This document shows, in pieces, positions 1 through 32,000 of a DNA stretch of 32,000 nucleotides. The DNA lies in contig CP104013.1 of the NCBI GenBank assembly GCA_025839675.1, positions 5,910,001 to 5,942,000 on the forward strand. The letters are read 5' to 3'. The translations under genes were made by a program, and so were the position numbers. Numbering within the stretch: the stretch's first letter is position 1; each line of letters opens with the position of its first letter. This stretch comes from Candidatus Lokiarchaeum ossiferum. Lineage in GTDB: Archaea; Asgardarchaeota; Lokiarchaeia; Sigyniarchaeales; Promethearchaeaceae. Below the pieces are notes generated by a model. That model was not told the DNA's origin. It was given only the letters and a program-made list of their open reading frames with translations, and did no database searches.

Positions 1-308
1 ACTGTTGCTGTTTCATTATAGTCAAAGCTATAAAGTGGGAATGTATGATTCTCATATTTTGTATAATTTAAGATTTGTTCTAAAGTAAAGATGGTAATAA
101 GACTATCTCTTTTAAATTCTAATGAAACATCTGGAGTCTCACCTGAGGGATAAGTAAAATTTAACCATCCATCATCTGCTGAAGATGGTTTAATGTCTTC
201 TTTGTATATAACATCCATATCGGTTGTATTTGCAAAAGTGGGAACTGCAAAATTAGCAAATAACATTGATATACAGATGATTGAAAGAATTATCGGTGTT
301 TTTTTCAT
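1..308 (-). CDS. Secreted or surface protein, N-terminal part only (the gene runs off the left edge of the window)
   Basis: My own reverse-strand translation from the ATG at 308 gives MKKTPIILSIICISMLFANFAVPTFA/NTTDMDVIYKEDIKPSSADDGWLNFTYPSGETPDV... It has a classic signal peptide (basic N-terminus, hydrophobic core, A-x-A-like site). Five N-x-S/T sequons occur in about 100 aa. The frame stays open to position 1. It explains the region better than the antisense + ORF at 193..375. Confidence 0.5.
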   Translation of the reverse strand, partial: MKKTPIILSIICISMLFANFAVPTFANTTDMDVIYKEDIKPSSADDGWLNFTYPSGETPDVSLEFKRDSLITIFTLEQILNYTKYENHTFPLYSFDYNETAT

Positions 309-555
309 ATTCATCACATTAAATACGTATAATATTTGTCTAATATCTCTCACAGTATTAATTGGTCGATATTAACAATGAAACATAACGATGTTTTTCT
401 AATTAAGTTTTTCTTTTTATAATACCCGATCTCAAGATAAAAACTTCAAGAAAGTGTTTTTGGACAAAATGATTCACTTTAGTAAATAATTTTTCAAAGT
501 ATAGGGGCATTAATATTAATATTTGATCTTGAACTAAACTAATCAGAAAATAACT

Positions 556-1596
556 ATGGATATTAAACAAGAAACATGGGGGAAATACAAGTTAATTATT
601 GTTGCCGATCCAGAGACGAATTTTTTAGTCAAACTCTCAACTTTTGGAGCCACTTTAGTTGATATTCAACTTCCAGATCGCAATGGGGATTTATCTTCAG
701 TAACTTATTCACATTCGTCTCCGGAAGACTATAAAAATAAAGTGGGGTATTTTGGGGCTTCAGTAGGTAGAGTGGCTAACCGTATTGGAAATGCTAAATT
801 TGAATTGGATGGAGAAGTTTATTCTCTAAATAAAAATAATGGAAAACATTGTTTGCATGGAGGAAAGAAGGGTTTTTCTTATAAAGAGTGGGTCTTAGAA
901 GGGATTCGGCATGATTCAATGAAAAATAATGTGCGAATAACCTTCCAATATATTAGTCCTGATGGTGAAGAAGGATTTCCAGGACAAATGACTACTCAAA
1001 TCACTTATATTGTATCTCCGATGAGTATTGGGTGGGAATTCACTGCATCAACCACCAAACCTTCGATTGTTAACCTTACTAATCATGCTTATTGGAATTT
1101 GAATGGACTTCATAGTTCAATTGAATCTCATGATTTAACATTATATGCAGATTCATTTAGCATTAATGATGATTCTTGTCTTCCCACAGGTGAATTAGGT
1201 AATGTGGCAGAATATAACGTGGATTTTCGTGAAAAAAGGAATATCAAGCTAGCTCTTGAGCAATTTGGAGATATTGATAATAATTTCTTTCTCACCGGAT
1301 ATCAGTTCAAAAAGGATAAAACCGATTTATTCCTTGCTGCAAAATTATGGTCTCCCCTTTCTGGGAGAAAAATGGTTGTTGAAACTACTGAACCTTGTAT
1401 TCAAATCTACACTGGAAATTTCATGGGCAATATCGTGGCAAATGGAATTAAGTGTAAAAAACACAGTGCCATATGCTTGGAAACTCAAAAAATACCAAAT
1501 GCAATTAATTTACCTGAGTTCGCAGATTCTGTTATCCTTCGTCCAGACGAAAAATACTATCATAAAACTGTTCATACCTTCAGCATTCAAAAATAA
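556..1596 (+). CDS. galM: Aldose 1-epimerase (mutarotase)
   Basis: 346-aa ORF with family-typical motifs read by eye: FGASVGRVANRI, HCLHGGKKGF, NLTNHAYWNL and CLETQ near the C-terminus. The length is typical for GalM. Confidence 0.85.
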   Translation: MDIKQETWGKYKLIIVADPETNFLVKLSTFGATLVDIQLPDRNGDLSSVTYSHSSPEDYKNKVGYFGASVGRVANRIGNAKFELDGEVYSLNKNNGKHCLHGGKKGFSYKEWVLEGIRHDSMKNNVRITFQYISPDGEEGFPGQMTTQITYIVSPMSIGWEFTASTTKPSIVNLTNHAYWNLNGLHSSIESHDLTLYADSFSINDDSCLPTGELGNVAEYNVDFREKRNIKLALEQFGDIDNNFFLTGYQFKKDKTDLFLAAKLWSPLSGRKMVVETTEPCIQIYTGNFMGNIVANGIKCKKHSAICLETQKIPNAINLPEFADSVILRPDEKYYHKTVHTFSIQK

Positions 1597-1689
1597 TTTT
1601 TTCAATATTTTTTAATACCTTCTTAATTTTTAATTCATACTAACCCCTTTATCAAGGATATCAAAAACTGGTCGGGTCATTAAAACAAA

Positions 1690-2151
1690 ATGCATATTAA
1701 AAAAATACTTGTTACAGGGGTTTTTGGTTCATTTGGTGCCATTTTTCGGTTTTTAATATATGAAATTATGTCCGTGTTTGTAGATGTTCCATCTTTTTAT
1801 TCAACTATGGTTGTAAATGTAATTGGCAGTTTCCTTTTGAGTTACTGTGTTCAAAGACAACTAACAACTTTAAACCACAATGAATTTCTTTCAGGGCTTG
1901 CACATTATAAAACAGAAATTTTAGGTGGGTTAATTGGTGCCTTTACCACATTTTCAACCGTAATTTATGAAATTTCACTCTTCAATCACTCTGGGGACTA
2001 TCTCAGATGTTTCATCTACATATTTTGTGCAATCACCTTGGCTTTATTTGCAGTCTTCTTTGGAGAAATTCTTGCACAAAAATCAAATATAAAAAATAAT
2101 CCCGATAGCATGCAAATATTGCCAGTTATGAAGATTGGAGATTCGGAATAA
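1690..2151 (+). CDS. crcB: Fluoride ion channel CrcB/FluC, paralog 1
   Basis: 153-aa polytopic membrane ORF with CrcB signatures (GVFGSFGAIFRF near the N-terminus, GGLIGAFTTFSTV). It carries a hydrophilic C-terminal tail of about 30 aa that is not typical of the family. Confidence 0.8.
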   Translation: MHIKKILVTGVFGSFGAIFRFLIYEIMSVFVDVPSFYSTMVVNVIGSFLLSYCVQRQLTTLNHNEFLSGLAHYKTEILGGLIGAFTTFSTVIYEISLFNHSGDYLRCFIYIFCAITLALFAVFFGEILAQKSNIKNNPDSMQILPVMKIGDSE

Positions 2152-2152
2152 T

Positions 2153-2515
2153 ATGCTACTGGCAGTTCTATATGTTGGGGCAGGAGGTTTTTTTGGTGCA
2201 ATTCTACATTATATTTTGACTTTAACCTCAAATAATTCTTCAAAATCTTCTTTTCCGACCAGAACATTAGTGGTAAACCTTTTTGCTTGCTTTATTTTGG
2301 GACTAATTACGCAGTTTCTAAACCTTTCTGCAGAATTCAACATGTTTTTTATAACTGGTTTTTTAGGATCATTGAGTACGTTTTCGACTTTTATCTTGGA
2401 TATTCAAAAATTAAGTCGGAAAGAAAAATTTTTTTCAATAATTTATCTTTCTCTATCGATTGGTTTGGGATTACTTAGCTTTGAAGTTAGTTCATTCATT
2501 TATGCTTTGTTCTAA
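2153..2515 (+). CDS. crcB: Fluoride ion channel CrcB/FluC, paralog 2
   Basis: CrcB signatures are present (GAGGFFGAILHY, GFLGSLSTFSTF). The ATG at 2153 sits one base after the TAA of the upstream crcB (taaTATG), giving a family-typical protein of about 120 aa. An alternative upstream ATG at 2135 would overlap the first gene by 17 nt. Confidence 0.8.
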   Translation: MLLAVLYVGAGGFFGAILHYILTLTSNNSSKSSFPTRTLVVNLFACFILGLITQFLNLSAEFNMFFITGFLGSLSTFSTFILDIQKLSRKEKFFSIIYLSLSIGLGLLSFEVSSFIYALF

Positions 2516-2748
2516 GAAGAATTAATTTGTAATTCGGTGAATCTTCCCAAATTTCTTTTAATGTTTCCTTCAAGAGCGATAAACCTTTCAAATCGTGAAA
2601 ATAGTTTTGAAATTTCTTCAAAAAGAAATAGGCAAACATTCCCATGGCGATGGGTTTCATTTCCCCATTTCCTAAGCTTTAAAGCGAAAATTACATATCT
2701 TTTCTCAAGATAGAACGATGCAAAAAAAATCGTTTCGAGAAGATACAT

Positions 2749-3366
2749 ATGGAAATAAATCATTTTAACTGTTTAAGCATTGGTGTGGGTGGGCAAGGTG
2801 TAATTCGTGCTACACAAATTCTCGCTGATGCTGCATTACTTGATAAACATTCAGTAAGGACTGCTGAAACTCACGGGATGGCTCAACGTGGGGGGTCAGT
2901 CACTGGATATTTACGGTTTGGATCGGAAGTGATGGGTCCTCTAATTCCAAAAGGTGGTGCTAATATTATTATGTCTTTCGAGCCAAGTGAAGCTATCCGC
3001 GCTATTCCTTATGCGAATGCGGATACCATTATGTTTGTAAATATAAAGCCGATTATTCCTCTGTCAGTATATCAAAATAAAAAAATAGTCTATCCAAGTT
3101 TTGAAGAAATGCAGACAAATTTAAAGAAAGTTACCCAAAAAGTACTTTTTATTGATGCTGCCGAATTAGCAATTAAGGCGGGGAGTATCAAAGCTGCTAA
3201 TGTGATCATGCTTGGTGTAATGCTCGGTTCTGGAGCTCTTCCACTTTCCCGTGAAAATTTGGAAAAAGCAATTATGGATGGTGTTCCTGCGAAAGCGTTA
3301 GATATTAATAAAAAAGCCTTTGATCTAGGTATTGCCAAAGGCGAAGAATTGAAGGAGAAGATTTAA
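2749..3366 (+). CDS. iorB: Indolepyruvate:ferredoxin oxidoreductase, beta subunit
   Basis: 205-aa ORF of the pyruvate/ketoisovalerate oxidoreductase gamma-type family (GVGGQGV...ETHGMAQRGGSV). It is directly coupled to iorA: the stop is at 3364-3366 and the ATG at 3368. Confidence 0.85.
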   Translation: MEINHFNCLSIGVGGQGVIRATQILADAALLDKHSVRTAETHGMAQRGGSVTGYLRFGSEVMGPLIPKGGANIIMSFEPSEAIRAIPYANADTIMFVNIKPIIPLSVYQNKKIVYPSFEEMQTNLKKVTQKVLFIDAAELAIKAGSIKAANVIMLGVMLGSGALPLSRENLEKAIMDGVPAKALDINKKAFDLGIAKGEELKEKI

Positions 3367-3367
3367 A

Positions 3368-5278
3368 ATGAGTTCAAAAAAAATCCCAAATGTTGCTTTG
3401 AATGAACCTGGTAAGAAAGTAATTATGTTAGGAAATGAAGCAATTGCGCGAGGTGTTTTAGAAGCAGGAGTAACTATGGCTGCTGCTTATCCGGGAACAC
3501 CTTCGTCTGAAATCACACCTGCTATTGCTGCTTGTGTACCTTTTCATCCACATATAAATGTGGAGTGGAGCGTAAACGAGAAAGTCGCTTTTGAAGTTGC
3601 CTATGCAGGTTCAATGTCAAACGCTCGATCCGTTGCTATAATGAAACATGTTGGTGTTAATGTGGCCACTGATTCTCTCTTTGAAGCGGCCTATCACGGG
3701 GTTCGTGGAGGGATGGTGTTAGTTTCTGCAGATGATCCTAGTCAATTCTCCAGTCAAAATGAACAAGATAATCGCTATTATGGTCTTCATGCTTTAGTAC
3801 CAGTATTTGAACCTTCTACACCTCAAGAAGCTAAGGATATGATGAAGTATGCATTCCCATTTTCAGAAGAACATAATTCTGTTGTTCTTTTCCGAACAAC
3901 AACTCGAATGAATCATGGTCGTGGAGATGTGGAGTTGGGTGAAATTGAAAAACCTGATCGTGAGATAGGATTTGATTTTGATCGAAATCGCTGGGTTTGT
4001 GTTCCATCCAATTCTCGACCTCAACGAACATCTATTATCAAACGAATGGAAGGTATTGCAGAAATTGCCGATGATTTTCCATTTAATGGCCTAACTATTT
4101 CTGAAGAAAAAATGAATGGTAAGAAATATGGATTTGTTGCCGCTGGAATTGCCTACTCCCATTTAATGGATACTCTAAACCAGTTTGGTCTTACTGAAAA
4201 AGTTTCAATCCTTAAATTAGGATTGGTGCATCCTTTACCAAAAATCATGATGAAAAAAATCATGAATTCAGTTGATGAACTCGTAATTGTTGAAGAATTG
4301 GAACCCATCTTTGAAGAGCAGTTTAAAGCTCTGGCTTTTGAGGAACAAATAAACTCAGTTAAAATTCACGGCAAAAATATAATTCCTCAACAAGGCGAAT
4401 TAACTCCAGGAACTTTAAACATTAAAATTACTCAACTGCTTGGAATTGACTATACTCCGTTTAAAGCTCCAGAATTAGACATTACGGCACCTCCACGTCT
4501 TCCTCAAATGTGTCCGGCTTGTCATCACCGAAATACCTATTGGGTGATGAAACAATTAGAACGAAAGCTAAAATTGAAATTTATTAAAAATAATGATATT
4601 GGCTGTTATTCCTTAGGGGTCTATAAACCTTTGGAGGCGGCTGATACTGCATTATGTATGGGAGGAAGCATTGGGATGGCAAATGGTTTTGCAAAGATTG
4701 TTCCTGAAGGTCAAATTGTAACTGCTTTACTTGGAGATTCTACCTTCTTCCATTCTGGAATTGCACCTCTAACAAACGCCGTGTATAACCAAAATGATAT
4801 GTTAATCTTCATTCAAGATAACAGCTTTACCAGTATGACTGGTGGACAAGATAATCCTGCAAATGGTATCAAGATCACCGGTGAACAAGGTGTGAAGATC
4901 GACATCGCAAAAGTTGTTGAAGGCTGTGGTGTTCCAAAAGAGAATATATGGGTTCAAGAAGCCTATGAAATGGATGCTATGATGGAAAAAATGGAACAAG
5001 CCGTCTTAGCCAAAGGAGTTCGTGTTTTTATTGCGAAACATATGTGTTCTCTCCAAGAAATGCGCCTTGTAAAGAAAAACAAGATAAAATTGCCAACTGT
5101 TAAAGTTGATCCAGAAAAGTGCATTGGGTGTCAAATCTGTGTCCGTAAGTTCGGTTGTCCTGCAATCAGCTTTAACTTTGAGACTAAGAAGGCATATATT
5201 GATCAATCTCAATGTCGGGCTTGCAAAACATGCACGTTTGTATGTCCTTCTAAAGCATTTTATGTTGCTGAAGAATAA
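3368..5278 (+). CDS. iorA: Indolepyruvate:ferredoxin oxidoreductase, alpha subunit
   Basis: 636-aa ORF with a TPP-binding signature (LLGDSTFFHSG...IQDNSFTSMTGGQ). It has a C-terminal 2x[4Fe-4S] ferredoxin module (CIGCQICVRKFGCP ... CRACKTCTFVCP). Size and architecture are typical for IorA. Confidence 0.9.
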   Translation: MSSKKIPNVALNEPGKKVIMLGNEAIARGVLEAGVTMAAAYPGTPSSEITPAIAACVPFHPHINVEWSVNEKVAFEVAYAGSMSNARSVAIMKHVGVNVATDSLFEAAYHGVRGGMVLVSADDPSQFSSQNEQDNRYYGLHALVPVFEPSTPQEAKDMMKYAFPFSEEHNSVVLFRTTTRMNHGRGDVELGEIEKPDREIGFDFDRNRWVCVPSNSRPQRTSIIKRMEGIAEIADDFPFNGLTISEEKMNGKKYGFVAAGIAYSHLMDTLNQFGLTEKVSILKLGLVHPLPKIMMKKIMNSVDELVIVEELEPIFEEQFKALAFEEQINSVKIHGKNIIPQQGELTPGTLNIKITQLLGIDYTPFKAPELDITAPPRLPQMCPACHHRNTYWVMKQLERKLKLKFIKNNDIGCYSLGVYKPLEAADTALCMGGSIGMANGFAKIVPEGQIVTALLGDSTFFHSGIAPLTNAVYNQNDMLIFIQDNSFTSMTGGQDNPANGIKITGEQGVKIDIAKVVEGCGVPKENIWVQEAYEMDAMMEKMEQAVLAKGVRVFIAKHMCSLQEMRLVKKNKIKLPTVKVDPEKCIGCQICVRKFGCPAISFNFETKKAYIDQSQCRACKTCTFVCPSKAFYVAEE

Positions 5279-5341
5279 AACAGCCATAAAATGGTCTTCT
5301 TTTTTATTTTTATTGAACTTATTATTAGGATGTTTATTTGA

Positions 5342-6712
5342 ATGACGAAATTATTCTTTTACCCGAAAACAATCGCAGTTATTGGTGCGACAGAAGATCC
5401 TTCGAAATTTGGGAATGCAGTAACAACTAATTTGCTGGATAATCCTAATTTAGAAGCCGAGCTTTTTCCCATTTCACGTAGTAATGATAAAATTTATGGA
5501 TTGCAAGCTTATAAATCCCTATTAGATGTTCCCAAGGATATTGATTTAGCTATTGTATTGGTGCCTGCAAAAGTTGTACCTTTCATTGTTGATCAGTGTA
5601 TTCAAAAACCTGTTAAACGAATTATTGTGGTGACTGCGGGATTTGGTGAAATAAATGAAGAAGGGAAGCAAATTGAGCAAGAAATGGCTCGTAAATGTCG
5701 TGCAGCTGGAATCCGCATGATCGGTCCGAATTGTGTGGGTATCCAGAATGTGGACATTGGAATGAATGCTTCTTTTATACAATCTCCCATCAAAGGAAAT
5801 ATTAGCATGGTATCTCAATCGGGATCTTTTGGATGTGCGATGATTGATGGCATGCGGTGGAACAATTTGGGGCTTTCAAAATTTGCTAATATCGGAAATG
5901 GAGTAGATTTAACCTTCGATGAAATTTTACACTATTTCAAAGAAGATGAGAATTCAAAAGTTCTTTCTGTATATACCGAAGCAGTAAAAAATGGAAAATC
6001 ATTTTATCAAGAATTAAAAGCAATCACTCCTGTAAAACCTGTTGTAGTTTTGAAGGGAGGAAGAACTCAAGCGGGAATGGCAGCTGCGGGTAGTCATACT
6101 GGCTCTCTTGCTTCCAATTACACCGTTTTAAAAGCAGCTGTTGACCAATCAGGGGCTGTTATGTGTGAAAAGATGGAAGATTATGTCACTGCTCTAAAAA
6201 CTTTTTCGCTTTTGCCCTTACCTAAAGGAAATCGAATTGCGGTCTTAACTAATAGCGGTGGGGCAGGTGTTCTCTACAGCGATAATGCGGAAGAACAAGG
6301 TTTAAAACTTGCTCCCTTTTCCGATTCATTAATAGAAAAGTTAAAACCTTATTTGATCGACTTGGTTCAAAAAGTAAATCCTTTAGATATGATTGCTGGA
6401 GCCAATGAAGATACCTATTATCAAGTTACTAAGGTGATGTTGGAAGATCCAGAAATTGATATTGTAATTCCCTGCGGTGTTTATCCCCCATTTTTGGGTA
6501 TGAAATTTGAAAACAATTTTAGTGGGATGATAAAGGCCTGGAATGAAACTGGAAGAAAAAAACCAATGTTACCCCTATTGGTATTTGGTAGTGGTTATGA
6601 AGGTGTGGTTGATCTTGCAATTAAAGAAAATGTTGCCTTCTTTTCGACTCCTCATGAAGCAGCATATGCAACTAAAATTTTAATTGATCGGATGAATTTC
6701 CTTCTTCGTTAA
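5342..6712 (+). CDS. acdA: ADP-forming acyl-CoA synthetase (ACD), alpha subunit, paralog 1
   Basis: 456-aa ORF with an N-terminal CoA-binding Rossmann motif (IAVIGATEDPSKFGN). It also has the CoA-ligase core (GPNCVGI, SQSGSF) and the phosphohistidine loop (GSHTGSLAS). The size matches Pyrococcus-type ACS alpha subunits. Confidence 0.8.
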   Translation: MTKLFFYPKTIAVIGATEDPSKFGNAVTTNLLDNPNLEAELFPISRSNDKIYGLQAYKSLLDVPKDIDLAIVLVPAKVVPFIVDQCIQKPVKRIIVVTAGFGEINEEGKQIEQEMARKCRAAGIRMIGPNCVGIQNVDIGMNASFIQSPIKGNISMVSQSGSFGCAMIDGMRWNNLGLSKFANIGNGVDLTFDEILHYFKEDENSKVLSVYTEAVKNGKSFYQELKAITPVKPVVVLKGGRTQAGMAAAGSHTGSLASNYTVLKAAVDQSGAVMCEKMEDYVTALKTFSLLPLPKGNRIAVLTNSGGAGVLYSDNAEEQGLKLAPFSDSLIEKLKPYLIDLVQKVNPLDMIAGANEDTYYQVTKVMLEDPEIDIVIPCGVYPPFLGMKFENNFSGMIKAWNETGRKKPMLPLLVFGSGYEGVVDLAIKENVAFFSTPHEAAYATKILIDRMNFLLR

Positions 6713-6738
6713 TTTTTTCATAACTTTTTTACTACTTT

Positions 6739-8139
6739 ATGAATAGTGATATATTATTCATGCCCCATATCTTTTTCAATCCAAAATCAATTGCTGTGAT
6801 TGGAGCGACTAATAATCCTAAAAAATTTGGGAATGCAGTCACAAAAAACTTGCTAAAAACCCCCCAATTACCTGTCCAACTTTACTTTATTTCTAAAGGA
6901 ACTAAGGAAATTAATCATACTCCCACATTTTTATCCATTCGTGATATTCAAGATAAAATTGACCTGGCTATCATACTAGTGCCTGCTAAATTCGTGGAAT
7001 CTGTGATAGATGAATGTATTTTGAAACAAGTTCAAAGAATAATAATTGTCACTGCGGGATTTGGAGAAATTGATGCGCAGGGAAAATCCTTAGAAAGTAT
7101 TATTGCGATGAAATGTCGTTCTGCAGGGATTCGGGTTATTGGGCCGAATTGCGTTGGAATTGAAAATGTAGATATCGGATTAAATGCTTCTTTTATTCAA
7201 ACACCTTATAAGGGCAATATAAGCATGGTTTCCCAATCGGGTTCCTTTGGTGGAGCATGTATTTGGGAATGGTATGAACAAAATATAGGGTGTTCCAAAT
7301 TTGCGAATCTGGGAAATCAGATTGATATTAATTTCATAGACATTTTAAAATATTATAAAGAAGATAAAAATTCAGAAGTTATCGCAATTTACGTAGAAGC
7401 GATTAAAGAAGGGAGAGATTTTTTTAATGAATTAAAAGAAATAACTCCATATAAGCCTGTGATTATCCAAAAAGGAGGTAGGAATCCTACGGGCTTGGCT
7501 GCAGCAAGTAGTCATACCGGTTCTATTGCAACAAATTATAATATATTTAAGACGGCTGTGGAACAAGCAGGGTGTGTCTTATGTGAAAATATGCCCGATT
7601 ATATTACTGCATTGAAGACTTTTTCACAGCTTCCTATTCCTAAAGGTGGCAGGATTGCTGTTTCTACCAGTAGTGGGGGGAGTAGTGTTCTATTTTGTGA
7701 TCATGCCGAAAACTTTGGTCTAAAATTAATTGATTTTAGTAAAACGTTCATAGAAAAAGTCCGGCCTCATTTAATTCCCTTAGTTAAGTACGTAAATCCC
7801 TTGGATATGATTGCTGGAGCCACTGAAGAACAATATTATATTGTGACAAAGGCAATGCTTGAAGACCCCGAAATTGATATTGTCGTTCCTTGTAGTTTAG
7901 TTCCACCCTTTATGGATTTTGAACCCCAAGCTCATCTGCGAGGAATTGTTCGTGCATGGGATGAAACACATCGGGTGAAACCTGTGATTCCTTTAATGGT
8001 TTTTAGTGAAGGATTCCAAGAAATTAAAGATTTACAAAAAAAATCGCACATTCCAGTCTTTTTCAATCCTAGAGAAACCGCTTTGGCAGCCAAGTTTTTA
8101 GTTGAACGCATGAATTTCTTAAAACGTTTTCAATCCTAA
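6739..8139 (+). CDS. acdA: ADP-forming acyl-CoA synthetase (ACD), alpha subunit, paralog 2
   Basis: 466-aa ORF collinear with the preceding gene over its full length; by eye well over half of the positions are identical. It has the same motifs (IAVIGATNNPKKFGN, GPNCVGI, SQSGSF, SSHTGSIAT). The start could also be the ATG at 6763. Confidence 0.8.
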   Translation: MNSDILFMPHIFFNPKSIAVIGATNNPKKFGNAVTKNLLKTPQLPVQLYFISKGTKEINHTPTFLSIRDIQDKIDLAIILVPAKFVESVIDECILKQVQRIIIVTAGFGEIDAQGKSLESIIAMKCRSAGIRVIGPNCVGIENVDIGLNASFIQTPYKGNISMVSQSGSFGGACIWEWYEQNIGCSKFANLGNQIDINFIDILKYYKEDKNSEVIAIYVEAIKEGRDFFNELKEITPYKPVIIQKGGRNPTGLAAASSHTGSIATNYNIFKTAVEQAGCVLCENMPDYITALKTFSQLPIPKGGRIAVSTSSGGSSVLFCDHAENFGLKLIDFSKTFIEKVRPHLIPLVKYVNPLDMIAGATEEQYYIVTKAMLEDPEIDIVVPCSLVPPFMDFEPQAHLRGIVRAWDETHRVKPVIPLMVFSEGFQEIKDLQKKSHIPVFFNPRETALAAKFLVERMNFLKRFQS

Positions 8140-8231
8140 TTAAAATGTAATTGAATTCGTACTGAAATCGTAAAACTTATTTTCTATTTAACTTTCTTTC
8201 TAGTTAACTTTCTTTAATTATATCCATTTTT

Positions 8232-8316
8232 GCGGGGATAATCAAGTCTGGTCCACGATGCTGGACTCAGAATCCAGTCCTATAGAGGCGCGAGGGTTCG
8301 AAGCCCTCTCCCCGCA
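8232..8316 (+). tRNA. trnL: tRNA-Leu (anticodon CAG), class II with long variable arm, no intron, no encoded CCA
   Basis: Folded by hand. The acceptor stem GCGGGGA (8232-8238) pairs perfectly with TCCCCGC (8309-8315). The anticodon stem is CTGGA/TCCAG with the 7-nt loop CTCAGAA (U33, anticodon CAG at 8268-8270, A37). The T arm is GAGGG-TTCGAAG-CCCTC. The variable region is 14 nt and the discriminator is A8316. Confidence 0.9.
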
Positions 8317-8445
8317 CTATTTAATTTTAATTTCAAATTATTCCCCTTCCCAAATCATTTTTAATGGAAAAGCCATATTTTAATATAAGATAAGAAGATC
8401 TTTTACTCAATTACGACCTTAAAATTTACAAAAAACTGATTTGTT

Positions 8446-9198
8446 ATGGATGATACTGAAATTCCTCAGAAAGATGAACAAGAAGTCAGAGTTTTTCAAT
8501 TAAATGATGAACTCGCTGAGTTTGAAGAGTTGGAAATAGAAGCAGAAGTTAAGCTCCATGAAATTCTCAAACCCGACTTAATATTATATTTCGTTCAGGC
8601 TTCAAAATACCGATCTTACATATGGGCTGGAAGTGAAACTTCAGTAAGAATGAAATTTATCGCAGCGAGTGCCGCTTCCAATGTGAGAGATAATATTGGT
8701 CCTGCAATCAAAATAAGTACTGTGGACGAGAATGAGGAATCAACACCATTCAAAATTTTGATTGGATTAGAAGAAGAAAAAACGTATGAAGAGGAACAAA
8801 CCGGTCCTGCGTATTCGGGTAAAGCTGAAGATGAAGTTTTATTAAAAAACCTAACTCTCGAGAATATTGTTCTTCTCCTTGAAAAAATAGGTTGTCCAGA
8901 TGGATATACACGGGAAATGGTCATTGATGGGAAGAATATTTACGGGTATCATGAAACTTACAAAGAATATCTTGGGGAAATCATTAAAGAACGAAAATTA
9001 TATCGCTTACAAGAAAAAGTTCCCGATGGTCCTTATATGGCGGAAGGATTAGTTCCTCGCATGTTGATGAGCTATAATCGGGTTGTTTTAACCGAACTCC
9101 TTCGGAAAAAAACCTCCGATGAAATTGAACTTGAGGAAATAAATGAGAAAAAAATTCGAGAAACTCAATCCTCTGAAGCCCCTTTTACTGCATCATAA
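8446..9198 (+). CDS. Gelsolin-repeat-like protein (putative actin-binding) with an uncharacterised C-terminal half
   Basis: 250-aa ORF. Residues around 13-108 (VRVFQL...DLILYFVQASKYRSYIWAGSETSVRMKFIAASAASNVRDNIGPAIKISTVDENEESTPFKILIG) follow the gelsolin/villin repeat pattern D-x-y-i-L ... yiW-x-G-x-x-s-S ... e ... A-A ... A ... v-x-E-g-x-E-s-x-x-F. The call rests on pattern recognition only. Confidence 0.45.
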   Translation: MDDTEIPQKDEQEVRVFQLNDELAEFEELEIEAEVKLHEILKPDLILYFVQASKYRSYIWAGSETSVRMKFIAASAASNVRDNIGPAIKISTVDENEESTPFKILIGLEEEKTYEEEQTGPAYSGKAEDEVLLKNLTLENIVLLLEKIGCPDGYTREMVIDGKNIYGYHETYKEYLGEIIKERKLYRLQEKVPDGPYMAEGLVPRMLMSYNRVVLTELLRKKTSDEIELEEINEKKIRETQSSEAPFTAS

Positions 9199-9232
9199 TA
9201 TTCTTATTCGCTGATACATTGAGGAAACTATC

Positions 9233-9370
9233 ATGAGTCACAGACGTGTTCAAGCAAAAAGAAGAAGAAGTAGTCAACGGCGAGATGCTAAAAGACAATG
9301 GATTGCTTATACTATCGTATTGGTGATTGTAGTGTCAGCAATAATCGCTATTGCTTTATCAATGCAATAA
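9233..9370 (+). CDS. Small single-pass membrane protein (45 aa), uncharacterised
   Basis: Not in the ORF track because it is under 60 aa. My translation is MSHRRVQAKRRRSSQRRDAKRQWIAYTIVLVIVVSAIIAIALSMQ*. It has a strongly basic N-terminus followed by one clean TM helix. A GAGG lies 9 nt upstream of the ATG. It fills the gap between two convergent genes. Confidence 0.35.
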   Translation: MSHRRVQAKRRRSSQRRDAKRQWIAYTIVLVIVVSAIIAIALSMQ

Positions 9371-9379
9371 CGGTTTGAT

Positions 9380-10255
9380 TTAAATATTCAAAATGTCCCT
9401 TCTTTTTTCCTTTAGTTCTTTAGAAAGTGTCGGAGTAAATGCTATTAGGGAATAATGTAAATTAAGTGATACTTCATGATTTTTTATTGAAGTAAAATCT
9501 TCATTCCAGACAATTCCTCCTGCTTCCGTAAGGATTAAGATTCCTGCTGCAATGTCTACTATACGTGTAATGCCTCGCATATCGAAATAAATATCTAATC
9601 CTCCTCGTGCCACTAAACACAATTCTAAAGCACACGCTCCAAATACTCTTACTTTCCGGACTTGAGTAAGTAAATTTTGCTTGAATAATTGATAATCGGG
9701 AAGAATTCTTCTCGGATCCAAATCCGTGCCTAAAATTGCTGTGGAAATAGTAGTTGCTTCAGAGCAGTGAATGGGTTTTTCATTGAGATAAGATCCATGC
9801 CCCTTTTCTGCCACATATAGATCATTGGTTGCTATATCATATACAACCCCTATCTGGAGATCTGTGAAATTGGCACTTGTTGCATAAGCAATTGAAATAC
9901 AATAAAAAGGAATTCCTCTTTTTGCATTAGTAGATCCATCAACTGGATCAATGAGAAAAAAATTAGAAGTTGATTTATATTGAACGGAGTCTTTTTTAAA
10001 GAATAATTCTTGGTCTGCATCCCAATATCTGTTCCCAATTTCTTCAGATATGACATTGAATGATTCTTTATATTTTTTTAGACAATTTAATATAAAATTT
10101 TCCGCTTTTCTATCAATTTCAAGCGTAATATCACCTCCTGCACCCCGTGAGTATGTTTTTTGTCCTTGAACTGTGCCCACAATTGGTATAATCTCTTGTG
10201 CTGCTTCTTTAATAAGGTCGCTTAATCTGTTTGTCCATCGATTTGTATAAATCAT
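9380..10255 (-). CDS. suhB: Inositol monophosphatase / fructose-1,6-bisphosphatase family protein
   Basis: 291-aa ORF with IMPase-family metal-binding motifs: SEE(I)G, LIDPVDGSTNA and VDIAAG (the WD-x-AAG position). Confidence 0.8.
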   Translation of the reverse strand: MIYTNRWTNRLSDLIKEAAQEIIPIVGTVQGQKTYSRGAGGDITLEIDRKAENFILNCLKKYKESFNVISEEIGNRYWDADQELFFKKDSVQYKSTSNFFLIDPVDGSTNAKRGIPFYCISIAYATSANFTDLQIGVVYDIATNDLYVAEKGHGSYLNEKPIHCSEATTISTAILGTDLDPRRILPDYQLFKQNLLTQVRKVRVFGACALELCLVARGGLDIYFDMRGITRIVDIAAGILILTEAGGIVWNEDFTSIKNHEVSLNLHYSLIAFTPTLSKELKEKRRDILNI

Positions 10256-10287
10256 AAAAAATCACGTAGTAAAATGAAATAAAAAAA

Positions 10288-12615
10288 TTAAGAAAAGAGT
10301 CCCGGTTCTTTGAATGGTGCTGCTGCTCGTATCTTTTGATTTGAGAGTTTTTCTGAAATTTCGTTGTATTTTGCAATTAAATCCGGTGTAAGAGATGCTT
10401 GAATTTTCTTGAGTGCATATTCAAGGTGTGCTAAATCTATCATTTCAAAATCCTCTAATTTTTCTCGAATGGCTTGCATCCCTGCTTCTCGCACAACATT
10501 TTCTAAATCTGCACCACTGTATCCCATTGTATTTTCAGCAATAGAATCAAGTTTGGCTTTAGCATTTTCTGCCAATGGCATATCTTTGGTATGCACATCT
10601 AAAATTTTCTTACGTCCCTCTACTTCTGGGGCTGGAACATAAACCAATCGATCAAATCGACCTGGTCGTAATAATGCAGGATCTAGAATATCGGGACGAT
10701 TAGTGCTTGCAACAATCACAACACCCTTCCTATCTTCTACTCCATCCATTTCAACTAATATTTGGTTAACTACTTGCATCCCCACATTGGAACCTGAAGA
10801 TGCACCCATTCCACCTCCTCGGTTGGCTGCTATGGCATCTATTTCATCAAAATATATAATAGATGGTGCGGATAAGCGAGCTTTGCGGAAAATTTCACGA
10901 ACTGCTTTTTCGCTTTCTCCTACAAATTTTGAAAAGATTTCTGGACCTTTTACTGTTAAGAAATTGATTTCTGATTCTGTAGCAACAGCTTTTGCCAATA
11001 ATGTCTTACCACAACCAGGTGGGCCATAAAGAAGTACCCCATTTACAGATCTAATACCTGCTTTTTTATAGAGATGCGGATATTTTAGAGGCCAATCTAT
11101 ACTTTCTTTCAATTCTTGTTTAACAGATTCTAAGCCTCCAATATCATCCCACTTCACATTGGGTACCTCAACTAAAACTTCTCGCATCGCACTTGGTTCT
11201 ACCATTCGAAGGGCGTTTTGAAAATCATCATCAGTGATTTGTAACGAATCGAGAATTTCAGTTGGGATTGGTTTATCTAAATCGATTTTCGGAAGTATTT
11301 TTCGAAGTGAAGACATCGCTGCTTCCCTTGCAACGGCCATTAAATCTGCACCTACAAATCCGTGGGAAAGCCTTGCATATTCTTTTAACTCTACATCAGT
11401 TGCTAAGGGCATGCCTCTGGTGTGGATTTGCAATATTTCTTTTCGACCATCTGCGTCAGGAACCGAGAGTTCTATCTCCCGATCAAATCTCCCAGGACGT
11501 CGTAGTGCTTCATCAATTGAATTAACACGATTTGTAGCGCCTATCACAATGATACGTCCTCTTCCTTTTAATCCATCTAATAAACTTAACAATTGGGCAA
11601 CTACACGACGCTCTACTTCACCAGATACATTTTCTCGTTTTGGCGCAATAGAGTCGATTTCATCAATAAATATAATTGAAGGGGCTTTTTCTTCTGCTTC
11701 TTTGAAGATATTTCGCAACCGTTCTTCAGATGCACCATAAAACTTACTCATAATTTCCGGACCATTAATGGTTATAAAAGTTGCATTCGCTTCTTGAGAA
11801 ACTGCACGCGCCATCAACGTTTTTCCTGTTCCCGGTGGTCCGTGGAGCAACACTCCTTTTGGAGGATCTATATTAACGCGTTGAAATAATTCGGGATGTT
11901 TCAAAGGTAATTCTACCATTTCCCGAATGCGGTGTATTACTTCTCCTAATCCACCTATATCATCATAAGTCGTAATATCTCCCATGGAATTAGTCGCCAC
12001 AAAACCTTCCCGAATTTCAATGGCTGTGGAATTCTGAATTTGAACTATGCCCTTAGGTTTAGTCTCCACAACTGCAAATCTAACTTCCCCTATGGACACA
12101 GTTGGTGTTTTCAAGAATGGCATCATTTCTTTTAATTCTTTATAGGGGCCATTTCCTTGTTCCTTTTTCGCTAAATTAGAGCCTGATACGTTTATAATAT
12201 CTCCTGCTTGTACTGGTTTATTCAAAAGGTTTAGTTTGATTTGCTTAATGCTCGATGAGAGCTTTAAATCTGATTGAATTAAACTAAGTACTACCTTATT
12301 GGCGATCGAATAATTACATTTGCGAATTTTTACATATTCTCCAATTCCAATTCCCGCATTCCTCCGAGTTAATCCGTCTAATAATATAATCTCCGTTTCT
12401 GAGGTTGAAGTTGGGAATAGAATGGCAGCGGTATTCTTTTTTCCGATGATCTCTACGATTTCGCCAGGTTTTAATTCCATTTCTTTTATTACGCTTGTAT
12501 CCATTCGGCACATAAATCTGCCTGCTGAAGCTTTTGCTATTTCCGCAACACGTAATGTTTTAATGATTCTATTGTCGTCTGTTGGTGCCATACCACTCAT
12601 ACTCATAATAATCAA
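10288..12615 (-). CDS. cdc48: CDC48/VCP/p97-type AAA+ ATPase (two AAA domains)
   Basis: 775-aa ORF with an N-terminal double-psi-barrel-like region. It has two Walker A sites (GPPGTGKTL, GPPGCGKTL), two Walker B sites (IIFIDEIDS, IIYFDEIDA) and second-region-of-homology motifs (ATNRxxxxDxALxRPGRFDR twice). Confidence 0.95.
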   Translation of the reverse strand: MIIMSMSGMAPTDDNRIIKTLRVAEIAKASAGRFMCRMDTSVIKEMELKPGEIVEIIGKKNTAAILFPTSTSETEIILLDGLTRRNAGIGIGEYVKIRKCNYSIANKVVLSLIQSDLKLSSSIKQIKLNLLNKPVQAGDIINVSGSNLAKKEQGNGPYKELKEMMPFLKTPTVSIGEVRFAVVETKPKGIVQIQNSTAIEIREGFVATNSMGDITTYDDIGGLGEVIHRIREMVELPLKHPELFQRVNIDPPKGVLLHGPPGTGKTLMARAVSQEANATFITINGPEIMSKFYGASEERLRNIFKEAEEKAPSIIFIDEIDSIAPKRENVSGEVERRVVAQLLSLLDGLKGRGRIIVIGATNRVNSIDEALRRPGRFDREIELSVPDADGRKEILQIHTRGMPLATDVELKEYARLSHGFVGADLMAVAREAAMSSLRKILPKIDLDKPIPTEILDSLQITDDDFQNALRMVEPSAMREVLVEVPNVKWDDIGGLESVKQELKESIDWPLKYPHLYKKAGIRSVNGVLLYGPPGCGKTLLAKAVATESEINFLTVKGPEIFSKFVGESEKAVREIFRKARLSAPSIIYFDEIDAIAANRGGGMGASSGSNVGMQVVNQILVEMDGVEDRKGVVIVASTNRPDILDPALLRPGRFDRLVYVPAPEVEGRKKILDVHTKDMPLAENAKAKLDSIAENTMGYSGADLENVVREAGMQAIREKLEDFEMIDLAHLEYALKKIQASLTPDLIAKYNEISEKLSNQKIRAAAPFKEPGLFS

Positions 12616-12652
12616 GTATATATAAAAGTTAATGGTGTAAAAAATTATGGAT

Positions 12653-13549
12653 TCAGTTCGATAAGGATTCGTTTAAAAATTCCAAAAATAGGTTCATCGA
12701 AATTTTCTCATACTCCTTTTGCTCTTTCCAAATTAAGAATTTTTTCCGTAATTCTGAAAGAATTTTTGGTGCTTCGATAGAAGAAAGTGGAATATCATAT
12801 TCTTTAAGAAGTAACCGATTTATGTCTTCCTTATTCGATTGACTTATTTTTTCCGTTATAATATCGTGGATGAGTGATCGAGATAATTTCTCTGTCTCAT
12901 TTTTGGATTCATCTACTTGGCTTTCCTTTGAATTTTGATTTAAAGACATTTGTTTCGATTCTTCCTCTTTTCGTTTGTTATTTTCAATTTCGATACGAAC
13001 TTGATTAAGTGTCTTTTCTATTGCTCCATCTAAAGAAATTCTACTGAAATCTATCTCCAATTTAGGGGCATCCCACTTGTATTTCTGCCCGGGAAAATCA
13101 AACTTCACTTTAATTTCATGAATCAGTTTGGATGGAATTGGACTTCCTCGCCCAAAATTCCACTTCAAGCATACTTTTTCAGGATTTGAGAAATAAATGG
13201 GAATATAGATTGCATTTTCGTTGATACTCATTTCAAAATAACGATGACGCATTGATATAAAGTAATGTAAATCGTCCACAATCACAACTGAATTTGATTT
13301 CAAGTTTTGGTGTACTCGTTTAAATTTTTCAGCTTGTACTTCATTTTCTTTTTCGGGTTGGAAAATTGGCCCAAACATTTCTGTTCGAATTTCATCAATA
13401 TCAATGATTGTTACGCTATCAAACATTGATTCAAAATTACAAACTTCTTGCAATAATTGAGCAAAAGTACTCTTACCCGAAGCAGGGAGTCCCATAAGTA
13501 ATATTAAAATCGGGCGGGTGGTGTATTTTGGCTTTGTTATTTCATTCAT
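12653..13549 (-). CDS. pstK: O-phosphoseryl-tRNA(Sec) kinase (PSTK) / Kti12-family P-loop kinase
   Basis: 298-aa ORF with a P-loop (GLPASGKST). Blocks VIVDDLHYFISMRHRYF and FDFPGQKYKWDAPKLEIDF resemble archaeal PSTK as I remember it from Methanocaldococcus (VIVDDTNYYNSMRRDL, FDEPGKKYKWDEP). A low-complexity linker is followed by a C-terminal helical domain ending ...ELRKKFLIWKE, as in the PSTK tRNA-binding domain. Confidence 0.65.
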   Translation of the reverse strand: MNEITKPKYTTRPILILLMGLPASGKSTFAQLLQEVCNFESMFDSVTIIDIDEIRTEMFGPIFQPEKENEVQAEKFKRVHQNLKSNSVVIVDDLHYFISMRHRYFEMSINENAIYIPIYFSNPEKVCLKWNFGRGSPIPSKLIHEIKVKFDFPGQKYKWDAPKLEIDFSRISLDGAIEKTLNQVRIEIENNKRKEEESKQMSLNQNSKESQVDESKNETEKLSRSLIHDIITEKISQSNKEDINRLLLKEYDIPLSSIEAPKILSELRKKFLIWKEQKEYEKISMNLFLEFLNESLSN

Positions 13550-13574
13550 TTAGTCTAACTTCTCCGGTGGTAAG

Positions 13575-13868
13575 TTATTCGATTTTTTCTTTTAAATTGT
13601 TTTGAAATTTTTCTATCAATTCCCATTTTTTAGCGGATGAAAATGATTTAATTTCATATTCTCGTTTCATTACTTCACTTCGAGATAGCTGCATTTCAAA
13701 ATATGCCAAATCTATTATCTTTCCTCGAGTATATTTGGCCCCCTTTCCAGTTCGGTGTTGTTCAATTCTAATCATGAGATCTTGAGTTGATCCAGTATAT
13801 AAAGAAACTTTATTTGTTTTCCGACTCGTGCACTTAAGAATATATACATAATAAACTCCGATTTTGAT
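13575..13868 (-). CDS. GIY-YIG nuclease-domain protein (UPF0213-like); no canonical start codon covers the GIY motif
   Basis: The ORF track starts at the ATG at 13775. The frame is open up to 13868, with an in-frame TGA at 13869-13871. The extension reads IKIGVYYVYILKCTSRKTNKVSLYTGSTQDL-MIRIEQHRTGKGAKYTRG..., which is the complete GIY (YVYIL) and YIG (LYTGST..L..R...H) motifs. There is no in-frame ATG, GTG or TTG upstream of the GIY motif. Confidence 0.65.
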   Translation of the reverse strand: MKIGVYYVYILKCTSRKTNKVSLYTGSTQDLMIRIEQHRTGKGAKYTRGKIIDLAYFEMQLSRSEVMKREYEIKSFSSAKKWELIEKFQNNLKEKIE

Positions 13869-13902
13869 TCACCTGAATTTCTATAATTTTACTGGGGTCA
13901 AG

Positions 13903-14691
13903 TTATTTTAGATTAAAGAAAGATTTGCAATTATGGGTCGTAATCTCTGCAATATCATCTTTAGATATGTTCTTCAATGTTGATATTTTTTCTATTGAAA
14001 ATTTTAGGTATTGAGGTTCATTGACTTCAAATTCTGGTTTGGGTTGCAGAAAAGGGGCGTCAGTTTCTAACATTATTTTTTCAATTGGGAGTCTTTTGGC
14101 GATTTCTTGATTTATTTTTTTATAATAAACGGAAGTGGGAATTGTAAAATACCAATTATCATGTTCTAGACTTCGGGCAATATATTTTTCTGCTCCAATA
14201 AAACAGTGAAGTAAAACTCCTGGAAGATCTGAATATTTTTCTTCTTCTAAGATATTCACTGCATGTTTTTCCGCCCATCGACAGTGAATTACTACTGGCT
14301 TTTGCATTTCGATAGCAAAATCCAATTGATCCCTAAAAATTTGTTCTTGAAATTTTCGTAATGAAGAGTCACGGACCTGTAAATAGTCTAAACCAATTTC
14401 TCCTAATGCTAAAAACTCCTCTGAATGCTTTCGAAAGTGATCTTTGAAAAGCTTTACATCTACATCGGGTTGAACGGCTTCTTCTGGGTGAATTCCAATA
14501 ATATTCTTTATTATGGGAAATTGTTTTCCCAACCTCAAACATGGTTCAAAATCATCATATTTAATTCCCGTGTTGATAATTGTTGTGATTCCTTGCTTTT
14601 GTGCGCGTTTGATCACTTGATCGACTTGTTTCAATAACGTCGGCCAGATCAGATGTGCATGAGCATCAATTATTTCTTTTAATACGGGCAT
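13903..14691 (-). CDS. tatD: TatD-family metal-dependent hydrolase/DNase
   Basis: 262-aa ORF with TatD motifs: IDAHAHL at the N-terminus, ALGEIGLDY, VVIHCR, and LETDAPFL near the C-terminus. Confidence 0.9.
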   Translation of the reverse strand: MPVLKEIIDAHAHLIWPTLLKQVDQVIKRAQKQGITTIINTGIKYDDFEPCLRLGKQFPIIKNIIGIHPEEAVQPDVDVKLFKDHFRKHSEEFLALGEIGLDYLQVRDSSLRKFQEQIFRDQLDFAIEMQKPVVIHCRWAEKHAVNILEEEKYSDLPGVLLHCFIGAEKYIARSLEHDNWYFTIPTSVYYKKINQEIAKRLPIEKIMLETDAPFLQPKPEFEVNEPQYLKFSIEKISTLKNISKDDIAEITTHNCKSFFNLK

Positions 14692-14789
14692 AGAGCATCA
14701 AATCCAATGGATTAATAATATTATAAAGCATAGAATTAAGTAAATGTTTTAGGATTAATTACAAAAATTAGATCATAACTAAATTTTTC

Positions 14790-15449
14790 ATGAAACAAAG
14801 AGAGATAAATATGCCAGAAGGAATTGTGATAATCGATTGGGATGAATTTGAGGGAGGAGTTGTGTCATTTAAATATCCAGACATTGAAGTTCCATCCAAT
14901 TTAGTTCAGCTTTTGCAAATCTCTCACTCGTTCAACCCGGGATTAATAACTATTCAAGAAACTGATTTTCATGCTTTATCCATTGGGAATGAAGATTTAC
15001 AGAAAGTTATTGTGCTAATTTTGAATAAATTTGAAGATGCAAGTGATTTCACTGAAATTATTTATACTATTAATAAATCCGTATCGGATCACTCTGAATC
15101 TCAAAAATTAGAAAATGAATTGACTCGTATTTTTGGCTTATCCCAATCTGTATTTAAAGCTCGAGAAGCGGTTTTAACTAAACTTGCGAATGAGGTCACT
15201 GAGCTAAAAAATCGAGAGATTGATTTGAAATTATCTTTAGAATGGCTGCTACTCAATGAAACATCCCCTGAAAACCAGATTATTTTAGTGTTGTTGCGTT
15301 ACGGTTCAATGCAATGTTCCAATCTTACCAAATATATCGAACTCCCTGAAACTGAAATACAATCTTTATTAAATGAGATGGAAACAAAAAAAATCTTAGA
15401 AAATCGTGATGGGTTCTATTTCTTACTCATTCATTACCAAATTAGCTAA
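14790..15449 (+). CDS. Uncharacterised protein: N-terminal alpha/beta (longin/roadblock-like?) domain, central coiled coil, C-terminal winged-helix-like domain
   Basis: 219-aa ORF; the ATG at 14811 is an alternative start. The N-terminal 100 aa alternate strand-like and helix-like segments (GIVIIDWDE / GGVVSFKYP / SNLVQLLQISHSF / GLITIQETDFHALSI / KVIVLILNK / DFTEIIYTINKSV). The C-terminus (IILVLLRYGSMQCSNLTKYIELPETEIQSLLNEMETKKILENRDGFYFL) looks like a TrmB/MarR-type wHTH. The coding call is good; the function is inferred. Confidence 0.45.
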   Translation: MKQREINMPEGIVIIDWDEFEGGVVSFKYPDIEVPSNLVQLLQISHSFNPGLITIQETDFHALSIGNEDLQKVIVLILNKFEDASDFTEIIYTINKSVSDHSESQKLENELTRIFGLSQSVFKAREAVLTKLANEVTELKNREIDLKLSLEWLLLNETSPENQIILVLLRYGSMQCSNLTKYIELPETEIQSLLNEMETKKILENRDGFYFLLIHYQIS

Positions 15450-15511
15450 AATGTTCCTAAAATCCAAAAAAGATTCTTAATTATTCAAAGAGAAAAGAAA
15501 AAGTCAAAAAA

Positions 15512-15757
15512 TTATTTAGCTAAAGTAATGAGAGTGCTACTCTTTTTAATATCAAATTTCTTCCGCAAATCCATCATAAAACTGGTCATTTCTTGAAGAT
15601 TGTTTAACTCTACCTTGATTATCAGGTCATAATCCCCATAAATCAAATGAACCTCTTTCACTTTATCAATACTTTGTACTTCATTAAAAATATTTTCTGT
15701 TGAATTCGAATCCGTAACCAACAACACGAACGCCACTACTTTATCTGCTGAGCTCAT
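15512..15757 (-). CDS. Stand-alone Lrp/AsnC ligand-binding (RAM) domain protein
   Basis: 81-aa ORF matching the AsnC_trans_reg/RAM pattern: VVAFVLLVT...IFNEVQSIDKVKEVHLIYGDYDLIIKVELNNLQEMTSFMMD-LRK...IKKSSTLITL. There is no HTH domain. Confidence 0.75.
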   Translation of the reverse strand: MSSADKVVAFVLLVTDSNSTENIFNEVQSIDKVKEVHLIYGDYDLIIKVELNNLQEMTSFMMDLRKKFDIKKSSTLITLAK

Positions 15758-15962
15758 ATTTTACACCTATTATCAGAATTATAATACACGTATTTTAATG
15801 TATATGTTTTTGTTCCTAAAAATACTTGCTTTCATTAAAAATTCCATGAAATAGTCTATAAATCTTTGTAGAATTAATTTGGTTGAAAAAAATGCCTTCA
15901 GTCGCTCCATTACGTTAAAAAATATTCATAATCCTTGATCTCTAATTTTCCCATAAATGGAG

Positions 15963-16442
15963 TTATTCCGAAGGAACTACAATCATAAATTTACACATTT
16001 TCGCTTCTTTACCAGATAAACGACATTCTAATTCTTGCGCAAAACAATGTTTCCCAGTGATACGTTCCACAATCCCTGCAAATAATCCCGCTTCAAAAGA
16101 ACAAAATCCTTGCTGGATTTCAATATTTGGGATGTCGATATCTTTACACGACCTGCAAGATTCCAATCCAAACGTAATGTGGTCTGAATTTTCTTCCAAA
16201 AGATGGAATGTTCCGAGGTGATAAGAATCTGATACTTGTTTTAATATATTTACAAGTTTTTTATCTTCCATTGGTTCATCATCGATGGTACTCCCAAGTT
16301 CATGTCCAATGAAATAAAAAATTGCTTCTAATTGGTTTCCCAAGGCATATAATGCCCCGATCTTTAAATCCCCTATATTAGATCCATTTTTTAAAAGCAA
16401 TTTCATTTTTTTTAGCATTCCTTCAAGCAAAATTCTATTCAT
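15963..16442 (-). CDS. V4R (vinyl-4-reductase) domain protein
   Basis: 159-aa ORF. The C-terminal part, CSFEAGLFAGIVERITGKHCFAQELECRLSGKEAKMCKFMIV, follows the V4R signature C...G...G......E..C...G...C.F.I. It lies 45 bp downstream of the thioredoxin-like gene on the same strand. Confidence 0.7.
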   Translation of the reverse strand: MNRILLEGMLKKMKLLLKNGSNIGDLKIGALYALGNQLEAIFYFIGHELGSTIDDEPMEDKKLVNILKQVSDSYHLGTFHLLEENSDHITFGLESCRSCKDIDIPNIEIQQGFCSFEAGLFAGIVERITGKHCFAQELECRLSGKEAKMCKFMIVVPSE

Positions 16443-16487
16443 ACAAACCCTTCCTTTTATTCTCCTTTTCCTTTTTATGCCTTTCCC

Positions 16488-16790
16488 TTATTCTTCCATA
16501 AGCATATCTTCATCATCAAAAGAAACTGAAGATAAAAATCCTTGTAATATTGCATCCGTCATCTCATTTTTATCAATTATCACCGAAAGGCGAGTTTTTC
16601 CAATGATGAGTGTCGGAACTGATATTACATTGAATTTTCGTGCGATTTCAATATCCGATGCTATGTTTATTTTTTTTATTCGTAATTTGTTACCAAAAAG
16701 ACTCATATTTATTTCATTCAGCATTTTCGTTACGCTTTTGCAAGGAGCACAATAGGGGCTCGTAAAATAATAAATTAATGGATATCCCAT
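16488..16790 (-). CDS. Thioredoxin-fold protein with CAPC active site
   Basis: 100-aa ORF with YFTSPYCAPCKSV (a CxxC motif after beta1) and a cis-Pro motif (SVPT). It has an acidic C-terminal tail (SFDDEDMLMEE). It lies 54 bp downstream of the GTPase gene. Confidence 0.8.
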   Translation of the reverse strand: MGYPLIYYFTSPYCAPCKSVTKMLNEINMSLFGNKLRIKKINIASDIEIARKFNVISVPTLIIGKTRLSVIIDKNEMTDAILQGFLSSVSFDDEDMLMEE

Positions 16791-16844
16791 ATTTGCAACC
16801 TACTTCTCCTTGATTTCTCTTCTTCCTCAATTGAAAATGGTTTT

Positions 16845-17405
16845 TTAGCTTTCTTTCAATGCATTTTTTACCAAAATATCAATGATTGAATTGAATGCAT
16901 CTTCGACATGTTTTCCTGTTTTGGCTGATGTAAGATAAAAGCCTAAAAAGCCTCGTTCCTTGGCAATTTTTTGGATCGCTGCTTGATCATAGGTTTCCTC
17001 GTCAATTAAATCGCTTTTATTCGCAAAACACACTGTTGGGAGATTTCCGCAGTAATTACTGATATCATCTATCCATTCGTTAACGTTGTGCATCGTTTCA
17101 TCTCGTGTCAGATCATAAACAACAATTGTGGCTTTGGCTCCGTTATAAAATGTTGGACGCATAAATTTGAACTCACTTTGTCCAGCAATATCCCAGAAAA
17201 ACAATCGTGCTCTAATATTTTTGTTCTCACCGACTATTCTTTCATACCTAGAAAATTGCGCACCAAGTGTCTTGATATAGTCTTTATTAAAACTGCCTTG
17301 TGTGAAGCGTTTGATGAGCGATGTTTTTCCGGCGGCCCCATCCCCAATAACACAAATTTTGAAAATAAAATCGTTCGTAAATTCCTCGTCTGCCATATTT
17401 TTCAC
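16845..17405 (-). CDS. Ras-superfamily small GTPase (Rab/Ras-like), no C-terminal Cys lipidation motif
   Basis: 186-aa ORF with all G-boxes: G1 GDGAAGKTS, switch I T in IKTLGAQF, G3 WDIAGQSEF, G4 NKSD, G5 TSAK. It ends ...VKNALKES without any Cys. Confidence 0.9.
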   Translation of the reverse strand: MKNMADEEFTNDFIFKICVIGDGAAGKTSLIKRFTQGSFNKDYIKTLGAQFSRYERIVGENKNIRARLFFWDIAGQSEFKFMRPTFYNGAKATIVVYDLTRDETMHNVNEWIDDISNYCGNLPTVCFANKSDLIDEETYDQAAIQKIAKERGFLGFYLTSAKTGKHVEDAFNSIIDILVKNALKES

Positions 17406-17930
17406 ATTTCACAAAAATTTTTTTGTGGTTGAATTAATATATTTAATTTAGTGAGTTTCTCTTAAAAGAATTGTGAGTACAAACACAACAAGACTAATCG
17501 CTTTTAAATAAGAGAAAAAAGATCCTTAAAAAAATTCATGATTATTGGAAAAAAAACTTACATATTGTTGCCTCCTATCGACTCTTTTTGGATCTTTTAG
17601 ATTTCGTTTTTATTTTCCTGCACTTGAAGTTTTTTTTTTCTAAGACTTCTTATTTTGAAAAGTTGCAACATTAGAATGGCCGATTGAATTGGGGTTAGAT
17701 ATAATAAGGGGGAATTCAATGGAGTATTAAAAGTCCACGGGAAAGTTTTATAATTATGCAAAGTGTATTCCATTTTTTTTTATGACATTTGAATCCTTGT
17801 GGAGTTCACTATTTTGAATTTTTTTTTAAAAACCATTTTATCACAATATTAAATTTACATAAACTCCAATACCTCTAAATAATTGGTTAGATAATTTAAA
17901 ATTAAGAATTGCTCTGAAAAAGAGAAAAAA

Positions 17931-18455
17931 TTAGATAGTTTTGACAATCGTCATAATCAGGTCTTTAAATGCTTCTTCGACCTTTTCCCCAGTAGCGGCC
18001 GACGTTAATATCAATGGAATATTATATTTTTTGGCATACTCATCCGCCTGTTCTTGAGTAATTACCTTATTTTCTTCCAAATCAATTTTATTGCCAATTA
18101 AAATCATAGGAACTTTATCACCACGGATTTCAATTAAGGATCCAATCCAATCATCGAGATGATCAAAGGATGCTTGAGATGTGATGTCGAACACGACCAA
18201 TGCTCCTTGAGACCCTTCCAAATATAATTTTCGCAACTTTCTGTATGCTTGTTGTCCACCAAGATCCCAAATTTGAACGCTAGCGGTCTTTCCCGCAAAA
18301 TCGCCATCAAGTGTTAATTTTTTTTTGAGAAGGTTTACTCCCAAAGTTGATTTAAAATCACGTGAAAACCGGTTTTCGATGTATCTATAAACTAAACTTG
18401 TCTTTCCAACTGCCCCGTCTCCGAGAAGACAAATCTTAAGAACGTAATCTGCCAT
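17931..18455 (-). CDS. Ras-superfamily small GTPase (Rab-like), no C-terminal Cys lipidation motif
   Basis: 174-aa ORF with G1 GDGAVGKTS, switch I STLGVNL, G3 WDLGGQQAY, G4 GNKIDL, G5 TSAATG. It ends ...MTIVKTI. Confidence 0.9.
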   Translation of the reverse strand: MADYVLKICLLGDGAVGKTSLVYRYIENRFSRDFKSTLGVNLLKKKLTLDGDFAGKTASVQIWDLGGQQAYRKLRKLYLEGSQGALVVFDITSQASFDHLDDWIGSLIEIRGDKVPMILIGNKIDLEENKVITQEQADEYAKKYNIPLILTSAATGEKVEEAFKDLIMTIVKTI

Positions 18456-18664
18456 TTTTCTTTATCCCAATCCGTGTTATTTTTCAAAGATAGTTTCGTA
18501 ATATCTTGAATTAATAATTATTTAATTAGCGACTTGTTCTTAAATTTGTTTTTATCTATTGAAAGTAAATCATAAGAAAATCAAAATTGGAGTGAAGAAG
18601 ATATTAAAGAGATCTCTGCTAAATAAAGGGAATTGGAAAGTGTGGGAAGATTAATATCAAAATA

Positions 18665-20014
18665 TTGAAGAAGGATAAAAAAAACTATAATCAATGTTGC
18701 TTTAGGCAAAATGTGGACTTAAAAATCCGAAGATTGTTAATTTATCTTTTGCCTTTTATTGGTGATTTGACCAATATGATTTTGAGTGTGCTATTCATTA
18801 TTTATGCAGATTCAGTGGGGTTTTCAACAACAAAAATCGGGTGGATTATTTCTGCGTACGGTCTAAGTTATTTAATTATGCCTTTCTTGATAGGCAAACT
18901 GGTGGATCGGCTTTCCCATAGGAAGAGCTTGATAATAGCAACCACTGGTCAGATGGTGAATGCAATAGTTTACATTTTTATGATGGATTTACCTATTAAT
19001 ATTCTCTATTTTGTGATAATTGGGGGTCAAGTGACACGTGCAGCAGCTTATTCTTTCTATTGGCCTTCAATAGAATCATTCCTTTCAGAATCCACAAGCA
19101 AATCGTCTGAAGCCCATGAAAAGAGTATTCGATGGTTTTGTATTAGCTGGGGTTTTGGAGCTGCAATTGGTTCCCCAATTGGGGGGTTTTTTTCGGATTT
19201 AAGGATAGTAAATGGTTATATTATAGTTCTTTTGGCATATTTTGCTGCTTTATTAATTGTGATTGTGGCGATTCCTAAAAACAGAGGGTTTCAATTGTTT
19301 CCTACAACCAATTTTTCATCAGAAGGAATATTAAGGTTCGATGATGGAAAAATTGCTCCGTTAGCACAAAATGTTCCCAAAAATGGGCAGAATGATGTTA
19401 GCAAACCCGAGGTCTTGTCAGGTCACACAATATCCCCTTCTGATCCATCCTCGGAGAAGATCAACTTAAATTCTCTCGCTATTCTCCTTCTTTTAGGGAC
19501 ATTACTCTATGCAATTTGTTCAAAAGGTTTCTTGGGATATTTTCCAAATTATGCTGTGATTTCTGGAGGTCTAAATTTATCCGGGTTTGTCACTGGTCAG
19601 GTGCTTTTTATTTTTGGTATCGGACAATTTATCGCCTTTATATCTGGGAAATTTCTCAAAAATAGTTTTTTCGCGCTAAAATCCTCAATTTTGATTATAT
19701 CCATTCTTTTTTTAACTATGGCTTTAGTAAAGAATGTTATTATTTTATCGATCATTATGTTTATTGCTGGTTTTTTTATAGCACGTGTATATTATTTATC
19801 TCTCGAATTAACAATGAAATATGAACCTTCCAGCAAAGGTGCGAAAGCGGGTCTTTTTGAAAGTATGGTTGGCTTAGGTTTAGGAATAACTCCCATCATT
19901 GCTGGATTTATTGCAGAATTCAATCTCACTATTCCTTTTTATACATTTTCTTCTTTATGTATGATATTTTTCATAGGTTTTTCAATCTATTTGTATAAAA
20001 ATAAAATTAAATGA
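18665..20014 (+). CDS. Major facilitator superfamily transporter
   Basis: 449-aa ORF with about 12 hydrophobic segments arranged 6+6 around a hydrophilic central loop of about 70 aa. It has an MFS motif-A-like GKLVDRLSHRK between TM2 and TM3. The track start at 18665 is a TTG; an in-frame GTG at 18713 is an alternative start. Confidence 0.8.
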   Translation: MKKDKKNYNQCCFRQNVDLKIRRLLIYLLPFIGDLTNMILSVLFIIYADSVGFSTTKIGWIISAYGLSYLIMPFLIGKLVDRLSHRKSLIIATTGQMVNAIVYIFMMDLPINILYFVIIGGQVTRAAAYSFYWPSIESFLSESTSKSSEAHEKSIRWFCISWGFGAAIGSPIGGFFSDLRIVNGYIIVLLAYFAALLIVIVAIPKNRGFQLFPTTNFSSEGILRFDDGKIAPLAQNVPKNGQNDVSKPEVLSGHTISPSDPSSEKINLNSLAILLLLGTLLYAICSKGFLGYFPNYAVISGGLNLSGFVTGQVLFIFGIGQFIAFISGKFLKNSFFALKSSILIISILFLTMALVKNVIILSIIMFIAGFFIARVYYLSLELTMKYEPSSKGAKAGLFESMVGLGLGITPIIAGFIAEFNLTIPFYTFSSLCMIFFIGFSIYLYKNKIK

Positions 20015-20084
20015 GTCGAATTGAGGGCAGAAAAGAATTGAAAAAAGGGAAGTTAAAGAAAGTAATGACATTGATATTAAAAAT

Positions 20085-20375
20085 TTAAATCAGTTTTTCT
20101 ATTTCTTGAACCTTATCCCATATGCTTGCCCCTTTTTCGGTTAAAAAGATAACTTTCTCATTATCATCGTTTAGCTTATATGCGATTAACTTATGGGCGA
20201 GCAGGTCTTTTTTTACTCGAAAATATGAATTGGCATAACTTTTTTCCTTCTGTAATTGTTCAAAGAATTTGGATTGCACGATTTCTTTTTCCGGAAACGA
20301 ATGTAAAATGCTTATTGTCTCAGAAAACCCTCTTTTGCGAAAGAGATTGAAAAACTTTAAAGTTTGATTTCCCAT
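20085..20375 (-). CDS. Small winged-helix-like DNA-binding protein (putative transcription regulator)
   Basis: 96-aa ORF. The pattern ETISILHSFPEKEIVQSKFFEQL...SYFRVKKDLLAHKLIAYKL..DNEKVIFLTEKG resembles a HxlR/PadR/MarR-type wHTH (helix-turn-helix then a beta-hairpin wing). It is divergent from the oxidoreductase gene across a 646-bp spacer. Confidence 0.4.
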   Translation of the reverse strand: MGNQTLKFFNLFRKRGFSETISILHSFPEKEIVQSKFFEQLQKEKSYANSYFRVKKDLLAHKLIAYKLNDDNEKVIFLTEKGASIWDKVQEIEKLI

Positions 20376-21021
20376 GATATCTCAGTTTTGTTTTTTGAAT
20401 TATTTTTTTTGAATAAAAATTATATTCTACTAAATAGTTATAATCACAAATTTTTAAAACTTAGCTTTTTCTTTAATTAACTTCTTAACAAATTTCAACG
20501 AACAACCTTTTTGAAAAAAGGTATAACATAATCTTTCAGTATCAACAATGGATGAAAATGGTAAGAATAACATTTCCATAGTTATTTTTCAATCGTTGAC
20601 AAAAATGGATGAATGCTGACCAGAAAAATTCAAAATATTGATTTTACCTATTTCTCAAATCATTAATTTCCTATTGTAAAAATAATACAAAATATAGAAA
20701 TTTCATTCTGGAAAGAGTTAGGGAAAATTTCAAATTATAATTCATCATGGTTGAAAACCTACCATCCAGTCTTAAGATCATGAGACATTGCTTATGACTT
20801 TGATTATCTTAATAGACTAATTATTCATAATATGCATCAATTTTAAATCGAATTGTAGCTATTTAATTCATTTCAATAACATACAACACACAAGAGGAAA
20901 CATTAATTAAAATATGTCATTTTCTTGACATAACGTTTCAGTTAATTTAAAGCCTTTCTGGATGGGATACTAAATGAAAGGTGCAGTAAATTCTTTAATG
21001 AAAAAAAAATTATCATAGGTA

Positions 21022-22332
21022 ATGGAACCGCGTGTTCAACAATCTCAGATCTATGAATTTATTATTATCGGAGCTGGGATTGCTGGAGCAAAATTATTTT
21101 ACCATTTATCTCAAACAGCAACTTGTCTCCTGATAGAAAAACGTTTTGAGGCAGATCAAAATAATTCTATCGCAAAAGTTTTGTGTATGCATGATTTACC
21201 TTGGATGGAAGAAGTTCCTCTTGGTGATCCATCTATTTTCATTCGGGATCATTGGACTTCTGTTTATGCTTCTCGAAAATCCGAAGTCTGTGTTGATGGC
21301 CATGAGTGGGGTGCACCATTGGCAAAAATGGTAAATTATCAAAATTTAATTAATTGGTACATTGAAGCAGGGGTGAAATCCGGAGGTAAAATGTTGTGGG
21401 GCGCTGAAGCACTTAAAATTAATCCTAAGTCGAACTCACTTCTCATAAAGATGCGTTCAAATTCTTCAGAGTATTTAATCAATGGACGGATGTTTATCAT
21501 TGCTTCGGGTGCCACCGGGTATAATTTAAATTCCCAAGTTAAATGTTCTGTCCCGGATACTTTTAATACTGTTTCAACGACTTTTTTTGGAACAAGGGAT
21601 CAAATCTTGAAAAATGTCCCTCATGATTATATCTATCGTTTACATCCTCAAATTAGTACTACCGGTATGCTCTGGCTAAATCGGGGAAGGAATTTTTTCA
21701 ACATTGGGTTTGTATCGGAAGAATCCCATGAAGAGATGGGCAATAAATTTCTCAGAATTTTGAATAAATACGAGCCTCTTAAAAATTTCTTCCAAAATCT
21801 TTCACCACAACCAAACATTATGACTCCTAATGCTTTTTCCTATGGTTGTTCTCCTAGATATCCTGTTGAAAAAAATTTTGCTGAAAATATTATTACAATT
21901 GGTGATGCGGCAGGATTATTGTATCCTCTCTATTTTGAAGGAATCGTTGGAGCGGTCGTGTCTGCTAAAATTGCTTCTCAAGTTCTTAAAAATTTGTACG
22001 AATCTCAAAGTGGTTATTCAGCCCAATCTCTTAAGCAATATCAAAAACAATTGAAGTGCAGTTTAATCGATTCTTACATAAAAATGGGGACTATATCGGA
22101 TGAAATGTTTTTCAAGGGAGGAGAAAAACCCTCTTTCTCAATATGGGAAGCGTATTTACAAGCTATAAAAGAAGTTCCACAAGTTCGCAAAAATATATGG
22201 ACTGCCTATCAATGCGACGACTTAGGCAACTACCCCGAAGAAAATGATAAATGGTGCGGAGAGCAAATTTATAAACGTCTCCCTATTGCAAAAAAAATCA
22301 CTCTGGCTCCGTTCTTTTTAAAATTTAAATAA
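21022..22332 (+). CDS. FAD-dependent oxidoreductase, geranylgeranyl-reductase-like family
   Basis: 436-aa ORF with an N-terminal dinucleotide-binding motif (FIIIGAGIAGAKLFYHL...LLIEK). It has the second FAD motif GDAAGLLYPLYFEGI typical of the GGR/FixC family. The substrate cannot be told from the sequence. Confidence 0.6.
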   Translation: MEPRVQQSQIYEFIIIGAGIAGAKLFYHLSQTATCLLIEKRFEADQNNSIAKVLCMHDLPWMEEVPLGDPSIFIRDHWTSVYASRKSEVCVDGHEWGAPLAKMVNYQNLINWYIEAGVKSGGKMLWGAEALKINPKSNSLLIKMRSNSSEYLINGRMFIIASGATGYNLNSQVKCSVPDTFNTVSTTFFGTRDQILKNVPHDYIYRLHPQISTTGMLWLNRGRNFFNIGFVSEESHEEMGNKFLRILNKYEPLKNFFQNLSPQPNIMTPNAFSYGCSPRYPVEKNFAENIITIGDAAGLLYPLYFEGIVGAVVSAKIASQVLKNLYESQSGYSAQSLKQYQKQLKCSLIDSYIKMGTISDEMFFKGGEKPSFSIWEAYLQAIKEVPQVRKNIWTAYQCDDLGNYPEENDKWCGEQIYKRLPIAKKITLAPFFLKFK

Positions 22333-22368
22333 AATTTCTGCTTAAAATAAAGAAATAAAAAAGAATTT

Positions 22369-22851
22369 TCAGTAACTGGTTTGTTTTGCGTAGATTTTAA
22401 ATTTGGCTTTCGTTTTTCCGTCTTTACTTTGCAAAATTTCGTACATCGTTTTTGAAGGGCATTTTATCTTGAAGTTCTTCTTTGCTAAGACTGAATCTTT
22501 TCCTGGATCCTCTTCCCGCATCTGTATTTCAACTTCAACGAATCGTTCTTCATCTTTCTTAAATCTAACAAATTCGCTCCAAAGAGTTAATTTATCCGAT
22601 TTTGAGAGAAATGCTTGATTTTCCCGTAACTCAATACATCCCTTATTAGGAACTCGAGTTCGTAGAACTCCATCGGAATTTACTCGAAAATAAAATTCAT
22701 TAGTTCGATTAGTTAAATCATATTTTCCAACGGTTTTAAGAGATTCTAAGGAGATTCCAACAATATATCTCCCAAATTTCTCAAGTTCTTTTTTAAAGGA
22801 TTCGCCTTTGGCGCTTTTATTGACTGGAACTTTCACTTTTCGTGTAGGCAT
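22369..22851 (-). CDS. Hypothetical protein (basic N-terminus, beta-rich body)
   Basis: 160-aa ORF with a clean ATG and no overlapping alternative. It has a Lys-rich N-terminus (MPTRKVKVPVNKSAKGESFKK) followed by alternating strand-like segments. I recognise no motif. Confidence 0.5.
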   Translation of the reverse strand: MPTRKVKVPVNKSAKGESFKKELEKFGRYIVGISLESLKTVGKYDLTNRTNEFYFRVNSDGVLRTRVPNKGCIELRENQAFLSKSDKLTLWSEFVRFKKDEERFVEVEIQMREEDPGKDSVLAKKNFKIKCPSKTMYEILQSKDGKTKAKFKIYAKQTSY

Positions 22852-22950
22852 TTTAATTTTCTTCCAAAATGAGATTTCTAATTAAAAATTTAGTGCTTTC
22901 CAAATTAAAGTTTAGTGGTTAAAATTTGGAATTCTACAAAACACTATAAA

Positions 22951-23358
22951 TTAGAATAATCCGATCTTTCTAATTAAATTAGTAAGAAGATCTGATAAAT
23001 CCTCTTTCTTGGTTTCAGACCATTTGAGCTTGATGATTTGTTTTTTTATTCTTGAAAGTACTGCTAAACATCGTTTTTGTCGCAATCCTTCAAACTTACC
23101 AATCAAATAGAAAGAATAATCATTGGTGTGTGACTGAATATTAATATTAATTCCTATGAAATCTTTACCGCTGATATTAAGATGATAAAAATTGCTTCCT
23201 CCCATGTCTTGCATAAATTGATGGATTCCACTGAAGAAATTGCGGATTAATATAATTTCTTCTTCCTGCTTTATTTTTTGGATGTGAACAACTTCTTCCC
23301 CTTTACTTGAAAGGATCCACAATTCTTCAAGATTTTTTGATCTCATTAGTAACCACAA
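22951..23358 (-). CDS. Hypothetical small alpha/beta protein, possibly longin/roadblock-like
   Basis: 135-aa ORF. The predicted element order is strand (ELWILSS), strand (EVVHIQ), helix (IILIRNFFSGIHQFMQDM), strands (FYHLNISGKDFIGINI, FYLIGKF), helix (RCLAVLSRIKKQIIKL). This matches a beta-beta-alpha-beta-beta-beta-alpha longin-type topology. It is an inference only. Confidence 0.35.
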   Translation of the reverse strand: MWLLMRSKNLEELWILSSKGEEVVHIQKIKQEEEIILIRNFFSGIHQFMQDMGGSNFYHLNISGKDFIGININIQSHTNDYSFYLIGKFEGLRQKRCLAVLSRIKKQIIKLKWSETKKEDLSDLLTNLIRKIGLF

Positions 23359-23549
23359 TAATTATTAGGAATATTAAAACTCTAACTTGTTAGCAATTGC
23401 AGATGATATATTCAAGTCATACCAACAATTAATATTATTAGTTTTAGTATTTTTGGACTGATTGGAACAAAGTTAGCGATTAATTTTTCTCTTTTACACA
23501 ACATTTTTAAAAAACTCGACAATAACCATAATTAATATAATCCGACTGT

Positions 23550-24143
23550 ATGTTAATTAAGAAATTAGGATTGATTTTGCTCATGACGACATCACCAACT
23601 CTAGACCAAGGCTTAATTCATTATTACTATGGAAAGGGCTGTGGTAAAACTTCAATCACTATAGGACATATAGTCAGATCAATTGGTAGAAATTTCCGAC
23701 CAGTTCTCCTTCAATTTTTAAAAAAACACGATCCAAGCGGTCAAAAAGGCTTTTACTACGGGGAATATGTTGCATTAACCGAAAAATTAGGTGTCCCGAT
23801 TTTCCAATATGGAGATTTTAACTTTATTAGGTCAGACAAACAAATTGAGAGTCAAAAGAAGAATGCTCTTGAAGGATTAAACAAAATTCAAGAAGTAATT
23901 ACCTCTTCTGATTATGATTTAGTGATATTGGATGAAATTGGCTCGATGATTAAGGTTGGGTTATATGAATCATCACAAATTGTTGAAATTTTGAGAAAAA
24001 AGGGTTCAACAGTGGAAATCATCATGACAGGCCATGAAAAAATCCCTGAATTTGAGGTAATTGCAAATTATGTGACTCACTTGCAAGAAATCAAACATCC
24101 ATTTCAAGAAGGTATTTTTGCGAGAGCAGGAATCGAATTTTAA
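23550..24143 (+). CDS. cobA: ATP:cob(I)alamin adenosyltransferase, CobA/BtuR type
   Basis: 197-aa ORF. YYYGKGCGKTSITIGHIVRSIGRNFRPVLLQFLKK corresponds to the CobA P-loop block (vytGnGKGKTTAAlG...v.vvQFlKg). DLVILDEI is the Walker-B-like block. It is adjacent to the B12-dependent mutase genes. Confidence 0.8.
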   Translation: MLIKKLGLILLMTTSPTLDQGLIHYYYGKGCGKTSITIGHIVRSIGRNFRPVLLQFLKKHDPSGQKGFYYGEYVALTEKLGVPIFQYGDFNFIRSDKQIESQKKNALEGLNKIQEVITSSDYDLVILDEIGSMIKVGLYESSQIVEILRKKGSTVEIIMTGHEKIPEFEVIANYVTHLQEIKHPFQEGIFARAGIEF

Positions 24144-24183
24144 ATGCGTTGTAGAATAAAAGGAAATACTTACCAATATCTAG

Positions 24184-25914
24184 GTGAAAAAAATGACAGA
24201 GAATTCAAATGCAAACTCAGCCAACAATTTGGATGAAATTGCGAAGGAAAAAAAAAAGTGGGAAGAAACCACTGTGAAGAAATCATTGGAACGAGTTCCT
24301 GAACGTAAACGATCTTTTAAAACTCTTTCTGATCTTGAAGTAAAACCTCTCTATACTCCTAATGATATCAAAGATCTCTCTTACCTTCGAGACTTAGGTT
24401 TTCCGGGTGAATATCCCTATACACGAGGTGCTCAACCAACGAGTTATCGTGCTAAATTCTGGACAATGCGTCAGTTTGCAGGTTTAGGAAATGCGGATGA
24501 AACAAATAAGCGATTTAAATATCTCATAGAAAATGGTCAGACTGGTTTAAGTGTCGCTTTTCATCTTCCTACAATTTATGGCTATGAAAGTTGTAGTCCA
24601 ATGAGTGCAGGGGAAGTGGGAAAGGAAGGTGTGGCTATTGATACCCTATCGGATATGGAAACTTTATTTGATGGGATCGATCTGGGGAAAATTTCAACCT
24701 CAATGACCATCAACGGGCCCGCTTCAATTCTATTTTGTATGTATCTAGCTACTGGGGAAAAAAAGGGTGTTCCAATGGCTAAGTTGACTGGAACGATTCA
24801 AAATGATATTTTCAAAGAATATCAAGCTCAAAAATCCTATATTTTTCCTCCTGAACCTTCTGTACGATTGATTGTGGATACTATTGAATATTGTACAAAA
24901 AATGTGCCACGTTGGAATACTATTAGTATTAGTGGTTATCATATTCGAGAAGCGGGTTCAACGGCCGTACAGGAATTAGCATTTACTCTTGGAAATGGGT
25001 TGGCTTATGTTGAAGCTGGGATAAAGCGAGGCTTAAATGTGGATGATTTTGCACCTCGTTTATCTTTCTTCTTCAATGCTCATAACAATTTCTTTGAAGA
25101 AGTTGCAAAATATCGTGCAGCTCGTCGAATTTGGGCAAAACATATGAAAAATGATTATAATGCGAAAGATCCACGTTCGCTTCGACTTCGGTTCCATACC
25201 CAAACCGCGGGTGTTTCATTGACCGCGCAAGAACCATACAATAACATTATCCGAGTTACCCTACAAGCCTTAGCTTCAGTTATGGGGGGGACTCAGTCCC
25301 TACACACCAATTCATTTGATGAAGCTTTAGCTTTACCTTCTGAAGATGCTGTACGAATGGCTTTACGAACCCAACAAATCATCGCTCATGAATCTGGGGT
25401 TGCTGATGTTATTGATCCTTTAGCTGGGTCATATTTTGTCGAATCTTTAACCAATAAAATGGAAGAAGAAACTGAACGATACTTTGACAAAATTAAGGAG
25501 ATGGGGAAAGGGTCTATGCTTGAAGGTACTTTTGTAGGAATTAAAAATAATTTTTACCAGCGTGAGATAGCCAATGCTTCTTATCAATTCCAGCAAGAAC
25601 TTGAAGCCAAAGAACAAGTACAAGTTGGTGTCAATAAATTCAAGTTTTCTGGGGAAGAAGGCTTACAACCTGAAATTTTGAAGATTTCTGAAGAAGTTGG
25701 GGAACAACAAGTGAAAGATCTTGAAAAATTGAAACAATCTCGCGATGAAGAAAAAGCTCAACAATGTTTAGCAAAAGTTAAAGAAATTGCTCAAACTAAG
25801 GAAAACTTAATCCCATATATTTTGGATGCAGTGAAGGCATATTGTTCTGTCGGAGAAATAATTGGAATTTTAAAAAGCGTCTTTGGAGTCTATAAAGAAG
25901 AAAGTATTTTCTAA
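24184..25914 (+). CDS. Coenzyme B12-dependent acyl-CoA mutase, large (substrate-binding TIM-barrel) subunit; MCM family with ICM-like active-site residues
   Basis: 576-aa ORF with strong family blocks: FPGEYPYTRG, WTMRQFAG, GLSVAF, TGTIQNDIFKEY, ISISGYHIREAG, RFHTQTAG. It has Phe at the MCM Tyr89-equivalent position (24475-24477) and Gln at the Arg207-equivalent position (24829-24831). The start is either GTG 24184 or ATG 24193. Confidence 0.9.
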   Translation: MKKMTENSNANSANNLDEIAKEKKKWEETTVKKSLERVPERKRSFKTLSDLEVKPLYTPNDIKDLSYLRDLGFPGEYPYTRGAQPTSYRAKFWTMRQFAGLGNADETNKRFKYLIENGQTGLSVAFHLPTIYGYESCSPMSAGEVGKEGVAIDTLSDMETLFDGIDLGKISTSMTINGPASILFCMYLATGEKKGVPMAKLTGTIQNDIFKEYQAQKSYIFPPEPSVRLIVDTIEYCTKNVPRWNTISISGYHIREAGSTAVQELAFTLGNGLAYVEAGIKRGLNVDDFAPRLSFFFNAHNNFFEEVAKYRAARRIWAKHMKNDYNAKDPRSLRLRFHTQTAGVSLTAQEPYNNIIRVTLQALASVMGGTQSLHTNSFDEALALPSEDAVRMALRTQQIIAHESGVADVIDPLAGSYFVESLTNKMEEETERYFDKIKEMGKGSMLEGTFVGIKNNFYQREIANASYQFQQELEAKEQVQVGVNKFKFSGEEGLQPEILKISEEVGEQQVKDLEKLKQSRDEEKAQQCLAKVKEIAQTKENLIPYILDAVKAYCSVGEIIGILKSVFGVYKEESIF

Positions 25915-25943
25915 TTCTTTTTTTTTATCAAATTTAAAATAGA

Positions 25944-26348
25944 GTGAAAGTCATGGAACGAAGTATTAGATTAATTGTTGCGAAGCCTGGATTAGATGGT
26001 CATGATCGTGGGGCAAAAGTCATTTCTCGTGGATTACGGGATGCTGGATTTGAAGTTATTTATACTGGATTGCATCAAACCGCCGAAGATATTGTAGAAA
26101 GTGTAGTACAAGAAGATCCTGATTGCTTATTAATGTCGATTCTTTCTGGGGCACATCCTGTATTATTTCCACAAGTGATGCAAAAGTTGAAGGCTGAAGG
26201 AATTGAGGATGTGCTTGTTTTGGGTGGAGGCATCATTCCCGAAGAAGATATTCCTGCTTTGAAAGAGGTAGGGATTAGTGAATGTTTTGGTCCAGGTACC
26301 AAAATCCAAGAAATTGCTGATTATATCAGAGCAAACTTGAAGCGATAG
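25944..26348 (+). CDS. Acyl-CoA mutase small subunit (B12-binding domain)
   Basis: 134-aa ORF with the cobalamin base-off/His-on motif DxHxxG (GLDGHDRGAKV). It has the Rossmann-like B12-binding fold pattern (FEVIYTGLHQT, SILSGAH, VLGGGIIP). The start is either GTG 25944 or ATG 25953. Confidence 0.9.
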   Translation: MKVMERSIRLIVAKPGLDGHDRGAKVISRGLRDAGFEVIYTGLHQTAEDIVESVVQEDPDCLLMSILSGAHPVLFPQVMQKLKAEGIEDVLVLGGGIIPEEDIPALKEVGISECFGPGTKIQEIADYIRANLKR

Positions 26349-26374
26349 TCTATTCATAATTGAGAGATAATGCG

Positions 26375-27415
26375 ATGAATAATTTAGAATTAACTACAGA
26401 ATTAACTACTGAATTAAGAAATCTAATTGATCAAATGAAAGCTGGGAATAGGAGAGCCGTAGCAAGGTTAATCACCCATGTGGAAAATGGTGGTCCCGAA
26501 ACCGCAAGAAATATCATTAAAGAAATATATCCTCTCACTGGAAAGGCATATATTCTTGGTATTACCGGTGCCCCTGGATCCGGAAAATCAACCCTCACGA
26601 ATCAAATTGCCAGTGAATATTTGAAGGCAGGGAAGAAAGTTAGCATAATTGCTGTAGATCCAACTTCACCTTTTAGTGGAGGTGCTTTACTGGGAGATCG
26701 AATTCGGATGAAACCTAATTTCACGAATAAAAATCTTTTTATTCGTTCCATGGCAAATCGTGGCAAATTAGGGGGTTTGGCAATGGCTACCAAGGATGTG
26801 TTGCATGTTCTTGATGCTTATGGAAGCGATATTATTATAGTTGAGACTGTTGGAGTAGGACAATCCGAAATTGATATTTTTAAGAGTGCTCACACAACCT
26901 TAGTAATTATGCCTCCTGGTATGGGAGATGGAATACAAGCAATCAAAGCAGGAATCATGGAAATCACGGATATTTTTGTTGTCAATAAAATGGATCGTGA
27001 AGGCGCAGATAGGCGTGTTAATGAATTGCAAACAATGTTGGATATTTCTGAAAAAATTGATGTTGATTCTCCCAACAATTCTATTCGAGTTTTGCGTTCC
27101 AAAGGTTGGCGCCCTCCTGTTTTAAAAACAAACGGATTAACTGGAGAAAATGTTCCTATTTTGTTAGATCAAATCAAGAAACATGGTGATTTCATCATTA
27201 CAAGTGGTTTGAAGAAACAGCGTCTAATTTTCCGTTATAAACACTATGTTGTGGATATCTTGAAATATTTCTTATTGAAGAACATTGAAAAAATTGTATT
27301 CTCTAATCCGAAGATTAATGAATTTATTGAAAAGATCCTAAGTTATGAGAAGGGCAATGATCCTTATTCCATTTCGGATGCAATAATGGAAGTCTTTTTG
27401 AATAGATATTTTTAA
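26375..27415 (+). CDS. meaB: MeaB/ArgK-family G-protein chaperone of B12 acyl-CoA mutases
   Basis: The ORF has a P-loop GITGAPGSGKSTL, the blocks AVDPTSPFSGGALLGDRIRM and IVETVGVGQSE, and the NKxD variant VNKMD. The ATG at 26375 is preferred over the TTG at 26360 given in the track. Confidence 0.9.
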   Translation: MNNLELTTELTTELRNLIDQMKAGNRRAVARLITHVENGGPETARNIIKEIYPLTGKAYILGITGAPGSGKSTLTNQIASEYLKAGKKVSIIAVDPTSPFSGGALLGDRIRMKPNFTNKNLFIRSMANRGKLGGLAMATKDVLHVLDAYGSDIIIVETVGVGQSEIDIFKSAHTTLVIMPPGMGDGIQAIKAGIMEITDIFVVNKMDREGADRRVNELQTMLDISEKIDVDSPNNSIRVLRSKGWRPPVLKTNGLTGENVPILLDQIKKHGDFIITSGLKKQRLIFRYKHYVVDILKYFLLKNIEKIVFSNPKINEFIEKILSYEKGNDPYSISDAIMEVFLNRYF

Positions 27416-27455
27416 CTTTTTTTTAATTAATCAGGTTGTTTTAAAGGTCAGAGAT

Positions 27456-28223
27456 ATGGTATATTATCTGGTGTACGGCGGAGGTAAATTTGGATTCAAT
27501 GCGATAGAAAAATTGAAATCCAAAAATAAACTAATTGTCCTTGTAGATCAAGATCCGGAATGTTTTATCTCACAGAAATATGAATTAACACCAGTATCTA
27601 TCGAGTTTGTAGAAAAATTTCTTCAAAATATTAAAAAGGATGAGAAAGAAGATTCCAATCATTTGGATAATATTCTCTTTCTGGTCGGAGATATTGCAAC
27701 TATTGCAGAATTGCTTCGGACTGATCCTCCAGATATTTTTATTCCTAGTGCACCTATTCATGTTATGAAGGATCTTGGCATCTATTACTTACATACTCAT
27801 TTTCCTTCTTTTCTTATTCAATCTGTTGAACCCACTATAAATTTATTAAATAAACCCGATGAAATGCATTATTTCTCTTTCAATGATTCTGAAAAATATT
27901 TATCTTACGCGGGATGGAATGAGATTTGTCCTGATCATTGTACAGCCCCTGAATCATATTGTCCCTTTCATAAGAAAAAGAAACCTATTACAGTCTATAA
28001 ATTTCTTAAAAATAATGTCCTTGATGATTTTCATCTGTGTTTTAATAGTGAACAACTTGGAGCGGGTTTAGGAGGAATTCTTGGAAGTGAGATACAATCT
28101 TTTTTTCTGAAATTGACTCAACATGTAAACAAAAGGATTAAAAATTCACCAATAAACGTGTATATATCGACTTCATGTAATTGTCATGGAGTAATCTCTA
28201 AAATTGAAATTAAAATATCTTAA
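27456..28223 (+). CDS. Uncharacterised protein: N-terminal Rossmann-like dinucleotide-binding motif plus Cys/His-rich C-terminal half
   Basis: 255-aa ORF. The N-terminus, MVYYLVYGGGKFGFNAIEKLKSKNKLIVLVDQD, is a beta-GxGxxG-alpha-beta-acidic pattern. Later Cys/His clusters are CPDHC, CPFH, HLC and SCNCHG. It is embedded between the meaB-like gene and the hydroxyacyl-CoA dehydrogenase gene on the same strand. Confidence 0.4.
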   Translation: MVYYLVYGGGKFGFNAIEKLKSKNKLIVLVDQDPECFISQKYELTPVSIEFVEKFLQNIKKDEKEDSNHLDNILFLVGDIATIAELLRTDPPDIFIPSAPIHVMKDLGIYYLHTHFPSFLIQSVEPTINLLNKPDEMHYFSFNDSEKYLSYAGWNEICPDHCTAPESYCPFHKKKKPITVYKFLKNNVLDDFHLCFNSEQLGAGLGGILGSEIQSFFLKLTQHVNKRIKNSPINVYISTSCNCHGVISKIEIKIS

Positions 28224-28285
28224 ATGGAATCATTTAGAATATTAAACATAGGATTTTTTTAGAACTAAAAAGAGTGAAACAATAA

Positions 28286-29455
28286 ATGGAAATAAAAAAC
28301 ATTGTCGTAATTGGCGCTGGATTAATGGGTATGGGCGTAGTACAGGTTTCCTTACAAAAAGGATATAAGGTTACCGTAGTTGATATAAAAGATGAATTTA
28401 TTGATCGGGGTGTAAGCGGACTTAAAAAAGGTTTGGATCGCCTTGAACAAAAGGGACGGCTTGGGGAAGGTGTGACAACTGCCTCTATATTAGAAAAAAT
28501 GTCCACAACCACTGATCTGGCTGCTGCTGTGAAAGATGCCGATCTTATTTTGGAAGCAGTTATAGAGAATATGAAGATAAAACAAGATGTTTTTAAAACT
28601 TGTGCAGATAATGCTCCAGATCATTGTATTATTGCAACCAATACGTCTTCAATGAGTGTTACTGAAATAGCTAATGCTTCAGGAAAAGCAGATAAGTGCG
28701 TGGGGATTCATTTCTTTAATCCTGTTCCCTTGATGCGTTTGGTTGAAATTATTAAAGGAGATGGGACTTCCGATGAAACAATGGACATTGCTGTGGCTTG
28801 GGCTGAAGGTCTTCCTTGTCGTGGAAAGCGTTATTGTCCTCGGGTACTAAAAGATCGACCTGGATTTATTGCTAATCGTATGATTGCTCCTGGTTTTGTT
28901 CTCATGAATTGGGCATTCGATGAAGCGGTTGCGAAAGGGGTAACTTGGGAAGAATTGGAAGCAGATACTGTGAAAGAAACTTCTCCTATGGGATTTCTTG
29001 AGTTGGGGGATTATGTGGGCCACGATACATATTATCATATCAATAATTATTATGCTAAAACGTTGTCTCCTGATTTTACTCCTGGAAAAGCCTATACTGA
29101 AATGTATGAAACTAAGAAGTTAGGAAGGAAAGTCGGTCAAGGTTTCTTTGATTGGACTCAAGGACGTCCTAAGATCGATCGATCTAAAAAAGCGGGAATA
29201 GTAACGGCTGAACAATTAGATGCTATTGAAGCGAATGAAGGCTGTCGTTTATTGGAAGAAGGAGTAGTAAAGAACTGGCAAGTGATTGATGATACCATGA
29301 TGGCAGGATTTAATCGCCCAGGAGTAATGGAACTTGCAACTCAAAATTATGAAAAGTGGAGTACCCTTCTTGCGGAGCTTGCTGCAAAAATTGGTAAAGA
29401 TTACATTAAACCATGCGAATTCTTGAAATCGGGCAAATTTGTTGGAATGAAATAA
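28286..29455 (+). CDS. hbd: 3-hydroxyacyl-CoA (3-hydroxybutyryl-CoA) dehydrogenase, long form
   Basis: 389-aa ORF with an NAD-binding motif (IVVIGAGLMGMGV) and the family blocks TNTSS, IHFFNPVPLMRLVEII and DRPGFIANR. About 100 extra C-terminal residues resemble a second copy of the C-terminal helical domain. Confidence 0.9.
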   Translation: MEIKNIVVIGAGLMGMGVVQVSLQKGYKVTVVDIKDEFIDRGVSGLKKGLDRLEQKGRLGEGVTTASILEKMSTTTDLAAAVKDADLILEAVIENMKIKQDVFKTCADNAPDHCIIATNTSSMSVTEIANASGKADKCVGIHFFNPVPLMRLVEIIKGDGTSDETMDIAVAWAEGLPCRGKRYCPRVLKDRPGFIANRMIAPGFVLMNWAFDEAVAKGVTWEELEADTVKETSPMGFLELGDYVGHDTYYHINNYYAKTLSPDFTPGKAYTEMYETKKLGRKVGQGFFDWTQGRPKIDRSKKAGIVTAEQLDAIEANEGCRLLEEGVVKNWQVIDDTMMAGFNRPGVMELATQNYEKWSTLLAELAAKIGKDYIKPCEFLKSGKFVGMK

Positions 29456-29562
29456 ATTTTTATAATCCCAATTCTTTTTTTATTGTTTTTCATACTTGGA
29501 TAGAAACCTTCACCTAGGTATAACTCCTTTTGTTTATATTTCACTGAAATCTTCTATTTTAT

Positions 29563-30828
29563 ATGCTTTCACATAAAATTGATTATTCTTATATTAAAAA
29601 AGCGATTAGAGATAAGAAGCTTCCAGATGTAGAATATGGGACTGTAGGATGCGACGGATTTAAATATCAAATTCCTAATTTCAAACATATTGGGGGAAAA
29701 AATTGTATTCTTTCTTCGCTGAACAAAACATTGCGTCATTATGATATTAATTATTCGGAGGAAATGCTTCTTGGGATTGCTTCGGGTCTAAGTATGATCG
29801 TAATGCAATTTAAACACGGACCATTTGTCGGAGGATTAAATGCCAAGGATTGGAATTGTATTCGGGCACCTTTAGATCGCTTGGGGATTGAATATAAACT
29901 GCATGAGACTGGTTCAGTATTAAAAGCTCATCAAAAATTAAAGGATATTTTAAGAAAGGGACAACCAGCAGTCACATTTGTTGATATGGCGTTTCTTCCT
30001 CACTTCTTTTCTGATCAGAATATGGTTCCTAATGAAAAAATGGGGCATTTCGGAGGACATACCGTTGTAGTCTACGGTCTAGATGAAATGAAAGGTGAAG
30101 TATTAATTTCAGATCGTTTTGGAGAACCTGTGAAAATACCCTTAAATCTTTTTCAAATGGCCCGAGCTTCGAAATTTGCTCCTTTTGCAGCGAAAAATAA
30201 AATTTTGGAACTATTTAATCCCGAAAAGTCCTCCTTAAAATCGTTAAAAGAAATAATTCCTATGGCCATTAAACAGAATATTGATCAGATGTTAAACCCA
30301 CCCATTAAAATGCTTGGTGTGCCTGGTTTTTTAAAATATAAACAAGTTTTTCCTACCTGGTGGAGTAAATATCCTGGAGACCAATTTATTTATGCTATTC
30401 TAAATCTATTCATTTTTATGGAGGTTGGGGGTTGTGGAGGGGCCATGTTTCGAGATATGTATCGAATTTTCCTAGGTGAAGCAGCAGTTATTATGGAAAT
30501 GCCCTCTCTAAACAAAGCTATTGAATTTTTTGAAGTTTCTATCGAAGCCATTCACAACCTTGGAAACGCACTACTTCCTGATGAATTAGAATGGATGGGT
30601 AAATTACGTAAATCATTACTGGAATTCAACGCGACACAAGAATCGATGCCAGATAATCTAAATATCCTTCTTAAGCAAATGGAAAATGATCAGAAAAATA
30701 TCATTGAACGTGCTATAAGTGAGAATTTAAGTGATTTTCCAAGTTATTTTCCTAAAATTGTTGCTGCAATTCAACATGTGCATGATGCTGAGAAAGAAGC
30801 ATGGGAATATTTAGCAGAAATGTTTTAG
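29563..30828 (+). CDS. BtrH_N / DUF4872-like protein (papain-fold, peptidase-C39-like N-domain)
   Basis: 421-aa ORF. KNCILSSLNKTLRHYDINYSEEMLLGIASGLSMI matches the BtrH-N pattern (C..a.l..ll...g...sE.m.fGlgsGl). Other matching blocks are GQPAVTFVDMAFLPHF and HFGGHTVVVYGLDEMKGEVLISD. The call is from remembered family patterns only. Confidence 0.45.
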   Translation: MLSHKIDYSYIKKAIRDKKLPDVEYGTVGCDGFKYQIPNFKHIGGKNCILSSLNKTLRHYDINYSEEMLLGIASGLSMIVMQFKHGPFVGGLNAKDWNCIRAPLDRLGIEYKLHETGSVLKAHQKLKDILRKGQPAVTFVDMAFLPHFFSDQNMVPNEKMGHFGGHTVVVYGLDEMKGEVLISDRFGEPVKIPLNLFQMARASKFAPFAAKNKILELFNPEKSSLKSLKEIIPMAIKQNIDQMLNPPIKMLGVPGFLKYKQVFPTWWSKYPGDQFIYAILNLFIFMEVGGCGGAMFRDMYRIFLGEAAVIMEMPSLNKAIEFFEVSIEAIHNLGNALLPDELEWMGKLRKSLLEFNATQESMPDNLNILLKQMENDQKNIIERAISENLSDFPSYFPKIVAAIQHVHDAEKEAWEYLAEMF

Positions 30829-30978
30829 TTATTTCTTTTTCTTTCATTAACTCATTAAAACCTTTTTAAATTTGTTTTATGGATTACACATTCCACCGTA
30901 AATATGGTTTAACTAAGATAAACCAAAATTGTATGCTGAGAAAAACTTTAATTGTATAAATTCACCTATATATGTAAT

Positions 30979-31356
30979 ATGACAGAATCTTCAAATACTT
31001 TAACAACCGAAGCAAAAAAGAAGATCCCCTCTTATATTTATTGTATTTTAATATATTTGAGCGAAATCGTTCTGTTTTTCATTTTATTTAGCATAGAATC
31101 TCCTGGATTATTTATAAGCAACCTTGGAAATAGCTTTGGAATGTCAGTAATTGTGACAATTGTCTTAGTAATTGCAATATCCTTATACCGAATTTATAAT
31201 ATGGTAGGATCTGAATCTGAAATTCAAATGGGTGAAAGTAATGATAATCTTTCACTTATGAATGAAGATTCACGTAAAGCTGAAGAAGAATACCATTCTG
31301 CATTAGAAAAGCAATTAAAGAAACTAAAAGAAGAAGAACTGAATCTTTTAAATTAA
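30979..31356 (+). CDS. Small membrane protein with two TM helices and a C-terminal charged coiled-coil tail
   Basis: The ORF track starts at a TTG (30952); the first ATG is at 30979 (MTESSN...). Two hydrophobic segments are present (IYCILIYLSEIVLFFILF, MSVIVTIVLVIAISLY). They are followed by EEEYHSALEKQLKKLKEEELNLL. Confidence 0.5.
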   Translation: MTESSNTLTTEAKKKIPSYIYCILIYLSEIVLFFILFSIESPGLFISNLGNSFGMSVIVTIVLVIAISLYRIYNMVGSESEIQMGESNDNLSLMNEDSRKAEEEYHSALEKQLKKLKEEELNLLN

Positions 31357-31581
31357 ATTTTTCAAGCTTCACTTATTCTTGATAATTTAAAAAATTACAA
31401 TTTTTTTTGAAATTTTTGTTAAATTATTTTGTGGTTTCATGGTATGTTTTTTCTTAAAACTCATGTATTTTTCAGCAAATCCTTTGAGTTCTATGAGCAA
31501 ACTGGAATCATAGCCTTCAAACTTAGTCTCACGAAACGGGAGATCTTTTACTCTAGCTCTTAAAAATAGGATGATTTAACT

Positions 31582-32000
31582 GTGGAAAATATAAATGCTG
31601 AAGTCTTTACTCTTAGAAATCAAAGAAAACAAATTAAGGATCTTACTGAGAAACTTAAAGCGGTTTTAGGTCAATTCGATAAGCTTGAAAATGAACTTTT
31701 AAAGGCTCAGTATAAACACGGTTTAATGATTGCTTTTGATGAGATTGGTTATACCGAGGAAAGTTATAAGAAGAGGATCAATGAACTCTTTGCAATCAAG
31801 CAAAATTATCATCATTTGTGGTCCGAGACTCAGGAACTAACCCGTTCAATGGAAAAACATTATTCATCAGAAGAAGGATTAATGAAGGATTTAATGGAAA
31901 AAATTCAAAGCTTAACACCTGATAATATTAATGACATAAAAGGAATTCAACAGCAAAAGAAAGTCAAAAAAGAGCATTATTTCAAAGATATGACTAATGT
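31582..32000 (+). CDS. Coiled-coil protein, N-terminal part (the gene runs off the right edge of the window)
   Basis: Not in the ORF track because no stop falls inside the window. The frame opens after the TAG at 31567-31569, and the first start candidate is GTG 31582. It translates VENINAEVFTLRNQRKQIKDLTEKLKAVLGQFDKLENELLKAQYKHG... without a stop to position 32000, with heptad-like charged composition. Confidence 0.4.
   Translation, partial: MENINAEVFTLRNQRKQIKDLTEKLKAVLGQFDKLENELLKAQYKHGLMIAFDEIGYTEESYKKRINELFAIKQNYHHLWSETQELTRSMEKHYSSEEGLMKDLMEKIQSLTPDNINDIKGIQQQKKVKKEHYFKDMTN

What the first reader, a model, noticed from the sequence alone, without database searches (positions are those of the whole stretch)
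15512..18455. Rab-like GTPase, thioredoxin and V4R operon with a second GTPase and a stand-alone RAM sensor: a candidate archaeal GTPase/GEF-like regulatory module
The minus strand carries a tight run of three genes with 54-bp and 45-bp gaps. They are a small GTPase (16845-17405), a CAPC thioredoxin-fold protein (16488-16790) and a V4R protein (15963-16442). A stand-alone RAM ligand-binding domain (15512-15757) follows 205 bp further downstream. A second Rab-like GTPase (17931-18455) lies 525 bp upstream.

The V4R domain has been proposed (Podar, Wall, Makarova and Koonin, Biology Direct 2008) as the prokaryotic ancestor of the Bet3 subunits of TRAPP. TRAPP is the eukaryotic Rab1/Ypt1 nucleotide-exchange factor. 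Physical operon linkage of a V4R protein with a Rab-like GTPase would therefore fit an ancestral GTPase-regulator pair.

The thioredoxin and the ligand-binding domains (V4R, RAM) suggest redox or small-molecule input. Neither GTPase has a C-terminal Cys (no CAAX/CC), so membrane attachment, if any, must work differently from eukaryotic Rabs. I cannot verify whether this exact gene arrangement has been described before.
Basis: partly seen in the sequence, partly recalled or inferred. Interest (0 to 1): 0.8.

Follow-up and report, generated by a model that had tools for sequence, protein, structure and literature searches.

The report
Conserved Lokiarchaeal GTPase–thioredoxin–V4R sensor operon
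In Lokiarchaeia, the group of archaea that includes both cultured Asgard species, a Rab-like GTPase gene is almost always followed directly by a dedicated thioredoxin and a zinc/cysteine sensor protein, which gives a rare, apparently undescribed and directly testable pairing between an Asgard GTPase and candidate regulators.

Summary
All five minus-strand genes, their domains and their spacings are real. The window matches Ca. Lokiarchaeum ossiferum.

GTPase-1, Trx and V4R are adjacent in 78 of 78 informative loci, and colinear in 76. The gaps are short, lack T-runs and carry Shine-Dalgarno-like motifs. T-runs follow V4R. A second, distinct Rab-like GTPase (32% identical to the first) is almost always nearby. 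Evolutionary rates of the four proteins co-vary more than those of syntenic control genes.

The Trx CxPC motif is invariant. The invariant V4R residues Cys114, Glu137, Cys140 and Cys150 match the proven zinc site of the bacterial phenol sensors PoxR, MopR and DmpR. The three cysteines are also the redox-sensing cysteines of MsvR, which archaeal thioredoxin reduces. Neither GTPase has a conserved cysteine.

The best reading is a thiol/zinc-gated (or ligand-gated) V4R sensor, reset by its own Trx, that controls or reports to the Rab-like GTPases.

The specific TRAPP/Bet3-GEF reading is only weakly supported. The fold is equally close to the bacterial sensors, no Bet3 profile matches, the family is narrow and apparently limited to Lokiarchaeia, and the RAM gene is a lineage-specific addition.

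No description of this operon was found in the literature searched. Its physical and functional coupling remains untested.

The parts
17931..18455 (-). GTPase-2: a Rab-like small GTPase of 174 aa, here a separate transcription unit with its own T-run terminator (T6 at 17925-17930).
   Evidence: Pfam Ras E = 2.2e-49. Best solved relatives are Thor-Rab 7ezb (5e-37), then Rab21, Ypt7 and Rab11. It is 32% identical to GTPase-1. Orthologues lie near the triad in 65 of 76 loci: downstream on the same strand in 43, downstream on the opposite strand in 16, and upstream in 6. G1-G5 motifs are conserved and there is no conserved Cys.
17397..17930 (-). Intergenic region holding the presumed promoter of the operon: a TATA-like TTAAATATATTAA at about 17431-17450, roughly 45 nt upstream of the ATG, and a GTGAAA Shine-Dalgarno-like leader.
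   Evidence: Read directly from the sequence. The promoter assignment is inferred and not tested. The 58-aa ORF at 17597-17773 has no support.
16845..17396 (-). GTPase-1: a Rab-like small GTPase of 183 aa and the first gene of the operon.
   Evidence: Pfam Ras E = 2.7e-39. Best solved relatives are Thor-Rab (1.3e-30), then Rab23, Rab1B and Rab35. P-loop, switch I Thr, DxxGQ, NKxD and SAK are conserved in 75 sequences, and no Cys is conserved. The MK-D1 orthologue is DSAG12_02514.
16791..16844 (-). 54-nt GTPase-1/Trx spacer with no T-run and an AGGAG motif.
   Evidence: Sequence. Across loci the median gap is 9.5 nt, and only 4 of 76 gaps have a run of five or more T.
16488..16790 (-). Dedicated short thioredoxin of 100 aa with active site Cys14-Ala-Pro-Cys17 and cis-Pro59.
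   Evidence: Pfam Thioredoxin E = 2.2e-9; NCBIfam thioredoxin and MJ0307-type hits below the equivalog cut-offs. It aligns to B. subtilis Trx from residue 23, so it lacks the N-terminal beta1-alpha1. Both Cys are 100% conserved in 77 sequences and the cis-Pro is conserved.
16443..16487 (-). 45-nt Trx/V4R spacer, A-rich, with a GGAAGGG Shine-Dalgarno-like element 6-13 nt before the ATG.
   Evidence: Sequence. Across loci a GGAGG or (A/G)GTGA element sits 7-12 nt before the V4R ATG, and T5 runs occur in only 6 of 76 gaps.
15963..16442 (-). Stand-alone V4R-fold sensor protein of 159 aa. Its predicted zinc site is Cys114, Glu137, Cys140 and Cys150. It also has a family-specific His132-Cys133 and, in Lokiarchaeales only, a Cys96-x2-Cys99 loop.
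   Evidence: Pfam V4R and DUF2507; NCBIfam MsvR C-terminal region. AF2 model pLDDT 88.8. Foldseek matches MopR/PoxR, MJ1460, Bet3 and Thor-TRAPPC3. Cys conservation is 97-100% in 80 sequences. Ligand spacing matches XylR/PoxR/MopR/DmpR and MaMsvR. The MK-D1 orthologue is DSAG12_02516, annotated 'hypothetical'.
15886..15922 (-). Two T-runs (T6 at 15917-15922 and T7 at 15886-15892) 41-77 nt after the V4R stop: the likely archaeal terminator of the operon.
   Evidence: Sequence. 54 of 76 loci have a run of five or more T within 100 nt after V4R. The terminator function is inferred.
15512..15757 (-). Stand-alone RAM (Lrp/AsnC ligand-binding) protein of 81 aa: a lineage-specific accessory gene and not a core part.
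   Evidence: PF01037 E = 1.5e-11. Best solved relatives are the 75-83-aa demi-FFRP proteins 2cvi, 2e1a and 2zbc. It follows V4R in only 7 of the 76 colinear loci (11 of 80 loci hold a RAM homologue), all among the closest relatives. The gap is 16 nt in MK-D1 and 205 nt here.

Best explanation
This is a conserved three-gene operon of Lokiarchaeia, GTPase-1 then Trx then V4R, with a second, anciently diverged Rab-like GTPase kept close by.

Proposed mechanism:
1. The stand-alone V4R protein is the sensor. By analogy with PoxR and Thor-TRAPPC3 it is probably a homodimer.
2. It carries the Cys-Glu-Cys-Cys zinc site of sensor-type V4R domains. Its three cysteines are the same positions that make MsvR redox-sensitive. 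It probably also has the hydrophobic cavity typical of the fold.
3. Thiol oxidation with zinc release, and/or binding of a ligand, switches its conformation.
4. The co-encoded CxPC thioredoxin re-reduces it and so resets the sensor.
5. The sensor state is passed to the Rab-like GTPases, or read out through them, by direct binding. V4R could act as an exchange factor, GAP, GDI-like holder or effector. Which of these applies is unknown.

What is shown: the genes, their domains, the conserved operon architecture, conservation of the catalytic and ligand residues, the fold, and co-variation of evolutionary rates.

What is inferred: co-transcription, zinc binding, Trx acting on V4R, and any physical contact between V4R and a GTPase.
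For: Gene order:
- GTPase, Trx and V4R are adjacent in 78 of 78 informative loci and colinear in 76. The loci fall into groups as low as 43-50% V4R identity whose flanking genes differ.
- Independent gene calls agree.

Operon signals:
- Median gaps are 9.5 and 54 nt.
- Runs of five or more T occur in 4 of 76 and 6 of 76 internal gaps, against 54 of 76 after V4R.
- A Shine-Dalgarno-like motif is conserved before V4R.

Residue conservation:
- The Trx CxPC is 100% conserved and the cis-Pro is conserved.
- V4R C114, C133, C140 and C150 are 97-100% conserved, and E137 and H47 are invariant.
- Neither GTPase has a conserved Cys, so V4R is the only conserved thiol-bearing partner in the unit.

Precedents:
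- C114, E137, C140 and C150 have spacings of 23, 3 and 9-10. The proven zinc ligands C149, E172, C175 and C183 of XylR/PoxR/MopR/DmpR have spacings of 23, 3 and 8.
- The same three Cys positions are MaMsvR C206, C232 and C240. The C206A mutant abolishes redox control of DNA binding.
- The M. acetivorans Trx system re-reduces oxidised MsvR.
- The NCBIfam MsvR model matches residues 32-154.

Fold and rates:
- The fold is confirmed with pLDDT 88.8.
- In a mirror-tree analysis the four module proteins correlate at r = 0.78-0.86 with each other, 0.48-0.74 with syntenic controls, and the controls correlate at 0.49-0.70 with each other.
- Switch I and switch II of both GTPases are highly conserved.
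Against: - No direct evidence of any protein-protein contact. AlphaFold-Multimer was not available, no natural GTPase-V4R or Trx-V4R fusion exists among 1.84 billion representative proteins, and there are too few independent sequences for coupling analysis.
- In PoxR, MopR and DmpR the zinc site is described as structural. The cysteines may never be redox-active, and the Trx could serve another substrate.
- Much of the surrounding region is also syntenic in the largest group of loci. That weakens synteny as an argument within that group.
- Co-transcription is inferred from sequence only. An internal promoter before V4R cannot be excluded.
- The mirror-tree test rests on 38 loci from one large group and has no valid p-value.
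Confidence: 0.45

Rival explanations
1. Proto-TRAPP reading. The V4R protein is a Bet3-type subunit that acts directly as the nucleotide-exchange factor for the adjacent Rab-like GTPases, and the pair is ancestral to eukaryotic TRAPP-Rab1.
For: - The model superposes on Bet3/TRAPPC3, including chains from TRAPPII-Ypt32 and TRAPPIII-Ypt1 complexes, at TM 0.61-0.64.
- Operon linkage with Rab-like GTPases whose best solved relatives include Rab1.
- A protein with a longin/roadblock-like domain, the other TRAPP core fold, lies in the wider neighbourhood.
Against: - The fold is at least as close to the bacterial sensors MopR/PoxR and to MJ1460.
- The Pfam scan at E <= 0.01 listed only V4R and DUF2507, so no Bet3-family profile matched. 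The family profile finds only MJ1460 in the PDB.
- Asgard archaea have closer TRAPPC3-like proteins that belong to a different family.
- The conserved residues are the zinc/redox site of sensor domains.
- TRAPP exchange activity needs the longin subunits (my recollection of Cai et al. 2008). None is in the operon, and the linkage of the longin-like neighbour is not specific.
- The family has only 4 full-length 50%-identity clusters and is shown only in Lokiarchaeia.
Confidence: 0.12
2. Small-molecule sensor with structural zinc. V4R binds a hydrophobic ligand in its cavity, as PoxR binds phenols and Bet3 binds palmitate. The zinc site is purely structural, and the Trx is a general or unrelated reductase that happens to be co-expressed. 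Output still goes through the GTPases.
For: - In PoxR, MopR and DmpR the homologous zinc site is described as important for structural integrity, and the ligand sits in a separate pocket.
- Tran et al. conclude that Asgard TRAPP/V4R proteins are likely ligand binders.
- The invariant residues H47, E48, Q37, Y43 and H132-C133 lie outside the zinc site and could line a pocket.
Against: - A non-specific Trx would not be expected to stay wedged between the two genes in 76 of 78 loci with an invariant CxPC and family-specific conserved surface residues.
- The Trx-V4R rate correlation is the joint highest of all pairs, r = 0.86, partial 0.73.
- The MsvR precedent shows that these same cysteines can be a redox switch reset by Trx.
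Confidence: 0.22
3. Co-expression only. The three proteins act in the same physiological response, for example oxidative or thiol stress, but do not touch each other. The GTPases have other, unlinked regulators.
For: - No fusion proteins and no interface evidence.
- Tran et al. found that MK-D1 GTPases are generally not in operons with their presumed regulators.
- The surrounding region shows general synteny in the largest group.
Against: - Strict adjacency and order persist across groups whose flanks have been rearranged.
- Rate co-variation exceeds that of syntenic controls.
- All four proteins evolve slowly compared with the CinA and M29 peptidase neighbours.
Confidence: 0.18

Closest known systems
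MsvR (methanogen-specific V4R regulator) together with the archaeal thioredoxin system
   Same: It has a V4R domain with the same three conserved cysteines (MaMsvR C206/C232/C240 correspond to C114/C140/C150 here). Those cysteines control activity according to redox state, and oxidised MsvR is re-reduced by Trx. The NCBIfam MsvR model matches residues 32-154.
   Different: MsvR has an N-terminal HTH and its output is DNA binding. This protein is V4R only (159 aa) and scores 39.5 bits against the 220-bit cut-off. Here the Trx is encoded in the same operon, and the co-encoded partner is a Rab-like GTPase, with no promoter-binding domain present.
PoxR/MopR/DmpR/XylR aromatic-sensor (V4R) domains of bacterial sigma-54 activators
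   Same: These are the best structural matches (E = 6e-6, TM 0.60-0.63). The Cys-x22-Glu-x2-Cys-x8 zinc-ligand pattern is identical. They are dimeric sensors with a buried ligand pocket.
   Different: They are fused to AAA+ and DNA-binding domains. This protein stands alone, is archaeal, has an additional invariant His-Cys pair, and is linked to a Trx and GTPases.
Bet3/TRAPPC3 subunits of the TRAPP Rab-GEF, and the Asgard Thor-TRAPPC3 (PDB 7yh3)
   Same: Same superfamily fold (TM 0.61-0.64 to Bet3, 0.51-0.54 to Thor-TRAPPC3). Genomic association with Rab-like GTPases echoes TRAPP's function. Thor-TRAPPC3 also binds zinc through cysteines.
   Different: No sequence or profile membership. It is no closer to Bet3 than to the bacterial sensors. 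It is not one of the MK-D1 TRAPPC3/V4R proteins already analysed. Mouse Bet3 has lost the zinc site. No longin partners sit in the operon.
Conserved Asgard LAMTOR1-like / Rab-like GTPase / DENN operon (Liu et al.) and bacterial MglA-MglB
   Same: A prokaryotic small GTPase is encoded next to a candidate regulator, which allows GTPase-partner assignment from the genome layout.
   Different: The partners there have roadblock/longin/DENN folds. Here they are a thioredoxin and a V4R sensor, a combination not mentioned in that study or in any paper searched.

Membership tests
Ras-superfamily small GTPase, Rab-like (both GTPases) | G1 P-loop GxxxxGK[ST], switch I Thr, G3 DxxGQ, G4 NKxD, G5 SA[KA] | tested here: met
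   All motifs are present in both proteins and conserved across 75 and 65 orthologues. Pfam Ras E = 2.7e-39 and 2.2e-49.
Ras-superfamily small GTPase, Rab-like (both GTPases) | Closest characterised relatives are Rabs and not Ras, Arf, Rag or MglA | tested here: met
   The top PDB matches are Thor-Rab, then Rab23/Rab1/Rab35 for GTPase-1 and Rab21/Ypt7/Rab11 for GTPase-2. No phylogeny was made.
Eukaryotic Rab family in the strict sense | C-terminal prenylatable Cys motif (CC, CXC or CAAX) on a hypervariable tail | tested here: not met
   The C-termini are '...NALKES' and '...IVKTI'. No Cys is conserved anywhere in either family.
Eukaryotic Rab family in the strict sense | RabF1-F5 family motifs | tested here: inconclusive
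   Read by eye against the motifs as I recall them (Pereira-Leal and Seabra). GTPase-2 has LGVNL, IWDLGGQQ and VVFDIT. GTPase-1 has LGAQF, FWDIAGQS and VVYDLT. The resemblance is only partial and was not scored formally.
V4R domain (PF02830) sensor type | Pfam profile match above the gathering score | tested here: met
   32.5 bits against a 31-bit cut-off, over residues 110-154. Most homologues carry PF02830 and/or PF10702.
V4R domain (PF02830) sensor type | Zinc-ligand pattern Cys(helix)-x22-Glu-x2-Cys-x8-10-Cys(hairpin) | tested here: met
   C114, E137, C140 and C150 are 99-100% conserved. The spacing equals that of XylR C149/E172/C175/C183. C114 immediately precedes helix 115-129, and C140 and C150 flank the 134-139/150-155 hairpin. 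Metal binding itself was not tested.
V4R domain (PF02830) sensor type | Alpha/beta two-layer V4R fold | tested here: met
   AF2 pLDDT 88.8. Foldseek gives probability 1.00 to MopR, PoxR and MJ1460.
Bet3/TRAPPC3 family (TRAPP core subunit) | Sequence or profile membership | tested here: not met
   The Pfam scan at E <= 0.01 listed only V4R and DUF2507 for this protein. The family profile finds only MJ1460 in the PDB at E <= 1e-3, with no Bet3 and no Thor-TRAPPC3.
Bet3/TRAPPC3 family (TRAPP core subunit) | Structure closer to Bet3-family subunits than to prokaryotic V4R sensors | tested here: not met
Bet3/TRAPPC3 family (TRAPP core subunit) | Assembly with longin subunits (Bet5/Trs23 type) to form the Rab-binding GEF surface | tested here: inconclusive
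   There is no longin gene in the operon. A longin/roadblock-like-wHTH protein lies 63 nt beyond RAM on the opposite strand, but its synteny is not specific to the operon.
Bet3/TRAPPC3 family (TRAPP core subunit) | Nucleotide-exchange activity on a Rab | not testable with these tools
   This needs a mant-GDP exchange assay.
Thioredoxin | CxxC active site, cis-Pro loop and Trx-fold profile match | tested here: met
   C14-A-P-C17 and P59 are conserved in 77 of 77 sequences. Pfam scores 37.7 bits against a 23.5-bit cut-off. It aligns to B. subtilis Trx residues 23-80.
Thioredoxin | Canonical TrxA equivalog (full five-strand fold with N-terminal beta1-alpha1 and WCGPC) | tested here: not met
   NCBIfam thioredoxin scores 42.3 bits against a 96.8-bit cut-off. 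The protein starts at about residue 18-23 of canonical Trx and has YCAPC.
MsvR | N-terminal HTH DNA-binding domain plus C-terminal V4R, scoring above the equivalog cut-off | tested here: not met
   Only the V4R part matches (model positions 120-236), at 39.5 bits against a 220-bit cut-off. The protein is 159 aa with no HTH.
Stand-alone RAM / demi-FFRP | RAM (PF01037) domain without an HTH, about 75-85 aa | tested here: met
   PF01037 E = 1.5e-11 over residues 15-79 of 81. The best PDB relatives are the 75-83-aa proteins 2cvi, 2e1a and 2zbc.
Core membership of RAM in the module | Conserved with the triad across lineages | tested here: not met
   It follows V4R in 7 of the 76 colinear loci (11 of 80 loci hold a RAM homologue), only in Lokiarchaeales-type genomes and their nearest relatives.

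The most novel reading that the evidence does not exclude
The V4R dimer is a thiol/zinc-gated direct regulator (GEF, GAP or GDI-like) of the two co-conserved Rab-like GTPases. That would be the first case of a Bet3-fold protein controlling a Rab-like switch in a prokaryote. It would show that the V4R/Bet3 fold was already wired to Rab-type GTPases before TRAPP existed, with redox or ligand state as the input.
Probability: 0.17. Interest if true: 0.9.

Novelty: new variant of a known kind. Interest (0 to 1): 0.66.

Why it matters
Asgard genomes encode dozens of Ras-superfamily GTPases, and nobody knows what regulates them. [quoted passage not shown]

This operon is one of very few genome-encoded pairings. 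It is present in both cultured Asgard archaea: L. ossiferum (this window) and P. syntrophicum MK-D1 (DSAG12_02514-02516). The MK-D1 V4R gene is annotated 'hypothetical' and was not among the V4R/TRAPPC3 proteins previously analysed.

It gives a concrete biochemical hypothesis: a Trx-resettable Zn/Cys V4R sensor talking to Rab-like switches. It also gives a direct way to test whether the V4R-to-Bet3 story has a functional GTPase link. Even if the TRAPP connection fails, a redox-gated or ligand-gated small-GTPase module would be a new type of prokaryotic signalling unit.

Tried and rejected
1. Rosetta-stone fusions. An exhaustive profile search of 1.84 billion representatives found no GTPase-V4R or Trx-V4R fusion. 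The one odd architecture (P0325, a DJ-1/ElbB N-terminus joined in frame to the V4R N-terminus on a truncated contig) looks like an assembly chimera.
2. Internal promoter before V4R. A loose TATA pattern hit 55 of 76 Trx-V4R gaps. Inspection showed that it mostly matches the conserved 3' coding end of the Trx gene (GTTAAAATATAA) in an A-rich spacer. I rejected it as evidence, but an internal promoter is not excluded.
3. P219 as a third, TRAPP-like longin component. The fold is longin/roadblock-like. However, clustering of all neighbours showed that the whole region is syntenic in the largest group (TBP, CinA, M29 peptidase, acylphosphatase), and that P219 travels with the GIY-YIG and KTI12 genes. 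I demoted it to a side observation. A '+ strand paralogue' of P219 turned out to be KTI12 joined by spurious single linkage.
4. Asgard-wide distribution. MAG titles say Thor, Odin, Hod and Hermod, but proteins at 90% identity or more carry both 'Lokiarchaeota' and 'Hodarchaeota' labels. I withdrew the claim and restrict it to Lokiarchaeia in the broad sense.
5. Direct redox control of the GTPases (Ras C118 or Rho P-loop type). Neither GTPase family has a conserved Cys, so I rejected this.
7. Residue coupling analysis and AF-Multimer were not feasible. There are only about 15-27 effectively independent sequences, and no complex prediction tool was offered.
8. An Rfam scan of the window found nothing.
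9. The bacterial promoter/terminator scanner was not used because it does not cover archaeal signals.

Full report
**1. Observation**

- GTPase-1 is at 16845-17405. The listed start is a GTG, but an ATG at 17396 gives 'MADEEF...', parallel to 'MADYV...' of GTPase-2, so 17396 is the likely start.
- The thioredoxin is at 16488-16790, V4R at 15963-16442, RAM at 15512-15757 and GTPase-2 at 17931-18455.
- The gaps of 54, 45, 205 and 525 nt are exact.
- Pfam confirms every domain call: Ras 2.7e-39 and 2.2e-49, Thioredoxin 2.2e-9, V4R 32.5 bits against a 31-bit cut-off, and the Lrp/AsnC ligand-binding domain 1.5e-11.
- NCBIfam adds a match of the V4R protein to the C-terminal V4R part of MsvR.
- Neither GTPase ends in cysteine.
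- The neighbouring 219-aa protein is 100% identical to NEF87_005022 of Ca. Lokiarchaeum ossiferum, so the window matches that cultured Asgard archaeon.

**2. Is the arrangement conserved?**

A profile of the V4R family (A1) found 144 relatives among GTDB species-representative genomes, and the best 80 loci were fetched. They include P. syntrophicum MK-D1.
- I called ORFs in all loci and matched them to the window proteins. GTPase-1, Trx and V4R are colinear on one strand in 76 of 80 loci.
- Two exceptions are cut by contig ends. One has the GTPase inverted, and one has V4R and Trx swapped. All three genes are therefore adjacent in 78 of 78 informative loci.
- Gene calls made independently by the source databases show the same Ras-Thioredoxin-V4R-Ras order.
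- A homologue of GTPase-2 lies nearby in 65 of 76 loci. It is usually directly downstream of V4R on the same strand (43 loci). In the Promethearchaeum/Lokiarchaeum clade it sits upstream, as in the window.
- The two GTPases are only 32% identical. Each has its own orthologues at 50-60% identity, so they are two old, distinct families.
- RAM follows V4R in only 7 of the 76 colinear loci (11 of 80 loci hold a RAM homologue), all among the window's closest relatives. There it can lie as close as 16 nt, as in MK-D1. It is a lineage-specific addition.

**3. Caveats on breadth**

- By V4R identity the 80 loci collapse into about 3 groups at 50%, 7 at 60% and 15 at 70%. 56 loci form one group at 75% or more.
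- Within that large group the flanks are also syntenic: CinA, M29 peptidase, deoxyhypusine synthase, TBP, acylphosphatase, GIY-YIG and KTI12. The number of independent comparisons is therefore much smaller than 80.
- What matters is that the triad stays intact between groups whose flanks differ.
- The record titles that say Thor-, Odin-, Hod- or Hermodarchaeota all come from one project and are contradicted. A single 90%-identity V4R cluster holds proteins labelled 'Lokiarchaeota' and 'Hodarchaeota'. A GTPase-1 cluster holds a protein from the Loki's Castle metagenome.
- An exhaustive HMM search of 1.84 billion representatives found only four full-length 50%-identity clusters of this family. 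Scores then drop sharply to generic V4R proteins.
- I therefore claim the module for Lokiarchaeia in the broad sense, including Helarchaeales-type genomes, and not for Asgard archaea as a whole.

**4. Operon signals**

- Median gaps are 9.5 nt (GTPase-1 to Trx) and 54 nt (Trx to V4R).
- Archaeal terminator-like runs of five or more T occur in 4 of 76 and 6 of 76 internal gaps. They occur in 54 of 76 loci within 100 nt after V4R.
- Where GTPase-2 follows V4R, 34 of 39 intervening gaps have a T-run and 37 of 39 loci have another after GTPase-2. GTPase-2 is therefore usually a separate unit.
- The Trx-V4R spacer is A-rich and carries a conserved GGAGG or (A/G)GTGA element 7-12 nt before the ATG, as expected for an internal operon gene. 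An apparent TATA signal there is mostly the conserved 3' end of the Trx gene.
- In the window, T6 and T7 runs lie 41-77 nt after V4R, and a T6 run follows GTPase-2 directly.
- Co-transcription is thus well supported by sequence but has not been shown experimentally.

**5. The proteins**

- GTPases. Both have all G motifs, including the catalytic Gln, and very conserved switch regions. Their best solved relatives are Thor-Rab and then eukaryotic Rabs. Thor-Rab is a different paralogue.
- Trx. It is a short form that aligns from about residue 23 of B. subtilis Trx and has YCAPC in place of WCGPC. Both cysteines and the cis-proline are invariant in 77 orthologues.
- V4R model. The model is confident (pLDDT 88.8, pTM 0.85). 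It matches MopR/PoxR (E = 6e-6, TM 0.60-0.63), MJ1460, Bet3/TRAPPC3 (2.4e-5, TM 0.61-0.64) and Thor-TRAPPC3 (1.4e-4, TM 0.51-0.54). It belongs to the V4R/Bet3 superfamily with no special affinity to Bet3. By sequence, its profile reaches only MJ1460 in the PDB.
- V4R conserved residues. C114, C133, C140 and C150 are 97-100% conserved, and E137, H47 and E48 are invariant.
- Zinc site. C114, E137, C140 and C150 have spacings of 23, 3 and 9-10. [quoted passage not shown] They sit in the same secondary-structure positions, at the helix start and the hairpin.
- Redox precedent. The same three cysteines are MaMsvR C206, C232 and C240. MsvR binds DNA only when reduced, and the C206A mutant removes that control. 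Oxidised MsvR is re-reduced by the M. acetivorans thioredoxin system.
- Neither GTPase family has a conserved cysteine. Within the unit, the only conserved thiols that a Trx could act on are in V4R.

**6. Coupling**

In a mirror-tree analysis of 38 loci, the distance matrices of V4R, GTPase-1, Trx and GTPase-2 correlate at r = 0.78-0.86.
- The correlation with the syntenic controls TBP, CinA and M29 peptidase is 0.48-0.74.
- The controls correlate at 0.49-0.70 with each other.
- After removing a background built from the controls, the module pairs keep partial r = 0.51-0.73.
- This is suggestive and not decisive: all 38 loci come from one clade and no valid p-value can be given.

**7. Best explanation**

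The unit is a sensor-switch module.
- The V4R protein senses thiol oxidation at its Zn-Cys3Glu site (possibly with C133), and/or senses a hydrophobic ligand.
- The dedicated Trx resets it.
- The state is coupled to the Rab-like GTPases.
- I give the operon being a real functional unit about 0.9. I give the full mechanism about 0.45.
- Rivals are a purely ligand-sensing V4R with structural zinc (0.22), co-expression without contact (0.18), and the proto-TRAPP GEF reading (0.12). The proto-TRAPP reading is not exclusive of sensing.

**8. Comparison with the literature**

- Tran et al. 2024 solved Thor-Rab and Thor-TRAPPC3 and analysed two MK-D1 V4R/TRAPPC3 proteins, WP_147663132.1 and WP_147661794.1. 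[quoted passage not shown]
- The MK-D1 orthologues of this operon are DSAG12_02514 (Rab family GTPase), DSAG12_02515 (thioredoxin family) and DSAG12_02516 (WP_147663616.1, 'hypothetical'). This is a third V4R-fold protein that they did not discuss.
- Liu et al. describe a different conserved operon (LAMTOR1-like, Rab-like GTPase, DENN) and never mention thioredoxin or V4R.
- Podar et al. 2008 do not mention GTPases or operons.
- No paper in the searchable library mentions these locus tags or a V4R-GTPase linkage.
- The library holds open-access papers only, and supplementary tables were not searched. 'Undescribed' is therefore provisional.

**9. Verdict**

A GTPase regulatory module is plausible and now well grounded in comparative genomics.
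- The evidence points to a redox/ligand sensor of the MsvR/PoxR type, not to a Bet3-type GEF.
- RAM is peripheral, and the module is not shown outside Lokiarchaeia.
- Novelty: a new variant of the prokaryotic 'small GTPase plus partner' operon. Interest: 0.66.

Noticed in passing
window 14811-15449 (+); MK-D1 DSAG12_02518: An uncharacterised, conserved 212-aa protein with no Pfam family. The AF2 model shows an N-terminal beta-beta-alpha-beta-beta-beta-alpha domain that matches longin/roadblock-type GTPase-regulatory domains (GATOR1 Nprl, DENND1A-Rab35, zeta-COP, AP sigma, Ragulator, synbindin). A helix of about 50 residues and a winged helix follow, giving a CRP/FNR-like sensor-TF layout. It lies convergent to the operon in 53 of 76 loci, but it also travels with the GIY-YIG and KTI12 genes, so its linkage to the GTPase operon is not specific.
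   Followed up: partly
The labels should not be used to infer how widely this module is distributed.
   Followed up: partly
window 8232-8317 (+): ARAGORN finds a tRNA-Leu(CAG) of 86 nt. The Rfam gathering-threshold scan of the whole window returned no match at all, not even to the tRNA model.
   Followed up: no
P0325 (metagenome protein, 201 aa): A bacterial-type DJ-1/ElbB N-terminus is joined in frame to the first 62 or so residues of the V4R family, at the end of a contig. It is probably an assembly chimera and not a real fusion.
   Followed up: partly
P0316 (156 aa): A divergent full-length member of the V4R family appears to lack the equivalents of Cys140 and Cys150. At least one lineage may therefore have lost the zinc/redox site.
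   Followed up: no
window 16146-16157 (-), V4R residues 96-99: An extra Cys96-x2-Cys99 motif sits in the predicted beta2-alphaD loop. It is present in only about 17% of orthologues (the Lokiarchaeales type). It is reminiscent of the CX2CX3H motif of M. thermautotrophicus MsvR and is a possible extra redox or metal site in this clade.
   Followed up: no
window 12653-14691 (-): A KTI12/PSTK-like P-loop kinase (12653-13549), a small GIY-YIG protein (13575-13775) and a TatD hydrolase (13903-14691) lie beyond P219. The order P219 / GIY-YIG / KTI12 is conserved in most related loci, whereas TatD is seen only in the close relatives.
   Followed up: partly
window 17406-17930: The GTPase-2/GTPase-1 spacer is 525 nt here (534 nt from the ATG start) against 193 nt in MK-D1 (L006 3791 to 3985). 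It holds only an unsupported 58-aa ORF (17597-17773) and no Rfam match.
   Followed up: no
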